Shown here piece by piece: positions 1 to 3,437 of a stretch of DNA of 3,437 bases (positions within the stretch are counted from its first letter, which is position 1; the number at the start of each line of letters is the position of its first letter). The stretch is from Escherichia coli (GTDB taxonomy: Bacteria > Pseudomonadota > Gammaproteobacteria > Enterobacterales > Enterobacteriaceae). Location of the stretch: assembly GCF_003334815.1 (NCBI RefSeq), contig NZ_QOWO01000082.1; one strand, 5' to 3'. Made by a program: the position numbers and the translations under genes. The notes beneath the pieces were generated by a model that saw only the letters and a program-made list of their open reading frames with translations, was not told where the DNA came from and did no database searches.

Positions 1-73
1 CACATCCTGTCCCGTTTTTCAGGCCATTATAGCCTGTTATTTTTGTGCATCATAGTCTTATGCAGACGGCAGA

Positions 74-92
74 GGCAGGGCGCAGCCCTGCC
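74..92. other. Short GC-rich hairpin (8-bp stem GGCAGGGC / GCCCTGCC, 3-nt loop) upstream of the first gene
   Basis: Perfect inverted repeat read directly from the sequence. No adjacent U-tract on either strand, so it is not a canonical intrinsic terminator; role unknown. Confidence 0.3.
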
Positions 93-105
93 AGGAGTCA
101 GTTTT

Positions 106-117
106 TGATGATAAAAT
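106..117 (+). promoter_or_regulatory. Putative sigma70 extended -10 element (TGATGATAAAAT; TG-n-TAAAAT) for the 113-aa gene
   Basis: TG at 109-110, one nt, then hexamer TAAAAT at 112-117 (5/6 match to TATAAT). It lies ~34 nt upstream of ATG 151, followed by GGAGA (136-140). The same 12-mer recurs upstream of the HTH gene at 1953-1964. No convincing -35. Confidence 0.35.
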
Positions 118-144
118 CAGACTTCAACATGAAACGGAGAGAAA

Positions 145-486
145 GTGCCAATGGCTTCTAAAAAATTTTACTCAGATGATGACATCCAGCTGGCAAAAGC
201 TGCCTTATCGGAATTGCCGGACCTCACCGCTCAACGGAAAACATTGCGTGATTTTCTTGATGCCATTCGTGATGACATCATTGTCCTGGTAAGGACAAAG
301 GGTTATACACTGGCAGATGTTCGTGACACGCTTAAAAATGCAGGGTATGAAGTAGGAGAGAAGGCACTTCGTGACATTATTCGGGAAGCAGAATCGAAAA
401 AACCATCCCGCCGTTCTTCCTCTAAAACAGCACCTAAAAAGACAGATTCAGGCAGGAAAGATGGCATCGATATGAACAACAATTGA
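145..486 (+). CDS. Hypothetical small protein (112-113 aa) with Lys/Arg/Ser/Thr-rich C-terminal tail; possibly DNA-binding, function not recognised
   Basis: Open frame 145..486 ending at TGA 484-486. The GTG at 145 is only ~4 nt from GGAGA (136-140), so ATG 151 (spacing ~10 nt) is the more likely start. The tail KKPSRRSSSKTAPKKTDSGRK resembles tails of small nucleic-acid-binding proteins. No family confidently recognised. Confidence 0.6.
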   Translation: MPMASKKFYSDDDIQLAKAALSELPDLTAQRKTLRDFLDAIRDDIIVLVRTKGYTLADVRDTLKNAGYEVGEKALRDIIREAESKKPSRRSSSKTAPKKTDSGRKDGIDMNNN

Positions 487-503
487 TGTGACAATGTCAC
501 ATC
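485..503. promoter_or_regulatory. Perfect 19-bp palindrome GATGTGACA-A-TGTCACATC overlapping the stop codon of the 113-aa gene
   Basis: 9+1+9 inverted repeat verified base by base (485 pairs with 503 through 493 with 495). Typical of a dimeric DNA-binding-protein site or an RNA hairpin at the end of the mRNA. Confidence 0.4.
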
Positions 504-512
504 GTGTTCTGA

Positions 513-526
513 GATTATGATGATTA
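513..526. repeat. GATTATGATGATTA motif, related to promoter-region motifs at 106-117 and 1948-1964
   Basis: 12 of its bases (GATTATGATGAT) are identical to 1948-1959. Contains TATGAT on + and CATAAT-like on -. Sits between the stop of the first gene and the terminator. Confidence 0.3.
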
Positions 527-529
527 CAG

Positions 530-570
530 AAAAAAAAGCCCCGGCATAAATACCAGGGCTTTTCTGTTTA
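530..570. terminator. Bidirectional rho-independent terminator between the convergent 113-aa and 283-aa genes
   Basis: A-run (530-537), stem GCCCcGG (538-544) paired with CCaGGGC (553-559) with one internal mismatch, 8-nt loop, then TTTTCTGTTT (560-569). On the - strand the stem is followed by eight U. It lies exactly between two convergent stop codons. Confidence 0.6.
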
Positions 571-571
571 A

Positions 572-1423
572 TCAGACTCGTGGCGGCAATGCACCAGGAT
601 AATACCGTGCAATAACATCATTCAGTTTTTCAACAAGGTCAGAACGCTTAAAGACAATGTGTACGGTCCCTTTCTGGTAGCCACGTACCGTAAAATATTC
701 CCCTTCTAACAGCTTACCGACATTGTCGCCGTTCCCGAGAAACTCACCATACTGCGCCCCGATGCTGCTCCGGAAGTCAGGAACGTTGCGCCCCTCCAGC
801 AGATAAAACGGACGTACCAGGTCATCCAGTGCCTCCCTTCCGCTGCAGTCCAGCGTCACACGCCCGTTACTCCAGCGGTACAGCAGGTTTTCAATAATGA
901 TTTTCTTGCCCAGACGGCAGGGATTGTTGGTTCTGTAATCCCATGACAGTTTCCTGTAGACATCAATCAGTCCTTGTTCAAATGTCTGCATCTTACTGGC
1001 ATTCAGATGGCGAAAAGTTGCCAGTACATTGTCCAGGGTGATTTCAGGACAGGTGTCGCTCATCAGCTGGCTGTTCCACTCATCACGCTGGCATGAACTC
1101 ATGAAGGTGTACATGCCCGTATCTGTCATCAGGCGGTCCCAGATTTTCCGGTCGGCAAGACGGGTGATATTCCTTTTCGCTTCTTCCGGCTTATCCATGC
1201 GACGAACGGAATCAGTCACGCAGTCTTCAAACCCGTAAAGAAAAATATCACCTGACGCATCGAGCAGAATCTTGCGCGCTGTCGCCAGGCATTCCATCGC
1301 CTGCATGAATAGTGCAATACCTTCGTTACGCTGCGCGATGATGCGGTCGATAGCCACAGACGGAATAACATCTGTCGTGCCGGCAGTATTCAGGTCAGCA
1401 GTGGGTAAAGTCTGATTCATCAC
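572..1423 (-). CDS. Conserved hypothetical protein, 283 aa, function unknown
   Basis: Long uninterrupted frame (852 nt) on the - strand with GAGGAG (complement of 1428-1433) upstream. ATG at 1420..1418 gives ~8 nt spacing and is an equally plausible start to GTG at 1423..1421. Ends at the shared terminator. No nucleotidyltransferase, methyltransferase or nuclease signature recognised by eye. Confidence 0.75.
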   Translation of the reverse strand: MMNQTLPTADLNTAGTTDVIPSVAIDRIIAQRNEGIALFMQAMECLATARKILLDASGDIFLYGFEDCVTDSVRRMDKPEEAKRNITRLADRKIWDRLMTDTGMYTFMSSCQRDEWNSQLMSDTCPEITLDNVLATFRHLNASKMQTFEQGLIDVYRKLSWDYRTNNPCRLGKKIIIENLLYRWSNGRVTLDCSGREALDDLVRPFYLLEGRNVPDFRSSIGAQYGEFLGNGDNVGKLLEGEYFTVRGYQKGTVHIVFKRSDLVEKLNDVIARYYPGALPPRV

Positions 1424-1440
1424 ATTGTCTCCTCATCGTC

Positions 1441-1890
1441 ACGACTGCCGGGTCAGCCAGGTCATTTCCCGGAGGAGCGAAGCTCCTTCTGCCGTCCGGG
1501 TCTTAGGGTATTTCCCCGCAGTGGACCTTTCCGACGGGGGACGCTCACCACGTCACGGGGCAGTTGTCCGGGGGCAGACGCAAAAGTTTTTGACGCCTGC
1601 GGCAAAAAGTTTTGTGGCTGGTACATCTCTCCCCTGGACGACTGAAACGGGATGTGGTCGTGTATGTACCCCCGGAAAGTCCGTCTGCGGAGAACAGGCC
1701 GCAGTGCGGCGGCAGACAGGCAGAGACAGCTGCGCCATCAGGCGCAGTGGCCTTACACACCGTCAGGTGTGCAGGGAGCGCCGCATCCGGCGCGACTGGA
1801 GAAAACCGACGGCACAACAACGGCATGCGGTGGTCACTGGTACACCACTCCCGCACAGGTGAAAACAGAGAAAACAGCACGACATCCATA
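1441..1890. other. GC-rich, apparently non-coding spacer containing a series of short perfect GC-stem hairpins; candidate structured RNA or DNA element
   Basis: Hand counts give roughly 55-70% GC per 60-nt line versus ~50% in flanking genes. All three + frames and two - frames are open simultaneously (stop-codon depletion from GC richness, not coding). Hairpins: 1471-1489 (loop GAA), 1685-1704, 1730-1747 (7 bp, loop ATCA), 1756-1771 (6 bp, loop GTCA), 1778-1793 (6 bp, loop CATC). Confidence 0.4.
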
Positions 1891-1900
1891 ATCAAAAAAA

Positions 1901-1915
1901 GTGAAATTTCTTCAC
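1901..1915. promoter_or_regulatory. Operator-like palindrome GTGAA-N5-TTCAC (copy 1), upstream of the HTH gene promoter
   Basis: GTGAAatttcTTCAC followed by TTTTTCA. A second copy with the same half-sites and the same 3' flank is at 1968-1982. Confidence 0.4.
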
Positions 1916-1950
1916 TTTTTCACACTTATTTATCGCGCTGATTTGGTGAT

Positions 1951-1964
1951 TATGATGATAAAAT
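1951..1964 (+). promoter_or_regulatory. Putative -10 region of the HTH gene promoter (TATGAT 1951-1956 and/or TG-n-TAAAAT 1956-1964)
   Basis: AT-rich sequence with two overlapping -10-like hexamers ~35-45 nt upstream of ATG 2000. The 12-mer TGATGATAAAAT is identical to 106-117 upstream of the first gene, at almost the same distance from the start codon. Confidence 0.4.
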
Positions 1965-1967
1965 AAA

Positions 1968-1982
1968 GTGAAGTTTTTTCAC
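1968..1982. promoter_or_regulatory. Operator-like palindrome GTGAA-N5-TTCAC (copy 2), overlapping the predicted transcription start of the HTH gene
   Basis: GTGAAgttttTTCAC followed by TTTTTCA. The two copies are 67 bp apart centre to centre and bracket the -10 region, a classic autoregulation layout. Confidence 0.4.
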
Positions 1983-1999
1983 TTTTTCAAAGGTGTTTT

Positions 2000-2251
2000 A
2001 TGACCGGCTGGGAACTGCGAATCTGGCGAAAAAGCATGCTCTGGTCACGCGAAAAAGCGGCCAGAGAATTTGGCGTGACGCAGAGAACATGGCACGCCTG
2101 GGAAAATGCGGAACAGGTGGACGTCACCGTCTGGAGGACCACCCAGGCTCTTTCAGTCCGTGACCTGCTGCCTCACATGCAGGGGATGCGCAAGGCAGAT
2201 ATCATCAGGCGTCTGGAAAATGAACTGGGGGAAACGGCAGGGAATGTGTGA
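2000..2251 (+). CDS. XRE-family helix-turn-helix DNA-binding protein (83 aa), YiaG/HigA-antitoxin-like
   Basis: ATG 2000 preceded by AGGTG (1991-1995); stop TGA 2249-2251. The N-terminal segment GWELRIWRKSMLWSREKAAREFGVTQRTWHAWENAE matches the XRE-type HTH pattern (LS..ElA..lGVs..Tv..WE) seen in HigA/YiaG-like regulators. Confidence 0.75.
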   Translation: MTGWELRIWRKSMLWSREKAAREFGVTQRTWHAWENAEQVDVTVWRTTQALSVRDLLPHMQGMRKADIIRRLENELGETAGNV

Positions 2252-2262
2252 GCGTGATTCAC

Positions 2263-2283
2263 AGCCTGGCAGAATGCCAGGCT
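2263..2283. other. Hairpin (8-bp stem AGCCTGGC / GCCAGGCT, 5-nt loop) between the convergent HTH gene and the orphan small ORF
   Basis: Perfect inverted repeat overlapping the stop codon (TAG, 2284..2282) of the - strand small ORF. No U-tract, so it may be a transcript-stabilising stem or weak terminator. Confidence 0.3.
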
Positions 2284-2488
2284 ACTGCTCATCAGGAAAC
2301 AGCTTTTTCAGTTCTTCACCGGAAAGTCCCGTGACCTCCTGAATCCGTTCCGGCGGCCAGCCTATATCCCGCAGCCGGCAGGCTATTTCCCGCGCCACTT
2401 CAAGAGCCCCTTGTTTAAAACCTTGTTTAAAACCTTCTTTAAAACCCTCGTCGAAACCTTTCTGTATAAGACGTTCTGCAATCGTCAT
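2282..2488 (-). CDS. Orphan small protein (68 aa) paralogous to the C-terminal tail of Rpn nucleases (RpnS-like), with tetrapeptide repeats GFDE-GFKE-GFKQ-GFKQ
   Basis: Its first residues MTIAERL are identical to the internal segment MTIAERL of the upstream Rpn protein. The remainder follows the same pattern (KG...ALEvAreIA...g..pEqIqe.TGLS.EELKK). Nucleotide similarity around the ATG: 2470-2488 vs 2681-2699 is 17/19 identical. The SD is weak (GGAG ~13 nt upstream) and an intrinsic terminator lies just upstream, so expression is uncertain. Confidence 0.55.
   Translation of the reverse strand: MTIAERLIQKGFDEGFKEGFKQGFKQGALEVAREIACRLRDIGWPPERIQEVTGLSGEELKKLFPDEQ
2411..2458. repeat. In-frame 12-bp tandem repeat, 4 units (TTGTTTAAAACC x2, TTCTTTAAAACC, CTCGTCGAAACC), encoding the GFK(Q/E)/GFDE tetrapeptide repeats
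   Basis: Two identical adjacent 12-mers, a third with one mismatch and a fourth diverged, all in codon register on the - strand. A substrate for slipped-strand copy-number change without frameshift. Confidence 0.85.
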
Positions 2489-2510
2489 GCTGTTTGCTCT
2501 GCTCCTGCTG

Positions 2511-2537
2511 GCAAAAAGCCCGGCATTTTGCCGGGCT
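2511..2537 (-). terminator. Rho-independent terminator immediately downstream of the Rpn gene (- strand)
   Basis: On the - strand: AGCCCGGCA-AAA-TGCCGGGCT (7-8 bp GC stem, 3-nt loop) followed by TTTTT. It starts 13 nt after the rpn stop codon (2552..2550). Confidence 0.65.
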
Positions 2538-2549
2538 GTGATGCTCTCA

Positions 2550-2699
2550 TCAGTGAATGACTTTTTTCAGTTCAGCTTCGGAAAGTCCGGTGGCCTGCTT
2601 AATCTGCTCAGGTGTCATCCCCATTTTCTGAAGCTGACGCGCAATGGCAAGGGCTTTTTCAAGCGCACCTTTCTGCTCAAGACGTTCTGCGATTGTCAT
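2550..2699 (-). CDS. Putative intragenic small protein (49 aa, RpnS-like) translated from an internal in-frame ATG of the Rpn gene
   Basis: Internal ATG at 2699..2697 in the rpn frame, preceded by GAGGAT (complement of 2706-2711) with 7-nt spacing. Product would be MTIAERLEQKGALEKALAIARQLQKMGMTPEQIKQATGLSEAELKKVIH. Consistent with reported intragenic antitoxins of Rpn nucleases (from memory). Confidence 0.45.
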   Translation of the reverse strand: MTIAERLEQKGALEKALAIARQLQKMGMTPEQIKQATGLSEAELKKVIH

Positions 2700-3428
2700 C
2701 AGTTTATCCTCATGCTGCGGCAGGCGCTCGGCCAGCGCCCGCATAAATTCCGGTGATACAGAGTCCCCTGCGTTAACGATGTAATGAATCAGAACACGCA
2801 CCTGCTCGTCTGAAATTTCCACCATGACCTGCGGGAGTTTGTCCAGCAGCTCCATCATGTCACGATGGCGGATATGCTTCATCAGCAGCGTCAGTGCGGC
2901 CATCCGGCGATGGTTCATGATTTCATTGTCATCAACGACAGTGATATCAACCAGCGGAAACGGCTTTGTGTATATTTTAGCCGCAAGTGACGGATTCTCA
3001 AAACAGTCCAGCCAGTTCATGCTGTACGGATACGGGCTGCGCTCACCATGATAGAACAGCACCGGAATCACCAGTGGCAACGTTTTGTGCTGCTCCAGAT
3101 GTCTCTGCATCGCCGCCACACTGTAACGTAACATGCGGAAAGGCATGTACAGATTTTCGGTGCTCTGGTGCTCGATGAGCGTATAAACATAGCCATCTTC
3201 ACCCCCGGTGGTTTTCACGCTCCAGAGGATATCGCTGGCGTACTGATGCAGGTCCGGCTCAACAAAGGTGGCGGGTTCCAGCTTCAGCGTGGACAGGTCG
3301 CACAACTGCCGGTACTCCGCCGGAAGATGCAGTTCCAGAAAATCTCTGGCGACGTCGGGATTCGCCAGGAACGACCGGAACGCGGCATCATGCGGCGTGG
3401 GCGTTGTGGTGTTTTTCTTCTTACTCAC
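2550..3428 (-). CDS. Rpn family recombination-promoting nuclease / YhgA-like putative transposase (PD-(D/E)xK nuclease), 292 aa
   Basis: N-terminus TPHDAAFRSFLANPDVARDFLELHLP and the core DILWSVKT...YVYTLIEHQS match the YhgA/Rpn family (Pfam Transposase_31-like) as I recall it. The C-terminal tail ...AERLEQKG...TGLSEAELKK is the typical Rpn tail. GTG start at 3428..3426 with GGAGG (complement of 3433-3437) 4 nt upstream. Gene is complete, but its promoter lies outside the window. Confidence 0.9.
   Translation of the reverse strand: MSKKKNTTTPTPHDAAFRSFLANPDVARDFLELHLPAEYRQLCDLSTLKLEPATFVEPDLHQYASDILWSVKTTGGEDGYVYTLIEHQSTENLYMPFRMLRYSVAAMQRHLEQHKTLPLVIPVLFYHGERSPYPYSMNWLDCFENPSLAAKIYTKPFPLVDITVVDDNEIMNHRRMAALTLLMKHIRHRDMMELLDKLPQVMVEISDEQVRVLIHYIVNAGDSVSPEFMRALAERLPQHEDKLMTIAERLEQKGALEKALAIARQLQKMGMTPEQIKQATGLSEAELKKVIH
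2706..2711 (-). promoter_or_regulatory. Internal Shine-Dalgarno (GAGGAT) inside the Rpn coding sequence, serving the internal ATG at 2699
   Basis: - strand reads GAGGATAAACTG-ATG; AGGA lies 7-8 nt upstream of the ATG, which is near-optimal spacing. Confidence 0.4.
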
Positions 3429-3437
3429 GGTTCCTCC

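Follow-up and report, generated by a model that had tools for sequence, protein, structure and literature searches.

The 3,437-nt stretch analyzed here (the window) belongs to an IncI1/I-gamma/K conjugative plasmid and covers the part of its leading region nearest oriT. Along it lie the nick region of oriT, the genes yggA and ygeA, a DUF4942 gene, Rpn genes, and a single-stranded DNA (ssDNA) promoter of the ssi/Frpo type (Table 1); nikA ends 84 nt to the left of the window. The nick block is kept in seven plasmids; its exact nick position is a putative one, placed after the RP4/R64-type ATCCTG nick regions. The pESBL oriT coordinates map to window positions up to ~14 (PMC4288162). The + strand is probably the transferred strand, so that the leading region runs rightwards from the nick region.

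Table 1. Features of the window, in order of position
Feature	Position	Strand	Basis or remark
oriT nick region (CACATCCTG/TCCCG)	1..14	+	nikA end; conservation; pESBL oriT coordinates
Perfect 8-bp inverted repeat GGCAGGGC-gca-GCCCTGCC	73..91	.	candidate operator or hairpin
-35-like hexamer CTGCCA of the yggA promoter	88..93	+	promoter scan; 18-nt spacer to -10
Extended -10 TGATAAAAT of the predicted yggA promoter	109..117	+	core of copy 1 (106-117); promoter scan, alignment
yggA ('mobC', Hp23)	151..486	+	111-aa basic protein; pCTX-M3 Orf35 homologue
GATTATGATGAT, third copy	513..524	+	between yggA stop codon and terminator
Bidirectional intrinsic terminator	534..563	.	inverted repeat; weak terminator-type Rfam match
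ssi/Frpo-type class 1 ssDNA promoter element	1468..1799	-	upstream of DUF4942 gene
Distal palindromic operator AGTGAAatttcTTCACT (AGTGAA-N5-TTCACT)	1900..1916	.	candidate YgeA site
Extended -10 TGATAAAAT of the predicted ygeA promoter	1956..1964	+	core of copy 2 (1953-1964); no good -35
Proximal palindromic operator AGTGAAgttttTTCACT (AGTGAA-N5-TTCACT)	1967..1983	.	begins 2 nt past -10; covers predicted start
ygeA (Hp21)	2000..2251	+	83-aa XRE-family HTH protein, presumed autorepressor

For YggA, no Pfam domain, NCBIfam family, or PDB relative was found by sequence. Its homologue Orf35 represses nikAB-tra transcription on pCTX-M3, with nikA, nikB, and traH down 23–80-fold (PMC6112013), and Tn-seq of pESBL showed yggA itself to be neutral, or dispensable, in transfer (PMC4288162). 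The arrangement resembles that of the RP4 oriT, with its divergent traJ/traK promoters, and of pCTX-M3 Orf35: a gene for a small basic protein reads away from oriT, in the orientation opposite to the relaxase operon. Unlike those systems, YggA has no known DNA-binding motif, and no similarity to TraK was detected in the comparisons made here. The HTH domain of YgeA matches Pfam PF13560 HTH_31 (E = 1e-4), and its N-terminus resembles Aca2 (7ezy; E = 8e-4) over residues 1–38 only. YgeA homologues are widespread on enterobacterial plasmids, and the HTH family is present in more than 3700 plasmid records.

The ssi element occurs in three copies of ~330 nt with 80–82% identity, all in the leading region, which precede the DUF4942 gene, a gene beside ardA, and ssb. 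The + strand DNA of the element folds with -112.7 kcal/mol (z = -7.0). The class 1 ssDNA promoters have been described for F and ColIb-P9/pESBL, and ssi1–3 are reported to be active in pESBL (PMC12672017). Like them, the stretch at 1468–1799 would form an extended hairpin in the strand that is transferred, ahead of a leading-region gene. It is, however, distinct from the motif analyzed below and merely adjoins the ygeA promoter, and it cannot be used by yggA and ygeA, which lie on the opposite strand. Both genes are oriented opposite to the leading genes driven by ssDNA promoters and should therefore be expressible from double-stranded DNA only. A 1.2-kb insertion, considered from two-piece matches that looked like an indel junction, was rejected, as these matches are the ssi repeat beyond the window. 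An Rfam E-value scan of the whole window gave no match above gathering scores, only terminator-like noise. The terminator at 534–563 separates the convergent yggA and DUF4942 genes, and its stem is kept in a lineage with 83% identity (L003).

Two short sequences recur in the window. TGATGATAAAAT is found at 106–117 and 1953–1964, ending 33 nt ahead of ATG 151 and 35 nt ahead of ATG 2000, and GATTATGATGAT at 513–524 and 1948–1959. All four copies are exact, confirming the coordinates and spacings of the first-pass annotation, and neither sequence has an additional copy in the window at ≤1 mismatch. With its flanks, the TGATGATAAAAT pair is identical at 14 of 15 positions (103–117 versus 1950–1964). 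The window has five direct repeats that are exact, maximal, and 12 nt or longer, against 0.36 expected from 1000 dinucleotide shuffles. Homology accounts for three of these five: 1911/1978 are the two operators, 2409/2421 is a tandem repeat within coding sequence, and 2468/2679 belongs to the paralogous C-termini of Rpn proteins. This leaves the TGATGATAAAAT and GATTATGATGAT pairs, for which the shuffles give P(≥2) = 0.049. A 12-mer common to two shuffled 80-nt upstream regions has p ~1e-4, and the pair preceding ATG 151 and ATG 2000 is therefore not random. Given the 9-mer TGATAAAAT at both sites, the three extra matching flanking bases represent a small excess (p ~0.04). A duplicated promoter module was rejected because homology stops abruptly on either side of the 15-mer.

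The shared 12-mer very likely combines an extended -10 element common to two independent sigma-70 promoters with three neighboring bases that match by chance. Functional behavior is confined to the nine bases at its 3' end, TGATAAAAT, which read as an extended -10 box. At both sites the hexamer TAAAAT (112–117 and 1959–1964) agrees with TATAAT at five of six positions, including A at position 2 and T at position 6, and a TG lies one base 5' of it (109–110 and 1956–1957). Both sites thus resemble the E. coli sigma-70 extended -10 element (TGnTATAAT) in having TG at -15/-14, a weak or absent -35, and a leader of ~25–30 nt before the ribosome-binding site (RBS) and ATG, and no notable difference was seen at either IncI1 site. 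Across the six close I-complex sequences compared, TGATAAAAT does not vary at either promoter, unlike the bases 5' of it; TGGTGATAAAAT is carried by the yggA site of L019 and the ygeA site of L018. Across orthologous promoters the 5' TGA and GATTA bases are variable, and the -10 part alone is kept. The proposal that TG-n-TAAAAT is a -10 module therefore stands: the nonamer does not change among close relatives, the leader up to the RBS and start codon is of normal length, and diverged plasmids have a -10 hexamer in the corresponding place. Two observations sit less easily with two separate promoters, namely the weak -35 regions at both and a 14/15 identity somewhat above what a -10 requires (p ~0.01–0.04). 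From the sequences, their positional conservation, the covariation of operators, and the lack of further copies, we infer promoter activity, start sites, and YgeA binding; no start site for either promoter was found in the literature searched.

Copy 1 would provide the -10 of yggA within the nikA–oriT–yggA intergenic region, with a predicted start near 123–125. Its weak -35-like hexamer lies in the right arm of the 8-bp inverted repeat at 73–91, and the arrangement of CTGCCA, 18 nt, and -10 is kept in three lineages, Pectobacterium and E. cloacae among them. A -10 hexamer (TAAAAT, TATGAT, TATACT, or TATAAT) aligns before yggA in 7/7 diverged plasmids, in which MobC/YggA identity falls to ~40%, and TG-extended forms occur in Pectobacterium and E. 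cloacae (TGgTATGAT, TGtTATGAT). The inverted repeat itself shows compensatory variants, GGCAGGAC/GTCCTGCC in L018 and GGCAGTGC/GCACTGCC in Pectobacterium and E. cloacae.

Copy 2 would serve as the -10 of ygeA, bracketed by the two AGTGAA-N5-TTCACT palindromes, with a predicted start near 1970–1972. This promoter has no usable -35 and should therefore depend on the TG extension. Among the ten ygeA lineages compared (YgeA identity down to 47%), nine have a -10 hexamer (TAAAAT, TAGAAT, TAATAT, or TATAAT) directly 5' of the palindrome; the exception is Edwardsiella, with no clear hexamer abutting the operator. The proximal operator is kept in 10/10 lineages, and its half-sites covary from GTGAA/TTCAC to GTGCA/TGCAC outside the I-complex. 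The distal operator, found in the I-complex, Salmonella-83%, Pectobacterium, Edwardsiella, and Salmonella L017, has its center ~62 nt ahead of the predicted start and 67 bp from the center of the proximal one. Both palindromes are perfect, and AGTGAA-N5-TTCACT is a clear candidate operator for the plasmid HTH family of YgeA.

Judging from these sequences, a YgeA dimer most likely binds both palindromes and represses its own promoter, the proximal palindrome lying over the predicted start. Aca2 of phage ZF40 is an autorepressor acting through the inverted repeats IR1 and IR2 of its own promoter (PMC6765145). As with Aca2 and MqsA-type HTH proteins, a small HTH protein is encoded behind a promoter that contains two similar inverted repeats, and one of these covers the core promoter or start. 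The ygeA system differs from Aca2 in its operator (GTGAA-N5-TTCAC versus TTCG-N6/8-CGAA), in having no anti-defence gene upstream in the same operon, and in protein length (83 versus 125 aa).

The first-pass annotation had gone further and suggested that the shared motif co-regulates yggA and ygeA. In its strongest form, one plasmid or host factor would bind TT-TGATGATAAAAT at both promoters, an idea encouraged by the 14/15 identity at near-equal distances from two start codons, by the ~1e-4 unconditional chance of a shared 12-mer, and by the likely regulatory nature of both YggA and YgeA. The three bases by which the 12-mer exceeds the 9-mer, however, vary between close relatives, and beyond the -10 box the motif is not kept as a unit in Salmonella-83%, Pectobacterium, Erwinia, or any other diverged lineage. 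Nor does TGATGATAAAAT have dyad symmetry or internal repeat structure. Each promoter has instead its own conserved palindrome, two copies of AGTGAA-N5-TTCACT at ygeA and GGCAGGGC-N3-GCCCTGCC at yggA, and the YgeA candidate site is absent from the yggA region within 3 mismatches. A search of the replicon for more copies upstream of genes, the lack of which the annotation had itself named as counting against co-regulation, returned none in 98 kb: on both strands of the 98,012 bp, TGATGATAAAAT occurs only at its two known exact sites, its sole 1-mismatch match is a TGA-ATG junction at pilV, and the 9-mer TGATAAAAT has no other copy. Known host sites fit no better. A Fur box (GATAATGATAATCATTATC) was rejected, since by our own count 1948–1966 matches 11/19 positions, in the left half only and with no dyad, against a criterion of at least about 13/19 with dyad symmetry; the IHF core was likewise rejected as a poor match by our count. 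We regard a common operator as very improbable. The 12-mer is not a shared regulatory switch.

At the other extreme, neither copy would be a promoter element, and the matches would reflect low-complexity, AT-rich (GAT)n-like sequence. The slippage-prone repeat ATGATGAT is indeed common to all three copies, P(≥2 such repeats) is only 0.049, and the copy at 513–524 is evidently non-functional. Pure coincidence does not account, however, for a -10 hexamer whose position is kept in 7 and in 9–10 lineages across otherwise unalignable spacers, nor for an invariant TGATAAAAT among variable neighboring bases in close relatives, and yggA and ygeA each require a promoter in a short intergenic region. 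We consider this reading extremely improbable.

Coincidence does apply to the third copy, which lies 9 nt upstream of the terminator hairpin and for which a very short transcript or a binding site had been envisaged (at 513–526). It is not kept in L003, where it reads TATTGTTTTGAT, and its partner half is variable, GATTAT at 1948–1953 becoming AATTGT in the pESBL-type plasmids L021 and L019. On its sequence, this copy most likely matches by chance and has no independent function. Of the earlier interpretation, the -10 module is thus retained, and co-regulation and a function for the third copy are not.

With two independent promoters as the preferred explanation, the motif itself has little importance: both happen on the same good extended -10 sequence. 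The by-product is a set of predicted promoter and operator maps for two uncharacterised regulator-type genes. These genes have oriT on one side and, on the other, the anti-defence genes of the leading region in IncI1 resistance plasmids, which are very common (~2000 records in PLSDB).

The core of the motif can also be read on the opposite strand, where ATGATA becomes TATCAT, a potential -10 for leftward promoters back-to-back with the rightward ones. Positions 114–109 would then face nikA/oriT, and 1960–1955 the ssi element and DUF4942 gene. The scan does list a - strand site at 1982–1955 (GTGAAA-16-TATCAT, 9/12 matches) with its -35 within the proximal operator, TATCAT is retained in the Salmonella-83% lineage, and nikA transcription is under the control of the YggA homologue Orf35 (PMC6112013). 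The yggA copy, however, has no leftward -35 or TG extension, and no such site is listed by the scan. A-to-G variants in L018 and L019 give TATCAC, losing the key final T, and a leftward transcript from 1950 must traverse the 330-nt ssi hairpin. Moreover, AT-rich spacers readily yield such matches (5 scan sites versus 2.9 expected). Divergent promoters at the core are therefore very improbable.

A more speculative and rather unlikely reading makes YgeA a switch, similar to Aca2, that controls the beginning of the plasmid leading region. Its extended -10 promoter would come into use when the incoming strand is converted to duplex DNA, and the YgeA produced would occupy the two operators bracketing back-to-back -10s (TAAAAT rightwards, TATCAT leftwards). 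Synthesis of YgeA would then cease, as would any conventional leftward transcription into the ssi/DUF4942 unit. The leading region would thus be expressed in the single-stranded phase only, and the 12-mer would still be only a -10 box.

The exact repeats reported in the first-pass annotation were recovered in the window: TGATGATAAAAT occurs at 106–117 and 1953–1964, and GATTATGATGAT at 513–524 and 1948–1959, with no further copy of either elsewhere in the window at up to one mismatch. The TGATGATAAAAT copies end 33 nt before the start codon of yggA (ATG 151) and 35 nt before that of ygeA (ATG 2000), and with their flanks they match at 14 of 15 positions. Five direct repeats in the window are exact over 12 nt or more, compared with 0.36 expected from 1000 dinucleotide shuffles. 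Homology accounts for three of these (an operator pair, a tandem coding repeat, and Rpn paralogues), leaving the two considered here; two or more arise in shuffles with P = 0.049. A 12-mer common to two shuffled 80-nt upstream regions has p ~1e-4 and, given the 9-mer TGATAAAAT in both regions, the three extra matching bases have p ~0.04. For the pair before the two start codons, pure coincidence is very unlikely.

The extended −10 element TG-A-TAAAAT is present in both TGATGATAAAAT copies, the one at yggA being flagged by a promoter scan. For yggA, the nikA–yggA spacer was aligned across seven plasmids, with YggA identity down to ~40% (the I-complex of close IncI1/I-gamma/K-type plasmids, a Salmonella lineage with 83% YgeA identity, Pectobacterium, E. 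cloacae, Erwinia, Yersinia, and Serratia). Near yggA, these spacers share one aligned feature apart from the oriT block, a −10 hexamer reading TAAAAT, TATGAT, TATACT, or TATAAT; it carries the TG extension in four of the seven, and the CTGCCA–18 nt–(−10) spacing is fixed in three lineages. At ygeA, where ten lineages were compared (YgeA identity down to 47%), a −10 hexamer (TAAAAT, TAGAAT, TAATAT, or TATAAT) lies immediately 5′ of a conserved palindrome in nine.

Among six close I-complex sequences, TGATAAAAT is invariant at both promoters and the bases 5′ of it are variable, indicating selection on the −10 box, not the 12-mer. Several plasmids illustrate this variation: TGGTGATAAAAT replaces TGATGATAAAAT at the yggA copy of L019 and the ygeA copy of L018, pESBL-type plasmids carry AATTGT in place of GATTAT, and the Salmonella lineage has a 1-nt deletion (TTTTT-ATGATAAAAT). 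The motif could also be read leftwards as TATCAT promoters, but the A-to-G change in L019 and L018 destroys this − strand reading, which we consider unlikely. The same change occurred independently in the two plasmids (at the equivalents of window positions 108 and 1955, respectively), a recurrence that may be coincidence. The earlier reading of a −10 module is supported, with an extended −10 in both copies and a hexamer position kept across lineages: two unrelated predicted promoters use the motif as an ordinary sigma-70 extended −10 box. What is new here amounts to unmapped examples of familiar classes.

The first-pass annotation had further proposed co-regulation of yggA and ygeA through this module, and had named a lack of motif enrichment upstream of genes in the full replicon as a refutation. 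Our search of the 98-kb replicon found no additional 12-mer or 9-mer copy, the outcome so named as counting against a replicon-wide motif. Co-regulation is unsupported, as each promoter has its own site: a palindrome pair at ygeA versus an inverted repeat at yggA, where a search for a ygeA-type palindrome found none within 3 mismatches. A common operator at both promoters is therefore very improbable.

Feature coordinates in the window
Feature	Position	Strand	Remark
oriT nick region CACATCCTGTCCCG	1–14		conserved; pESBL oriT coordinates from PMC4288162
8-bp perfect inverted repeat GGCAGGGC-gca-GCCCTGCC	73–91		over −35 of yggA promoter
yggA (Hp23)	151–486	+	annotated ‘MobC’
DUF4942 gene (Hp22)	572–1420	−	
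ssi/Frpo class 1-type repeat	1468–1799		~330 nt; one of three dispersed copies
Distal palindrome AGTGAAatttcTTCACT	1900–1916		perfect
Proximal palindrome AGTGAAgttttTTCACT	1967–1983		perfect
ygeA (Hp21)	2000–2251	+	XRE HTH protein
Small Rpn C-terminal ORF	2282–2488		downstream of ygeA
Rpn nuclease gene	2550–3428		follows the small ORF

The two palindromes bracket the ygeA −10, the proximal one starting 2 nt past it and covering the predicted start. The proximal palindrome is kept in all ten lineages and the distal one in five. The half-sites of the proximal palindrome change together (GTGAA/TTCAC in the I-complex, GTGCA/TGCAC elsewhere), the signature of a candidate dimeric protein site. YgeA has an HTH_31 domain, and its N-terminus resembles Aca2 (7ezy, E = 8e-4), an autorepressor acting via a pair of inverted repeats within the promoter of its own gene (PMC6765145), although the Aca2 operator, TTCG-N6/8-CGAA, differs in sequence from the ygeA palindromes. 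Most likely, YgeA represses its own promoter, and this candidate operator is the most useful output of the analysis. The palindrome centres are 67 bp apart in the I-complex (window 1900–1983) and an estimated ~21 bp closer in Pectobacterium (L005 3870–3990). As ~21 bp is two helical turns, the sites would stay on the same helix face, an arrangement that would be compatible with cooperative binding or looping. A third perfect match, AGTGAAtcaacTTCACT, lies outside the window at L001/L006 3392–3408, between trbC and nikB, where a microcin/immunity gene cluster is AT-rich; an exact palindrome of 12 specified bases is unexpected in 98 kb, but this copy is coding and without the A/T flanks of true operators.

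The yggA repeat is ~65 nt from the oriT nick region, towards the leading region. Its stems differ yet remain perfectly complementary in three lineages (GGCAGGAC/GTCCTGCC in E. fergusonii, GGCAGTGC/GCACTGCC in Pectobacterium and E. cloacae), the same pair being G.C, A.T, or T.A. This pattern is consistent with selection for a hairpin in the transferred strand, or with a dimeric operator that YggA may bind. Orf35 of pCTX-M3, a YggA homologue, represses nikA, nikB, and traH 23–80-fold (PMC6112013).

The copy at 513–524, previously suggested to drive a short transcript or act as a binding site, directly precedes the terminator at 534–563 and reads TATTGTTTTGAT in the 83% lineage; not being kept there, it has no supported role. 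We read it as a chance match, helped by its slippage-prone ATGATGAT core. A perfect 9-bp palindrome, GATGTGACA-a-TGTCACATC, at 485–503 takes in the final two bases of the yggA stop codon and is upstream of the real terminator; that lineage keeps it only in part.

The window starts 84 nt from nikA and shares 99.9% identity with conjugative plasmids of IncI1/I-gamma/K type, matching ~2000 PLSDB records, ColIb-P9 and pESBL of E. coli O104:H4 among them. The − strand carries the leading-region genes. The + strand is probably the transferred one, so that yggA and ygeA would be transcribable only from double-stranded DNA. Along with the DUF4942 gene, each is transfer-neutral in pESBL Tn-seq (PMC4288162). 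As single-stranded DNA, the + strand of the ssi/Frpo-type repeat forms a long hairpin (−112.7 kcal/mol, z = −7); other leading-region copies lie at L006 15367–15695 and 21714–22042. It corresponds to the class 1 single-stranded promoters reported for ColIb-P9 and pESBL (PMC12672017). The window copy lies before the DUF4942 gene, with which the leading-region genes begin after oriT.

The 68-aa ORF downstream of ygeA stands free of the neighbouring Rpn nuclease but is paralogous to its C-terminal tail. Within the ORF, a 12-nt tandem repeat (2397–2469) encodes (GFKQ/E)n. Two terminator-like hairpins, one on each side of the ORF, together make up a 39-nt inverted repeat (2259–2297 / 2503–2541).

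Follow-up and report, generated by a model that had tools for sequence, protein, structure and literature searches.

A conserved matS consensus site beside oriT in IncI1 and related conjugative plasmids, a probable target of host MatP

The window analyzed here, i.e. the whole stretch of 3,437 nts of Escherichia coli DNA (contig NZ_QOWO01000082.1), is 99.9% identical to plasmids of the IncI1 group (R64/ColIb-P9-type); about 2,000 plasmids, with hosts in Escherichia, Salmonella, Shigella, and Klebsiella, match it. On NZ_CP070070 it begins 84 bp from the nikA start codon, with the oriT inverted repeats immediately upstream of it, beside nikA (locus L001, 7935-8012). Positions 1-10 (+ strand) hold the IncI1 oriT nick region, CACATCCTG/T (the slash marks the nick), which was located from the upstream oriT repeats and from the motif YATCCTG/Y; both this motif and the nick position are those of the R64/RP4 oriT. 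Further right, ardA, psiA, psiB, and ssb lie on the - strand, and therefore, given also the position of the nick, it is the + strand that is transferred. The window forms the oriT-proximal beginning of the leading region, and its 3.4 kb are the first to reach the recipient.

The first gene, encoding a small basic protein named MobC (yggA in R64, a label found in LC567069), occupies 151-486 on the + strand. Its RefSeq start is ATG151, giving 111 aa, versus the 113 aa of the open reading frame that begins at GTG145. No family was returned for the 111-aa protein by Pfam and NCBIfam searches, no relatives by a PDB sequence search, and no match below E = 0.2 by Foldseek against PDB using an AlphaFold model (pLDDT 73); the Foldseek output included a weak, non-significant likeness to the StbA DNA-binding domain of R388 (7pc1, prob 0.66). 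The order nikB-nikA/oriT/mobC is retained in MOBP/MPF_I plasmids. Convergent with mobC is a gene for a DUF4942 protein (ygfB in R64; 572-1420, - strand), and the two share a bidirectional intrinsic terminator at 529-569, which consists of an A-run, the stem GCCCCGG/CCAGGGC (538-559), and then TTTTCTGTTT, and which also appears in RNA and DNA folds.

Several other elements were observed in the window. An inverted repeat at 75-93, GGCAGGGC-GCA-GCCCTGCC, lies at the -35 region of the mobC promoter and resembles the oriT repeat across nic, GTCGGGGC-GAA-GCCCTGAC (L001, 7937-7955); a relaxosome protein may have a second binding site here, by which expression of mobC would be coupled to oriT. The short repeat TGATGATAAAAT at 107-118 and 1953-1964 lies at the -10 regions of the mobC promoter and of the promoter of an 83-aa helix-turn-helix (HTH) protein gene (2000-2251), and another, GATTATGATGAT, is found at 1948-1959, where it adjoins the HTH -10 region, and at 513-524, a short way downstream of the palindrome described below. 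Upstream of the DUF4942 gene, a GC-rich non-coding stretch (1470-1800, + strand) is about 83% identical to an element upstream of ssb (L004, 11140-11480) and folds as single-stranded DNA into a single long hairpin (-103 kcal/mol, z = -8.2). It is a class-1 ssi/Frpo-type single-strand promoter, a type already known for ColIb-P9 and pESBL (PMC12672017), and would drive ygfB from the incoming T-strand. The right end of the window (2282-2488 and 2550-3428, - strand) carries a full-length gene for an Rpn (RpnA-like) recombination-promoting nuclease followed by a 68-aa ORF, which matches only the Rpn C-terminal domain (RpnC/YadD-like) and within which a 12-bp tandem repeat (2397-2469) encodes (K/E)GF repeats.

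At the end of mobC, positions 485-503 read GATGTGACA-A-TGTCACATC, which confirms the perfect 19-bp palindrome (9-1-9) described in the initial annotation; it is not extendable, since T484 and G504 are non-complementary. The TGA stop, which had been assigned as a whole to the left arm, occupies 484-486, and only its GA belongs to the palindrome. In shuffles of the window, 0.01 occurrences of the 19-mer with at most three mismatches are expected, and simple arithmetic (3437 x 6 x 4^-9) gives about 0.08 perfect palindromes with arms of 9 or more bases and a loop no longer than 5 per 3.4-kb window; on the whole 112-kb plasmid, there are 28 palindromes of this kind versus 2.4 in Markov shuffles. 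The palindrome is improbable by chance, yet it is one of a class that is common on this plasmid, and conservation across lineages is stronger evidence for its being real than any of these estimates.

The inner 13 bp, GTGACAATGTCAC (488-500), begin one base after the mobC stop codon and fit exactly the consensus of matS, GTGACRNYGTCAC, as given in PMC6907758 (Table 2) and PMC3603311. Through matS, the E. coli protein MatP organizes the terminus (Ter) macrodomain of the chromosome. The same 13-mer is found inside the matS oligonucleotide TGCCGTGACAATGTCACAGTG of the MukBEF-MatP cryo-EM study (PMC8669397). When the complete plasmid was scanned, exactly one further perfect consensus matS was revealed, GTGACAGTGTCAC, at NZ_CP070070 56590 (L004, 11691-11703), in non-coding DNA upstream of the ssb single-strand promoter, 10.7 kb from the first site and 11.2 kb from the nick. 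IncB/O and IncK2/Z plasmids likewise carry the two sites. From base composition, 0.025 sites are expected in 112 kb where two were found (P = 3e-4), and in the relatives 0.011 are expected per 40-kb segment, again with two found. The sites are more frequent than composition predicts and are conserved in IncI1, I-gamma, B/O, and K2/Z plasmids, as is typical of the matS class. The site at mobC lies on a plasmid, 479 nt from the oriT nic, and not in a Ter macrodomain around dif; this is a new context, by which the definition of the binding site is unaffected.

The palindrome was compared with many known motifs, so that some multiple testing applies to the matS match. Among the other consensuses compared (Fur 9-1-9, TetO, SlmA, KdgR, parS, CRP, and LexA), none fits the palindrome, and matS alone does. 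The CRP consensus has the spacing TGTGA-N6-TCACA and the sequence here gives TGTGA-N5-TCACA, so the earlier exclusion of CRP by spacing is borne out, as is that of LexA, whose consensus does not fit. No MatP homologue was detected on the plasmid by tblastn (best E = 0.17) with a MatP sequence that had been verified against PDB 4D8J. The hosts, Escherichia, Salmonella, Shigella, and Klebsiella, are all Enterobacterales, an order across which MatP/matS has been reported. We therefore consider it probable (roughly 65%) that 488-500 is a matS conserved on these plasmids, with the MatP of the host as its reader. Of the three options offered in the initial annotation, a binding site for a dimeric regulator fits best and stands in kind, the core being the matS consensus and the putative site of a MatP dimer; the likely binder, however, is neither the adjacent 113-aa protein, which had been named there as a possibility, nor the HTH protein.

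Conservation was examined within and beyond IncI1. In all seven IncI1/I-gamma sequences compared, positions 488-500 are invariant, whereas 503 (C/T) and 504 (G/A) vary. IncI1 backbones are 96-99% identical, and therefore conservation within IncI1 says little, a point that also leaves room for the view that the palindrome has no function and is a chance or hitch-hiking sequence in a highly conserved backbone. Divergent orthologues were then retrieved via the MobC protein, which is 72-74% identical in IncB/O (p1108-emrB), IncK2/Z (pEC21Z048-80K), and related contigs. In IncB/O and IncK2/Z, the 45-nt flanks on each side are 18-33% identical to the window, which is the random level, and the core is GTGACATTGTCAC, identical at 12 of 13 positions and different only at the centre (the N position of the consensus); it also starts one base past the mobC stop. 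A conserved core amid flanks of random-level similarity, together with a second consensus copy (P about 3e-4 for two), makes a sequence devoid of function very unlikely, even though one lineage carries a mismatch. In this lineage (L015; MobC 85% identical, a protein cluster of 129 sequences), the site is GTGATATTGTCAC, in which an invariant position of the consensus is broken, and therefore the site is not indispensable. The initial annotation had named absence of the palindrome from orthologous loci as the observation that would speak against a function; the core was found in the I-complex orthologues examined, in L015 with its mismatch, and this retention favours function.

The outer GAT/ATC arms are specific to IncI1, and what is conserved has precisely the length of matS, 13 bp. 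Sequence comparison thus suggests that the functional unit is probably the inner 13 bp at 488-500 and not the full 19-bp palindrome, whose outer 3 bp on each side are unconserved beyond IncI1. That the palindrome reaches 19 bp in IncI1 is probably incidental; chance would give this in 1 of 64 cases, and position 503 is variable.

The same comparison bears on the idea of a recombination or nick site, in which a hairpin of the transferred strand, followed by a nick-like sequence 479 nt from nic, would serve as a secondary relaxase, termination, or priming site. A hairpin does form in the ssDNA fold, it is the + strand that is transferred, and 9 of 10 positions agree between the right flank CACATCGTGT and the nick region CACATCCTGT, so that the order of inverted repeat and nick-like sequence resembles oriT. 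However, the mismatch falls inside the ATCCTG core (the flank has ATCGTG), positions 503 and 504 of this flank vary within IncI1 (CACATT-, CACATCA-), and the flank is missing in IncB/O/K/Z, where only the 13-bp core is kept and the hairpin on the transferred strand would be only 5-6 bp. The palindrome does not belong to the IncI1/IncP oriT nick sites, given its variable ATCGTG flank and the true nick region at window 1-10. The nick-site option is unsupported by these data, and we regard it as very improbable.

The surroundings of the site differ among lineages. The DUF4942 gene is replaced or displaced in some of them while matS stays. In IncB/O/K/Z, about 0.8 kb of unrelated DNA separates matS from the DUF4942 gene; within this extra segment are small ORFs, an ORF of 105 aa, and a hairpin rich in AT (L016-L019, 3360-4190; L022, 20359-21540). 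A chimeric IncX1 plasmid of Escherichia fergusonii (NZ_CP099336) was observed to have acquired the IncI1 nikB-nikA-oriT-mobC module (L011, 1589-1640), and its homology to IncI1 stops about 25 nt past matS (window position of about 525), which indicates that matS travels with the mobilization module.

The constant position of the site also invites the explanation that it is an operator for a dimeric plasmid protein (MobC/YggA or the 83-aa HTH protein), with a role in regulation or in the architecture of the oriT region; MobC/YggA would in this case be an accessory factor of the relaxosome or of the oriT vicinity. The site abuts the mobC stop in every I-complex lineage, and perfect palindromes are typical of operators. 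YggA is small, basic, and helical and has the weak, non-significant likeness to the StbA domain noted above, and StbA of R388 binds next to oriT. Against this, plasmids of IncL/M, Serratia, Erwinia, and Enterobacter share the conserved N-terminal domain of MobC yet lack the site: no matS was found near MobC homologues with at most 63% identity (Enterobacter 63%, Erwinia, Serratia, and IncL/M pOXA-48), and all that was seen in pOXA-48 is a TGTCAC-N7-GTGACA repeat in everted orientation, 100 nt downstream. The mobC promoter is without a copy or half-site array of the palindrome, and the second copy lies 10.7 kb off, at a place unrelated to mobC or the HTH gene. An exact matS match at two sites would moreover have to be a coincidence (about 1 in 2000 per half-site). 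MobC/YggA as a relative of MatP was considered too and discarded, as the two proteins gave no alignment.

As for the HTH protein, its gene has a distinct repeated operator of its own, AAAGTGAA-N5-TTCACTTT (GTGAA-N5-TTCAC), and the palindrome, with its GTGACA-N1-TGTCAC layout, does not belong to this class. The corresponding inverted repeats, AAAGTGAA-N5-TTCACTTTTT, are located before the HTH gene at 1896-1920 and 1965-1989, 67 bp apart, the latter immediately past the likely HTH -10 element (TAAAAT, 1959-1964), and are probably autoregulatory operators. Taken together, a plasmid-encoded reader of the palindrome is unlikely.

A further explanation is that the palindrome acts as RNA, forming a stem-loop in the mobC mRNA just past the stop codon that protects the 3' end from exonucleases or modulates translation termination; in a variant of this explanation, it is a weak back-up terminator for - strand transcripts. 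The hairpin is part of the minimum-energy RNA fold of 440-580 (segment z = -3.7), the position one base past the stop is fixed across lineages, and the - strand version was flagged as terminator-like. In addition, both arm substitutions (503 C>T and the C>T of L015) retain G-U pairs in the + strand stem, which counts against the matS reading as well. On the other side, no compensatory double changes were seen among the lineages, the sequence and not just the pairing is conserved, and outside IncI1 the stem has only 5-6 bp with a loop of 1-3 nt. In none of the lineages is the stem followed by a U-tract on the + strand, the T-rich tail on the - strand is not conserved, and no + strand gene ends at the second matS copy. 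The palindrome was rejected as an intrinsic terminator, the + strand stem being followed by GTGTTCTGAG, with a weak T-rich tail on the - strand only. The strong bidirectional terminator at 529-569 lies 30 nt downstream, and therefore the palindrome is not needed to terminate mobC or the DUF4942 gene. Comparison of the entire window with Rfam, under a permissive E-value cut-off, gave nothing on the palindrome and only weak matches to the neighbouring terminator (E >= 0.13). The 3' stabilizing stem suggested in the initial annotation is accordingly not favoured, and we rate a role as RNA as quite unlikely. Overall, the plasmid-regulator, RNA-stem, and nick-like explanations are weaker than the matS reading.

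It is worth comparing the site with systems already described. In E. coli, the Ter macrodomain is reported to hold 23-28 chromosomal matS bound by MatP (Mercier 2008, as cited in PMC6907758). The plasmid site resembles these in its GTGACRNYGTCAC class, its palindromic 6-1-6 layout, its occurrence in Enterobacterales with MatP/MukBEF, its over-representation, and its evolutionary retention. Unlike them, it is on a conjugative plasmid and not in Ter around dif, and its place is in the leading region, beside oriT and up against a stop codon; the plasmid has two sites 10.7 kb apart, compared with one per about 35 kb over 800 kb of chromosome. On the chromosome, matS is described as confined to Ter and as significantly avoided by prophages (0 in 500; PMC3603311). 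Two matS on a plasmid in E. coli are also what was used in the engineered test plasmids described in PMC11564523; according to that description, the sites were inserted by the experimenters, whereas those found here are natural, family-conserved, and known from sequence. Another parallel is Vibrio cholerae ChrII, a replicon of plasmid ancestry with acquired MatP sites through which it is positioned (PMC11564523). ChrII, for which 14 putative sites had been derived from the E. coli matS motif before the ChIP-seq mapping of PMC11564523 itself, is an essential chromid of megaplasmid origin, with many matS forming a true Ter domain around dif2 (PMC11564523), whereas the I-complex plasmids are mobile and have two matS in the transfer leading region. 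As in the StbA/stbDR system of IncW R388, which sets plasmid position in the cell, a protein-binding element would lie beside oriT, and the oriT-adjacent gene may here too encode a small helical DNA-binding-like protein, as the weak fold match of the modelled structure suggests. In R388, a plasmid protein reads direct repeats of 9 bp; here the element is a palindrome with a proposed host reader, and there is no significant similarity between the two. Finally, like terminators and 3' stems, the palindrome is a GC-containing inverted repeat directly past a stop codon; unlike them, it has no coding-strand U-tract, a stem of 5-6 bp in sister lineages, a conserved sequence, and a true terminator nearby.

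The observation from which a mechanism can be proposed is that I-complex plasmids (IncI1, I-gamma, B/O, and K/Z) keep two matS in the leading region. MatP, which as a dimer recognizes matS in duplex DNA, joins Ter to the divisome via ZapB-ZapA-FtsZ and displaces MukBEF (PMC6907758, PMC8669397), and two matS sites are reported to suffice for taking a test plasmid to mid-cell via MatP-ZapB-ZapA-FtsZ (PMC11564523). Since I-complex plasmids carry exactly this number, occupancy of both sites is proposed: once the plasmid is double-stranded, a dimer of host MatP would bind at each matS. MatP at the two sites would link the plasmid to the ZapB-ZapA-FtsZ division apparatus and to the Ter region at mid-cell, and may also unload MukBEF locally. 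The plasmid, or at least oriT and the leading region, would then behave as terminus DNA late in the cell cycle. In vivo occupancy by MatP and its consequence (positioning and/or MukBEF exclusion) are what we infer from sequence. That large enterobacterial conjugative plasmids (those of the I-complex with two sites in the leading region, F-like ones with one inside traI) carry matS deliberately, co-opting host MatP for Ter/divisome tethering and/or MukBEF eviction from incoming or resident plasmid DNA, is put forward as a tentative proposal, which we consider possible but on balance doubtful. Under it, matS would be a DNA-encoded 'pass', situated amid the genes for anti-defence and establishment with which entry into the recipient begins.

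Several further points count against the matS reading. MatP binding accounts neither for the mismatch in L015 nor for the fixed one-base distance from the mobC stop, which hints at some connection with the expression of mobC. No matS was found near the more distant MobC loci of hosts that have MatP, in vivo studies question matS-matS bridging (PMC6907758), and what a plasmid already equipped with ParM and ParA systems would gain is not obvious. The second matS lies within a region that is conserved throughout, and therefore its conservation adds little.

We also found matS on F-like plasmids. F and R100 have one perfect matS each, at the same position inside traI (NC_002483 96778-96790, i.e. 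L024 46829-46841, for F; 82571 in L027 for R100), both matching the consensus. An F-like plasmid of Klebsiella keeps the site too, as does pSLT, whose version (GTGACAGCGTCAC) still fits the consensus; in a Serratia plasmid it differs by one mismatch. Wobble/synonymous positions beside the site vary in all F-like plasmids compared. These five sequences form an independent parallel and hint at a wider phenomenon.

In a literature search of incomplete coverage, no report of a natural plasmid-borne matS or of a link between MatP and IncI plasmids was found. The matS class itself is known; its conserved natural occurrence on plasmids is unusual and is surprising for the fields of plasmid biology and chromosome organization. 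It is also a cis-acting site currently missed by plasmid annotators. Judging from the two conserved sites, conjugative resistance plasmids of the I-complex probably borrow the chromosome-positioning system of their host. If this is true, mobile plasmids plug into the terminus-organizing and MukBEF-unloading machinery of the host, through a pair of sites in IncI1/B/O/K/Z, a main antibiotic-resistance plasmid family with about 2,000 sequenced examples, and through the traI site in F-like plasmids. It would also provide a testable link between MatP/ZapB/MukBEF and plasmid inheritance, establishment, or transfer, and would partly account for the narrow range of enterobacterial hosts in which these plasmids occur.

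Follow-up and report, generated by a model that had tools for sequence, protein, structure and literature searches.

YggA, encoded by the first leading-region gene of IncI1 plasmids, as a probable DNA-binding brake on the relaxosome operon

The open reading frame at positions 151-486 of the Escherichia coli DNA analyzed here (3437 bp, referred to below as the window) is yggA, which is divergent from nikA-nikB and is the first gene past the nick site. We think it probable that its product, YggA, is a small HTH-type DNA-binding regulator which acts at oriT to repress the relaxosome operon, and which is dispensable for transfer. This proposal draws on the position of the gene in every plasmid lineage examined, on the predicted fold of the protein core, on the DNA lying between the divergent nikA and yggA promoters, and on the published phenotype of a homologue in an IncM plasmid. 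The coordinates of the features discussed are collected in Table 1.

Table 1. Features of the oriT-proximal part of the window (strand: +, -, or. for neither)
Feature	Window position	Strand	Details
oriT nick region, cACATCCTG|TCCCG	1..15	+	predicted nic between 9 and 10; motif conserved in 5 lineages
Perfect TATAAT, probable -10 of nikA (relaxosome operon)	26..31	-	columns ATTATA invariant in 5/5 aligned lineages
Conserved block TGTGCATCATAGTCTTATG, candidate regulator-binding site	46..64	.	between the divergent -10 boxes, over the expected nikA -35 region
8-bp perfect palindrome GGCAGGGC-gca-GCCCTGCC	74..92	.	overlaps the yggA -35; ~65 nt beyond the nick site
Predicted yggA promoter	88..117	+	-35 CTGCCA (weak), 18-nt spacer, extended -10 TGaTAAAAT at 109-117; consensus scan
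Shine-Dalgarno GGAG	136..139	+	5 nt from GTG 145, 11 nt from ATG 151; read from sequence
Alternative in-frame GTG start	145..147	+	would add Met-Pro at the N-terminus
yggA core, residues 1-83	151..399	+	four helices, 9-20, 32-48 (kink 39), 54-63, and 70-82; family motifs L..LPDL and KGY
yggA disordered basic Ser/Lys/Arg tail, residues 84-111, and stop TGA 484-486	400..486	+	pLDDT, composition
Bidirectional intrinsic terminator, common to yggA (+) and the convergent DUF4942 gene (-)	530..568	.	inverted repeat

Identity of yggA and properties of its product

The window covers the part of the leading region that adjoins oriT in an IncI1 plasmid. It is up to 99.9% identical to IncI1-type plasmids of E. 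coli, Salmonella, and Shigella, and matches to it were found in over a quarter of complete E. coli genomes (1548 of 5426). The gene order in NZ_CP070070 is trbC, nikB (-), nikA (-), the intergenic region, yggA (+, window 151-486), a DUF4942 gene (-), and an HTH gene (+), followed by an Rpn fragment (-), an Rpn nuclease (-), and then ardA, psiA, psiB, a parB-like gene, and ssb, all on the minus strand. The window protein is 98-100% identical to proteins labelled yggA or YggA, and the gene table of pESBL places 'Protein YggA' (Hp23) in the same location, adjoining oriT and NikA. The role of R64 yggA had not been studied, according to PMC6112013.

The protein has been named YggA (R64 nomenclature), Hp23 (pESBL), 'MobC-like', and 'Mobilization protein MobC', and its commonest name is 'molybdopterin-guanine dinucleotide biosynthesis protein MobC', which is carried by thousands of RefSeq and UniProt entries. 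The reading that YggA truly belongs to that pathway is almost certainly wrong. Its sole support is the product name in those thousands of records; no NCBIfam or Pfam model stands behind the name, scans of both collections gave no match to a model of the molybdopterin-guanine dinucleotide pathway, and the gene sits in a plasmid conjugation module. In addition, among relatives in AFDB the names 'Mobilization protein MobC', 'MobC-like', and 'YggA' alternate with the molybdopterin name, and their interchangeable use indicates that 'MobC' was wrongly expanded to give the molybdopterin label. The RefSeq name appears to have spread from a misreading of 'mobilization protein MobC'. The MobC accessory family itself, PF05713, was matched neither by YggA nor by any of 48 family members.

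In all eight of the other lineages that were opened (IncL/M, Yersinia pGDT4, Tatumella, Leclercia, a Klebsiella IncFII/MPF_I plasmid, pTB502, E. fergusonii, and a metagenome contig), the yggA homologue was divergent from a NikA/MobA accessory gene and a MOBP relaxase, with 64-397 bp of intergenic DNA separating it from the NikA/MobA gene. Searches with tblastn found yggA in 3544 plasmid records, 3201 of which are typed as conjugative. The family is small (78 representatives at 50% identity among 1.84 billion proteins) and restricted to plasmids of Enterobacterales and some Pseudomonas. The plasmid accessory function that was among the suggestions of a preliminary description of this DNA fits these data, as the gene lies beside oriT in every lineage examined and disruption of a homologue derepresses nikAB-tra (PMC6112013).

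The yggA reading frame runs on the plus strand from GTG 145 or ATG 151 to TGA 486 and encodes 113 or 111 residues, respectively; the RefSeq annotation is 151-486. The start had been called ambiguous in the preliminary description, and it is, with the two lines of evidence disagreeing. The Shine-Dalgarno sequence had been thought to favor ATG 151; however, its spacing (Table 1) favors GTG 145, and it is homology that favors ATG 151. An equivalent of GTG 145 was missing in five of seven more distant lineages, and the N-termini of nine lineages converged on M-(A)-x-K-K at the position equivalent to 151. Seven of these nine have their own Shine-Dalgarno sequence for that start, five of the seven without a nearby in-frame alternative, and in the five most informative lineages (pTB502, Leclercia, Tatumella, IncL/M, and Klebsiella) it lies 4-9 nt upstream. 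A close E. fergusonii variant has GTG at position 151 itself. The two candidate starts differ by two residues only.

The helix-rich core and the highly basic Ser/Lys/Arg tail previously described for this small protein were both recovered, the tail KKPSRRSSSKTAPKKTDSGRK as reported and the core as a helical model. AlphaFold2, supplied with a 48-sequence alignment, modeled the core at a pLDDT of ~90 and the tail at 55-62. Residues 84-104 include 8 K/R and 7 S/T and have a pI of 11.1, compared with 5.4 for core residues 1-83. Relative to a 63%-identical homologue the core had a dN of 0.21 and a dS of 3.3 (dN/dS ~0.06), and its dS was saturated relative to a 74%-identical homologue; for the first 12 codons of the tail dN was 0.68 and dS 0.47. 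These analyses confirmed yggA as a genuine gene, beyond a chance reading frame. The net charge over the first 20 tail residues was at least +3 in 35 of 48 diverse homologues, with a mean of +3.7 and a value of +7 in the window protein, i.e., the sequence of the tail is not conserved but its basic character is. The gene identity, conservation, synteny, fold class, and tail properties were shown by the present analysis.

Pfam and NCBIfam scans of YggA and all 48 aligned homologues identified no significant family. The YggA family profile matched the C-terminal DNA-binding domain of sigma-54 (E 2.7e-4, residues 27-76) and the DNA-binding domain of R388 StbA (E 0.034), and LuxR-type HTH domains were also matched. 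The sigma-54 (RpoN) domain was the best match of solved structure, extending over 50 residues that comprise helix 2, K-x-Y-S, helix 3, the turn, and helix 4. However, the RpoN-box ARRTVAKYR is absent from YggA, in which the aligned segment is GEKALRDII, and Pfam Sigma54_DBD had no match in the YggA family; the similarity is a local fold resemblance only. Foldseek returned nothing below E 0.4 from the PDB, the best hits being calmodulin-like helical noise, and family members alone from AFDB50. Based on the profile matches and the confident core model, we predict with moderate confidence that the core is an HTH-like DNA-binding domain, in which helix 70-82 is likely the recognition helix and runs directly into the basic tail. 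Nucleic-acid binding had earlier been suggested from the basic tail. Binding remains a fitting interpretation given the HTH-like core, but its basis has moved, as the conserved and selected part of the protein is the core and the tail is variable and disordered.

Promoters and candidate target DNA next to oriT

A 17-bp inverted repeat ends at window position 1 (positions 11962-12001 of plasmid sequence L001) and the nick motif lies 8 bp beyond it. We take this motif to be the RP4-type nick sequence, which in the R64 and RP4 literature is likewise 8 bp from a repeat. The oriT annotated in pESBL maps to window -68..14. With nic predicted between positions 9 and 10, the plus strand would be the one transferred and yggA would be the first gene to enter the recipient; both R64 yggA and pCTX-M3 orf35 have been described as the first gene of the leading region (PMC6112013). 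Because the sense strand of yggA is then the transferred strand, the gene could not be read from the incoming single strand, unlike the leading-region genes on the minus strand. A second short inverted repeat, GTCGGGGC-gaa-GCCCTGAC, was observed to the left of the window, adjoining the start of nikA (L001 11937-11955); it is almost invariant in five diverged plasmids and falls within the most conserved block of the oriT-nikA region.

The TATAAT at 31-26 is probably the -10 box of nikA, and transcription from it would cross the nick site, by analogy with traJp of RP4 (PMC7314908). The conserved block at 46-64 does not differ between IncI1 and pTB502, a plasmid of 70% identity, and is almost the same in the plasmid of E. 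fergusonii; from its conservation and position we regard it as a candidate site for a regulator. The arms of the palindrome at 74-92 covary, being GGCAGGAC/GTCCTGCC and GGCAGTGC/GCACTGCC in other lineages with pairing kept (three lineages: GGCAGGGC, GGCAGGAC, and GGCAGTGC), and the palindrome folds at -18.3 kcal/mol (z -2.8). Its counterparts were found at L005 3912-3930 and in L008 and L009, with an invariant GACGGCA just upstream. This palindrome could be a dimer operator or a hairpin of the transferred strand, e.g., for termination or priming, and the covariation fits both. A protein bound between the two -10 boxes would occlude both -35 regions. Direct-repeat arrays of the StbA type were considered and rejected: one TGCATCAT at 47-54 resembles the stbDR consensus and occurs as a single copy.

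The -10 box of the predicted yggA promoter is kept as TGATAGAAT in pTB502. A promoter motif had been described as common to yggA and the HTH gene, and it is present, positions 103-117 (TTTTGATGATAAAAT) and 1950-1964 (TTATGATGATAAAAT) being identical at 14 of 15 bases. Both copies hold the TGaTAAAAT extended -10 box, properly spaced from their genes, and the shared motif is essentially this box. A pair of such quality turns up in ~14% of block-shuffled windows, and upstream of yggA in pTB502 the -10 part alone is kept, whereas the HTH-gene promoter is unchanged; as chance is not negligible and the -10 part alone is conserved at yggA, we rejected a common operator. We read the two promoters as two of one type, both with an extended -10 box. 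The RNA of the terminator downstream of yggA folds at -16.5 kcal/mol (z -4.7) on the plus strand and at -23.4 kcal/mol (z -5.9) on the minus strand, with a U-run after each.

YggA as a candidate brake on the relaxosome operon

[quoted passage not shown] Disruption of this gene (orf35::cat) raised transcripts of nikA 40-fold, nikB 23-fold, and traH 80-fold, and increased mobilization of an oriT plasmid more than 200-fold while self-transfer remained intact (PMC6112013). The authors proposed orf35-dependent repression of unknown mechanism and saw no recognizable DNA-binding motif in the protein (PMC6112013), and strains lacking orf35 are in use as hyper-mobilizers (PMC7440800). Orf35 and the 'MobC' of IncL pOXA-48-like plasmids are clear homologues of YggA, the IncL/M homologue having 38.5% identity to it over residues 1-76 (tblastn). 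Like YggA they are encoded by the first leading-region gene, divergent from nikA, and have a core followed by a basic tail, although the tail sequences are unrelated. A further difference is that nikAB head the whole tra operon in IncL/M but form a separate operon in IncI1. Derepression in IncL/M would thus reach the secretion system as well, whereas in IncI1 any effect of YggA on self-transfer may be small. Orf35 is the only one of these proteins for which the regulatory phenotype has been measured, and its complementation was weak: restoring orf35 in trans in pCTX-M3 had a marginal effect (PMC6112013), such that the cat cassette may have acted in cis on the nikA promoter next to it. In a TnSeq screen of the IncI1 plasmid pESBL, transposon insertions in yggA had a neutral effect on transfer, and TraDIS of the I-complex plasmid pMS7163B found no conjugation repressor.

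Based on these observations, we propose that the YggA core would recognize DNA within the ~80 bp that separate the two divergent promoters, those of nikA and yggA (roughly window 32-111), where its putative targets include the block at 46-64 and the palindrome at 74-92. The basic tail would lend non-specific affinity for DNA. Occupancy by YggA would repress the nikA-nikB relaxosome operon, and probably yggA as well, such that relaxosome expression would be kept low in established donors, and YggA would stand outside the essential transfer machinery. Direct DNA binding, the location of the operator, autoregulation, and the extension of the IncM phenotype to IncI1 are the elements of this proposal that we infer.

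In gene layout, helix order, and a weak profile similarity, the closest analogue of YggA is TraK of the IncP plasmids RP4 and R751. NikA is known to correspond to TraJ, NikB to TraI, and the IncI nick region to that of IncP, and the layout of R751, traI (-), traJ (-), oriT, and traK (+), is that of yggA, with traK the first leading-side gene and divergent across oriT. TraK is needed for efficient RP4 transfer. YggA and Orf35, in contrast, were dispensable for transfer in published screens, which argues against functional equivalence in that respect. TraK is a relaxosome auxiliary protein, which in RP4 binds ~200 bp of oriT lying downstream of the traK promoter and represses traJp as well as traKp (PMC7314908). 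The alignment of the YggA family with one of 32 TraK sequences by hhalign had an E of 4.4e-4 and a probability of 33% over 46 columns centered on GY...I...L...G, and its score of 28.0 compared with a mean of 10.7 and a maximum of 20.6 for 150 column-permuted decoys. In an AlphaFold2 model of moderate confidence (pLDDT 65), TraK has helices at 5-18, 25-42 (kink 33), 47-57, and 64-76, followed by a long disordered tail; as modeled, this order of four helices with a kinked second helix and a disordered tail would be the topology of YggA offset by 6-7 residues. The tails differ in composition, that of TraK being Pro/Ala/Lys-rich and that of YggA Ser/Lys/Arg-rich, and traK is the first gene of an operon, traKLM, whereas yggA is transcribed as a single gene.

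TraK proteins make up the Pfam family DUF5338 (PF17273), which YggA did not match and which two of the 48 family members matched weakly (best E 6.7e-3). When the YggA family alignment was used as a profile against 5.8 billion proteins, no PF17273 proteins were returned and no bridge to TraK or to any annotated family was seen. Because there was neither a significant Pfam match nor such a bridge, we have not filed YggA in the TraK family; it may be a remote TraK homologue, and by analogy it probably works in a manner comparable to TraK. In the literature searched, no paper making this link was found. We tentatively extend the comparison to a broader possibility, which we hold less firmly than the repressor role itself: YggA and its relatives may be the diverged counterpart of TraK across MOBP/MPF_I plasmids (IncI1, IncK/B/O, IncL/M, and others), a protein with an HTH core and a basic tail that assembles beside the nick, on its leading side, and brakes the relaxosome operon. 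As yggA is the first gene made double-stranded in the new host, it may also be a switch that re-imposes repression of transfer after entry.

The same parallel could be read in another manner, in which YggA is an architectural, TraK-type relaxosome accessory that coats or bends oriT-proximal DNA for nicking or strand separation, with repression as a by-product. The position of traK relative to an RP4-like nick region, the helix topology and tail, the hhalign match, and the auxiliary role of TraK in binding ~200 bp of oriT all speak for this reading. We consider it fairly unlikely, however, since insertions in yggA were neutral for pESBL transfer, orf35 is dispensable for pCTX-M3 transfer and its loss raises rather than lowers mobilization, and PF17273 was neither matched significantly nor returned by the profile search. 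A role mainly in the new recipient, where a StbA-like YggA would shut down or organize the expression of oriT and the leading region, or the positioning of the plasmid, during establishment, seems distinctly unlikely to us. The gene is the closest to the incoming 5' end and enters first; as all the leading-region genes with single-strand promoters are on the other strand, it would need double-stranded DNA and be expressed once the complementary strand is made, and an ssi/Frpo-type element ~1 kb away could prime synthesis toward it. YggA also resembles the DNA-binding domain of StbA, which represses leading-region promoters and modulates conjugation. However, the StbA similarity is weak, and no stability or establishment phenotype was seen in the pESBL TnSeq or pMS7163B TraDIS screens. 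StbA of IncW R388 acts in segregation together with StbB and has arrays of 9-bp direct repeats as its binding sites, whereas the yggA locus has no such stbDR-like arrays, no stbB neighbor, and no stability phenotype seen.

The preliminary description had also raised a nucleoid-associated or RNA-chaperone-like identity, and a generic protein of this kind acting through its tail would be consistent with the tail being basic and disordered and with the basic charge being kept across the family. It is nevertheless the helical core, not the tail, that is conserved and selected, and none of H-NS, HU/IHF, Fis, Hfq, or FinO/ProQ was found in the Pfam/NCBIfam results or among the top structural matches. 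The strict linkage of the gene to oriT and nikAB points to a local role, and we judge a generic function very improbable. The reading that we prefer is repression of the relaxosome operon by YggA bound at oriT, which would make it comparable in function to IncP TraK and IncW StbA.

The plasmids concerned, IncI1, IncK/B/O, and IncL/M (including pOXA-48-like plasmids), are among the principal vehicles of ESBL and carbapenemase genes. Should YggA be a repressor of the relaxosome operon, it would set the readiness with which co-resident small resistance plasmids bearing an oriT are mobilized. In the IncM system, loss of the homologue gave strains that mobilize 100- to 1000-fold better, and if YggA is the TraK-counterpart brake, its removal would be a general route to hyper-mobilizing helper plasmids of the IncI type. 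The yggA gene and the phenotype of its homologue are already published; what is added here is an assignment of the fold, the parallel with TraK, a candidate region for the operator, and a corrected annotation. The practical gain is that a widespread RefSeq and UniProt product name is shown to be wrong. Overall, these findings represent ordinary plasmid biology with a useful correction of an annotation.

Other features of the window

A perfect 9-1-9 palindrome, GATGTGACA-a-TGTCACATC, at 485..503 overlaps the yggA stop codon. In pTB502 the palindrome is retained although the sequence on either side is unrelated (L007 3995-4013; L008 3486-3504), and as an RNA hairpin it is unremarkable (z -1.9). 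A CRP site at this position was rejected, as the spacing is TGTGA-N5-TCACA and not N6. An exact 12-mer, GATTATGATGAT, occurs both between the yggA stop and the terminator (513-524) and in the HTH-gene promoter (1948-1959); ~0.35 such pairs are expected by chance, so it may be a chance occurrence.

The HTH gene (2000-2251, 83 residues) has its -10 box flanked by two copies of the palindrome AAAGTGAA-n-TTCACTTT, at 1896-1918 and 1965-1987, an arrangement that from its sequence would be typical of an autoregulatory operator. These palindromes are absent near yggA. A related arrangement with other half-sites, AAGTGCA...TGCACTT, precedes an XRE gene in the Leclercia plasmid (L005, ~7240-7330).

Upstream of the DUF4942 gene, a GC-rich non-coding stretch was observed on the plus strand at 1430-1900 (core ~1468-1796). 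As single-stranded DNA it folds at -113 kcal/mol, compared with -83 kcal/mol for shuffles (z -6.4), and two copies of 81-82% identity are present in the leading region, at L001 16337-16662 and 22684-23009, the latter upstream of ssb. These properties fit the known ssi/Frpo class 1 single-strand promoters of IncI1 plasmids. A RefSeq pseudo-CDS with an internal stop (1769-1966) within this stretch is probably spurious, and Rfam identified no RNA family in the window.

Directly downstream of the gene for the full-length Rpn (YhgA-like) nuclease (2550-3428, minus strand) is a 68-residue reading frame on the same strand (2282-2488). It duplicates the C-terminal region of Rpn, starting with MTIAERL as does an internal MTIAERL of the nuclease, with 85% DNA identity between 2456-2488 and 2667-2699, and it contains a 12-bp tandem repeat (2397-2469) that encodes GFK(Q/E) units. 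The small C-terminal product of Rpn may here be encoded as a gene of its own, and in some records the reading frame is annotated as a member of the RpnC/YadD family.

Follow-up and report, generated by a model that had tools for sequence, protein, structure and literature searches.

The closest described relatives of the protein considered here are orphan methyltransferases (MTases) of phages and ICEs that contain a DUF4942 module (PHROG 6263 and PHROG 32703), such as gp095 of Salmonella phage SSU5, gp22 of Pseudomonas phage phiPSA1, gp32 of Marinomonas phage P12026, and gp39 of Aeromonas phage 56. In PHROG 6263 (548 positions), DUF4942 is N-terminal and the MTase is C-terminal, while PHROG 32703 has the reverse order. 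The fused proteins carry the VLEPSAGxG and MNPPFS motifs of a γ-class SAM-dependent adenine MTase core, and all four phage homologues inspected are fusions of 519–561 residues. The closest solved relative of the core is M.TaqI (E = 1.4e-5), a γ-class N6-adenine DNA MTase with a C-terminal target-recognition domain (TRD). Another described enzyme, M.EcoGIX (YfbB of R64), is a single-strand-specific orphan adenine methylase of IncI and IncF leading regions.

Samuel et al. (2024) count DUF4942 among the large uncharacterised leading-region families. Their family 24 (‘Uncharacterized; DUF4942; Methyltransferase’, 2171 members, FDR p = 0) has a median position of 1 from oriT and a T-strand-compatible orientation (‘Strand 1’). 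In plasmid pESBL, RNA-seq and 5′ RACE revealed six zygotically induced operons with ssDNA promoters; these include ssi1–3, for which ssDNA promoter activity and mapped start sites were reported. The family protein goes by the name YgfB in plasmids of the R64 type, Hp22 in pESBL, and YdiA in certain others. The leading region of the classical F plasmid (NC_002483) contains no DUF4942 gene, and the name YdiA therefore comes from other plasmids. The literature mentions DUF4942 in four papers, each time in passing, nowhere names PF13708, and gives no experimental function; searches on the function of YdiA or YgfB found nothing. The gene and the family are already catalogued.

We analysed a window of 3,437 nucleotides from Escherichia coli, which sequence comparison identifies as the leading region of an IncI1/I-γ conjugative resistance plasmid, starting inside oriT. 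Matches to the window are found in 2092 plasmid records, which with few exceptions belong to conjugative IncI types. Its position 1 corresponds to pESBL 70367 in the alignment of the window with pESBL, where oriT spans 70354–70436 (Yamaichi et al., Table 2). In NZ_CP039714 and pESBL, the genes run nikB-nikA-oriT-yggA-DUF4942-...-Rpn-ardA-psiA-psiB-ssb, and the leading genes all share one strand. The first-pass annotation had described an accessory region that also contains an Rpn defence locus. This description gives way to that of an IncI leading region next to oriT and nikA, and Rpn families are themselves enriched in leading regions. The features are as follows.

1–14, no strand assigned: left edge of oriT
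530–566, − strand: intrinsic terminator of ygfB (stem 538–544/553–559, then U8 at 530–537)
572–1420, − strand: DUF4942 coding sequence (YgfB, pESBL Hp22), 282 residues from the ATG at 1420, in the open reading frame list and at the same coordinates in RefSeq (WP_001077032.1)
1429–1434, − strand: Shine–Dalgarno sequence GAGGAG, 8 nt 5′ of the ygfB ATG, read from the sequence
1468–1799, + strand: class-1 ssDNA promoter repeat (ColIb-P9 ssi/F Frpo type), main hairpin at about 1481–1734
1898–1985, no strand assigned: AAAGTGAA-N5-TTCACTTT palindrome, present twice in the interval from the hairpin block to the HTH gene
2000–2251, + strand: 83-residue helix-turn-helix (HTH) protein (pESBL Hp21), divergent from ygfB
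2282–3428, − strand: Rpn family nuclease and a free-standing 68-residue Rpn C-terminal tail, both in the next leading-region operon

Placed between oriT and the ssb/psiB/ardA block and no more than 1.4 kb from oriT, ygfB is on the flank that reaches the recipient first. It points towards oriT and shares its strand with ardA, psiA, psiB, and ssb; its template is accordingly the transferred (+) strand. A DUF4942 protein is encoded in at least 5000 of 72,556 plasmid records, and 92% of those plasmids are conjugative. The neighbourhood analysis shows recurring company: ArdA, KlcA, SSB, PsiB, and ParB-like genes accompany DUF4942 in plasmids, and the paralogues in chromosomal islands travel with genes for KlcA-like antirestriction proteins, RadC, and DUF932. 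The present plasmid also has a ParB-like gene (a HerB homologue) in the ssb operon and an orphan leading-region methylase.

The open reading frame at 572–1423 (−), which starts at an in-frame GTG at 1423 and has 283 codons, is present as first described. However, the ATG at 1420, one codon 3′ of the GTG, is the likelier start, because RefSeq annotates the gene so and homologues align from that Met. The Shine–Dalgarno sequence called good at first is borne out, as is the gene's own terminator, a strong one: the hairpin at 538–559 begins 12 nt past the stop codon (572–574), and the − strand has an RNA folding energy of −23.5 kcal/mol (z = −5.5). On the + strand, the same region likewise folds into a hairpin, which follows the convergent gene at 151–486 (RNA fold, −18.8 kcal/mol, z = −5.4). 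A weak terminator-like Rfam match is found at 530–576. Compared with a syntenic orthologue of 78% identity, ygfB has a dN/dS of 0.14; it is a real gene under purifying selection. With an ssDNA-type promoter block on its 5′ side and its own terminator on the 3′ side, ygfB forms a one-gene unit. The hairpin-rich block, formerly regarded as a separate divergent neighbour, is in fact the 5′ region of ygfB itself, between ygfB and the divergent HTH gene.

The block folds as ssDNA with −115.1 kcal/mol (z = −6.8) on the + strand versus −95.9 kcal/mol (z = −3.1) on the − strand. The plasmid contains three copies of it; the copy at ygfB is the nearest to oriT, and the other two, with approximately 80% identity, precede the ssb operon and the Rpn operon. 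The counterpart of the ygfB block directly 5′ of Hp22 in pESBL is 97% identical to it, and the core of the block is 74–77% identical to F-type plasmids. In a diverged orthologous locus, the block is kept at 83% versus 77.7% for the coding sequence. No pair of −35/−10 hexamers scoring at least 8 of 12 is found on the 3′ arm of the hairpin. An Rfam search of the whole window gives nothing at the gathering level, and the hairpin block corresponds to no Rfam family. Judging from the fold, the copies, and the identities to pESBL and the F core, an Frpo/ssi-type promoter is located directly 5′ of ygfB and is predicted to promote leftward transcription into the gene while the + strand (T-strand) is single-stranded. 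Because the upstream block is a copy of this class-1 ssDNA promoter, transcription of ygfB from the incoming strand probably starts within minutes of transfer, by analogy with pESBL, where induction was published at the operon level and the gene-level induction of Hp22 is a reading of the operon map. Since ygfB is the closest gene to oriT with a dedicated single-strand promoter in IncI plasmids, YgfB is probably among the first plasmid products in the new host.

The palindrome between the block and the HTH gene has 0 matches expected by chance, and the pair is probably an operator, as far as its sequence indicates. A σ70-like site on the − strand (1982–1955) overlaps the pair.

The Rpn nuclease (2550–3428) matches the RpnA-like family of NCBIfam (E = 5e-99), and the 68-residue tail (2282–2488) matches positions 223–273 of TIGR01784. 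Published work describes Rpn proteins as toxic nucleases that act against phages and have intragenic antitoxins, and ygfB and rpn are 1.1 kb apart. Both points would agree with a defence role, in which YgfB and the neighbouring Rpn nuclease protect the host or the plasmid from phages or competing plasmids. However, the HTH gene and the promoter block part the two genes into separate transcription units, and DUF4942 is widely present without Rpn. The sole match of YgfB in PADLOC-DB (15 bits over 34 residues) is insignificant, and the leading-region position, the ssDNA promoter, and the homologues in phage early regions are hallmarks of the invader's side. A defence role is extremely improbable in our judgment. 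The initial idea of a defence or anti-defence function by association is hence retained in one half only; the context was a useful hint, and it strengthens the side of anti-defence or establishment while the side of defence recedes. The evidence points to anti-defence or establishment because of the orientation, the Frpo/ssi-type promoter, the leading-region enrichment, the antirestriction company, and the insignificant PADLOC match, which is still guilt by association.

YgfB matches the Pfam family DUF4942 (PF13708) with E = 6.9e-50 over residues 90–275 (model positions 5–189 of 190), and this match assigns it to the family. The relatives comprise 3129 cluster representatives (50% identity, E ≤ 1e-3), and PF13708 is the sole Pfam domain in 120 of 120 homologues among the matches listed. 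YgfB has no family match in NCBIfam and no ParB or HTH signature in Pfam, and PDB searches with the single sequence and with a 52-sequence profile gave nothing below E = 0.28. The AF2 model of YgfB has a pLDDT of 84, and a structure search with the predicted fold found no relative outside DUF4942. The protein had been called conserved-looking, devoid of a recognisable catalytic signature, and unassignable to a family. The family size and the dN/dS agree with the first description and the searches with the second, while the third is true of catalytic families but not of domain families.

Asp200, His254, and Asn267 are invariant in both the standalone and the MTase-fused DUF4942 sets. These residues may form an active site, with which YgfB would act as a new nuclease or hydrolase on host nucleic acid or on a defence component. 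However, the predicted fold has no significant structural match to a nuclease or hydrolase fold, the Pfam, NCBIfam, and PDB sequence searches gave no enzyme match, and the invariant polar residues could equally be a binding site. A new enzyme is therefore quite unlikely. In neither sequence nor structure does DUF4942 resemble the known anti-restriction or anti-CRISPR proteins. Compared with ArdA, ArdB/KlcA, ArdC, and Ocr-type mimics, YgfB shows neither similarity nor a strongly acidic surface; its pI of 5.85 is near neutral, and it is no acidic DNA mimic.

YgfB was also considered as a SAM-dependent DNA MTase and rejected as such, as it has no SAM-binding motif I of the FxGxG type, no catalytic motif IV of the (D/N)PP(Y/F) type, and no MTase match in Pfam or NCBIfam. 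VLEPSAGxG and MNPPFS are confined to the C-terminal extension of the fused relatives, which YgfB lacks, and the UniProt names ‘Methyltransferase’ for this protein are carried over from the fusions. An AF2 model of a fusion, built from a shallow alignment, has two confident domains and a disordered linker (pTM 0.51). With this flexible linker, the model shows no catalytic cleft between DUF4942 and the MTase, and it neither backs nor rules out a TRD-like docking of DUF4942 on the MTase.

The fusions in both orders raise another possibility, that YgfB serves a split enzyme as its specificity or DNA-loading subunit and directs protective methylation in trans by an MTase encoded elsewhere, the candidates being a YdcA-like γ core, the M.EcoGIX-type single-strand methylase of the plasmid, and a host enzyme. 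A free-standing 187-residue MTase core of the fused kind, 36–39% identical, is found in the leading regions of at least 5000 IncF-type plasmids, and the orphan methylase in the same plasmid's leading region would also fit. However, the IncF core adjoins DUF3560 rather than DUF4942. The IncI methylase is of the β-class and unrelated to the core fused to DUF4942, and it shields pESBL from restriction (Yamaichi et al.). No cognate MTase core is encoded in the 28-kb leading region or in the whole of pESBL, and a YdcA-like core lies within 10 kb at only 1 of 80 genomic DUF4942 loci, a set found with a 16-sequence alignment and biased towards Enterobacterales. A split enzyme is very unlikely on this evidence. 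Two further candidates were discarded: DUF3560 is unrelated to DUF4942 or the fusion linker, and the overlapping 401-residue gene downstream in IncHI2 encodes a coiled-coil protein, not an MTase.

The position of ygfB also allows a role in establishment unrelated to immunity, either in synthesis of the complementary strand or recircularisation near the oriT end, or in transient host reprogramming as by the ParB-like HerB (YfjB). The gene is the nearest to oriT and is served by an ssDNA promoter of its own, Frpo-type elements have, according to published work, a second capacity as priming sites for DNA synthesis, and HerB, a leading-region protein, was reported to act on host physiology rather than defence. 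Matings into K-12 are without phenotype: in the Tn-seq of pESBL, Hp22 was scored ‘non-essential’ for maintenance and for transfer into E. coli K-12 (Yamaichi et al.). ArdA and M.EcoGIX were scored the same as Hp22 there, and M.EcoGIX showed a phenotype only with restricting recipients. However, DUF4942 is also encoded in the early regions of phages and in non-conjugative chromosomal islands, settings in which T-strand processing plays no part; in other plasmid types its gene lies several genes away from oriT; and the recurrent fusion to a DNA MTase points to protection of foreign DNA. Such a role is unlikely, in our estimation.

We propose, with a probability of roughly 0.4, that YgfB is an early-expressed binding module of the IncI leading region, an anti-restriction or establishment factor and not a defence protein. 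By extrapolation from the published pESBL data, transcription of ygfB from the incoming single strand would begin within minutes and be silenced once the plasmid is double-stranded. DUF4942 would be an autonomously folding target-binding module. Because phages appear to join it, before or after, to a small M.TaqI-like adenine MTase core through a flexible linker, DUF4942 may guide an enzyme to DNA or to a host complex bound there. Lacking both the MTase part and a core in cis, the plasmid protein most likely acts by binding alone, which may shield the entering DNA or block a restriction-type nuclease of the recipient. YgfB might thus help the plasmid survive entry, most likely against restriction, a suggestion we make with low confidence. 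DNA binding by YgfB is suggested by elimination only, because its predicted fold has no relative outside the family.

A bolder version of this proposal is possible but doubtful. YgfB and DUF4942 would represent a new anti-restriction or anti-defence class with its own fold, the first protein made from the incoming strand, which neutralises a DNA-targeting system of the recipient through the invariant surface of Asp200, His254, and Asn267; phages would reuse the module as a tether to deliver a promiscuous adenine MTase to the same target.

Important vehicles of ESBL and carbapenemase genes include IncI1, IncL/M (pOXA-48), IncF(K), IncHI, and plasmids related to them. A function for YgfB would fill one of the larger gaps among leading-region functions. 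An anti-restriction activity of YgfB, if real, would contribute to explaining host range and make the protein a possible point of attack for preventing plasmid establishment. The connection to phage MTases gives experiments on DUF4942 a concrete starting point.

Among the known systems, HerB resembles YgfB as a zygotically induced leading-region protein that was previously uncharacterised. HerB is, however, a CTP-binding ParB/HTH protein, and YgfB has a different fold. M.EcoGIX shares with YgfB the leading-region location, an ssDNA promoter of its own, and the same Tn-seq score, but it is a β-class enzyme, with DPPY before FxGxG, unrelated both to YgfB and to the γ core fused to DUF4942. ArdA and KlcA/ArdB belong to the same compartment as YgfB, with the same orientation, ssDNA promoters for early expression, and dispensability in K-12 matings, and KlcA-like genes are found alongside DUF4942 both in plasmids and in chromosomal islands. 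YgfB differs from them in sequence, fold, and pI, and an anti-restriction role is that of a candidate, drawn by analogy. The phage and ICE MTases differ from YgfB in their greater length and in the γ-class core with VLEPSAGxG and NPPF; YgfB ends where the linker of the fusions begins, and its plasmid is without such a core. In contrast, they share the whole DUF4942 module (PHROG 6263 positions 26–286 align with YgfB 24–279, E = 9e-18), the same invariant residues, including Trp94 besides the three noted above, and a place in the early or entry regions of mobile elements. The order in PHROG 32703, MTase followed by DUF4942, mirrors that of MTase and TRD in M.TaqI.

The open reading frame at 572..1423 on the minus strand is a real gene, as the first-pass annotation had proposed, since its product YgfB matches Pfam DUF4942 (E = 6.9e-50), the family profile matches 3129 cluster representatives (50% identity clusters, E <= 1e-3), and comparison with a syntenic orthologue, 78% identical in amino acids, gives a dN/dS of 0.14 (dN = 0.138, dS = 1.01). 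Translation probably begins one codon later than in the 283-codon frame, since RefSeq annotates the 282-aa product from the ATG in identical plasmids and the alignments of homologues begin at the Met of this ATG. The good Shine–Dalgarno sequence and the gene's own terminator, both part of the earlier description, are found at the following positions.

Features of the DUF4942 gene and its flanks
572..1423, minus strand: ORF of 283 codons from GTG (ORF list)
1420, minus strand: probable start ATG, directly after the GTG codon, giving the 282-aa product
1429-1434, minus strand: Shine–Dalgarno GAGGAG, 8 nt 5' of the ATG, read from the sequence
572-574, minus strand: stop codon
538-544/553-559, minus strand: G+C-rich terminator hairpin, 12 nt 3' of the stop, then eight U
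~1481-1734, plus strand: main imperfect hairpin, with seven G-T pairs

The terminator hairpin has a folding energy of −23.5 kcal/mol (z = −5.5), and the same hairpin forms on the opposite strand, 3' of the convergent gene 151-486. A decaying methyltransferase relic is excluded by the dN/dS value and by conservation in > 3000 clusters.

The whole window is matched in 2092 plasmid records, chiefly from E. coli and Salmonella (megablast), 1914 of which are typed as conjugative. In the Salmonella plasmid NZ_CP039714 (IncI-gamma/K1, MOBP, MPF_I), the gene order is trbC ... nikB - nikA - oriT - yggA ('MobC') - DUF4942 - HTH - Rpn tail - Rpn - two small genes - ardA - psiA - psiB - ParB-like - DUF905 - ssb - ... 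- klcA-type antirestriction - ... - DNA methylase. The arrangement is the same in pESBL (NC_018659.1, E. coli O104:H4), where the DUF4942 gene (O3K_RS26015, 68947-69795; product Hp22) is 98.6% identical to that of the window. Position 1 of the window aligns with pESBL 70367, and the oriT of this plasmid is at 70354-70436 (Yamaichi et al., NAR 2014). The window thus starts within oriT, and the DUF4942 gene takes up roughly 0.56-1.41 kb of the first DNA entering a recipient. It shares its strand with ardA, psiB, and ssb, is directed towards oriT, and has the transferred plus strand as its template. The gene adjoining oriT, 151-486 (+), encodes the 111-aa YggA (pESBL Hp23); it is directed away from oriT, and therefore cannot be transcribed from the entering strand. 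Its pipeline name, 'molybdopterin-guanine dinucleotide biosynthesis protein MobC', is backed by no family search.

The hairpin-rich block upstream is the promoter region of the DUF4942 gene. When the 477 nt 5' of the gene (1424-1900) are folded as ssDNA, the plus strand reaches −115.1 kcal/mol (z = −6.8), and the fold is much weaker on the minus strand (−95.9 kcal/mol, z = −3.1). Two more copies of the block (1468-1799) are present in the same plasmid in the same orientation with ~80% identity, one 5' of ssb and the other 5' of the operon ending with Rpn. pESBL carries the same three copies, the one next to the Hp22 gene being 97% identical to the window, and the apical core shares 74-77% identity with F-type plasmid sequence. 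In pESBL, six operons, each with a large ssDNA hairpin in front, are induced up to ~500-fold within 15 min of conjugation, with transcription starts confirmed by 5' RACE; three of the six hairpins are 'class 1', corresponding to ColIb-P9 ssi1-3 and related to F Frpo (Wen et al., NAR 2025). Canonical −35/−10 hexamers were sought in the hairpin stem, and none could be placed. Since the DUF4942 gene alone lies between the oriT-proximal copy and the terminator, we infer that it is the one-gene unit which this promoter drives. In a diverged IncI-type orthologous locus (window 1424-1900 compared with L103 7400-8000), the promoter block is 83% identical, and the DUF4942 coding sequence is less so (77.7% at the nucleotide level).

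Between the block and the gene of the 83-aa HTH protein (2000-2251; pESBL Hp21), the palindrome AAAGTGAA-N5-TTCACTTT occurs in two exact copies (1898-1918 and 1965-1985; chance expectation 0); the second copy shares positions with a sigma-70-like minus-strand site (1982-1955). The HTH protein probably has its operator here, and the pair might govern transcription from double-stranded DNA in the direction of the DUF4942 gene.

DUF4942 proteins are encoded in at least 5000 plasmid records (tblastn), 4599 of the matches listed being conjugative, with hosts including Escherichia, Klebsiella, Salmonella, Enterobacter, Serratia, Providencia, and Pseudomonas, among others. In the leading region of pOXA-48-type IncL/M plasmids, DUF4942 and its companions (ssb, KlcA-type antirestriction, DUF1380, Hha, and JAB/RadC) are all directed towards mobA/oriT. 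The gene is flanked by psiA and an N6 methylase near traM in one IncFII(K) plasmid, the fused form has a ParB-like gene and an ArdC-like metallopeptidase in its vicinity in one Paracoccus plasmid, and some relatives are found in phage early regions. Unbiased clustering of adjacent ORFs at 80 loci from GTDB genomes gave an upstream co-directional module of RadC (52/80), CbtA-like (49/80), CbeA-like (44/80), DUF932-like (32/80), GTPase (28/80), and KlcA/YfjX-like antirestriction (25/80) proteins. RadC and the GTPase are confirmed by NCBIfam, and the other names are those we take to apply from the sequences and the SRL island table. This table lists YfjX/KlcA, YeeS, YeeU, and YeeV, and DUF4942 follows them after a few ORFs.

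The suggestion of a defence or anti-defence function by association holds in part. The gene keeps company with the entry toolkit of the plasmid and not with a defence island, and a defence role for YgfB is highly improbable.

Other features of these loci should be noted. In IncHI2 (L004 6983-9003), there is a 4-bp overlap between a distant DUF4942 gene (23% identity) and the downstream gene for a 401-aa SMC/crescentin-like coiled-coil protein, which suggests a two-gene unit. In Serratia sp. DD3 (L040-L043) and Tenebrionibacter intestinalis (L047, L075, and L081), three or four DUF4942 loci are spread over different contigs of a single genome, consistent with several copies of a CP4-57-like island module. 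In the window, downstream of a full-length Rpn nuclease gene (2550-3428, −), a free-standing 68-aa ORF (2282-2488, −) copies the Rpn C-terminal tail with four (E/Q)GFK tetrapeptide repeats. It resembles the RpnS antitoxins, which are small, intragenic, and have variable four-residue repeats (PMC10400941), but is a separate gene here. Leading regions show enrichment for DUF932 families and for both Rpn families, the latter at positions 3-4 from oriT.

The lack of a recognizable catalytic signature in YgfB, stated in the first-pass annotation, is upheld: no match was found among NCBIfam models, no relative in the PDB by sequence and profile searches, no meaningful match in PADLOC, and no methyltransferase motif in the protein. 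AlphaFold2 gives a confident model (26 homologues; pLDDT 84.2, pTM 0.69), in which residues 1-17 are disordered, 21-159 make up a long stretch of helices, and 166-273 form an alpha/beta part. The structure search proposed earlier, performed with Foldseek against AFDB50, retrieved DUF4942 proteins only, and the predicted fold is one with no detectable relative outside the family. The near-neutral charge (pI 5.85; 38 acidic and 36 basic residues) rules out a DNA mimic of the Ocr/ArdA type. W94, L97, G150, D200, H254, and N267 are invariant in 52 diverse standalone members, and four of these residues (W94, D200, H254, and N267) do not vary in 11 fused relatives either; the pattern points to a conserved functional site. 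That YgfB is a new enzyme built on D200/H254/N267, a reading that overlaps the other alternatives, is unlikely.

The first clue to function comes from PHROGs, where YgfB matches positions 26-286 of phrog_6263 ('DNA methyltransferase', 548 positions) and 203-474 of phrog_32703 (480 positions). Six of the best 150 family representatives are 460-560 aa long, and their C-terminal part is a SAM-dependent methyltransferase domain (Pfam MTS and others) in which motif I VLEPSAGxG precedes motif IV MNPPFS; we take this to be the order of gamma-class amino-methyltransferases. All four phage homologues inspected (SSU5, phiPSA1, P12026, and Aeromonas phage 56) are such fusions (519-561 aa), and their genes occupy early or nin-type regions. 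The core matches phrog_6263 at 392-543 but phrog_32703 at 9-125, so that the two domains occur in either order. It is also found as a module within giant proteins of phages and plasmids, among them a DarB-like family. The AF2 model of a 467-aa fusion, built on a shallow alignment of 11 sequences, shows two confident domains and a disordered linker (271-286) with a low pTM (0.51), which fits an autonomous module tethered to an enzyme.

These fusions raise the alternative that YgfB works with a methyltransferase partner in trans. A free-standing 187-aa core (YdcA-like, 'class I SAM-dependent methyltransferase') does exist, 36-39% identical to the fused cores and present in at least 5000 plasmids, mostly IncF. 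However, in IncF leading regions it always follows a 453-aa DUF3560 protein, unrelated to DUF4942, and it was found neither within the leading region (28 kb) of the IncI-gamma plasmid, nor anywhere in complete pESBL, nor in the retrieved 14.8-20.8 kb stretches of IncL/M, IncHI2, IncFIB(K), and MOBH plasmid loci. A true homologue lies within 10 kb at only one of the 80 genomic loci; five others have weak matches, most on the opposite strand within ORFs of ~530-660 aa. The IncI methylase (M.EcoGIX type), in which DPPY precedes FxGxG, presumably the beta-class order, is unrelated to the fused core. Since the cognate core was not found in these IncI plasmids and the resident methylase is unrelated, YgfB as half of a split enzyme is not supported, and a partner in trans is quite unlikely.

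DUF3560 may be another accessory module for the YdcA-type core, a minimal 187-aa M.TaqI-like methyltransferase in IncF-type leading regions, which it precedes with a ~47-bp gap (L013 11514-13486, L017 7593-9564, and L018 7598-9564). A 76-aa ORF (~231 bp) lies directly 5' of DUF3560, DUF4942, and N6-methylase genes in F-type leading regions (L017 7311-7541; L018 7316-7546; L020 9674-9904 and 12482-12712), as if it were their standard first cistron.

The gene, its family, its position, and its operon-level early induction are already known, and full-text searches of the literature yield four mentions of DUF4942, all in passing, and no mention of PF13708. Transposon analysis rated Hp22 'non-essential 1.00' both for plasmid maintenance and for transfer into E. 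coli K-12, a score shared by ArdA, PsiB, and M.EcoGIX, the last of which has a phenotype limited to restricting recipients (Yamaichi et al., NAR 2014). An establishment role outside immunity is rather doubtful.

YgfB is a stand-alone protein that is under selection and occurs widely; its gene is part of the DNA that enters first, and stands behind a validated type of ssDNA promoter. We propose that DUF4942 is an autonomous binding module, which phages would join flexibly, in either order, to a small methyltransferase core without other accessory domains. Most simply, DUF4942 would provide the contact with DNA or with a target bound to it. On the plasmid, the protein has neither enzyme nor cognate core, and would therefore act through binding alone, shielding the entering DNA or blocking a recipient nuclease/restriction complex in the single-strand-to-double-strand window; to this tentative reading we give a probability of about 0.4.

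The analysis adds the anatomy of a one-gene unit at the edge of oriT, in which an ssDNA promoter, the coding sequence, and a terminator follow one another, the lack of any relative of the DUF4942 fold, and a domain-fusion link to an M.TaqI-like core that IncI plasmids do without. YgfB is less a surprise than a good target for experiments. M.TaqI is the closest solved relative of the fused core (E = 1.4e-5), and compared with the phage fusions, YgfB ends where their linker begins.

What the first reader, a model, noticed from the sequence alone, without database searches (positions are those of the whole stretch)
1441..1890. GC-rich non-coding block with a train of short perfect hairpins between divergent gene starts
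Seen in sequence: ~450 bp at roughly 55-70% GC in locally ~50% GC DNA. There is no credible ORF; frames are open on both strands only because stops are depleted. At least five perfect short hairpins are present (1471-1489, 1685-1704, 1730-1747, 1756-1771, 1778-1793). Three of them are consecutive with 4-nt loops ATCA / GTCA / CATC and spacers of 6-8 nt. It lies between the start of the 283-aa gene (- strand) and the promoter of the HTH gene (+ strand). Candidate roles: a long structured 5' leader or sRNA, a binding array for a DNA/RNA-binding protein, an origin or recombination site, or a decayed GC-rich insertion. I cannot match it to a known RNA family from memory.
Basis: seen in the sequence. 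Interest (0 to 1): 0.6.

Follow-up and report, generated by a model that had tools for sequence, protein, structure and literature searches.

The report
Known plasmid single-stranded-DNA promoter (ssi1/Frpo)
The GC-rich hairpin block is the already described "ssi1/Frpo" element of IncI1 (ColIb-P9-type) conjugative plasmids: when the plasmid strand enters a new cell it folds into a long hairpin that host RNA polymerase uses as a promoter, so the finding is real but not new.

Summary
Window 1441-1890 is 61% GC against 50% for the rest of the window. It carries five perfect short hairpins, against 0.9 expected by chance (P about 0.002).

This is a 229-nt imperfect hairpin at 1488-1716, which folds far better on the + strand (-65.7 kcal/mol, z -7.4) than on the - strand (-49.0, z -3.4).

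Window 1470-1798 is 325/329 identical to the published ColIb-P9 "Frpo1/ssi1" sequence (AJ238399.1:1459-1787). It is equally close to ssi1 of pESBL-EA11. For pESBL, published RNA-seq and 5' RACE report early induction and start sites for ssi1-3.

The window is the first 3.4 kb of an IncI1 leading region. The oriT nick motif ACATCCTG|T sits at window 9/10, which makes the + strand the transferred strand and the template of the 283-aa DUF4942 gene.

Two paralogues (ssi2, ssi3) lie further along the same plasmid. Eleven family members show compensatory changes in 18 of 43 stem pairs.

Verdict: an already known class-1 single-stranded-DNA promoter and priming site. The -35/-10 boxes could not be placed from sequence alone. 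The role of the conserved three-hairpin train remains open.

The parts
1470..1798 (+). ssi1 / 'Frpo1' repeat unit of ColIb-P9-type IncI1 plasmids (329 nt), a class-1 single-stranded-DNA promoter; the + strand is the active (transferred) strand
   Evidence: 325/329 identical to AJ238399.1:1459-1787 listed as 'ColIb P-9 Frpo1' in Samuel et al. 2024 Suppl. file 4. 98.8% identical to ssi1 of pESBL-EA11. 82% and 80% to the two paralogues on the same plasmid.
1488..1716 (+). Main imperfect stem-loop of the ssDNA promoter (apical loop 1596-1599)
   Evidence: DNA-parameter MFE -65.7 kcal/mol, z -7.44 on the + strand; -49.0, z -3.44 on the - strand. Helix list. 92% of cells paired and 18/43 pairs with compensatory change in 11 family members; 0/500 shuffles reach this; slid controls about 49%.
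1561..1644 (+). Upper part of the hairpin: 14-bp helix 1561-1574/1631-1644 (carries TTGACA-like TGGACG at 1635-1640) plus the A/T-rich apical helix 1575-1595/1600-1620
   Evidence: Pair probabilities 0.94 and 0.99. CCCCTGGAC / GTCCGGGG are among the most conserved columns of the family alignment. This is the part that still matches IncF Frpo at 75-78%.
1621..1630 (+). Conserved 10-nt unpaired bulge GTACATCTCT on the 3' arm; candidate pre-melted -10-like element (inference)
   Evidence: Unpaired probability 0.78-0.99 for 1622-1630. G1621, C1624, A1625, T1626 and T1628 are nearly invariant across IncI, IncF and other members although unpaired.
1473..1487 (+). Small hairpin abutting the base of the main stem; contains d(GCGAAGC) at 1477-1483
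   Evidence: 6-bp stem with GAA loop, pair probability 0.87. ssi2 and ssi3 carry GCGAAAGC at the same place. Both are the unusually stable DNA 'mini-hairpin' motifs reviewed in PMC13037366.
1730..1793 (+). Train of three short GC-rich hairpins (1730-1747, 1756-1771, 1778-1793) at the 3' side of the main hairpin, i.e. upstream of the promoter; part of the repeat unit, role unknown
   Evidence: Pair probabilities 0.92-0.99; z -2.8 to -5.0. Two or three hairpins in a row fold at the same place in the IncI, IncF, insect-metagenome and Salmonella members, with different stem sequences in the different plasmid groups.
1799..1890 (.). GC-rich flank outside the repeat unit, specific to the ssi1 locus
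   Evidence: The paralogue matches end at about 1799. The flank is conserved in the orthologous loci of ColIb-P9 and an IncK2/Z plasmid.
572..1420 (-). DUF4942 gene (282 aa from ATG 1420), the gene downstream of ssi1 and templated by the + strand
   Evidence: RefSeq CDS WP_001077032.1. Pfam DUF4942, E 6.9e-50. Same gene at the same place in ColIb-P9, pESBL-EA11 and an IncK2/Z plasmid.
530..576 (-). Terminator-like hairpin plus U8 just after the DUF4942 stop codon; probable end of the ssi1 transcription unit
   Evidence: The weak Rfam hits all align to a GC stem followed by UUUUUUUU on the - strand. Not flagged by the simple scan, whose loop limit is 8.
1..10 (+). oriT nick region, ACATCCTG|T (nic between 9 and 10)
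   Evidence: The 17-bp inverted repeat lies immediately upstream (L001 13539-13578) and the motif ends 8 nt after it. The nick position is taken from my memory of Furuya & Komano 1991 and the MOBP consensus YATCCTG|Y; it was not re-read here.

Best explanation
This is ssi1 (also called Frpo1) of a ColIb-P9-type IncI1 plasmid, a class-1 single-stranded-DNA promoter.

Proposed mechanism:
1. During conjugation the + strand is cut at oriT (window 9/10) and enters the recipient 5' end first.
2. The template of the DUF4942 gene enters first, followed about 1.5-1.7 kb from nic by the two arms of the 1488-1716 hairpin.
3. The arms snap together into a 229-nt imperfect duplex that mimics double-stranded promoter DNA.
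4. Host sigma-70 RNA polymerase binds it and transcribes leftwards, back towards oriT, using the incoming strand as template. DUF4942 is therefore made before the complementary strand exists.
5. The same transcripts can prime complementary-strand synthesis.
6. Once the region is double-stranded the hairpin is gone and the promoter is off.

Shown here: identity to the published element, position and orientation relative to oriT, strand-specific folding, and covariation.

Taken from the literature on identical or homologous copies: RNA polymerase dependence, activity only in single-stranded form, early induction, mapped start sites, and priming.

Inferred and unresolved: which nucleotides act as the -35 and -10 boxes.
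For: Identity:
- Window 1470-1798 is 325/329 identical to AJ238399.1:1459-1787, 'ColIb P-9 Frpo1'.
- It is 72% identical to F ssiD over window 1433-1675.
- It is 98.8% identical to ssi1 of pESBL-EA11, and the whole window is 96.1% identical to pESBL.

Context:
- The gene order is nikB-nikA-oriT-[113 aa]-DUF4942-ssi1-HTH-Rpn...ardA-psiA-psiB-parB-ssb. The establishment genes all lie on the - strand.
- The nick motif and the 17-bp inverted repeat are in the right place.
- There are three copies per plasmid.

Structure:
- Strand-specific fold of the main hairpin.
- The T-strand is more stable than its complement in 11 of 11 family members, by 5-15 kcal/mol.
- G.T cells outnumber A.C cells 56 to 9.
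- Covariation: 18/43 pairs, 0/500 shuffles.

No consensus double-stranded sigma-70 promoter faces the DUF4942 gene inside 1441-1890.

Distribution: the element occurs in 1341 of 5426 complete E. coli genomes, with 2666 of 2696 places on plasmids. It occurs in at least 5000 plasmid records.

Literature:
- ssi1-3 are described as Frpo homologues in ColIb-P9 (Bates 1999, cited in PMC9849209 and PMC12672017).
- F deletions of Frpo1 or Frpo2 abolish early expression (PMC9849209).
- In pESBL, leading-region genes are induced up to about 500-fold, and 5' RACE start sites are reported for ssi1-3 (PMC12672017).
Against: - I could not place convincing -35/-10 hexamers. A position-weight scan gave no candidate that is both strong and conserved across family members.
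- No transcript data were available for this exact plasmid.
- The primary papers (Masai & Arai 1997; Bates 1999; Nasim 2004) and Supplementary Fig. S3 of PMC12672017 were not readable here. The mechanism therefore rests on secondary accounts.
- The structure used for the G.T count was predicted on the + strand, which biases that count. The MFE comparison is not biased in this way.
- The assignment of the + strand as the T-strand uses a nick position recalled from memory.
Confidence: 0.93

Rival explanations
1. The block acts at the RNA level, as a structured 5' leader of the DUF4942 mRNA or as an independent small RNA.
For: Part of the element must be transcribed as a leader if the start site lies inside the hairpin. 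The base of the stem (1488) is only 67 nt from the start codon. The short perfect hairpins fold equally well on either strand.
Against: The mRNA has - strand sense, and the - strand folds 16.7 kcal/mol worse. All 11 family members show the same asymmetry. G.T pairs on the + strand become C.A mismatches in - sense RNA. No Rfam family reaches threshold; the best match in the region has E = 0.17 to a eukaryotic lncRNA model without structure. No terminator-like site lies in the region. The GCGAAGC/GCGAAAGC caps are DNA-specific stability motifs.
Confidence: 0.03
2. The block is primarily a single-strand origin (priming site) for complementary-strand synthesis, and gene expression is secondary.
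For: Frpo was found as ssiD, a priming signal. Its transcripts persist as RNA-DNA hybrids used by DNA polymerase in vitro (PMC7690428). Rifampicin-sensitive early conversion near ssp1/Frpo loci has been reported in vivo (bioRxiv 10.64898/2026.01.09.698686).
Against: This is a second role of the same element rather than a true rival. [quoted passage not shown] Every copy here sits directly upstream of - strand genes with ribosome-binding sites.
Confidence: 0.03
3. The block is a decayed or frameshifted gene, or a GC-rich insertion with no function.
For: RefSeq annotates a 65-aa 'hypothetical protein' over 1769-1966 in ColIb-P9 and pESBL. The same ORF carries an internal stop here. Long open frames exist.
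Against: That ORF covers only the last small hairpin and the AT-rich flank. Paralogues differ by many 1-, 2- and 5-nt indels. Stem pairs covary. The element occurs three times per plasmid and in thousands of plasmids.
Confidence: 0.01

Closest known systems
ColIb-P9 ssi1 ('Frpo1', AJ238399.1:1459-1787; Bates et al. 1999) and its copy in pESBL-EA11
   Same: Essentially the same sequence: 325/329 identical to ColIb-P9 ssi1 and 98.8% to the pESBL copy. Same neighbours (DUF4942 on one side, HTH on the other). Same distance from oriT.
   Different: Four substitutions relative to ColIb-P9. One lies in the loop of the second small hairpin (window 1763, C against A). Two lie in the lower left arm (1504, 1508) and one in the lower right arm (1682).
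ColIb-P9 ssi2 and ssi3 (paralogues on the same plasmid)
   Same: Same 329-nt architecture: capped small hairpin, long hairpin with bulge, hairpin train. 80-82% identity by BLAST.
   Different: They drive other operons: ssi3 upstream of ssb through psiA, ssi2 upstream of the genes that include Rpn. They have a larger apical loop, GCGAAAGC in place of GCGAAGC, and ssi3 has a weaker third small hairpin.
F plasmid Frpo1 (ssiD) and Frpo2 (Masai & Arai 1997; Couturier et al. 2023)
   Same: Homologous upper hairpin at about 72-78% identity, conserved bulge motif, A/T-rich tip, leading-region position, T-strand orientation.
   Different: The lower stem and flanks are not alignable. The small hairpins have different sequences. 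The downstream genes differ: in the IncF copy examined (L003) the Frpo1 homologue sits upstream of small hypothetical ORFs and a DUF932 gene, not DUF4942. The relaxase family differs (MOBF against MOBP).
Class 2 and class 3 ssDNA promoters of pESBL (upstream of ardA/klcA and of M.EcoGIX; PMC12672017)
   Same: Same proposed logic: hairpin promoters on the transferred strand in the same leading region.
   Different: The authors report no sequence homology to ssi1-3. I did not examine them.
ssoA-type single-strand origins of rolling-circle plasmids, and phage N4 hairpin promoters
   Same: Folded single-stranded DNA recognised by an RNA polymerase. Works alike in principle (from my own knowledge and PMC7690428, PMC13037366).
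   Different: Unrelated sequences. sso elements make only short primers. N4 uses a phage-encoded polymerase and 5-7-bp hairpins.

Membership tests
Frpo/ssi class-1 single-stranded-DNA promoters | Sequence homology to the founding members (F ssiD/Frpo; ColIb-P9 ssi1-3) | tested here: met
   325/329 to ColIb-P9 ssi1; 274/316 and 269/318 to ssi2 and ssi3; 167/232 to F ssiD.
Frpo/ssi class-1 single-stranded-DNA promoters | [quoted passage not shown] | tested here: met
   1.46-1.79 kb from the nick motif; nikA and nikB on the other side of oriT; ardA, psiB, psiA and ssb further along.
Frpo/ssi class-1 single-stranded-DNA promoters | The hairpin-forming strand is the transferred strand and is the template of the downstream genes | tested here: met
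   ACATCCTG|T lies on the + strand, 8 nt after the 17-bp inverted repeat. The + strand aligns to the published ssi sequences in their listed orientation. The downstream gene is on the - strand. The nick strand is inferred from the MOBP consensus, not measured.
Frpo/ssi class-1 single-stranded-DNA promoters | Long imperfect stem-loop in the single strand, evolutionarily maintained and strand-specific | tested here: met
   z -7.4 against -3.4. 11/11 members more stable on the T-strand. Covariation beats 500/500 shuffles and all slid controls.
Frpo/ssi class-1 single-stranded-DNA promoters | Stem reconstitutes -35 and -10 boxes, with mismatches around the -10 box | tested here: inconclusive
   Three candidate registers were found:
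- TTGTGG 1612-1617 / 17 nt / TGGACG 1635-1640.
- TGGACG 1635-1640 / 17 nt / TCGTGT 1658-1663, in a mismatch-rich stretch.
- A -10-like TACATC in the conserved bulge, 1622-1627.
None scores well and none is clearly conserved.
Frpo/ssi class-1 single-stranded-DNA promoters | Transcribed by host sigma-70 RNA polymerase only in single-stranded form; silent as duplex | not testable with these tools
   Consistent: no consensus duplex promoter faces the gene within 1441-1890. Experimental evidence exists for F Frpo and ColIb ssi3, known to me only through secondary accounts.
Frpo/ssi class-1 single-stranded-DNA promoters | Early (zygotic) induction of the downstream genes in transconjugants, with a start site in the hairpin | not testable with these tools
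   Reported for ssi1-3 of pESBL (PMC12672017). The pESBL ssi1 is 98.8% identical to this copy.
Any Rfam RNA family (leader, riboswitch, sRNA) | Covariance-model score at or above the family's gathering threshold | tested here: not met
   The best hit in the region is 20.7 bits against a threshold of 50, to an unstructured eukaryotic lncRNA model.
Intrinsic terminator array | GC hairpin followed by a T/U run | tested here: not met
   No terminator-like sites in 1380-2010 on either strand. No T run follows any of the five hairpins.
Protein-coding gene or pseudogene | Reading frame conserved among homologues | tested here: not met
   Paralogues differ by indels that are not multiples of three. 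The only annotated ORF (65 aa, 1769-1966) overlaps just the 3' edge and is interrupted here.

The most novel reading that the evidence does not exclude
The flanking small hairpins may be a separate functional module of class-1 ssDNA promoters rather than decoration. They comprise the d(GCGAAGC)-capped stem at the base and the three-hairpin train at 1730-1793. A hairpin train is kept at this place across the IncI, IncF, insect-metagenome and Salmonella members, with different stem sequences in the different plasmid groups. They could act as clamps that keep SSB or RecA from invading the main stem.
Probability: 0.2. Interest if true: 0.4.

Novelty: already known. Interest (0 to 1): 0.12.

Why it matters
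ssDNA promoters give a conjugative plasmid a burst of anti-restriction, anti-SOS and other establishment proteins before the host can respond. They therefore bear on how resistance plasmids spread. This copy adds nothing new to that picture.

It is a useful positive control for the scan. A reader working from sequence alone flagged a real, functional non-coding element that genome annotation leaves blank or mislabels as a hypothetical protein. The practical lesson is that such elements are absent from Rfam and from standard annotation pipelines. GC-rich 'empty' intergenic blocks next to oriT should be compared against the published Frpo/ssi sequences.

Tried and rejected
- Rfam at a permissive threshold found nothing relevant.
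- NCBIfam gave no family for the 283-, 113- and 83-aa proteins. Pfam gave only DUF4942.
- I tried to read the primary papers and related sources: Masai & Arai 1997, Bates 1999, Nasim 2004, Bikard 2010, Furuya & Komano 1991. None is held. No supplement is held for PMC12672017. The supplement of PMC9849209 has only the figure legend.
- A full-text search for a description of the -10 mismatches found nothing.
- I tried to place the -35/-10 boxes with a consensus scan and a position-weight scan over 11 aligned family members. No register was both strong and conserved.
- A basal TTGACG-17-TTTTGT site scores best in the IncF copies. It is absent from the IncI copies. Its pairing partner is missing from the Frpo2 fragment used in the anti-CRISPR leading-region construct of Samuel et al., and the leading-region anti-CRISPR largely overcame Cas9. 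I rejected it.
- I rejected the idea that the 1685-1704 hairpin is an independent element.
- L004, a Salmonella IncFIB plasmid, holds only a 97-nt remnant next to a transposase and was not used further.

Full report
**What the window is.**
Megablast of 1424-1999 against complete E. coli genomes finds the stretch in 1341 of 5426 genomes. Of 2696 places, 2666 are on plasmids, with a median of two places per genome.

The 100% match lies on an IncI1-type plasmid. Its gene order is trbABC, nikB, nikA, a 113-aa ORF, the DUF4942 gene, the finding, an HTH gene, an RpnC-like ORF, Rpn, then ardA, psiA, psiB, parB and ssb. These genes and those beyond them to the DUF1281 gene all lie on the - strand. ColIb-P9 itself, pESBL-EA11 and an IncK2/Z plasmid have the same arrangement.

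Between nikA and the 113-aa ORF lies a 17-bp inverted repeat (L001 13539-13578). It is followed by ACATCCTG|TCCC, and the G|T step falls at window 9/10. As I recall Furuya & Komano 1991 and the MOBP consensus YATCCTG|Y, this is the nick region. I could not re-read those papers.

It follows that the + strand is the transferred strand. The window is the first 3.4 kb to enter a recipient. The - strand genes use the incoming strand as their template.

**The observation.**
The numbers hold. GC is 0.609 for 1441-1890 against 0.499 for the rest of the window, and stop trinucleotides are depleted three- to four-fold on the + strand.

Five perfect short hairpins are present at the stated places. One qualification: the first is perfect only over 1473-1487. 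Dinucleotide-preserving shuffles give 0.87 such hairpins on average, and 0.2% of shuffles reach the observed count.

Folded as single-stranded DNA, the + strand forms one long imperfect hairpin at 1488-1716 with its tip at 1596-1599. Its energy is -65.7 kcal/mol (z -7.44). The - strand reaches only -49.0 (z -3.44).

The hairpin has these parts:
- an A/T-rich apical helix;
- a 10-nt bulge, GTACATCTCT (1621-1630), on the 3' arm;
- a 14-bp helix at 1561-1574/1631-1644;
- progressively more mismatched lower helices.

CTGCGG at 1685-1690 pairs with 1516-1521 at probability 0.91, against 0.05 for the local fold. The other four short hairpins survive in the ensemble (0.87-0.99). They flank the long hairpin, one at its 5' base and three in a row at its 3' side.

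**Identity.**
A literature search for single-stranded promoters of leading regions led to the table of known Frpo/ssi sequences in Samuel et al. 2024 (PMC11541004, Suppl. file 4).

- Window 1470-1798 matches 'ColIb P-9 Frpo1', AJ238399.1:1459-1787, at 325 of 329 positions.
- It matches ssi2 at 274/316 and ssi3 at 269/318.
- It matches F ssiD at 167/232.
- The same plasmid carries two more copies, at L001 17914-18242 and 24258-24589. The second of these lies upstream of ssb.
- pESBL-EA11 carries an ssi1 that is 98.8% identical, and the whole window is 96.1% identical to that plasmid.

A more sensitive search hits the 5000-record ceiling in the plasmid collection. The upper hairpin (window 1565-1675) still matches IncF plasmids at 75-78%.

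**Is the structure selected?**
I aligned 11 family members: five IncI/IncK copies, two IncF copies, and four published candidates from Serratia, an insect metagenome and Salmonella. RNAalifold recovers the long hairpin.

On that structure:
- 92.1% of cells pair, against 82.2% in shuffles.
- 18 of 43 pairs show changes on both sides, against 10.1 in shuffles.
- No shuffle out of 500 reaches any of the five measures.
- Sliding the partners by 1-3 columns drops pairing to 42-54% and compensated pairs to 5-9.

G.T cells outnumber A.C cells 56 to 9. Independently of any assumed structure, the T-strand folds 5-15 kcal/mol better than its complement in all 11 members. This asymmetry points to the + strand DNA as the folded entity, and away from the - sense mRNA.

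The small hairpin at the base ends in d(GCGAAGC) in ssi1 and d(GCGAAAGC) in ssi2 and ssi3. These are the two most stable DNA 'mini-hairpin' motifs (PMC13037366). Their complements are not such motifs.

**Mechanism, from the literature.**
- Frpo folds into a stem-loop that presents -35 and -10 boxes. E. coli RNA polymerase starts RNA synthesis on it in vitro, and the RNA can prime DNA synthesis (Masai & Arai 1997 as summarised in PMC9849209 and PMC7690428).
- Homologous ssi sequences were found in ColIb-P9 (Bates 1999).
- An anti-CRISPR gene under an Frpo protects the plasmid well only when it sits in the leading region on the T-strand.
- In pESBL, leading-region genes in six operons rise up to about 500-fold within 15 min. 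Three of the six upstream hairpins are ssi1-3, classed together with Frpo as 'class 1'. 5' RACE found start sites for all six.
- Rifampicin-sensitive early conversion near Frpo loci supports priming in vivo.

No consensus duplex sigma-70 promoter faces the DUF4942 gene inside the block. That fits a promoter that is silent once double-stranded.

The unit that ssi1 drives here appears to be a single gene. The DUF4942 gene (Pfam E 6.9e-50) ends at 572 and is followed by a terminator-like stem plus U8 at 530-576 on the - strand.

**What I could not settle.**
The -35 and -10 hexamers remain unplaced. Geometry requires the 3' arm to act as the non-template strand if initiation is in the upper hairpin and transcription leaves through the base. 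On that arm I see three registers:
- TTGTGG (1612-1617), 17 nt including the bulge, TGGACG (1635-1640). Both end positions of TGGACG are G.T pairs.
- TGGACG as the -35 box within the conserved 14-bp helix, with a poor -10 box at 1658-1663 in a mismatch-rich stretch.
- A -10-like TACATC (1622-1627) in the bulge, preceded by TG at 1619-1620. The bulge's CAT core is nearly invariant although unpaired.

None is both strong and conserved. The figures that would decide the matter are not held.

The role of the three-hairpin train is also open. A hairpin train folds at the same place in the IncI, IncF, insect-metagenome and Salmonella members, with different stem sequences in the different plasmid groups. 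It is therefore probably functional.

**Verdict.**
The finding is a real, functional non-coding element. It is ssi1/Frpo1 of ColIb-P9-type plasmids, described in 1999 and studied experimentally since then. Of its candidate roles, only 'origin' comes near the answer. Novelty: already known. Interest: low.

Noticed in passing
window 1-92; L001 13539-13669: The window starts inside oriT. The nick motif ACATCCTG|T is at 2-10, directly after a 17-bp inverted repeat that lies just outside the window. An 8-bp perfect inverted repeat, GGCAGGGC/GCCCTGCC, is at window 74-92. These match the '17-bp and 8-bp repeats' described for R64-type oriT (PMC3817090).
   Followed up: partly
window 1891-1999: The AT-rich stretch in front of the 83-aa HTH gene holds two related palindromes: AAAAAGTGAA-N5-TTCACTTTTT (1896-1920) and AAAGTGAA-N5-TTCACTTT (1965-1985). 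They are probably operators of the HTH protein. A promoter-like site on the - strand (GTGAAA-16-TATCAT, 1982 to 1955) points through ssi1 towards the DUF4942 gene. It could give regulated expression from duplex DNA.
   Followed up: no
L002 12001-12460 (IncK2/Z plasmid NZ_CP013024.1), aligned to window 1424-1999: The element at the ssi1 position of this plasmid is a mosaic. Its flanks are about 97% identical to the window, but the centre (window about 1536-1795) is 96% identical to ssi3. This is a gene-conversion or recombination patch between paralogous copies. PMC3817090 describes a 9.7-kb deletion between such repeats.
   Followed up: partly
window 1769-1966 (+): RefSeq annotates a 65-aa hypothetical protein here in ColIb-P9 and pESBL-EA11. 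In this window the frame has an internal stop (…ARHP*SKK…). The ORF overlaps the last small hairpin and the HTH operator region, and is probably not a real gene.
   Followed up: partly
window 2282-2488 (-) and 2550-3428 (-): A full-length Rpn (YhgA-like) nuclease gene is followed by a 68-aa ORF. The ORF resembles only the C-terminal 50-60 residues of Rpn proteins (TIGR01784 positions 223-273, E 1.7e-5). Its coding sequence contains a 12-nt tandem repeat (ccttgtttaaaa, about 2404-2440) that encodes GFKQGFKQGFKEGF.
   Followed up: partly
window 485-503 and 530-576: Between the convergent 113-aa and DUF4942 genes lie two features. One is a 19-nt palindrome, GATGTGACAATGTCACATC. The other is a GC stem flanked by A8 and T-rich runs, which looks like a two-way terminator. 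The latter produced all the weak sRNA-family hits in the Rfam scan.
   Followed up: no
window 1620-1626 and 1664-1670: There is a perfect 7-nt complement specific to ssi1 (GGTACAT / ATGTACC) within the 3' arm. It could pair the conserved bulge with a stretch that is an insertion relative to ssi2 and ssi3, giving an alternative local fold.
   Followed up: no
L003 11863-12265 and 17253-17653 (Klebsiella IncF plasmid): Both IncF Frpo copies are followed by a 29-nt stretch that matches the 3' end of the IncI ssi repeat at 93% (AGCGCAGG(T/C)CACGGCGCGACAG). The last small hairpin region is therefore the most conserved piece outside the upper stem.
   Followed up: no

Follow-up and report, generated by a model that had tools for sequence, protein, structure and literature searches.

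The two palindromes upstream of the gene for an 83-aa XRE-type HTH protein are probably the operators of that protein, and its binding to the proximal site would place the gene under negative autoregulation. This reading is drawn from sequence comparison of the 3,437-nt window (the whole stretch of DNA analysed here) with related plasmids and genomes. The circuit type, an autoregulated XRE repressor, is routine, and the regulator itself is uncharacterised and widespread in leading regions. It now has a defined predicted operator, AAGTG-N9-CACTT, and a likely specificity residue at position 27, which leaves the circuit open to direct test and provides a natural set of orthogonal repressor/operator pairs. 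IncI1 plasmids and their relatives rank among the major carriers of ESBL and further resistance genes, and their leading regions, as the place where anti-defence genes are expressed early, are a subject of active research.

Position of the window in the IncI leading region

The window is found at 95-99.9% identity in more than 1,900 enterobacterial plasmids, nearly all of them conjugative with MOBP/MPF_I typing. It corresponds to positions 11031-14467 of the Salmonella plasmid NZ_CP039714.1 (IncI-gamma/K1, 98,012 bp), where it directly adjoins nikA/nikB and oriT and so represents the start of the IncI1 leading region. Its first gene (151-486, + strand) is of the yggA type and encodes 111 aa. 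It is followed by a DUF4942 gene (572-1423, - strand; Pfam DUF4942, E 7e-50), the first leading-region gene past oriT on the strand that can be transcribed from single-stranded DNA. A gap of 576 bp separates this gene from the divergent HTH gene (2000-2251, + strand), which is supported by its open reading frame and by annotation. Further on lie a 68-aa ORF (2282-2488, - strand) whose similarity to Rpn proteins is confined to their C-terminal part and a full-length Rpn nuclease gene (2550-3428, - strand; ORF and annotation). The classical leading genes, among them ardA, psiA, psiB and ssb, are all on the - strand, and only the HTH gene and yggA are on the + strand.

An element resembling the ssi/Frpo single-stranded-DNA promoters lies upstream of the DUF4942 gene at 1468-1799 (- strand); it belongs to a set of three repeats in the leading region, each about 330 nt long. 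The other two copies, at plasmid positions 15367-15695 and 21714-22042, are 80-82% identical to it. The three repeats correspond to ssi1-3, which are known as ssi/Frpo-type single-stranded-DNA promoters of IncI1 plasmids (PMC12672017). For the copy in the window the predicted fold is stronger on the + strand (-115 kcal/mol, z -6.8) than on the - strand (-96 kcal/mol, z -3.1), which fits the + strand being both the transferred strand and the template of the leftward leading genes. Since the sense strand of the HTH gene is this transferred strand, the gene could be transcribed in a new host only after synthesis of the complementary strand.

Two extended palindromes in front of the HTH gene

Direct reading and a pattern search located the GTGAA-N5-TTCAC palindromes where the initial annotation had seen them, as GTGAAATTTCTTCAC at 1901-1915 and GTGAAGTTTTTTCAC at 1968-1982, each followed by TTTTTCA and 67 bp apart from start to start. 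They are longer than had been described. With the A/T runs included they read AAAAAGTGAAATTTCTTCACTTTTT at 1896-1920 (arms of 10) and AAAGTGAAGTTTTTTCACTTT at 1965-1985 (arms of 8), each core being the centre of a repeat of about 25 bp, AAAGTGAAnnnnnTTCACTTTTTCA, and both lie within a 35-bp direct repeat of 86% identity (1888-1922 versus 1955-1989). In the 19-bp frame shared with relatives of the HTH gene, the predicted distal operator O1 is aaGTGAAatttcTTCACtt at 1899-1917 and the predicted proximal operator O2 is aaGTGAAgttttTTCACtt at 1966-1984.

Only 0.12 matches to the core with at most one mismatch are expected in the window, and three or more occurred in 0 of 200 shuffles, which also never produced the exact pair. 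The exact core has just one further copy on the whole 98,012-bp plasmid, inside coding sequence and without A/T flanks, and no further flanked copy of the palindrome was found anywhere on it. Based on the shuffle statistics, the extended repeat and this uniqueness on the plasmid, the palindrome pair is real, non-random and local. A motif search across the replicon had been suggested as a way to define a regulon, and this idea had to be given up: counts with one or two mismatches stayed at chance level over the whole 98 kb, the additional exact core is coding and unflanked, and no second target of the HTH protein was seen in the scan. Within the window, a third operator-like match, GTGAGcgtgaTTCAC (one mismatch), overlaps the stop codon of the HTH gene at 2248-2262. 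It has no A/T flanks, is lost in an 85%-identical relative and is probably a chance occurrence.

Promoter geometry and conservation among IncI variants

The -10-like sequences reported at 1951-1964 are present, and the best candidate among them is TAAAAT at 1959-1964, which together with a TG at 1956-1957 forms a probable extended -10 of the HTH promoter (TGaTAAAAT, 1956-1964, + strand). Positions 1956-1965 contain no variable position among IncI variants. If TAAAAT with its upstream TG is taken as the -10, transcription would start at about 1970-1972, within the left half of O2. A single nucleotide separates the -10 hexamer from the proximal operator, whose end is followed by 15 nt up to the ATG, and a Shine-Dalgarno-like AGGTG (1991-1995, + strand) is found 4 nt before the ATG. 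The initial annotation had placed one palindrome on the likely transcription start and the other on the likely -35 region. The first placement holds with the conserved -10, as O2 covers roughly -6 to +14. The second does not: the centre of O1 is near -62, which puts it some 20 bp upstream of where any -35 would be, and reading of the HTH promoter revealed no recognisable -35.

A comparison of eight IncI variants showed that 1 of 38 operator positions is variable, compared with 23 of 102 positions in the flanking non-coding DNA (p 0.005). The variable position is one of the 19 in O1, and O2 and the -10 are invariant. Judged from these variants, the conservation of the operators indicates purifying selection. 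Two further promoters were considered and rejected. A leftward promoter sharing the operators has one consensus match only (- strand, -35 GTGAAA, -10 TATCAT), which is not conserved, as the final T of its -10 is missing in four of the eight IncI variants, and a second candidate before O1 (CATAAT, 1887-1892) is likewise not conserved among them.

The HTH protein

The HTH gene is named ygeA, and its product YgeA, in some IncI1 records. In pESBL it is Hp21, which was scored as non-essential for maintenance and transfer in the laboratory. Counts of tblastn hits suggest that YgeA of plasmid F shares only the name and is no homologue. The 83-aa protein matches Pfam HTH_31 (E 1e-4, residues 3-40) and HTH_3 (E 0.022), and among 26 family members these two profiles are matched at E<=0.001 by 16 and 13 proteins, respectively; both Pfam families are generic HTH families only. 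The AlphaFold model (mean pLDDT 89.2) is all-helical, with helices at residues 3-12, 17-24, 28-35, 42-60 and 65-81. Its top Foldseek matches are all XRE-type regulators, with E-values that are weak (best 0.04) for a domain this small. The profile match and the fold of helix 2, turn and helix 3 in the model place the protein among the XRE-type HTH proteins.

The family comprises at least 545 protein clusters at 90% identity (E 1e-5 or better), and the names given to its members stop at 'XRE family regulator' or 'YgeA'. NCBIfam gave no family match for the protein, and its only match in PHROGs is phrog_6962, of unknown function. Literature searches with the half-sites, the accession, ygeA/yggA and leading-region XRE regulators yielded no description of either the protein or its operator.

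The motif follows the HTH gene through divergent relatives

The HTH protein or its relatives were detected by tblastn in 3,696 of 72,556 plasmid records, of which about 2,000 are IncI-type with at least 80% identity and about 1,670 show less than 60% identity. For comparison, 39 loci were assembled from six divergent plasmid loci, 32 found by scanning 100,044 species genomes and one Pectobacterium plasmid, with HTH proteins 30-96% identical. Up to one mismatch to AAGTG-N9-CACTT was allowed for a site, and a locus was scored as positive when a site fell in the 160 bp preceding the HTH gene. By this definition 28 of the 39 loci carry the 19-bp frame in front of the HTH start, and the 160-bp upstream regions hold 44 sites compared with 7 in the other 129 kb, an enrichment of about 130-fold (Fisher p 1e-52). 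The remaining 11 relatives have no site in this frame; some of these genes are inside operons and some have other palindromes. The motif is kept amid unrelated neighbours, as on an IncFII plasmid, a phage-plasmid-like replicon and plasmids of Yersinia, Erwinia and Buttiauxella. As neighbouring genes vary widely among the loci, the HTH gene is the only constant partner of the motif.

The geometry of the proximal site is also retained. In most relatives it is centred 22-26 bp before the ATG, and a TAnnnT-type hexamer (TAAAAT, TAGAAT, CATAAT, TACAAT or TATAAT) abuts it. Distal and proximal sites are spaced 37, 45, 55-57, 64 or 67 bp apart, and just one operator is present in many relatives. Distances of 37, 57 and 67 bp had suggested a constant helical phasing of the operators, an idea undone by those of 45, 55, 56 and 64 bp. 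Given this variable spacing and the many one-site relatives, O1 would be dispensable for the basic circuit and bound to no fixed helical phase.

Some loci deviate from the common arrangement. In Buttiauxella (L022-L024, L027) three tandem operator copies with 55-56 bp spacing lie upstream of the HTH gene, and the two distal copies have TGCCC as right half, not TGCAC. On a pOXA-48-like IncL/M plasmid (L007, 3001-3829) a 32%-identical homologue has neither promoter nor operator of its own and lies within an operon, where it overlaps a downstream gene annotated as restriction endonuclease, an arrangement that recalls C-protein/endonuclease operons. On a 318-kb Salmonella plasmid (NZ_CP149208.1, L047) a 1-nt deletion breaks the HTH reading frame and the gene is unannotated; both operators are intact.

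Half-sites change together with the recognition helix

Across the relatives, the outer GTG/CAC and the AA/TT flanks are nearly invariant, and the inner two bases of the half-site shift together with the recognition helix. Half-sites reading GTGCA, the version found in most relatives, accompany helices of the form [SC]L..[YW][KH].[YW]E, and GTGAC or GTGTC half-sites accompany ..YKRYE helices at four loci (L006, L034, L038, L040). The IncI helix TQRTWHAWE is the only one that goes with GTGAA half-sites. Over the N-terminal 58 residues the Pectobacterium protein shares 62% identity with that of the window, and its helix differs only by T26S, Q27L and A32D; both of its operators read GTGCA. A variant that is 85% identical and carries Q27L has mixed GTGAA/GTGTA half-sites. 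Taken from these pairings, it is plausible that residue 27, located where the recognition helix begins, determines the fourth base of the half-site.

Proposed circuit and alternative readings

In the proposed circuit, the HTH protein would bind O1 and O2, probably as a dimer. O2 abuts the -10 and covers the predicted start, so that a bound dimer would exclude RNA polymerase and keep it off the HTH promoter. Such negative autoregulation would hold the protein at a low, steady level. O1 would be a second site for the same protein that most likely strengthens or tunes repression, and it could have a separate role beside the neighbouring single-stranded-DNA promoter element. An operator of this kind is expected to overlap the core promoter of its own gene, as O2 does here and the proximal sites do in most relatives. 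The initial annotation had proposed that the adjacent HTH protein acts on its own gene through the palindromes, and this part is strongly supported by the way in which the motif follows the gene, by the co-variation of half-site and helix and by the conservation among IncI variants; the overlap of O1 with a -35, on which the arrangement was partly based, falls away. Binding, the dimeric state, the transcription start and repression over activation are what we infer from these patterns. Several points speak against simple autorepression. A regulator with itself as its only target on the plasmid has no obvious purpose, O1 at about -62 occupies a classical activator position, and five relatives have a distal site 845-1121 bp from the gene that a model of simple cooperative autorepression does not explain. 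In addition, the HTH gene is dispensable in pESBL and one natural plasmid carries a frameshifted copy.

Alternatively, the two sites could serve dual control as in C proteins, with O1 activating a weak promoter at low protein levels and O2 repressing it at higher levels, which would produce a delayed pulse once the plasmid is double-stranded. The location of O1 near -62, a class I activator position, would suit such a scheme, as would a promoter without -35, the presence of C.BclI and C.AhdI among the structural neighbours of the HTH protein and the overlap of the IncL/M homologue with an annotated restriction endonuclease gene. However, the distal site ranges among relatives from overlap with the -35 to about -62 (37-67 bp spacing) without keeping to one face of the helix, one-operator relatives are numerous, and C-boxes are adjacent within about 35 bp, unlike O1 and O2. 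We regard dual control as rather unlikely. Somewhat less probable still is that the distal site, or the pair, mainly forms a boundary or roadblock by the ssi element and a cargo slot that controls or insulates leftward transcription, with autoregulation being secondary. Such a function would account for the position of the operator/HTH module next to GC-rich, ssi-like repeated elements in many plasmids, for the three different toxin-antitoxin cassettes found between conserved distal and proximal sites in five relatives, and for the distal sites, whose conservation equals that of the proximal ones. Yet there is no conserved leftward sigma-70 promoter to act upon, as the one consensus match loses its -10 T in half of the eight IncI variants, and ssi promoters are already inactive in double-stranded DNA (PMC12672017).

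Perhaps the palindromes need no protein at all and act as RNA or DNA hairpins, that is, as weak bidirectional intrinsic terminators or attenuators composed of A-run, stem and T-run. Each site can indeed form a stem of 8-11 bp (-6.3 to -9.4 kcal/mol) with 5 consecutive U behind it on the + strand and 7 U on the - strand at O1, and the symmetric A and T flanks are kept family-wide. The stems are AU-rich, though, and a terminator scan made no call at O1 or O2; moreover, it is the base sequence of the half-sites and not mere pairing that is conserved over 30-96% protein identity, with a fixed spacer length and with half-sites that change in step with the recognition helix. O2 is also situated between the -10 and the ribosome-binding site, and since the predicted start is inside its left arm, its hairpin would not be fully transcribed, all of which makes this function very improbable. 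Binding of the sites by a host global regulator, CRP or another chromosomal factor, instead of the plasmid protein is hardly to be expected. The half-sites bear a superficial likeness to the GTGA...TCAC of CRP, but the spacing is GTGA-N7-TCAC and CRP needs N6 (TGTGA-N6-TCACA), and among plasmids that share enterobacterial hosts the sites read GTGCA, GTGAC or GTGAA according to the HTH variant encoded. The exclusion of CRP in the initial annotation, which was based on spacing, is borne out by this N7 and by the GTGCA sites of relatives in the same hosts, all within the family frame GTG-N9-CAC.

Relation to known autorepressors

Among solved structures, the best sequence match of the HTH protein is the HTH domain of Aca2 from phage ZF40 and relatives (PDB 7ezy, 7vjo, 7b5j), with a profile E of 4e-5 to 4e-4 over residues 1-67 (7ezy), and Aca2 is also the top Foldseek match at 30% identity. 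The two share the N-terminal pattern MT..EL...RK......AA.E.GVs.RsW..WE. and both occur on mobile elements in anti-defence contexts. As a dimeric autorepressor, Aca2 acts through two similar inverted repeats in its promoter/leader, one of them of high affinity (PMC6765145). The differences are nevertheless considerable. Aca2 has about 116-125 aa with a C-terminal alpha/beta dimerisation domain, whereas the HTH protein has 83 aa and is predicted to be all-helical without strands. The Aca2 repeats, TTCG-N6/8-CGAA, are close together, whereas the GTGAA-N5-TTCAC sites are 67 bp apart. Finally, aca2 follows an anti-CRISPR gene in an operon, and the HTH gene is monocistronic, with no supported co-directional ORF at 1424-2000 or past 2251. 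Lacking the C-terminal dimerisation domain and an acr operon, the protein lies outside the Aca2 family.

HipB, HigA and other XRE-type antitoxin autorepressors have the small HTH fold in common with the protein, are its next-best sequence and structure matches and repress their own promoters through several palindromic operators. In contrast to these systems there is no co-directional toxin gene here, and the Rpn neighbours are convergent and absent from most relatives; without a co-directional neighbour gene, assignment as a type II antitoxin was rejected. C proteins (C.AhdI, C.BclI, C.PvuII) are HTH dimers of about 80 aa that control their own promoter through two palindromes and appear among the structural neighbours. 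They have adjacent C-boxes within some 35 bp and a C gene that shares its transcript with the endonuclease; the window shows neither. With sites 67 bp apart from centre to centre and downstream Rpn genes on the opposite strand, the protein was not classed as a controller of a restriction-modification system. ArdK (IncN) and KorA (IncP) are small plasmid-encoded repressors of leading or establishment regions after entry. No sequence relationship of the HTH protein to either was found, and in the Pectobacterium locus an ArdK-family gene is annotated separately.

A recurrent leading-region arrangement

The order of oriT, yggA, one or more leading genes, a GC-rich repeated element, operators and HTH gene is seen again in plasmids of Enterobacter and Pectobacterium, where the HTH protein shares 48% and about 60% identity, respectively, with that of the window. 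Homology of the ssi element itself to these loci was looked for and is limited to close IncI relatives; the others have a different GC-rich repeat in the same place. In one HTH subfamily a conserved distal operator next to a GC hairpin precedes the gene by 845-1121 bp (L015 657-675, L020 656-674, L035 656-674, L036 380-398 and L030 531-549). Across these five relatives the interval from distal to proximal operator is occupied by toxin-antitoxin cassettes of three different kinds, as though the two sites bracketed a cargo slot.

Together with the recurrent gene order, these cassettes may leave room for a role beyond self-control. It is conceivable, though unlikely, that the HTH gene and its paired operators are a conserved leading-region module of MOBP/MPF_I plasmids that senses their arrival as double-stranded DNA. 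The module would be silent during the anti-defence burst from single-stranded DNA, and would be switched on after second-strand synthesis, since its gene, like yggA alone among its neighbours, is encoded on the transferred strand. The protein would then occupy sites on either side of the ssi element and of a cargo slot, filled by differing toxin-antitoxin cassettes in relatives, and could from there shut down or insulate the early genes. If this were true, it would amount to an Aca-like brake on plasmid establishment genes, possibly with host targets.

Additional features of the window

The RefSeq name of the gene at 151-486, 'molybdopterin-guanine dinucleotide biosynthesis protein MobC', looks wrong, as the gene is YggA of R64 and pESBL beside oriT. 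YggA of the window is homologous to Orf35 of pCTX-M3, and deletion of orf35 is reported to derepress nikA/nikB and increase mobilisation (PMC6112013). At the yggA stop codon, a perfect hairpin, GATGTGACATTGTCACATC (core GTGAC-N3-GTCAC, 485-503), was scored as terminator-like on the - strand by the terminator scan. Its half-sites resemble the GTGAC operator class; its spacing differs. The 68-aa ORF at 2282-2488, just downstream of the full-length Rpn gene, covers the C-terminal 50-60 residues of Rpn nucleases and has an annotated length of 171-282 bp across IncI variants. It contains three copies of a 12-bp tandem repeat, CCTTGTTTAAAA, at about 2409-2444, which encode GFK(E/Q) repeats.

Follow-up and report, generated by a model that had tools for sequence, protein, structure and literature searches.

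A 3,437-bp stretch of Escherichia coli DNA (contig NZ_QOWO01000082.1, hereafter the window) holds a short gene at 2000..2251 which an earlier note, made from the sequence alone, had described as an XRE/HigA-like helix-turn-helix (HTH) gene without a cognate toxin. Three roles had been offered for it: a solo regulator, a remnant of a toxin-antitoxin (TA) pair, or a gene whose transcription runs against that of the ORF facing it. What the product of this gene is, what it binds and when it can be made were the questions addressed here. The ORF was recovered exactly where the note had placed it; it lies on the + strand, starts with ATG and encodes 83 aa (Table 1). Its product was identical to WP_000148286.1, which is Hp21 of the plasmid pESBL (O3K_25942; 68116-68367), and the names attached to the protein in databases include YgeA, following R64-type naming, and 'XRE family transcriptional regulator'.

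Matches to the window came from 2,092 plasmid records, conjugative IncI1/I-gamma plasmids from Salmonella and E. coli being 99.9% identical to it. The window represents that part of the leading region of an IncI1/Igamma plasmid which is closest to oriT, starting at oriT itself and adjoining nikA-nikB. Its features follow one another in the order yggA-like gene (+ strand), DUF4942 gene (- strand), a 330-bp element, the HTH gene (+ strand), an ORF resembling the tail of Rpn (- strand) and rpn itself (- strand). Beyond rpn lie ardA, psiA/psiB, a ParB-family gene, ssb and others, all of them on the - strand, and across the 16-kb leading region only the HTH gene and the yggA-like gene were found on the + strand.

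Table 1. Features of the window, with positions (first letter of the window = 1), strand and basis or remarks
Feature	Position	Strand	Basis or remarks
yggA-like ORF	145-486	+	pESBL annotates the gene at the same position as YggA
DUF4942 gene	572-1423	-	First gene downstream of the oriT-proximal candidate ssDNA promoter
Candidate ssi/Frpo-like (class 1) ssDNA promoter element, 330 bp	1468..1799	+	Would drive the - strand DUF4942 gene; repeats and fold
Distal putative operator, AAAGTGAA-atttc-TTCACTTT	1898..1918	.	Centre 67 bp 5' of that of the proximal operator
Predicted extended -10, TGaTAAAAT	1956..1964	+	Inferred from sequence; directly against the proximal operator
Proximal putative operator, AAAGTGAA-gtttt-TTCACTTT	1965..1985	.	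Centre 25 nt 5' of the ATG; overlaps the predicted transcription start
Shine-Dalgarno-like AAGGTG	1990..1995	+	4 nt 5' of the ATG; read from sequence
XRE-type HTH CDS, ATG start, 83 aa	2000..2251	+	ORF list, Pfam, AF2 model, dN/dS
GC-rich 9-bp hairpin between HTH and tail ORFs	2263..2283	.	No U-tract after it on either strand
Rpn-tail ORF, 68 aa	2282..2488	-	46% identity to Rpn residues 244-290
Terminator-like hairpin, AGCCCGGCA-AAA-UGCCGGGCU then UUUUUG	2512-2537	-	Separates the rpn stop (2550) from the tail ORF start (2488)
rpn	2550-3428	-	Adjacent to the tail ORF

The assignment of the protein to the HTH class was borne out by profile searches and by structure prediction. Residues 3-40 matched Pfam HTH_31 (E = 1e-4) and the protein matched, less closely, HTH_3 (E = 0.022), the two profiles being matched at E<=1e-3 by 22 and 19 of the 31 family members, respectively, while no meaningful family for the protein was returned by PADLOC or NCBIfam. 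The AlphaFold2 model was all-helical, with five helices and a pLDDT of 89.8; a profile match together with a five-helix bundle in which helices 2-3 form the HTH places the protein in the XRE/Cro-C1 superfamily. The family is small (79 cluster representatives among 1.84 billion at E<=1e-3), and tblastn returned no homolog with >60% identity outside the IncI-type group; the intact gene was present in about 3,500 plasmid records. Comparison with an 85%-identical homolog carried by a pESI-type plasmid of Salmonella Infantis gave a dN/dS of 0.07 at a dS of 1.2, from which it follows that the protein is strongly constrained, and the ORF is, by this measure, a real gene under strong purifying selection. 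The family alignment revealed a common N-terminus, MTG[WYF]ELRxWR, and a common recognition helix, LRT[YW]xx[YW]E; conservation of MTG[WYF]EL through the family supports the start codon.

No functional study of the protein was found in a literature search covering ygeA/IncI1/R64, leading-region XRE repressors and the protein accession. In a Tn-seq study of pESBL, Hp21 was scored 1.00 for non-essential, 0.00 for essential and 0.00 for required for transfer (PMC4288162). Hp25, the other 252-bp gene of pESBL, located beside pnd, bears no similarity to the HTH gene. The ygeA of the F plasmid was rejected as the same gene and put down to a clash of names: the F gene sits downstream of Frpo1, from which it is expressed early and from single-stranded DNA (PMC9849209).

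A recurrent layout was seen around diverged homologs, with an HTH gene standing alone on the opposite strand in six plasmid loci. In this layout - strand leading genes are followed by a 600-900-bp non-coding gap, the putative operators, the HTH gene on the + strand and, immediately after it, convergent genes on the - strand (L007, L012, L013, L016 and L017/L018; HTH proteins 40-57% identical to that of the window), and in L007, L012 and L013 it lies beside the relaxase, NikA and yggA-like genes. The gaps upstream of the diverged homologs were structured, folding as ssDNA with z = -5.6 to -7.0. The convergent neighbour varied, being Rpn in the window; elsewhere it was an N6-methyltransferase-like protein, or its place was taken by small ORFs with an ArdA-type anti-restriction gene behind them. 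A functional link with Rpn as a general rule was rejected, as the diverged homologs face methyltransferase-like or anti-restriction genes; judged from the loci compared, the association of HTH gene and rpn is confined to close relatives and is a matter of descent, not a rule. The HTH gene, the tail ORF and rpn are retained together as a block in pESI, which carries an IncI-derived backbone, so that this block is not independent evidence.

The first possibility to be weighed was that of a TA pair. That no small toxin ORF flanks the gene, as the earlier note had seen, held for the whole window: the single upstream candidate, the + strand ORF 1652..1891 ('hypothetical' in some records), was rejected as spurious, since the GC-rich, non-coding repeat in which it sits occurs in three copies that are distinguished by non-triplet indels of one and two bases, with no frame kept. 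Extending the check to homologous loci, as the note had proposed, likewise yielded no conserved adjacent toxin in ten contexts, and none was co-transcribed with the gene in the window. XRE HTH domains are frequent among antitoxins, the protein gave weak matches to MqsA, HipB and HigA2, Rpn proteins are toxic nucleases, and the pESI block keeps HTH gene, tail ORF and rpn together; on these grounds the protein could be taken for an orphan antitoxin or for what remains of a type II TA pair, its former or present toxin possibly being the neighbouring Rpn nuclease. We regard this as barely credible, because rpn is convergent to the HTH gene and not co-transcribed with it, leaving no co-oriented partner, while the diverged homologs keep their stand-alone layout with neighbours other than Rpn, and the one block that speaks for the pairing comes, as said, from an IncI-derived backbone.

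In type II antitoxins of the XRE class (HigA, MqsA, HipB) the cognate toxin is expected in the same operon, whereas none was found in that of the HTH gene here or in homologous loci; similarity to these proteins also ranked below similarity to Aca2. Their loss is expected to be deleterious, whereas transposon insertions in the HTH gene were tolerated (PMC4288162), which is unexpected for an antitoxin facing an active toxin, and a role as active antitoxin is accordingly very unlikely. A decaying antitoxin is ruled out by the same tolerance combined with the strong purifying selection (dN/dS 0.07) and the solo layout conserved in six diverged loci, and the idea of a TA remnant found no support.

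The nearest solved relatives of the protein were Aca2 and Aca10, which are anti-CRISPR-associated repressors, and not HigA, and its N-terminal HTH domain is homologous to that of Aca2. Aca2 of Pectobacterium phage ZF40 is about 116-125 aa long and has an alpha/beta C-terminal dimerisation domain, which the 83-aa protein lacks, and Pfam Aca2_YdiL (PF08965) was matched by 0/31 family members at E<=1e-3 and by 2/31 at E<=0.1. The operator cores also differ (AAGTG/CACTT at the HTH gene, TTCG for Aca2), and so does the genetic setting: Aca regulators share an operon with an acr or other anti-defence gene, usually lying just downstream of it, whereas the HTH gene is monocistronic with all its neighbours on the other strand. 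Aca10/Aca1, Cro/CI-type repressors and the controller (C) proteins of restriction-modification (R-M) systems were compared as well. No acr or R-M genes are associated with the HTH gene in the window, the protein has an extra long helix 4 plus a helix 5 (residues 42-81), and a fixed position beside a leading-region ssDNA promoter is no described feature of these families. The AcrIE9/10a HTH-like protein known from Klebsiella plasmids, compared by its description only, has a beta-hairpin insertion that is absent from the model. The HTH protein is a member of the XRE superfamily; of the features that define the other groups it lacks the C-terminal domain of Aca2/YdiL, the acr operon context of Aca regulators and those of type II antitoxins.

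Two perfect 21-bp palindromes, AAAGTGAA-N5-TTCACTTT, were detected upstream of the gene within a 44-nt direct repeat, against an expectation of 0 by chance in the window. On the complete 98,012-bp plasmid these were the only two sites matching AAAGTG-N9-CACTTT at <=1 mismatch (0.27 expected); no further putative operators were found at this cut-off, and relaxing it to <=2 mismatches gave 6 sites versus 3.7 expected. The core motif AAGTG-N9-CACTT recurred upstream of homologs sharing 35-85% protein identity, the 3.4 kb of DNA preceding these genes holding 18 sites compared with 1 in 118 kb elsewhere, and was found before every member of the closer subfamily examined, namely those of pESI (85%), of metagenomic and Enterobacter plasmids (46-57%) and of a phage-plasmid (35%). 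The distant homologs of IncL/M and related Klebsiella plasmids (L003, L014, L019/L020) do not carry it.

Spacing was conserved along with sequence. The proximal site was centred 24-34 nt before the ATG, 9 homologous loci on plasmids showing a comparable distance; in 9/10 loci it directly followed TAAAAT or a variant differing at one base, and the distal site lay 54-67 bp further upstream in 7/10 homolog loci. Between the window and pESI the putative operators, the -10 and the RBS were kept while the spacer between the operators had diverged, which is the signature of a repressor occluding its own -10/+1. The predicted promoter has a poor -35, and a consensus scan gave no + strand promoter, only a weak one on the - strand. 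The statement in the earlier note that the DNA upstream of the gene is promoter DNA stood for the nearest ~110 bp (1888-1999), which hold the predicted HTH promoter and putative operators, and did not stand for 1468-1799, which appears to be the ssDNA promoter of a gene on the opposite strand.

As the stems have runs of A and T on their flanks, fold as hairpins at -6 to -9 kcal/mol and have equivalents in L007 that were flagged as terminator-like on the - strand, the palindromes, being AT-rich, might instead terminate transcription in both directions or insulate the leading operons from each other, with the protein binding elsewhere, on the host chromosome or other mobile elements. Such stems are weak for terminators, however, and the proximal one lies between the -10 and the RBS of the HTH gene itself. 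Moreover, it is the half-site sequence, and not mere pairing, that is conserved over unrelated flanks, including a phage-plasmid site with no T-run (L005), which favours recognition by a protein. We consider the terminator explanation improbable. That the protein has targets in the host was retained as a rival in its own right.

The timing of expression depends on which strand enters the recipient. The + strand of the window begins CATCCTG/T (CACATCCTG/T, window 1-10), which we take to be the nic-site core YATCCTG/Y of MOBP relaxases, the slash marking the nick; on this assumption the nick falls at window 9/10 and the + strand is the one transferred, in agreement with the oriT coordinates of pESBL (70354-70436). 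The transferred + strand is the template for the - strand genes and the non-template strand for the HTH gene. Having the same sense as the HTH mRNA, it would allow transcription of the gene only after second-strand synthesis, and we infer that expression is late and confined to double-stranded DNA (dsDNA).

For the leading genes on the other strand, a start from ssDNA is suggested by the 330-bp element. It occurs in three copies of about 80% identity on the plasmid, the others at L001 15367-15695 and 21714-22042, both upstream of - strand leading genes, one of which is ssb. Its fold as ssDNA is much more stable than that of shuffled controls (z = -6.8), with a long hairpin in the transferred (+) strand. 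By its repeats and fold the element fits the ssi1-3/Frpo-type class 1 ssDNA promoters, which have been mapped in the IncI1 plasmid pESBL and transcribe, in IncI1 plasmids, the strand other than that of the HTH gene (PMC12672017). That certain families of the leading region are encoded against the transferred strand has been noted by Samuel et al. (PMC11541004).

The other + strand gene of the leading region offers a partial parallel. Orf35 of pCTX-M3, the IncM homolog of R64 YggA, represses the nikAB-tra operon (PMC6112013). As a counterpart of the HTH gene it was rejected, orf35 corresponding to the yggA-like ORF 145-486. Orf35/YggA resembles the HTH gene in being a small oriT-adjoining gene encoded against the orientation of the transferred strand, and sets a precedent for such genes being regulators, but the protein is unrelated to the HTH protein and has no recognised HTH. 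The label 'molybdopterin-guanine dinucleotide biosynthesis protein MobC' given to ORF 145-486 looks like a misannotation.

Of the roles first offered, that of solo regulator agrees with a stand-alone XRE-type HTH gene, with two palindromes at its own promoter and with an arrangement conserved across homologs of 35-85% identity. Going by these sequence patterns, the protein is probably a dimeric Aca2-like XRE repressor, and not an antitoxin, which would regulate its own gene negatively through two operators and be expressed only from the double-stranded plasmid. A dimer of this small XRE-family repressor, presumably held together through helices 4-5, would bind the two 21-bp palindromes, with their core AAGTG-N9-CACTT, at the sigma-70 promoter of its own gene. 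Since the proximal operator lies against the -10 and covers the predicted transcription start, bound protein would block transcription of this gene, in the manner of Aca-type and Cro-type autorepressors. The incoming single strand would be no template for the HTH gene, and its transcription would begin once the complementary strand has been made, which would set it apart from nearly all nearby leading-region genes, read as these appear to be from ssDNA promoters.

A wider reach, by which the protein would be an Aca-type controller of anti-defence genes, also repressing a leftward promoter of the same intergenic region that reads across the ssi element into the DUF4942 gene, and silencing the leading genes once they are double-stranded, seems to us rather unlikely. 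It would accord with Aca2 and Aca10 being the closest relatives and with the Aca2 promoter, which, like that of the HTH gene, carries two inverted repeats (PMC6765145). A promoter-like GTGAAA-16-TATCAT on the - strand (1982 to 1955) overlaps the proximal operator, the HTH gene is divergent from the - strand leading operon in the six diverged loci, and the neighbours are of anti-defence type (Antirestrict, N6_Mtase, Rpn). The leftward promoter scores only 9/12, however, and no equivalent of it was found in L007, L012 and L013; the HTH gene shares its transcript with no acr or other gene, Pfam Aca2_YdiL went unmatched, and transposon insertions had no transfer phenotype (PMC4288162).

On its downstream side the gene is faced by the convergent tail ORF, which does begin 30 bp past the HTH stop, as the earlier note had it, and is homologous to the C-terminus of Rpn. 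The interval between the two genes contains no canonical terminator but a strong hairpin that lacks a U-tract (2263..2283; RNA fold -18 kcal/mol on the + strand and -20.1 kcal/mol on the - strand). The 30-bp gap without a U-tract terminator makes convergent read-through plausible, and overlapping HTH and tail transcripts would be plausible products of this arrangement. A further hairpin is found on the - strand between rpn and the tail ORF, where 2496-2549 folds at -21 kcal/mol.

If HTH mRNA ran on unterminated as antisense into the tail ORF and rpn, the gene might act mainly through its transcription, with colliding transcripts tuning the ratio of Rpn to its tail-type inhibitor and autoregulation setting the strength of the interference. 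Besides the U-less hairpin in the gap, the retention of the HTH, tail and Rpn block in pESI would suit such a role. We give it a slim chance, as the dN/dS of 0.07 and the conserved operators point to a function of the protein, diverged homologs have other convergent neighbours, and rpn is already parted from the tail ORF by a terminator-like hairpin on the - strand.

It counts against autorepression as the whole story that regulation of itself only is hard to square with such strong conservation; a target beyond the gene's own promoter would have to exist, and no further operator lies on the plasmid at <=1 mismatch. Our best guess at this wider role is local control of transcription at the junction of two ssDNA-promoter operons once the plasmid is double-stranded. 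More speculatively, YgeA-type HTH genes might be a conserved 'second-strand sensor' of MOBP/MPF_I plasmids, among the earliest to be expressed from dsDNA in the recipient and switching the leading region out of its early anti-defence programme into a silent established state. The HTH gene would then lie where second-strand synthesis primed at the neighbouring ssi comes to its end, its operators about 100 bp from the oriT-proximal ssDNA promoter, with dsDNA alone expressing it; the protein might also act on operators of the host or of rival elements, as a plasmid counterpart of phage Aca control. We think this decidedly unlikely.

The gene is fairly ordinary, save for its fixed, backwards-facing place among early anti-defence genes beside an ssDNA promoter. 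Among the major carriers of ESBL and AmpC resistance genes are plasmids of the IncI type, whose leading regions have come to be seen as anti-defence islands that are expressed from ssDNA; the HTH gene is one of only two genes in the 16-kb leading region that would not be expressible in this way. If it controls the hand-over from the early to the established state, it would provide a handle on plasmid establishment; should it regulate nothing but itself, it would simply add to the number of small XRE repressors. Either way, 'HTH regulator / possible orphan antitoxin' could give way to a more precise label, 'Aca2-like autorepressor with a defined operator'.

Several minor observations were made on the neighbouring features. 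The 68-aa tail ORF is a duplicate, since diverged, of the C-terminal tail of Rpn, its start being equivalent to the internal Met244 of Rpn (MTIAERL...), and presumably resembles the RpnS-type small intragenic inhibitors of Rpn toxins. Small inhibitors of this type were reportedly described by Zhong et al. in 2023. One and the same EGRQ-repeat insertion is present in both the tail ORF and the Rpn tail of pESI, which suggests concerted evolution of the two. The hairpin at 2512-2537 looks like an intrinsic terminator, and the tail ORF may perhaps be expressed by read-through only.

On the oriT-proximal side, the DUF4942 protein matched phrog_6263 (DNA methyltransferase; E 9e-18) and a PHROG of unknown function (E 1e-25), and may have an early anti-restriction or methylation-related role. 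Between the convergent yggA-like and DUF4942 genes lies a bidirectional terminator-like hairpin, AAAAAAAGCCCCGG...CCAGGGCUUUU (530-575), with a - strand fold of -23.4 kcal/mol (z = -4.2). Rfam returned nothing credible across the window.

The distant homologs of IncL/M plasmids, pOXA-48-like ones among them (about 30-35% identity), are located, as are those of the related Klebsiella plasmids, inside co-directional operons, some of them near a gene for an Mrr-type nuclease. In L003 (5001-5829) and L014 (6001-7307) the distant HTH homolog overlaps the neighbouring ORFs by a few bases, and the operon includes an Mrr_cat 'restriction endonuclease'. This operon setting is a regulatory context unlike that of the solo gene of IncI-type plasmids.

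Follow-up and report, generated by a model that had tools for sequence, protein, structure and literature searches.

A palindromic hairpin at a convergent gene junction of IncI-complex plasmids as a probable copy of the adjacent rpn terminator stem

We analyzed a window of 3,437 nucleotides, by which we mean the whole stretch of Escherichia coli DNA under study, in which a short hairpin (hairpin A) lies between two convergent genes. Hairpin A is very probably a diverged copy of the terminator stem of the adjacent rpn gene, duplicated together with an RpnS-type cassette. As a whole explanation of the site, we favor on balance a terminator stem from the rpn 3' cassette that acts at most as a 3'-end stabilizer. 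Three features make this junction look odd: a stop codon inside the stem, a missing U-tract, and the tight convergence of the two genes. All three would be by-products of the duplicated rpn 3' cassette and not a dedicated regulatory device. The hairpin is real but ordinary, a fresh example of feature kinds that are already known.

The plus-strand gene at the junction (2000-2251) is in the ORF list and is annotated as a helix-turn-helix (HTH) regulator. It encodes an XRE-like protein of 83 aa and stops with TGA at 2249-2251. Converging on it from the minus strand is a small ORF of 68 aa (2282-2488), whose TAG stop reads as CTA at 2282-2284 on the plus strand. The first-pass annotation had described a tight convergence with the stops 30 bp apart, and both sets of coordinates agree with this, leaving a 30-bp spacer at 2252-2281. 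Hairpin A occupies 2263-2283 and can form on both strands (AGCCTGGCA-GAA-TGCCAGGCT). Its arms, AGCCTGGCA at 2263-2271 and TGCCAGGCT at 2275-2283, make nine perfect pairs, six of them G-C, around a 3-nt loop. A perfect 8-bp stem overlapping the minus-strand stop had been reported earlier. We find the same inverted repeat; the earlier 8 bp are the 9-bp stem minus its A-T closing pair. The hairpin begins 11 nt past the plus-strand stop and overlaps the minus-strand TAG, the A and G of which are the first two bases of the stem on that strand. Folding the RNA of either strand gave structures dominated by hairpin A, at -18 kcal/mol (z -2.9) for 44 nt of plus-strand RNA and -22 kcal/mol (z -3.7) for 56 nt of minus-strand RNA. 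The stem itself has a dG of about -15 to -17 kcal/mol.

The sequences that follow the hairpin are ACUGCUCA on the plus strand and GUGAAUCA on the minus strand, and neither contains a U-tract, for which about 5 or more U within the 8 nt directly past the stem would be expected. The flank on the 5' side, GUGAUUCAC, taken together with ACUGCUCA on the 3' side, does not have the A-tract/U-tract arrangement of bidirectional terminators. A scan with promoter and terminator consensus sequences found no terminator-like site at 2263-2283. Searching the entire window against Rfam with permissive E-values gave no match at the junction; elsewhere there was only noise below threshold. Both 3' flanks and the terminator scan thus bear out the earlier view that the stem, having no U-tract, is not a canonical intrinsic terminator, and we infer that on neither strand does hairpin A act as a canonical Rho-independent terminator.

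Next to the small ORF lies a minus-strand gene for an Rpn family PD-(D/E)XK nuclease (2550-3428, 292 aa), which is RpnA-like (NCBIfam RpnA model, E 5e-99). Genes of the rpn family also encode a shorter product, RpnS, from an internal start, and RpnS counteracts the full-length nuclease as its antitoxin (Zhong et al., PNAS 2023, PMC10400941). The RpnS-equivalent tail within the present gene (2550-2699, minus strand) opens at internal Met244, with its ATG at 2697-2699. The small ORF is located 61 nt downstream of the rpn stop (2550) on the same strand and is paralogous to the C-terminal 49 residues of the neighboring Rpn. BLASTP aligned its product with Rpn residues 244-290 at 46% identity (E 6e-12), beginning at the internal Met (MTIAERL). 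NCBIfam and PHROGs profiles matched the 68-aa ORF to the C-terminal ends of Rpn/transposase_31 models, and a Pfam search with this ORF gave nothing significant. We found 339 homologs, mostly stand-alone and 60-111 aa long. Within the small ORF, 12-bp tandem repeats (2409-2446, minus strand; CCTTGTTTAAAA on the plus strand) encode the 4-aa repeats GFK(E/Q). The number of these repeats varies between plasmids: relatives carry tails of 52, 56, 60, 64, and 68 aa, and match lengths range from 347 to 436 nt.

Hypervariability of 4-aa repeats in rpnS genes has been described, as have separate downstream rpnSs copies on chromosomes and plasmids (e.g., ypaA after rpnE) and the loss of rpnSs genes by deletion or fusion (PMC10400941). 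All of the sequence-level features of a stand-alone RpnS-type gene ("rpnSs") are present in the small ORF, which by these features is such a gene and putatively of the antitoxin type. The first-pass annotation had called it an orphan tail ORF. This label can be dropped, since the ORF belongs to the described class of stand-alone RpnS antitoxin-type genes (PMC10400941). Fusion of the two tails in R621a has produced a single full-length rpn gene that has the C-terminus of the small tail and ends directly at hairpin A. The event was a deletion between the tail copies, of the kind already described for rpnSs genes (PMC10400941), and the stem is not involved in it.

The rpn gene has an intrinsic terminator of its own, hairpin B, on the minus strand at 2512-2537 (stem, 2517-2537), consisting of AGCCCGGCA-AAA-TGCCGGGCU and a U-run. 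Read on the minus strand it is AGCCCGGCA-AAA-UGCCGGGCU with the U-run after it, and its fold has a z of -4.4. A T5-T7 tract follows hairpin B in 12 of 13 sampled plasmid loci, the remaining one (L014) having TTTGTGG; another locus, L016, carries a compensatory A-T to G-C change in this hairpin. When we aligned the minus strand of 2230-2500 with that of 2480-2710, the two were collinear from the internal ATG through the rpn terminator. The first 33 nt from the ATG are 85% identical between the cassettes, the center 60%, and the last 42 coding nt 79%. Past the hairpin, identity drops to 45%, which is background. Both copies have the motif CTGATGAG with the stem after it, and in the alignment of the small ORF with the rpn 3' end the copy at 2288-2295 (minus strand) appears as a relic of the ancestral stop context. 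Because the homology ends at the stem, the U-tract is missing from the hairpin A copy.

The stems of hairpins A and B are identical at 16 of 18 positions, and the two differences make up one compensatory pair, C-G to T-A. Given a coding divergence of 29%, the probability of two or fewer differences in 18 stem sites is 0.066, and the probability that two differences fall on complementary partners is about 0.02. Across the family of A and B hairpins, three pairs show double-sided changes, with a covariation of 0.208 versus 0.098 in shuffles, a value that 0 of 500 shuffles reached; the alignment consists of distinct variants and is a small, hand-picked, curated sample. The compensatory change between A and B is a single event, and gene conversion may have occurred between the copies. 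The two hairpins are alike in strand, in their geometry of 9 bp and a 3-nt loop, and in their position relative to the CTGATGAG stop context. They differ in that hairpin B has a U-run, lies 12 nt from the stop, and has the loop AAA, whereas hairpin A has no U-tract, overlaps the stop, and has the loop UUC on the minus strand.

The position of the stop codon inside the stem can be traced to a single nucleotide. The end of the small ORF and that of rpn show a 1-nt difference in an A-run (GAACTGAAAAAAG versus GAACTG-AAAAAG). Rpn stops at the first TGA; the small ORF is out of that frame, runs three sense codons further (..P D E Q), and stops at the TAG in the stem. A 1-nt frameshift thus extended the small ORF into the old terminator. 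Taken together, these comparisons suggest the following course of events. An ancestor plasmid would have duplicated in tandem an rpn segment reaching from just upstream of Met244 through the intrinsic terminator, and the downstream copy would have become the stand-alone 68-aa RpnS-type gene. The stem of the copy would have stayed intact through its one compensatory change, while its U-tract would have gone, the sequence beyond the stem now being the 3' flank of the convergent HTH gene. An indel of 1 nt near the end of the small ORF would then have put the ancestral TGA out of frame, leaving the TAG in the stem to end translation. The first-pass annotation had called the hairpin shared between the HTH gene and the tail ORF. 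The alignment does not support a structure built for this junction: the stem reads as a paralogous copy of the adjacent Rpn terminator stem that came with the duplicated tail cassette.

We scanned 100,044 species genomes for the motif AGCCYGGCA-N3-TGCCRGGCT and found at least 120 loci in many phyla. Of the 120 motif loci listed, 104 are complementary; a T-tract flanks most loci on one side or both. The motif is therefore a generic terminator-type stem, and for this reason the paralogy of A and B rests on their collinear flanks and not on the motif itself. The idea that the motif is a general mark of rpn 3' ends was rejected, as tblastn placed none of the 120 matches listed next to an Rpn tail. 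Hairpin A also falls outside two other classes of elements. It is not a REP-like repeat, there being two related copies only, both at the 3' ends of rpn tails; in other genomes the motif forms isolated terminator-like stems in unrelated phyla. With 21 nt at gene 3' ends, hairpin A also does not have the form of a single-stranded-DNA (ssDNA) promoter of the Frpo/ssi type, a large stem-loop of the transferred strand that restores -35/-10 boxes ahead of a leading-region operon.

The HTH gene, called ygeA in some IncI records, was found in 3,696 plasmids by tblastn. Homologs with 46-48% identity occupy the same backbone position in two other oriT-proximal loci (L009 and L010), one of which is typed MOBP. 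There they sit after relaxase/mobilization genes, with MobC in L010, and are convergent with other cargo, an N6-methylase gene or a group II intron. Since these homologs face other cargo, the HTH gene seems to be part of the plasmid backbone, with the Rpn module as cargo next to it. We accordingly rejected the HTH protein as a dedicated partner of Rpn; a more distant homolog of the pOXA-48 type is, in addition, found in a different arrangement. Candidate operators for the HTH protein have the form AAGTGAA-N5-TTCACTT and lie at 1896-1920 and 1965-1985. A palindrome beside hairpin A, GTGATTCAC at 2254-2262, was considered as a pair of operator half-sites and discarded, because the spacing does not fit and the sequence differs from plasmid to plasmid (GTAATTCAC, GTGGTTCAC).

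The window matches 2,092 plasmids in PLSDB, mostly conjugative MOBP/MPF_I plasmids of the IncI1/I-gamma/K/Z complex, with Escherichia, Salmonella, and Shigella as hosts. A length difference of 1.2 kb in some of these matches is an artifact: BLAST had joined a second copy of a repeated 330-nt element, and there is no insertion. In the closest records, the gene order is nikB-nikA, oriT, a MobC-like gene (plus strand), a DUF4942 gene (minus), the HTH gene (plus), the small ORF (minus), and the Rpn gene (minus). Beyond the Rpn gene come two small genes and then ardA, psiA, and psiB, all on the minus strand. The window is thus the oriT-proximal leading region of IncI1/K/Z plasmids, which is the first part to reach the recipient. 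In IncI1 plasmids, ssDNA promoters drive the genes of this region (PMC12672017). Since ardA and psiB are on the minus strand, this suggests that the plus strand of the window is the transferred one. With this polarity, rpn and the small ORF would be in the "early" orientation, and the HTH gene would be transcribable only from double-stranded DNA. The window also contains a separate candidate ssDNA promoter of the Frpo/ssi type, several hundred nucleotides long, at 1424-1900.

The sole divergent homologous locus examined for the stem is L003, on an IncFIB Salmonella Infantis plasmid, which has the same order of HTH, small tail, and Rpn at about 70% DNA identity. The terminator of its Rpn gene is perfect (z -3.0). 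Behind the small tail, the stem has decayed (z +0.47) and a T-rich tract survives. Each lineage has thus lost a different half of the second terminator, the U-tract in IncI and the stem in L003, and this speaks against strong selection for an intrinsic terminator at this place. The small tail of L003 has the C-terminal LKKLF(A/P)D in common with the IncI small tail, and its center resembles the Rpn tail of L003 itself. Judged from sequence, this mosaic points to an old duplication with probable gene conversion later on. The converted tract stops about six codons short of the end of the small tail and not at the stem.

Within the IncI complex, we found three forms of hairpin A in 13 plasmid loci: the 9-bp stem, a form with an 8-bp stem and a 5-nt loop (A2271T), and a form with an extra C2277T. 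A2271T alters only the loop-closing pair (dG -16.6 versus -17.0). The extra C2277T, paired with A2271T in locus L008, makes an A-C mismatch in minus-strand RNA (dG -9.4) and a G-U pair in plus-strand RNA. A metagenome scan, anchored on the flanks with the 21 hairpin nucleotides left unconstrained, collected 114 contigs. The stem had 8 bp and a 5-nt loop in 86 of the 114 and 9 bp and a 3-nt loop in 21; C2277T was present in 6, on both backgrounds, and G2264T in 1. Changes that weaken the stem therefore occur in 7 of the 114 metagenomic copies (about 6%). In the hairpin, 3 of its 21 sites segregate, as do 5 of 20 sites in the flank next to it, so the stem is no better conserved than its surroundings. 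The same holds for the sequenced plasmids, in about 2,000 of which the junction is 95-100% identical and the flanks equally conserved. The signs of present-day selection on the stem of hairpin A are weak. The first-pass annotation had held that non-conservation of the stem in homologous loci would count against its reading. This applies in part: the stem has decayed in L003, and in the IncI complex it persists, kept no better than its flanks. In one plasmid, an IS100 element is inserted right at the edge of the stem.

If hairpin A has a function today, it is at most that of a 3'-end stabilizer left over from a terminator, a role that sequence makes possible and that we put forward tentatively. 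The preference of the first-pass annotation for an RNA-stability or processing stem is compatible with the data, which do not single it out. Over the 80 nt that follow the stem, the C/G ratio is 2.2 on the minus strand and 1.6 on the plus strand, which correspond to the 99th and 92nd percentiles of all 80-nt windows. RNA downstream of the stem is thus C-rich and G-poor on both strands, that is, rut-like, which fits Rho loading. Since Rho prefers such RNA, the most plausible residual role is that of a barrier to 3'-to-5' exonucleases that fixes RNA 3' ends. The stem would block these exonucleases once transcription has ended in the C-rich antisense RNA beyond it, whether through Rho or by read-through termination. 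The rpn/rpnSs transcript would be served by this, and so would the HTH transcript, since the sequence is a palindrome. A terminating ribosome, by its footprint, would melt or block a hairpin that overlaps or lies near the stop codon. Folding of hairpin A would thus face competition from ribosomes that terminate at the two stops, one inside the stem and one next to it. We looked for transcript data on the junction in the early-conjugation transcriptome study of the IncI1 plasmid pESBL (PMC12672017), which gives none for this site.

The main rival to a stabilizer role is that the stem is a neutral relic, a leftover of the rpn terminator without present function that looks conserved only because the IncI complex diverged recently. 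The flanks that are as conserved as the junction speak for this, as do the segregating variants that weaken the stem (C2277T, G2264T, and the A2271T/C2277T pair of L008) and the absence of a U-tract from hairpin A. So does L003, where the stem decayed while the U-tract survived, a complementary decay of the two terminator halves. On the other side, the stem stayed perfect, with a compensatory change as its sole change, while the adjacent cassette diverged by about 30%, and the commonest variant, A2271T, touches only the loop-closing pair. We consider a complete lack of function somewhat less likely than a stabilizer role. A weak bidirectional terminator independent of a U-tract, stopping both convergent transcripts and antisense read-through, is unlikely. 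Hairpin A descends from a real terminator, its strong GC-rich stem sits exactly between the convergent genes, and in R621a it is the sole structure after the full-length rpn gene. However, there is neither an upstream A-tract nor a downstream U-tract on either strand, and terminating ribosomes at stops within or next to the stem would interfere. It is also quite unlikely that the palindrome is kept as a strand-symmetric 3'-end element insulating two expression regimes of the leading region from each other. If it were, rpn/rpnSs would be transcribed early from ssDNA promoters and the HTH gene only after second-strand synthesis. The stem would then set the antisense reach of each transcript and so tune the ratio of toxin to antitoxin after plasmid establishment. 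A recurrent C2277T, with its G-U pair kept only in HTH-sense RNA, would hint at selection on that strand.

The palindrome might instead act at the level of DNA, as a binding site for the HTH protein or Rpn, as a recombination boundary of the tail cassette, or as a hairpin in the transferred single strand. Its place in the leading region, with the plus strand as the presumptive transferred strand, would suit such an element, and the copies of the tail do recombine, as the R621a fusion and the gene-conversion mosaic of L003 indicate; the IS100 insertion at the stem edge can be counted here as well. Nevertheless, the palindrome is unrelated to the candidate HTH operators, the conversion tract of L003 stops short of the stem, and the R621a deletion lies between the tail copies. 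The ssDNA promoters of pESBL are large stem-loops (PMC12672017), and the candidate in the window measures several hundred nucleotides, not 21. The motif, moreover, is a generic terminator stem of many phyla, with no Rpn association among the matches listed. We therefore regard a DNA-level element as very unlikely. As for chance, only the generic nature of the motif speaks for it. In dinucleotide-shuffled versions of the window, the expected number of perfect hairpins with a stem of 9 bp or longer and a loop of 3-8 nt is 0.07 per window, against three observed; the chance of such a hairpin falling in the 30-bp spacer is of the order of 1e-3 or less. In addition, hairpin A is at a position homologous to that of hairpin B, with collinear flanks. 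The palindrome is almost certainly not a chance product.

On its own, this junction, common to about 2,000 sequenced plasmids of the IncI complex, matters little. A terminator stem copied with its rpn cassette, which is the origin we favor, has nonetheless left a natural near-identical pair in hairpins A and B, one without and one with a U-tract, that can be used to study a U-less terminator stem in vivo. Possibly more interesting than the hairpin is its setting, an Rpn toxin/antitoxin defense module with an extra copy of the antitoxin type, placed between ssDNA-promoter-like elements of the leading region.

Several known systems resemble this site in part. Bidirectional terminators of convergent genes are reportedly hairpins flanked by A- and U-tracts. 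Hairpin A is like these intrinsic terminators in that one palindromic hairpin occupies the short spacer separating two convergent genes, but hairpin A is without the A-tract and U-tract flanks that define them. Stem-loops without a U-tract are said to be found at the processed 3' ends of Rho-terminated E. coli transcripts. With these, hairpin A shares a stable GC-rich stem just past the stop, no U-tract, and C-rich, G-poor RNA downstream, a resemblance that is purely anatomical. The closest parallel to the cassette itself is rpnE-ypaA of E. coli K-12, where a small gene directly downstream of rpn is likewise paralogous to its C-terminal region from an internal Met. In K-12, however, duplication took in a unit that begins with the ribosome-binding site and directly adjoins the rpnE stop. 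The two copies have no terminator between them, and the sole hairpin comes after ypaA, whereas here each copy has its own stem. Since the K-12 unit was duplicated without a hairpin of its own, it is not a general rule that the hairpin travels with the cassette, and we rejected a terminator copy as a constant part of rpnSs duplications. The copying of the terminator stem together with the RpnS-type cassette is specific to the present lineage. In other respects, the small ORF is like the known stand-alone RpnS genes, with which it shares hypervariable 4-aa repeats and loss by fusion or deletion.

The junction between the convergent HTH gene (2000-2251, plus strand) and the small RpnS-type ORF (rpnSs, the small tail; 2282-2488, minus strand, 68 aa) was compared with related loci. 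In one homologous plasmid locus (L007, NZ_CP025855.1, about 46-2003), an IS100 element of the IS21 family interrupts the 30-bp spacer where it meets the stem of hairpin A (2263-2283). The insertion site corresponds to 2261-2265 of the window and is apparently flanked by a target duplication of 5 bp, ACAGC. The insertion parts the HTH gene from hairpin A, which remains with the small ORF. Plasmid R621a (NC_015965.1, 1633-2556) carries a single 307-aa Rpn with a C-terminus of the small-tail type, ending at hairpin A. This protein is a natural fusion, made by deletion between the two tail copies, and the event removed hairpin B, the Rpn terminator (stem at 2517-2537). We also found the same HTH, small-tail, and Rpn module outside the IncI complex, on an IncFIB plasmid (L003, CP052797.1, 2351-3871), where it adjoins an IS200/IS605 tnpB. 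The center of its small tail has been homogenized with the tail of its own Rpn (36 of 42 aa), with the last residues still of the small-tail type. This pattern makes the IncFIB small tail a gene-conversion mosaic.

The stem itself has a sole recurrent variant, C to T at 2277, seen in L008, L146, L184, and others. It occurs on the 9-bp and 8-bp forms of the stem alike and on different flank haplotypes; recurrent mutation or recombination may lie behind it. In RNA of the HTH sense the changed position still pairs, as G-U, but in RNA of the rpnSs sense it becomes an A-C mismatch.

Two further oriT-proximal loci, one typed MOBP (L009, 2501-2783) and one with a relaxase gene and no MOB type given (L010, 2501-3016), carry homologues of the HTH gene. 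Both homologues occupy the same place as in the window, after relaxase/mobilization genes (MobC in L010). Their convergent partners differ: one faces a gene for an N6 DNA methylase, the other a group II intron. The same position next to different convergent leading-region cargo suggests that the HTH gene is a conserved backbone regulator at the cargo-region boundary. Upstream of the gene in the window lie AAAAAGTGAAATTTCTTCACTTTTT (10 bp, 1896-1920) and AAAGTGAAGTTTTTTCACTTT (8 bp, 1965-1985), both perfect palindromes and related to each other. They belong to a direct repeat of about 35 nt on either side of a promoter-like stretch just 5′ of the gene, an arrangement partly kept in the IncFIB module. 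These palindromes are probably operators through which the HTH protein would regulate its own gene. Perfect 8-bp palindromes also occur at 74-92 and 485-503; the first listed, GGCAGGGCGCAGCCCTGCC, is in the nikA-proximal (oriT-side) non-coding region, and the second, GATGTGACAATGTCACATC, overlaps the MobC-like gene at its stop codon.

A GC-rich non-coding element occupies 1424-1900 (core about 1468-1799), upstream of the DUF4942 gene on the minus strand. Fold prediction gives a long imperfect hairpin as plus-strand DNA (dG −115 kcal/mol, z −6.8). A second copy, 82% identical, lies between ardA and the next gene in a related locus (L001, 8337-8665). At least 5,000 plasmids carry the element, with two to four copies in each. 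The core of the element shares about 77% identity with ssb-proximal sites in other, non-IncI-like plasmid records. The element resembles a leading-region promoter for single-stranded DNA of the Frpo/ssi type. The Rpn toxin/antitoxin-type defense gene and its extra antitoxin-type copy also sit in the leading region (window 2550-3428 with L001 7493-8665), and upstream of them are a 144-aa gene, an 88-aa gene, and a copy of the promoter-like element. Given this setting, the Rpn module may be transcribed early after transfer.

The single-stranded-DNA promoters of PMC12672017 provide the point of comparison for the candidate element at 1424-1900. Otherwise near-identical plasmids differ widely in how many 12-bp repeats the small RpnS-type ORF (at 2409-2446) and its homologues contain; the tails measure 52 to 68 aa in the sampled loci and 60 to 111 aa among homologues. 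This variation agrees with the reported hypervariability of 4-aa repeats in RpnS proteins.

Follow-up and report, generated by a model that had tools for sequence, protein, structure and literature searches.

Why should a conjugative plasmid carry, directly behind an intact rpn nuclease gene, a second and separately encoded copy of the tail of that nuclease? Rpn nucleases constitute a recently recognised toxin-antitoxin type of phage defence, with the tail of the toxin itself serving as the antitoxin. [quoted passage not shown] 2023, PNAS, PMC10400941). The same study described separate tail genes downstream of rpn, denoted rpnSs, on chromosomes and plasmids, two of which were named, rpnESs (ypaA, located after rpnE) and rpnCSs; in the RpnSs proteins, too, the four-residue repeats vary, and rpnSs genes are gained and lost by recombination, the loss occurring via deletion or via fusion to the rpn N-terminal domain (PMC10400941). 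For free-standing tails the sole result shown is that YpaA is synthesised (Zhong et al. 2023, PMC10400941), and no work on rpnSs genes following that publication was found in the literature searched. Here we analyze one such tail gene in a 3,437-nucleotide stretch of an Escherichia coli contig, hereinafter the window. In a preliminary description of this DNA, it was stated that no stand-alone tail gene was known as a module; because rpnSs genes had already been published, this statement was wrong. The orphan tail gene of the window belongs to the published rpnSs class, and the class itself, the variation of its repeats, and its recombinational gain and loss were already known.

A separately encoded Rpn tail

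The features of the locus are listed in Table 1. The 68-aa product of the orphan gene, MTIAERLIQKGFDEGFKEGFKQGFKQGALEVAREIACRLRDIGWPPERIQEVTGLSGEELKKLFPDEQ, aligns through residues 1-63 with residues 244-290 of the adjacent Rpn protein (BLASTP, E 6e-12, 29 identities). The first 11 residues of the two tails are nearly identical, and the single gap in the alignment, 16 residues long, corresponds exactly to GFDE-GFKE-GFKQ-GFKQ, that is, to four GFxx units. In the DNA of the orphan, Tandem Repeats Finder detects a 12-nt period with 3.2 copies at 2409-2446, so that both the gap and the DNA periodicity support the four additional tetrapeptides of the preliminary description. Two NCBIfam models are matched by the orphan, NF007418 at model positions 244-303 of 308 (E 1e-5) and TIGR01784 at model positions 223-273 of 273 (E 1.7e-5), which places its sequence at the extreme C-terminal end of the Rpn models, and the precomputed Pfam family on its close homologues is PF27070 (HTH_Rpn_C). 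The homology to the tail of the neighboring nuclease that had been proposed from the shared start is borne out by these comparisons. A Pfam-A scan of the 68-aa protein with a set of models that did not include PF27070 yielded no significant domain (best, Yae1_N, E 0.0014), and in PADLOC (2023) the matches of both the orphan and Rpn were no better than chance.

Table 1. Features of the orphan tail gene, the adjacent rpn gene and the sequences between and around them (window coordinates)
Feature	Position	Strand	Basis
Stand-alone tail gene, rpnSs-type, F type, 68 aa	2282..2488	-	Sequence, homology, predicted fold, selection
Four 12-nt (GFxx) repeats, helix 1 of the orphan, residues 12-27	2408..2455	-	Tandem Repeats Finder
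Terminal array hairpin, junction-type but degenerate, overlapping the stop codon of the orphan	2263..2283	-	Cassette alignment
61-nt inter-cassette junction	2489..2549	-	Junction alignment
AGGAG, 13 nt upstream of the orphan ATG, long, sub-optimal Shine-Dalgarno spacing	2502..2506	-	Read from sequence
Intrinsic-terminator-like hairpin, 9-bp GC-rich stem 2517-2537, 3-nt loop, U5 2512-2516	2512..2537	-	RNA fold
rpn gene, 292 aa, PD-(D/E)XK toxin/defence nuclease RpnL	2550..3428	-	PF04754, NCBIfam, RpnP2 5' identity
In-gene tail RpnP2S, R type, 49 aa, own start codon, no GRxE repeats in the window allele	2550..2699	-	Sequence
GAGGA Shine-Dalgarno, 7 nt upstream of the internal RpnS ATG	2707..2711	-	Read from sequence

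The AlphaFold2 model of the orphan protein (pLDDT 73, moderate) consists of a long helix at residues 3-41 and two short helices at 46-53 and 57-63. When the model was compared with the PDB using Foldseek, the best fold match was 7TH0, 'E. coli RpnA-S', at a probability of 0.98, with 37% identity and a TM-score of 0.71 on the target, yet with an E-value of 0.37. A search of PDB sequences with the orphan returned designed repeat proteins only; RpnA-S was missed there and was found later by the fold search. As modelled, the protein has the architecture of RpnS, with three helices of which the first is long, as in the RpnAS crystal structure, and in this respect agrees with what had been proposed earlier. 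[quoted passage not shown]

Neither a nuclease domain nor a remnant of one is present between the orphan and rpn, where the spacer is just 61 nt, in keeping with the original view of the gene as a tail that lacks a nuclease domain of its own. The comparison covered 25 loci, namely the window, 23 further plasmid records and one metagenome contig. The preliminary description had suggested a survey of related genomes for a tail-only ORF following rpn; in all 25 loci, such a separate ORF is present immediately downstream of an intact rpn gene and on the same strand. The orphan is therefore a real and conserved gene of IncI-type conjugative plasmids, in which the tail of the Rpn nuclease is encoded a second time and separately.

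Tandem arrays of tail cassettes

Three types of tails occur in the compared loci: R, with 0-6 GRxE repeats; F, the type of the orphan, with 0-6 GFxx repeats across plasmid alleles; and Q, with GIQQ-type repeats. The order Rpn-R followed by F is seen in 18 of the 25 loci, including the window, and Rpn-Q followed by F in L011 and L028. In three complete plasmids (NZ_CP025846, CP070395 and NZ_CP097714) and the metagenome contig, Rpn-Q is followed by a free-standing R tail and then by F. The full three-tail array is spanned by six top matches, three of which were verified; a tally over all plasmids is not usable for this purpose, the coverage statistics being inflated by the repeated junction. The R tail is, accordingly, part of the nuclease gene in the window and a free-standing gene in other plasmids.

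Each tail opens with a near-identical 21-nt sequence, ATGACnATTGCAGAACGTCTT, and the R and F cassettes are homologous from end to end, including the leader, the stop region and the hairpin; in the alignment, cassette homology extends through CTGATGAG and the stem of the terminal hairpin. In the F cassette, a 1-nt deletion turns the TGATGA double stop into PDEQ. A junction of about 60 nt (58-62 nt) with a hairpin recurs after every tail of the array but the last, as judged from an alignment of the first 11 of the 25 loci and from gap length (58-62 nt) in the remaining loci. Homologous cassettes, each composed of a leader, a tail ORF starting with MTIAERL and a hairpin, thus follow one another in a tandem array with two or three tails. 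One of the explanations initially considered, that the orphan is the remnant of a second rpn gene, is not supported by this organization: along its entire length, from the leader to the terminal hairpin, the cassette shows homology to the tail cassette only.

Two haplotypes of the rpn linker (codons ~188-243) are present, and mosaic breakpoints are located either at codon ~188/linker or exactly at the tail start. The near-identical 5' ends of the tails and the ~60-nt junctions would be substrates for unequal recombination, and the features of the array fit unequal or homologous recombination by which tails are added, removed or swapped; a general recombination origin of tail changes has been suggested previously (Zhong et al. 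2023, PMC10400941). Between F and R in the window, pS is 0.56 and the nucleotide identity is 70%, a divergence that makes the duplication old.

RNA folding of the junction yields the hairpin AGCCCGGCA-AAA-UGCCGGGCU followed by UUUUU, so that, as in intrinsic terminators, a GC-rich hairpin directly precedes a U tract on the transcribed strand. The hairpin is kept in all plasmids examined, with a compensatory A:U to G:C change in L006, L007, L016 and L017. A simple consensus terminator scan of the window did not list the 2512-2537 hairpin, and the strength of the terminator is therefore an inferred property; of the strong terminator reported in the preliminary description, the conserved hairpin with its U5 tract stands, and the attribute 'strong' lacks this support. 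The AGGAG sequence is retained in the orphan leaders of all loci, and the junction shows no evident promoter. The terminal hairpin at 2263-2283 has lost its U tract, and its stem is kept through a compensatory change from C:G to U:A. Read backwards, the frame of the orphan stays open as far as a TGA inside rpn, and the 85- and 89-aa forms of the orphan in the databases are upstream start calls within this open frame. Programmed frameshifting at the A6 run at the end of rpn was considered and rejected, given that the relative frame of rpn and the orphan varies among plasmids.

Search for a nuclease with the orphan type of tail

With the orphan as the query, a search of 5.8 billion protein clusters did not retrieve any full-length Rpn that ends in an F-type tail, and the same result was obtained in these clusters with a chimeric query, composed of the in-gene leader and the F tail, with which any rpn-F fusion would rank first. 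Two apparent fusions were rejected on inspection. P0086 (106 aa), a candidate rpn-orphan fusion, belongs to a contig with many frameshifts, on which rpn is likewise in fragments, and P0276 (67 aa), which joins the in-gene leader to an F tail, comes from a draft scaffold with N gaps exactly at the repeat. In the databases searched, the GF-type tail is never credibly fused to a nuclease domain; with regard to the earlier concern that the segment might be the 3' end of an intact longer rpn gene elsewhere, the 5.8 billion clusters hold no credible case. Owing to this absence, no cognate F-tailed toxin is known.

The adjacent nuclease and its neutralisation

The Rpn protein of the window carries the YhgA-like Transposase_31 domain (PF04754, E 2.7e-78) and matches the RpnA-like model and TIGR01784 of NCBIfam. 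Its internal methionine-initiated tail (2550-2699) begins with MTIAERLEQKG, and the in-gene R tail of other plasmids has 1-6 GRxE repeats. Positions 3330-3428 (minus strand) are identical to the first 99 coding nucleotides of a synthetic RpnP2 fragment, gBlock AO591, the sequence of which is given in the oligonucleotide table of a preprint; the comparison covers these first 99 nt. Over this stretch, the adjacent gene matches the RpnP2 gene described by Zhong et al. 2023. The reverse cloning primer of the RpnP2LS construct, AO619, anneals at window positions 2449-2470, which agrees with the published '101 bp downstream' of the RpnP2 stop, and it follows from this site that the construct held the hairpin, the orphan leader and only the first 13 orphan codons. 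The RpnP2LS construct caused no toxicity, and it gave MG1655 protection against T-even phages (Zhong et al. 2023, PMC10400941). As protection was conferred with the orphan cut after codon 13, the orphan is dispensable for the neutralisation of RpnP2L and for defence in MG1655 on pBR322*. The dispensability applies to this setting, and it is compatible with an action of the orphan on RpnP2L as well as with a role on the native plasmid or during conjugation. Given that the sequence and length of helix 1 differ from those of the RpnP2L tail and that RpnP2LS works without the orphan, it is most likely that the adjacent nuclease has its primary antitoxin elsewhere than in the orphan.

The same facts weaken a reading, in line with the extra layer of control suggested at first, in which the orphan is a second-tier regulator that pairs with RpnP2L or RpnP2S despite the different length of its helix 1, and tunes the balance of toxin and antitoxin as an extra antitoxin or as an anti-antitoxin. 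Its position on the same strand immediately downstream, its linkage to rpn in every locus examined, and the nearly shared first 11 residues all speak for such pairing, as does the observation that, among the matches listed, the adjoining R tail is the closest tail of a full-length Rpn, with 29 of 47 aligned residues identical against at most 48% for the others. Apart from the non-toxic and protective behavior of RpnP2LS in the absence of the orphan, it is the repeats that argue to the contrary. They differ in type (GFxx versus GRxE) and in number between the orphan and the in-gene tail in 18 of 18 R-F loci, the repeat number of each tail varying independently, and RpnCL was blocked only by RpnS with an equal number of repeats, one extra repeat abolishing cross-neutralisation, a result that pertains to RpnC only (PMC10400941). 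The mismatch in number is not significant, the chance of no match among 12 distinct combinations being ~0.15, and is for this reason only suggestive. On balance, we consider a second-tier role rather unlikely.

Selection on the orphan and variation of its repeats

In the 52 non-repeat codons of 15 distinct orphan alleles, there are 14 synonymous and 12 non-synonymous distinct changes, which corresponds to a per-site N/S of 0.28 (binomial p 0.0012); the pairwise pN/pS over 10 alleles is 0.19, and the same type of count as for the 15 alleles gives an N/S of 0.14 for the in-gene R tail. The non-repeat codons of the orphan are under purifying selection, and the orphan is kept as a protein-coding gene. 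The ORF is intact in the 25 loci and in ~100 protein variants, save for a few low-quality assemblies, and in good-quality sequences all indels are multiples of 12 nt. Together with the N/S value, this pattern of indels indicates selection on the protein and argues against a decaying remnant.

These observations also weigh against the possibility that the orphan is a non-functional by-product without a role as a protein, be it a silent relic that recombination left behind or a cassette that merely serves as a reservoir when tails are switched. Such a status would be in line with the terminator-like hairpin ahead of the gene and its poor Shine-Dalgarno spacing, with the annotation of K-12 ypaA as a pseudogene in RefSeq, and with the coming and going of such genes by recombination (Zhong et al. 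2023, PMC10400941). Besides the purifying selection and the in-frame indels, the translation of YpaA (PMC10400941) counts against it, and we deem this explanation improbable.

In the tails, synonymous diversity (0.12-0.20) exceeds that of the rpn nuclease domain (0.058) and of the HTH gene on the other side of the orphan (0.067) by a factor of two to three. Over the 509 nt of the tail region, identity in most plasmids is only 80-90%, against 95-99% for the whole window, and repeat indels account for part of this drop. The variation of the repeats as such could be neutral slippage. Orphan DNA is matched in 1,341 of 5,426 complete E. coli genomes, with at least 80% of the ORF covered in 984; the matches fall in 1,442 places, 1,427 of them on plasmids and 15 on chromosomes.

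Location in the leading region of IncI plasmids

Along its entire length, the window matches ~2,000 conjugative plasmids of the IncI complex (IncI1/Igamma/K/B/O/Z) from E. coli, Salmonella and Shigella, mostly with 95-99% identity. In annotated records, the gene order starts with nikB-nikA, on the relaxase side of oriT, and continues with a small plus-strand gene annotated as MobC, a DUF4942 gene, 570 nt of non-coding DNA, an oppositely oriented HTH gene of 83 aa, the 68-aa ORF, rpn and two small ORFs, followed by ardA, psiA, psiB and a ParB-like gene. With the exception of the MobC and HTH genes, all genes, including rpn and the orphan, are transcribed toward oriT. The orphan shares its strand with nikA and ardA-psiA-psiB and is flanked by nikA/oriT on one side and ardA-psiA-psiB on the other, so that the locus sits in the leading region of IncI plasmids, which is transferred into the recipient ahead of all other DNA.

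Within the non-coding segment, the sequence 1450-1820, folded as the template strand of the minus-strand genes, forms a long single-stranded DNA hairpin (-100.8 kcal/mol, z -6.4), and an 82%-identical copy of this element is found on the same plasmid upstream of the two small ORFs that precede rpn. In IncI1 plasmids, Frpo-like ssi elements are reported to drive early transcription from the entering single strand, and early induction is not universal among leading-region genes (PMC12672017). If the upstream copy is an Frpo-like ssi element, rpn and the orphan could be expressed early in transconjugants. Leading regions are, furthermore, enriched in anti-defence genes (PMC11541004), and the leading-region position of the orphan suggests a possible role during conjugation.

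Under the boldest interpretation of this location, early-expressed orphan tails neutralise Rpn proteins with matching tails that are encoded by resident sibling plasmids or hosts, and the array is a record of past tails. The site between oriT/nikA and ardA-psiAB, the enrichment of such regions in anti-defence genes, and the Frpo/ssi-like hairpin, with its copy ahead of the operon whose last genes are rpn and the orphan, all speak for this scenario. So does the distribution of the R tail, which is the commonest in-gene tail of the family and, elsewhere, an orphan behind a Q-tailed Rpn. Nevertheless, the target that it calls for, a full-length F-tailed Rpn, is absent from the 5.8 billion protein clusters and from E. 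coli chromosomes, only 15 of the 1,442 orphan DNA matches are chromosomal, and some leading-region genes are not induced early (PMC12672017). We regard cross-immunity of this kind as improbable. The same low probability is assigned to its general form, namely that orphan tails of the IncI complex are early-expressed anti-Rpn factors, free antitoxins from earlier or rival tail generations that disarm residents during plasmid entry. If that were true, the arms race recorded in the tail array and its hypervariable repeats would be one among plasmids, and not one of host against phage.

Probable function of the orphan tail

It appears likely that the orphan is an rpnSs-type paralogue of RpnS that has been retained as an antitoxin or modulator with a different or looser partner specificity, and is not the primary antitoxin of RpnP2L. 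By analogy with its characterized relatives, it would probably function as an RpnS-like dimerising antitoxin or modulator. The orphan may represent a tail of earlier origin, retained after its displacement or duplication, and its product might be made at a low level through read-through of the junction hairpin. Expression is the least secure element of this reading: the gene follows a terminator-like hairpin, its AGGAG is 13 nt away from the ATG, and an evident promoter is missing from the junction. The protein would fold as three helices, the long first one, lengthened by the repeats, mediating dimerisation; judging from the published properties of RpnS, it could then behave as a tail mimic that binds those Rpn tails whose helix 1 is compatible.

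The advance over published work is incremental. New here are the cassette array with up to three tails, the lack of a credible F-tailed nuclease, the purifying selection on the orphan, the finding that the in-gene tail of the window is free-standing elsewhere, the placement of the locus in the leading region, and the independent variation of repeat number from 0 to 6. The adjacent gene, RpnP2, is the one Rpn with a demonstrated defence phenotype, which makes this locus a good one for testing free-standing tails, and natural alleles supply 0-6 repeats as well as two- and three-tail arrays for such tests. A match to the orphan is present in about one quarter of complete E. coli genomes, on widespread resistance plasmids.

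Comparison with known systems

The closest known counterparts are RpnESs (YpaA) and RpnCSs. Like these, the orphan is a second, separately encoded Rpn tail that directly follows rpn on the same strand and starts with MTIAERL, has a strain-variable number of four-residue repeats, and belongs to genes that are gained and lost by recombination. There are differences as well. Only 12 nt separate ypaA from the rpnE stop, with no hairpin; its Shine-Dalgarno sequence is duplicated and well spaced, and the gene is nearly identical to the in-gene tail of rpnE. The orphan, in contrast, is separated from rpn by the 61-nt junction with its terminator-like hairpin, has a different leader, and is old, as judged from its divergence from the in-gene tail (pS 0.56, 70% nucleotide identity). 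Unlike RpnESs and RpnCSs, it represents a tail type never found in-gene, and the arrays contain up to two orphans in series.

With intragenic RpnS proteins (RpnAS, PDB 7TH0; RpnP2S), the orphan shares the domain, the predicted fold and helix-1 repeats 8-20 residues after the methionine. RpnS is the dimerisation partner of the RpnL tail, whereas the orphan has its own gene instead of an internal start and no known cognate RpnL; being encoded separately, it is not forced to co-evolve with a toxin tail. More distant relatives include stand-alone DUF4351 (PF14261)/HTH_Rpn_C (PF27070) proteins of 40-140 aa, which make up most of the best 150 of 436 such matches; GFxx-like repeats are found in many of these 150, and in some the domain occurs two or three times in tandem. 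These small proteins are scattered across phyla, whereas the orphan is a fixed component of the IncI leading region.

Finally, the array brings to mind CDI (cdiA-CT/cdiI) and Rhs loci, in which variable C-terminal toxin-tip/immunity cassettes, once displaced through recombination at a conserved boundary, accumulate downstream as orphan copies. The resemblance is an analogy only, the proteins being unrelated. In the tail arrays, unlike in CDI and Rhs loci, the module is at once the oligomerisation domain of the toxin and the antitoxin, and each orphan keeps its own start codon.

The orphan tail gene and the neighbouring rpn

The stand-alone Rpn tail gene (the orphan) and its nuclease neighbour rpn lie among several further elements, whose positions are collected below.

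Features of the window surrounding the orphan tail gene
Feature	Position	Strand	Context or character
113-aa ORF	145-486	+	adjoins oriT
GC-rich non-coding stretch	1450-1820	+	long hairpin when folded as single-stranded DNA
44-nt element, two copies	1888-1931 and 1955-1998		immediately 5' of the 83-aa HTH gene
83-aa HTH gene	2000-2251	+	converges on the orphan
Terminal hairpin	2263-2283		separates the HTH gene from the convergent orphan; a degenerate duplicate of the terminator hairpin found between cassettes
Open frame 5' of the orphan	2489-2566	-	bounded by a TGA within the end of rpn
Linker, nuclease domain to tail	2700-2866		rpn codons ~188-243

Compared with the inter-cassette hairpin, which separates rpn from the orphan, the terminal hairpin lacks a U tract, and a compensatory change in its stem has turned C:G into U:A. 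The C-terminal FPDEQ of the orphan arises from a 1-nt deletion, by which the ancestral TGATGA stops are read through. At its other end, the frame of the orphan is open in the 5' direction through the inter-cassette hairpin as far as the TGA, which adjoins an A6 run, and the 85- and 89-aa database entries represent start calls within this open frame. A programmed frameshift from rpn into the orphan is unlikely, since the frame of the orphan relative to rpn varies from plasmid to plasmid.

Within rpn, the linker occurs, across the window and plasmid loci L011 and L017, as two strongly divergent haplotypes, with a pN of 0.275 between alleles, and recombination breakpoints fall at codon ~188 or precisely at the start of the tail (plasmid locus L018).

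Putative regulatory and mobilisation elements

The two 44-nt elements, 67 nt apart, each include the palindrome AAAAAGTGAA-N5-TTCACTTTTT and are probably operator sites for the 83-aa HTH regulator. On another plasmid (NZ_CP025855.1), an IS100-family element occupies the usual place of the HTH gene and abuts the orphan tail gene.

The single-stranded fold of the GC-rich stretch has an energy of -100.8 kcal/mol (z -6.4), and a second copy, 82% identical, is found in plasmid locus L001 (10337-10662), 5' of the small ORFs located ahead of rpn there. The window's element, located 5' of the DUF4942 gene, looks like a leading-region single-strand promoter of the Frpo/ssi type. The 113-aa ORF is named [quoted passage not shown] in RefSeq; as it has no NCBIfam match, it seems to be a mobilisation accessory protein that was misnamed.

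Comparison with ypaA of E. coli K-12

In the K-12 rpnE locus (L014), ypaA (12817-13002) starts 12 nt past the rpnE stop codon, with no hairpin in between and with the Shine-Dalgarno sequence duplicated. Although ypaA is a pseudogene in the RefSeq annotation, tagged YpaA protein was detected by Zhong et al. (PMC10400941).

Follow-up and report, generated by a model that had tools for sequence, protein, structure and literature searches.

The tandem array at positions 2411-2458 of the window (the whole 3,437-nt stretch of Escherichia coli DNA that was analysed) is very probably a hypervariable four-residue repeat of the C-terminal 'S' domain of Rpn proteins, carried by an RpnSs-type gene downstream of a full-length Rpn nuclease in the leading region of conjugative plasmids of the IncI complex. 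The array is of a kind that has already been published, in which variable repeats, stand-alone copies and pairing by repeat number go together; since the principle is known, our finding mainly confirms a real system. Modestly new are the occurrence of up to three tail cassettes in series and a GF-type tail that lacks a full-length partner.

Four tandem units of 12 bp, two of them identical, make up the 48 bp of the array. On the plus strand these are TTGTTTAAAACC (2411-2422), again TTGTTTAAAACC (2423-2434), TTCTTTAAAACC (2435-2446) and CTCGTCGAAACC (2447-2458). The gene is read from the minus strand, where the units appear in coding order as GGTTTCGACGAG, GGTTTTAAAGAA, GGTTTTAAACAA and GGTTTTAAACAA and are translated as GFDE, GFKE, GFKQ and GFKQ, with the identical pair on the promoter-distal side. 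All units are in codon register with the open reading frame at 2282-2488(-): G11 begins at 2458 and the array accounts for residues 11-26. The sequence-only reading from which this analysis started had described four 12-bp units that lie in frame, include one identical pair and encode GFKQ-type tetrapeptides, and its coordinates and content are correct in every detail.

Tandem Repeats Finder places the repeat at 2409-2446 (period 12, 3.2 copies, 96% matches, score 69) and, in a second call, reports a looser array with period 24 at 2409-2460. The longest self-match at a lag of 12 nt (with at most one mismatch) measures 26 nt, and 1000 dinucleotide-preserving shuffles gave 7.8 on average and never more than 14; the array can thus not be attributed to chance. 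It is followed by a degenerate terminal unit, GALE, at 2399-2410(-) (GGGGCTCTTGAA), which in the alignment behaves as an invariant right-hand anchor and is kept even in alleles with zero units. Five glycines (residues 11, 15, 19, 23 and 27) are spaced four apart in the N-terminal helix in a G-x-x-x pattern. A GxxxG-type glycine stripe spans residues 10-30 of the small protein (2459-2399 of the window).

The gene that holds the array encodes 68 aa (MTIAERLIQK, the four units, then GALEVAREIACRLRDIGWPPERIQEVTGLSGEELKKLFPDEQ) and is a stand-alone paralogue of the C-terminal tail of the adjacent nuclease. A BLASTP comparison of both tails gives an E-value of 4e-13 and 45% identity (29 of the 64 aligned positions, 16 of which are gap); outside the repeat, 29 of the 48 non-gap positions are identical. 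The C-terminus of TIGR01784 (the Rpn family model, positions 223-273) also matches the small protein (E 1.7e-5, 24.8 bits), and the shortfall relative to the curated cut-off of 52.1 bits is expected for a fragment of 68 aa that is compared with a model of 273 positions. The start, MTIAERL, is the same as that of the intragenic tail of the nuclease and of RpnA-S in PDB entry 7TH0. Newer RefSeq records call the product an 'RpnC/YadD family protein' and others a 'hypothetical protein', and accession PF27070 is attached to many homologues; a Pfam scan of the small protein with a copy that does not contain PF27070 gave nothing significant, and an Rfam scan of the window matched no family. In the AF2 monomer model (mean pLDDT 69.5) helices are placed at residues 3-14, 16-22, 28-41, 46-53 and 57-63, with low confidence over the repeat helix (pLDDT 57-59). 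Direct PDB matches consisted of designed helical-repeat and PPR proteins, found through the ...GLS-EEL... helix, and were set aside as uninformative. By homology, the small protein is a putative antitoxin.

The small gene begins 61 nt past the stop codon of the nuclease and on the same strand. A hairpin that resembles an intrinsic terminator is located between the two at 2513-2537(-) (AGCCCGGCA-AAA-TGCCGGGCT, then T5), and an AGGAG Shine-Dalgarno-like sequence at 2502-2506(-) precedes the ATG by 13 nt. The hairpin is not listed by a simple terminator scan, though it is clear in the RNA fold of 2489-2560(-), which has a free energy of -26.5 kcal/mol (z -3.5) and a GC-rich stem of 9 bp. Many database entries for the gene (P0003-P0015 and others) are 85 or 89 aa long and have their start called 21 codons upstream (MRVSQPGKMPGFLSSRSRANS...). 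Given that this extension reads through the terminator hairpin and is closed by a stop codon in the window, the longer forms are probably mis-called starts. The HTH gene and the small tail gene converge, and a second hairpin, at 2263-2283 (AGCCTGGCA-GAA-TGCCAGGCT), separates their stop codons. This hairpin is nearly the same as the hairpin at 2517-2537 upstream of the small gene, the stems differing by one compensatory base-pair change, and it may be that copies of a single hairpin mark the ends of the cassettes.

The neighbouring gene (2550-3428(-), 292 aa) encodes RpnL, a full-length Rpn (YhgA-like) nuclease. Against TIGR01784 the protein reaches 168 bits, which exceeds the cut-off, and its match to the NCBIfam RpnA model (E 5e-99) stays under the equivalog cut-off. 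RpnC of K-12 has the same conserved D...IEHQS nuclease motif. Residues 244-288 match the 49-aa RpnA small protein of 7TH0 from its Met1 onwards (E 1.6e-4), and GAGGA at 2707-2711 lies 7 nt ahead of the internal ATG. Judged from its sequence, the internal start with the last 49 residues (M244-H292, 2550-2699(-); MTIAERLEQKGALEKALAIARQLQKMGMTPEQIKQATGLSEAELKKVIH) is the gene-within-a-gene arrangement known for RpnS.

The repeat site in the tail of the nuclease (2667-2672(-), between K253 and G254) is empty in the window, whereas other plasmids carry one to six GRQE/GRME units there. At the point homologous to the array the tail reads ERLEQK directly followed by GALEKA, which agrees with the earlier observation of zero units in the full-length neighbour. 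The claim that was built on it, namely that the two paralogues already differ in repeat count, stands as far as the numbers are concerned (zero against four). Nonetheless, these are not two states of one array: the tails belong to diverged cassette types, GRQE/GRME and GFxx, that vary independently.

Variation in copy number is evident from finished plasmids. A systematic sample of PLSDB gave 37 full-length matches to a 309-nt query, and their spans form a ladder: 261 nt in six plasmids (zero units in the small gene), 272-274 nt in seven (one unit), 286 nt in twelve (two), 298 nt in four (three), 309 nt in five (four), 321-322 nt in two (five) and 345 nt in a single plasmid (seven). An allele of 334 nt, with six units, is present in the set of complete E. 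coli genomes. When six finished plasmids are aligned with the window, the arrays account for all differences in length, and the same regularity is seen in the core lengths of the small-protein clusters (60, 64, 68, 72 and 76 aa) and in the nuclease-tail spans in plasmids (316, 328 and 340 nt). For one allele (P0001), duplication of 24 bp (GFKE-GFKQ) is the best explanation.

Similar patterns are obtained for metagenomes, from which a conserved 23-mer retrieved 105 loci; once the window and five finished plasmids were added, 98 loci had both arrays. The counts, which derive partly from short-read assemblies (for arrays of at most 84 nt) and follow the same ladder as the finished plasmids, are zero units in the small gene for 25 loci, one for 7, two for 29, three for 12, four for 18, five for 6 and seven for 1. 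The nuclease tail holds zero to six units of the GRQE/GRME type in these loci, and the two arrays occur in 44 distinct combinations. Counting 12-bp units across strains, the check put forward together with the idea of a length-variable tail, thus bears that idea out (zero to seven units, in steps of 12 nt) and refutes invariance. As about a quarter of the loci have zero units, the array itself is dispensable.

The rate of change can be assessed relative to the surrounding DNA. Of 12 sets of loci whose 660-nt flanks are identical, 5 differ in unit number (for instance 3/4/5, 6 vs 5 and 4 vs 5), which means that the arrays change faster than a flank of about 660 nt gains one substitution. This polymorphism, which was seen between isolates, reflects a rate above that of point substitution and is not a phase-variation rate. 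Within close lineages the GRQE/GRME array varies far more than the GF array (for example from 1 to 6 units at a constant count in the small gene). Lineages with a GF array of zero units stay at zero, as expected if expansion requires a repeat to slip on.

A tandem repeat within a reading frame, with a copy number that outpaces the divergence of its flanks, might point to a classical contingency locus, where reversible slippage at high frequency within a clone turns expression on and off. We consider such phase variation highly improbable. The unit is 12 bp and the length differences among the alleles observed are always multiples of 12 nt, so that every change is in frame and on/off switching is excluded; moreover, the number of copies is low (zero to seven, with only two perfect adjacent units in the window), the ATG start of the small gene is found in 100 of 100 loci and its core (52 aa without the repeats) is intact in 93 of these. 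Of the label 'contingency-like' that had been given to the array, a copy number that varies, and does so faster than the flanks, is borne out, and classical on/off switching is not supported.

At first sight the two arrays seem to be coupled, with a raw Spearman correlation of -0.445 (p 4e-6) between the units in the nuclease tail and those in the small gene. We rejected this candidate: permutation within flank-defined lineages (at most 1% divergence) reproduces the correlation (p 0.38-0.83), and the between-lineage means of both arrays give a rho of -0.22 to -0.29 (p 0.04-0.19). The anticorrelation can thus mostly be attributed to shared ancestry and is not a robust signal.

That the anticorrelation vanishes once relatedness is controlled would also be in line with a neutral minisatellite in a left-over cassette, i.e. 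debris of tail replacement or duplication in which frame-neutral slippage drifts without selection for diversity. Further points can be raised for such a relic: in-frame changes stay in frame without selection, zero-unit alleles are common (25 of the 98 loci), the small gene is situated behind a terminator-like hairpin, and cluster searches (see below) found no cognate full-length partner. The state of the gene itself speaks differently. Across 47 core alleles its pN/pS ratio is approximately 0.27 (that of the nuclease tail is 0.14), and the upstream module of hairpin and AGGAG is conserved before every free-standing cassette; in combination with the intact core and the conserved ATG this argues against a decaying remnant and indicates that the small gene is under purifying selection. 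In addition, the segment has been kept in 1341 of 5426 complete E. coli genomes (about a quarter), where it is nearly always plasmid-borne, and production of the K-12 analogue YpaA/RpnESs can be detected (PMC10400941). Drift without selection in a relic is therefore a possible explanation that the conservation statistics disfavour, and we rate it as rather unlikely. Selection for diversity in tail length, as the sequence-only reading had proposed, is something that we infer.

The relation between the tail types becomes more apparent in nine related metagenomic loci with a three-tail architecture (L015, L035, L041, L042, L075, L082, L085, L101 and L111). Here a nuclease with a GIQQ tail (3-7 units) is followed by a stand-alone GRQE/GRME cassette and then, in eight of the nine, by a GF cassette; in L085 a single downstream cassette is a hybrid of the GRQE/GRME and GF types. 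The tail type of the nuclease in the window thus exists as a free-standing gene elsewhere. A common module of about 60 nt, made up of hairpin, T-run and AGGAG, precedes each stand-alone cassette and continues into ATGAC(G/A)AT(T/C)GCAGAACGTCTT, and a block of about 20 nt (ATGACNATNGCAGAACGTCTT) is common to all cassettes. A single deletion would be enough to turn the three-tail form into the layout of the window (nuclease body with a zero-unit GRQE/GRME tail, then the GF cassette).

The GF-type tail is an orphan, without a full-length partner in the databases searched. No full-length Rpn protein with this tail is present among the best 120 clusters at 90% identity, which are all of at most 111 aa. 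A profile-free scan of 1.84 billion cluster representatives gave 35 matches with only one of Rpn size (38% identity), though representatives clustered at 50% identity can hide tail variants and absence there is weak evidence.

It might be argued that the stand-alone tails, instead of being spare copies, have a working role in a system of serial cassettes, which we hold to be unlikely. One nuclease body would then be accompanied by one to three tails (GIQQ, GRQE/GRME and GF), each with an array that expands and contracts. If the shared module were the site of a deletion or of recombination, the body would become joined to the following tail, which would re-key the pair of nuclease and antitoxin, and displaced or orphan tails, as the first to enter during conjugation, could possibly act as decoy antitoxins against the Rpn nucleases of the recipient or of rival plasmids.

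The plasmid setting bears on the latter idea. An IncI-gamma/K1 plasmid of E. coli 2011C-4315 matches the window at 100% identity and has the gene order nikB-nikA-(oriT)-mobC-like-DUF4942-HTH-small tail-Rpn-...-ardA-...-psiA-psiB. From this order, with the locus between oriT/nikA and ardA and some 2.4-3.5 kb from nikA/oriT, it follows that the array is in the leading region; the tail gene and the nuclease share their strand with ardA, psiA and psiB. The segment is present in 2004 PLSDB plasmids, mostly conjugative, of Escherichia, Salmonella, Shigella and Klebsiella. NCBIfam searches gave no match for the DUF4942-domain protein (572-1423(-), 283 aa) and none for the 113-aa protein annotated as 'MobC' beside oriT (145-486(+)).

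The 576 nt that separate the DUF4942 and HTH genes (1424-1999) have very strong single-stranded DNA structure on both strands (z -6.3 and -8.7) and include a long imperfect hairpin at roughly 1515-1690. In a plasmid leading region, this makes the stretch a candidate for a single-strand promoter or ssi (Frpo-like) element; in some related plasmids a 'hypothetical protein' of 198 nt is annotated within it. Two direct repeats of 44 nt (1888-1931 and 1955-1998, 80% identical), each with a AAAGTGAA-N5-TTCACTTT palindrome, lie directly upstream of the gene for the 83-aa HTH regulator (2000-2251) and are probably a pair of operator sites, as predicted from their arrangement.

Early delivery by conjugation would allow the small protein to act as an orphan antitoxin or anti-defence decoy against the Rpn nucleases of a recipient or competitor, with a repeat number that tracks the target tails. 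The location between oriT and ardA, on the strand of ardA, psiA and psiB, fits such a role, and leading regions are enriched for toxin-antitoxin genes and orphan antitoxins, which have been proposed to counter the TA systems of hosts and competitors (PMC11541004). The count in the small gene also seldom equals that of the nuclease in cis (6 of 98 loci against 14.2 expected, when phylogeny is ignored). Nonetheless, we find the decoy role quite unlikely, because a full-length Rpn with a similar tail did not emerge from the cluster searches and a complete toxic nuclease at the same spot fits a defence or addiction module equally well. A study of early conjugation of pESBL (IncI1) names six induced operons in the leading region and does not mention Rpn, though not all leading-region genes are induced there. 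We dropped the chromosomal RpnC of K-12 as a specific target, since tail identity is only 31%.

For the hypervariable S-domain repeat, our preferred reading, the following course of events can be proposed. Units would be gained and lost in steps of 12 or 24 bp by replication slippage or by unequal exchange between adjacent direct repeats, as the repeat structure suggests. Each unit would add four residues to helix 1, which is the dimerisation helix in the crystal structure of RpnA-S, and tail length would in turn set the pairing partner, on the basis of experiments with RpnC where only equal repeat numbers neutralise. If pairing is matched by length, as for RpnC, the nuclease in the window would be expected to be under the control of its own zero-unit intragenic RpnS. 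The four-unit GF-type protein would not be expected to be its cognate inhibitor, given an identity of about 60% in the non-repeat core and a different type and number of units. The suggestion made from the sequence that the tail confers specificity of toxin/antitoxin pairing matches the RpnC experiments as well as the general proposal of PMC10400941; for the protein in the window it would hold by analogy. None of the results points to evasion of phage inhibitors, the other purpose that had been suggested.

Overall, the repeat is a natural example of a protein 'key' with a length that is tuned in steps of four residues. To this, the IncI locus contributes a natural series of alleles that is very large, with two or three independent arrays per locus and the 44 combinations in 98 loci. 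Such a series could be used to study the cause of the variation, the binding partners of the orphan tails and the question of whether a defence nuclease with spare tails near oriT affects plasmid establishment. The remaining interest is in the serial cassettes, the orphan tail and the position close to oriT.

Several known systems show a resemblance to the array. Organisms differ in how many units they have in the FliH/YscL helices with the pattern AxxxG(xxxG)mxxxA (PMC2674601), and complex formation by Yae1/Lto1 is mediated by the deca-GX3 motif (PMC4523923); in both families GxxxG repeats of variable length bring about the association of helices. FliH models match the small protein at E-values of 9e-4 to 6e-3 (15.7-18.6 bits, against cut-offs of 192-293) and Pfam Yae1_N matches residues 9-28 only (18.7 bits, i-E 0.0014). 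The glycine at every fourth residue explains these weak matches; membership of either family was rejected, as the scores are far below the thresholds and the resemblance is one of repeat pattern, not of homology. Moreover, the variation in FliH is found between species, whereas that of the small protein is found among near-identical strains.

With contingency loci the array has in common that a tandem repeat in a coding region evolves faster than its surroundings. Phase variation in the contingency loci of Neisseria and Haemophilus typically involves long arrays of 1-8-bp units. The 12-bp unit, in contrast, never breaks the frame and occurs in low copy number, and it is length that is modulated rather than expression.

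A closer likeness in form is offered by HsdS of the type I restriction enzymes EcoR124I and EcoR124II, in which, according to the passage on these enzymes in PMC10400941, two or three copies of a TAEL repeat alter specificity. Going by that passage, both cases concern a repeat of four residues (12 bp) that stays in frame, lies in a helical spacer and changes specificity without switching the gene off. The TAEL repeat sets the spacing of two DNA-recognition domains, whereas the Rpn repeat is thought to set protein pairing, and the two are non-homologous.

The closest relatives are the Rpn systems themselves, whose nucleases are YhgA-like and of the Transposase_31/PDDEXK type. The rpn genes encode a toxic nuclease, RpnL, and a small antitoxin, RpnS, that is made from an internal start (Zhong et al. 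2023 PNAS, PMC10400941). RpnS is a compact three-helix bundle with a long first helix, and in RpnA-S this helix forms the dimer interface. 'Dodecamer repeats' of four residues vary within species at 8-20 residues past Met1, and one extra KGIE repeat in RpnC-S or RpnC-L abolishes neutralisation unless it is present in both (PMC10400941). According to the same paper the tail also occurs downstream as 'a separate gene', RpnSs (e.g. YpaA), on chromosomes and plasmids and with varying repeats, and the plasmid-borne RpnP2 defends against T-even phages. Zhong et al. call the mechanism of repeat expansion unknown, suspect a phage-derived driver and mention tail fusions in general terms; their text mentions neither IncI plasmids nor the leading region, and our literature search found no later paper that extends it.

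The small gene resembles RpnS and RpnSs in several respects. Its product is a copy of the nuclease C-terminus that starts at the methionine of MT(I/L)AERL, the repeats begin at residue 11 and number zero to seven among plasmids and metagenomes, and it forms a separate gene just downstream of rpn that is plasmid-borne, a case also covered by PMC10400941. It differs in that the GF-x-x cassette (...ALEVAREIACRLRD...PDEQ) has no full-length nuclease as its carrier in the databases searched, and in that up to three tail types follow each other in series, each stand-alone one behind the same module of hairpin and Shine-Dalgarno sequence.

Follow-up and report, generated by a model that had tools for sequence, protein, structure and literature searches.

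The gene-within-gene layout considered here is already known, both from the Rpn family and from a sister allele at the same plasmid locus (Zhong et al. 2023, PMC10400941). Small proteins were shown there from all five rpn genes of K-12, and RpnS translation, neutralisation and phage defence were demonstrated on RpnA, RpnB, RpnC and RpnP2 (PMC10400941). The small protein RpnA-S was abolished by the combined substitutions K240R+E241D+M244L (Zhong et al. 2023, PMC10400941), and mutations of the ribosome-binding site (RBS) or the start codon abolished the small protein for RpnA as well as for the Rpn of C. difficile. Purified RpnA-S directly blocked cleavage by RpnA-L in vitro and co-eluted in complex, while the block of toxicity and SOS induction by RpnS proteins was specific to the cognate pair (PMC10400941). 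An L2S2 complex was reported for Rpn, and the number of 4-aa repeats was found to determine which partners are cognate. Concerning RpnP2, RpnP2LS protected against T-even phages, and the variant RpnP2L* was strongly toxic and clonable only under a repressed promoter (PMC10400941). Free-standing RpnSs genes, together with fusion and loss events, were described in the same study (PMC10400941).

The window analysed here, i.e. the whole stretch of 3,437 nucleotides of Escherichia coli DNA (NZ_QOWO01000082.1), carries on its minus strand an rpn open reading frame for 292 aa (Table 1), which begins with a GTG codon preceded by GGAGG at 3437..3433. Residues 11-207 of the product matched Pfam Transposase_31 with E=2.7e-78, TIGR01784 scored 168 bits (cutoff 52.1), and by these matches the product is an Rpn/YhgA-type PD-(D/E)XK nuclease (Pfam PF04754, TIGR01784, COG5464). 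The catalytic positions D14, D66, E86 and Q88 are present in this full-length protein (RpnL) and invariant in a 25-sequence alignment; positions 14, 66, 86 and 88 are also those targeted in the RpnP2 active-site mutant (Zhong et al. 2023, SI). The NCBIfam equivalog model for RpnA (NF007361) gave 331 bits for the window RpnL, below its cutoff of 583, which by sequence makes the protein not RpnA itself but an RpnP2-type paralogue. In a plasmid 99.9% identical to the window rpnL carries a PGAP annotation. No PADLOC model matched the window Rpn protein, the 2023 library being without coverage of the Rpn system, and Rfam returned nothing above threshold in the window. Some Pfam matches on the rpn tail (Raf1_HTH, SAM_SMF) were discarded as too weak and generic.

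The original prediction held that a Shine-Dalgarno (SD) sequence and an ATG inside the rpn frame would yield a 49-aa protein that is exactly the C-terminal tail of the nuclease, and this layout was confirmed in the sequence. GAGGA is followed by a spacer of 7 nt (TAAACTG) and an ATG that is in frame with rpnL and shares its stop codon at 2552..2550, the product being MTIAERLEQKGALEKALAIARQLQKMGMTPEQIKQATGLSEAELKKVIH. The interval of 2550-2712 that had been given for this arrangement was correct overall but ended one base too far, as GAGGA begins at 2711. No special RNA structure was found around the internal rpnS start (z=-0.11).

Table 1. Features of the window, with positions counted from its first nucleotide.
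Feature	Position	Strand	Evidence
DUF4942 gene	572-1423	-	
83-aa helix-turn-helix gene	2000-2251	+	palindrome repeats immediately upstream
free-standing RpnS-like gene (RpnSs type), 68 aa, begins MTIAERL	2282..2488	-	ORF, NCBIfam, PGAP
terminator-like hairpin AGCCCGGCA-AAA-UGCCGGGCU, then U-run	2513..2537	-	RNA fold -26.5 kcal/mol, z=-3.4
rpnL, full-length Rpn nuclease (predicted toxin), 292 aa	2550..3428	-	ORF list; Pfam, TIGR01784, PGAP
rpnS, nested in-frame ORF, predicted 49-aa antitoxin, C-terminal domain of RpnL	2550..2699	-	phmmer, AF2 model, Foldseek
internal initiation codon ATG (M244)	2697..2699	-	invariant Met; ATG in 79/79 orthologues
Shine-Dalgarno GAGGA of internal start	2707..2711	-	sequence; AGGA columns as K-12 rpnA; codon-biased conservation, 79 orthologues
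PD-(D/E)XK nuclease domain, residues 11-207	2808..3398	-	Pfam; D14, D66, E86, Q88 conserved
approximate recombination breakpoint in rpn, near 2868	2860..2875	-	AO714 gBlock alignment
candidate internal promoter TTGAGA-16-TAAAAT, 10/12	2974..3001	-	consensus scan
44-aa ORF in +1 frame inside rpn, strong SD-like GGGGGTGA	3068..3202, starts near 3196/3190	-	duplex energy -9.9

Taken by itself, the SD of the internal start in the window is statistically unexceptional. Its duplex energy with the anti-SD (-6.1 kcal/mol) is tied for third to fifth place among the 47 candidate start codons of the window rpn, and synonymous resampling of the six codons upstream of the internal ATG gave an equally strong or stronger SD in 14% of draws. 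The earlier statement that such an SD is unlikely to occur by chance thus fails for the window alone, whereas it stands comparatively, across 79 orthologues. As the single-sequence tests were not significant, we relied on the comparative data.

Conservation of the internal SD and ATG in orthologues, which the original prediction had put forward as a check, was assessed on 80 loci for orthologues with 52-94% identity, taken from Enterobacterales and a small number of other genomes, 79 of which retain the internal-start region; many of these loci are Pantoea paralogues, and the counts are therefore not phylogenetically independent. The codon homologous to the internal start is ATG in 79/79 orthologues. 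The residues encoded over the SD vary (H-E-D, H-G-D, H-K-E, Q-E-V, H-E-E, H-G-E), and despite this variation the GGAG/GAGG core is retained, 5-8 nt before the ATG. Where codon -4 encodes Glu it is GAG in 32/32 cases and GAA in 0/32, compared with 42% GAG elsewhere in the same genes; where it encodes Gly it is GGA or GGG in all 46 of 46 cases and never GGC or GGT (0/46), compared with 27% GGA/GGG elsewhere in the same genes. Overall, a purine-rich codon occupies position -4 in 78/78 sequences against a background of 27-42%, and the codons neighbouring the SD core show free synonymous variation. Among the 79 genes 96% of the internal-start sites reached a dG of -5.5 or lower, compared with 4% of the remaining in-frame Met codons; in 67/79 the internal start ranks first by SD among the in-frame Met codons. 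At the protein level M244, T245 and A247 are all invariant in the 25-sequence alignment; only one of 120 protein-cluster representatives has Leu at the M244 position, and there the codon is TTG, a usable start, with GAGGA retained.

The 44-aa reading frame in the +1 frame served as a useful negative control for the rpnS site. With GGGGGTGA and an ATG at about 3196/3190 it has a stronger SD (-9.9) than the rpnS site, and a comparable out-of-frame SD and ATG in this stretch occurs in 6/79 genes, namely the window, its near-identical copy L003 and four others with a different offset. Not being conserved in orthologues, it was rejected as a second nested gene and attributed to chance.

Comparison of the window RpnL with K-12 RpnA revealed 53% identity over 291 aa and an alignment without indels around the internal start, in which AGGA occupies the same columns in K-12 rpnA (CAC AAG GAG AGT TTA ATG) and in the window (CAT GAG GAT AAA CTG ATG). 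Residues 1-45 of the 49-aa tail aligned in a phmmer search with residues 1-45 of PDB 7TH0 (RpnA-S, 49 aa) at E=4.6e-6. An AlphaFold2 model of the 49-aa product, built on a 25-sequence alignment, reached a pLDDT of 76 with predicted helices at 3-25, 30-37 and 41-47, and 7TH0 was the top Foldseek match of this model (prob 1.00, TM 0.83/0.87, rmsd 1.1 A). The 49-aa product is thus predicted to fold as the RpnA-S three-helix bundle. Matches to designer PPR and repeat proteins in the PDB (E down to 1e-16) were rejected as artefacts, these being sums of weak repeats with individual E-values of ~80-150, and the single-domain match to 7TH0 was taken as the meaningful one.

The locus itself was identified with the help of the primer table in the bioRxiv version of Zhong et al. 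2023. Primer AO733, which covers the rpnP2 start, matches the start of the window rpn exactly; AO738 matches exactly at 2449-2470, inside the downstream small ORF; and in the plasmid with 99.9% identity the 40-nt upstream arm of AO739, from the rpnP2 deletion in ECOR13, matches in full (40/40) immediately before rpn. The RpnP2L* gBlock AO714 differs from the window by one mismatch in its first ~189 nt and diverges thereafter. These exact and near-exact matches led to the conclusion that the window locus is the same plasmid locus as rpnP2 of the ECOR13 plasmid, and the window gene, on this comparison, a natural allele of it with a recombined C-terminal third: 5' of the breakpoint the nuclease-domain part is essentially identical to rpnP2, while the linker and RpnS (~105 codons) on the 3' side belong to a different allele. 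Translation of the gBlock (...LPQH SDTIL TLAERLKQE) shows that RpnP2L* changes HEDSIM to HSDTIL, the homologous motif in the window being HEDKLM. Applied to GAGGATAAACTGATG of the window, this design would correspond to E240S/K242T/M244L. The RpnA alignment columns, the rpnP2 locus and the 7TH0 fold thus agree with the nested toxin and intragenic antitoxin organisation of Rpn genes that had been suspected from the sequence.

For the window, our assessment draws on the anatomy of the site, its nucleotide conservation, its homology to validated sites, the match in fold and the identity of the locus with rpnP2. Considering these data together with the predicted structure and the characterised relatives, we regard it as very probable that translation does start internally at the ATG of position 2699, and that the gene would act as a one-gene RpnL/RpnS toxin-antitoxin and antiphage module. 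In such a module GAGGA would recruit ribosomes, probably on a shorter transcript in addition to the full-length mRNA, to give the 49-aa RpnS, whose sequence is exactly that of the three-helix domain at the C-terminus of RpnL (292 aa). RpnS would dimerise through its long first helix and bind the identical domain in RpnL, and the resulting L2S2 complex would suppress the activity of the toxic DNA endonuclease RpnL. Once freed by phage infection or a comparable condition, RpnL would carry out abortive or defensive DNA cleavage. RpnS translation, complex formation, antitoxin activity and phage defence are ascribed to the window allele by analogy with RpnA, RpnB, RpnC and RpnP2. The free-standing paralogue downstream starts at exactly the same Met, so that the rpnS segment does exist as a translation unit of its own. 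The promoter-like site TTGAGA-16-TAAAAT at 3001..2974 is shared with the RpnP2 gBlock, and by the same scan it is absent from K-12 rpnA and most orthologues.

The same conservation might be explained by the protein alone, with M244 and the purine-rich codons maintained as a helix N-cap or domain boundary and no small protein produced from the window allele. Such a constraint would be compatible with the invariance of M244, T245 and A247 as well as with the finding that the window SD is obtainable in 14% of synonymous resamples, but the persistence of the GGAG/GAGG core across changing amino-acid contexts (KE, ED, GD, EE, EV, GE) is hard to explain in this way. Together with the one-sided codon choice, by which 0/46 Gly codons are GGC or GGT and 0/32 Glu codons are GAA, and with the homologous sites of RpnA and RpnP2 that were shown to initiate, this renders a pure protein constraint highly improbable. 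We give next to no credence to a small C-terminal fragment arising through proteolysis of full-length RpnL instead of internal initiation, an option that could be raised for any such fragment, as RBS and start mutants lost the small protein in RpnA and in C. difficile Rpn (PMC10400941), and as a conserved, codon-biased SD would then have no role.

A further explanation accepts that the small protein is made and assigns it a main task other than neutralisation of the nuclease, as a helix-turn-helix (HTH) DNA-binding autorepressor or as a sensor of a phage factor. The fold matches that follow 7TH0, HTH proteins such as the Trp repressor and the IstA HTH at weak E-values, point in this direction, as do the name of the domain in the current Pfam (HTH_Rpn_C, PF27070) and the observations of Zhong et al. 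2023, who note an HHpred relation to HTH motifs and suspect a phage factor behind the repeat variation. We nevertheless consider such a main function quite unlikely in view of the block of RpnA-L cleavage by RpnA-S in vitro and the cognate-specific block of toxicity and SOS induction by RpnS (PMC10400941), and a regulatory HTH role is a possible addition to the antitoxin role, not a replacement for it. Internal initiation of an antitoxin thus remains our preferred reading of the rpnS site.

Across the plasmid alleles of this locus the RpnS tails have lengths of 49, 53, 57, 61 and 69 aa and differ by 4-aa units, RQEG/RMEG or IQQG, inserted after residue 10; orthologue tails are mostly of the form 49+4n (49, 53, 57 ... 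89 aa). The window RpnS is the minimal form without an extra 4-aa repeat, like K-12 RpnA-S.

Directly after the rpn stop codon lies a terminator-like hairpin, which is also contained in the ECOR13 deletion primer AO740, and behind it follows the free-standing 68-aa gene. NCBIfam matches this ORF to Rpn C-termini, and some records carry the PGAP name 'RpnC/YadD family protein' for it. Over its first 33 nt it shares 85% identity with the beginning of the internal rpnS, and 12-nt tandem repeats at 2409-2446 (TRF period 12) encode 4-aa units of the type GF(D/K)(E/Q). A well-spaced SD was not found for this gene; AGGAG stands 15 nt upstream. Across ten alleles the downstream ORF measures 56-76 aa from the Met of MT(I/L)AERL, and the number of its repeats varies without relation to that in the internal RpnS. 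Given the other repeat type, the independent repeat number and the position in the leading region, the 68-aa gene may not be a spare antitoxin for the adjacent RpnL. It might instead be an orphan antitoxin which, during conjugation, disarms Rpn nucleases belonging to the recipient or to rival plasmids, an anti-defence idea raised because orphan antitoxins have been noted in leading regions (PMC11541004), or a donor cassette for tail swapping, which would recombine via the shared 33-nt MTIAERL start and thereby exchange the specificity tail of rpn; we put these functions forward as doubtful speculation.

Several plasmids show rearrangements in this region. In plasmid pHB42-5 (NZ_CP104082.1, L091), at 386-1560, the window-type tail (EQKGRQEGRMEGALEKALAIACQL...) forms the downstream free-standing gene and rpn itself has a tail of the IQKG/IQQG type; by sequence, RpnS tails appear to move between internal and downstream positions. 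In L084, L086-L088 and L091 an indel near the T-run of the terminator, corresponding to window 2547-2552, puts the hairpin region in frame, and the downstream ORF is annotated in these plasmids from an ATG that overlaps the rpn stop (TGATG). The extended ORFs correspond to 'RpnC/YadD family' proteins of 78-97 aa with an MR(T/A)xxPGKMPGFF leader. This extension is probably an annotation artefact; the TGATG overlap could reflect translational coupling.

As to its distribution, the whole window matches about 2000 plasmids in PLSDB, with 99.9% identity to an IncI-gamma/K1 Salmonella plasmid in whose leading region it is situated, with nikA/oriT on one side and ardA-psiB on the other. The rpn module adjoins nikA/oriT and has the same orientation as ardA, psiB and psiA. 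At a coverage of at least 80% the locus is present in 1334/5426 complete E. coli genomes, about a quarter. Many IncI1 plasmids in PLSDB contain additional DNA (~1.2 kb) inside the region covered by the window, which splits the match in two (4.66 vs 3.44 kb) and is annotated with pndC in some records.

Within the window, two copies of a palindromic sequence, AAAGTGAA-n-TTCACTTT, are located at 1896-1918 and 1965-1987, both being part of a 44-nt direct repeat (1888-1931 / 1955-1998). Located upstream of the 83-aa helix-turn-helix gene, the palindromes look like candidate operator sites for autoregulation. Upstream of the DUF4942 gene, a GC-rich non-coding stretch of ~560 nt (1424-1900, minus strand) folds as single-stranded DNA into a long imperfect hairpin at roughly 1501-1693 (-95.9 kcal/mol, z=-3.1) and may be a leading-region single-strand promoter or an ssi-like element. 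No support was obtained for the long ORFs listed in the 1424-1900 stretch.

As nested RpnS antitoxins, among them that of the plasmid locus in the window, have been on record since 2023, our findings carry little weight as a discovery. Their practical value lies in annotation: the locus is common, and the nested rpnS ORF appeared as a separate feature in 0/12 annotated records examined. The invariant ATG and the GGAG/GAGG core, held by one-sided synonymous choice, provide an annotation signature for automatic calling of RpnS starts.

Compared with the known systems, the window gene shares with K-12 RpnA the length of 292 aa, the internal start at M244 and the small protein of 49 aa. The internal SD of K-12 rpnA is AAGGAG and encodes K-E, whereas the SD residues in the window are E-D; moreover, K-12 rpnA is chromosomal and the window rpn plasmid-borne, at 53% overall identity. 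With RpnP2 it has in common the flanks, the position of SD and ATG (HED-x-[LI]-M), the downstream hairpin and the free-standing small ORF. RpnP2-type alleles, represented by loci L089 and L090, differ from it in their RpnS tails, which comprise 57-69 aa with IQQG repeats, in contrast to the 49 aa without an inserted repeat in the window; identity between the window protein and RpnP2-type proteins is ~79-82% overall and 63% for the RpnS tails. Among the plasmid alleles of the window locus, helix 1 varies in its count of 4-aa repeats, as Zhong et al. 2023 reported for Rpn.

The arrangement of the 68-aa gene recalls rpnE-ypaA, where ypaA/RpnESs, like RpnCSs, is a stand-alone RpnS homologue (DUF4351), and here, too, such a homologue with variable 4-aa repeats is positioned directly downstream. 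Unlike known RpnSs genes, it lies behind a terminator-like hairpin and is without a well-spaced SD, and the repeats in helix 1 of its product (GFKE) are of a different type from those in the internal RpnS. Outside the Rpn family, Cas11d within cas10d (cited in PMC10400941), as an example of other genes-within-genes, resembles rpnS in that an in-frame internal start gives rise to a C-terminal fragment and this fragment binds the protein made from the whole gene; the cas10d and Cas11d products cooperate, whereas in Rpn the short product inhibits the long one.
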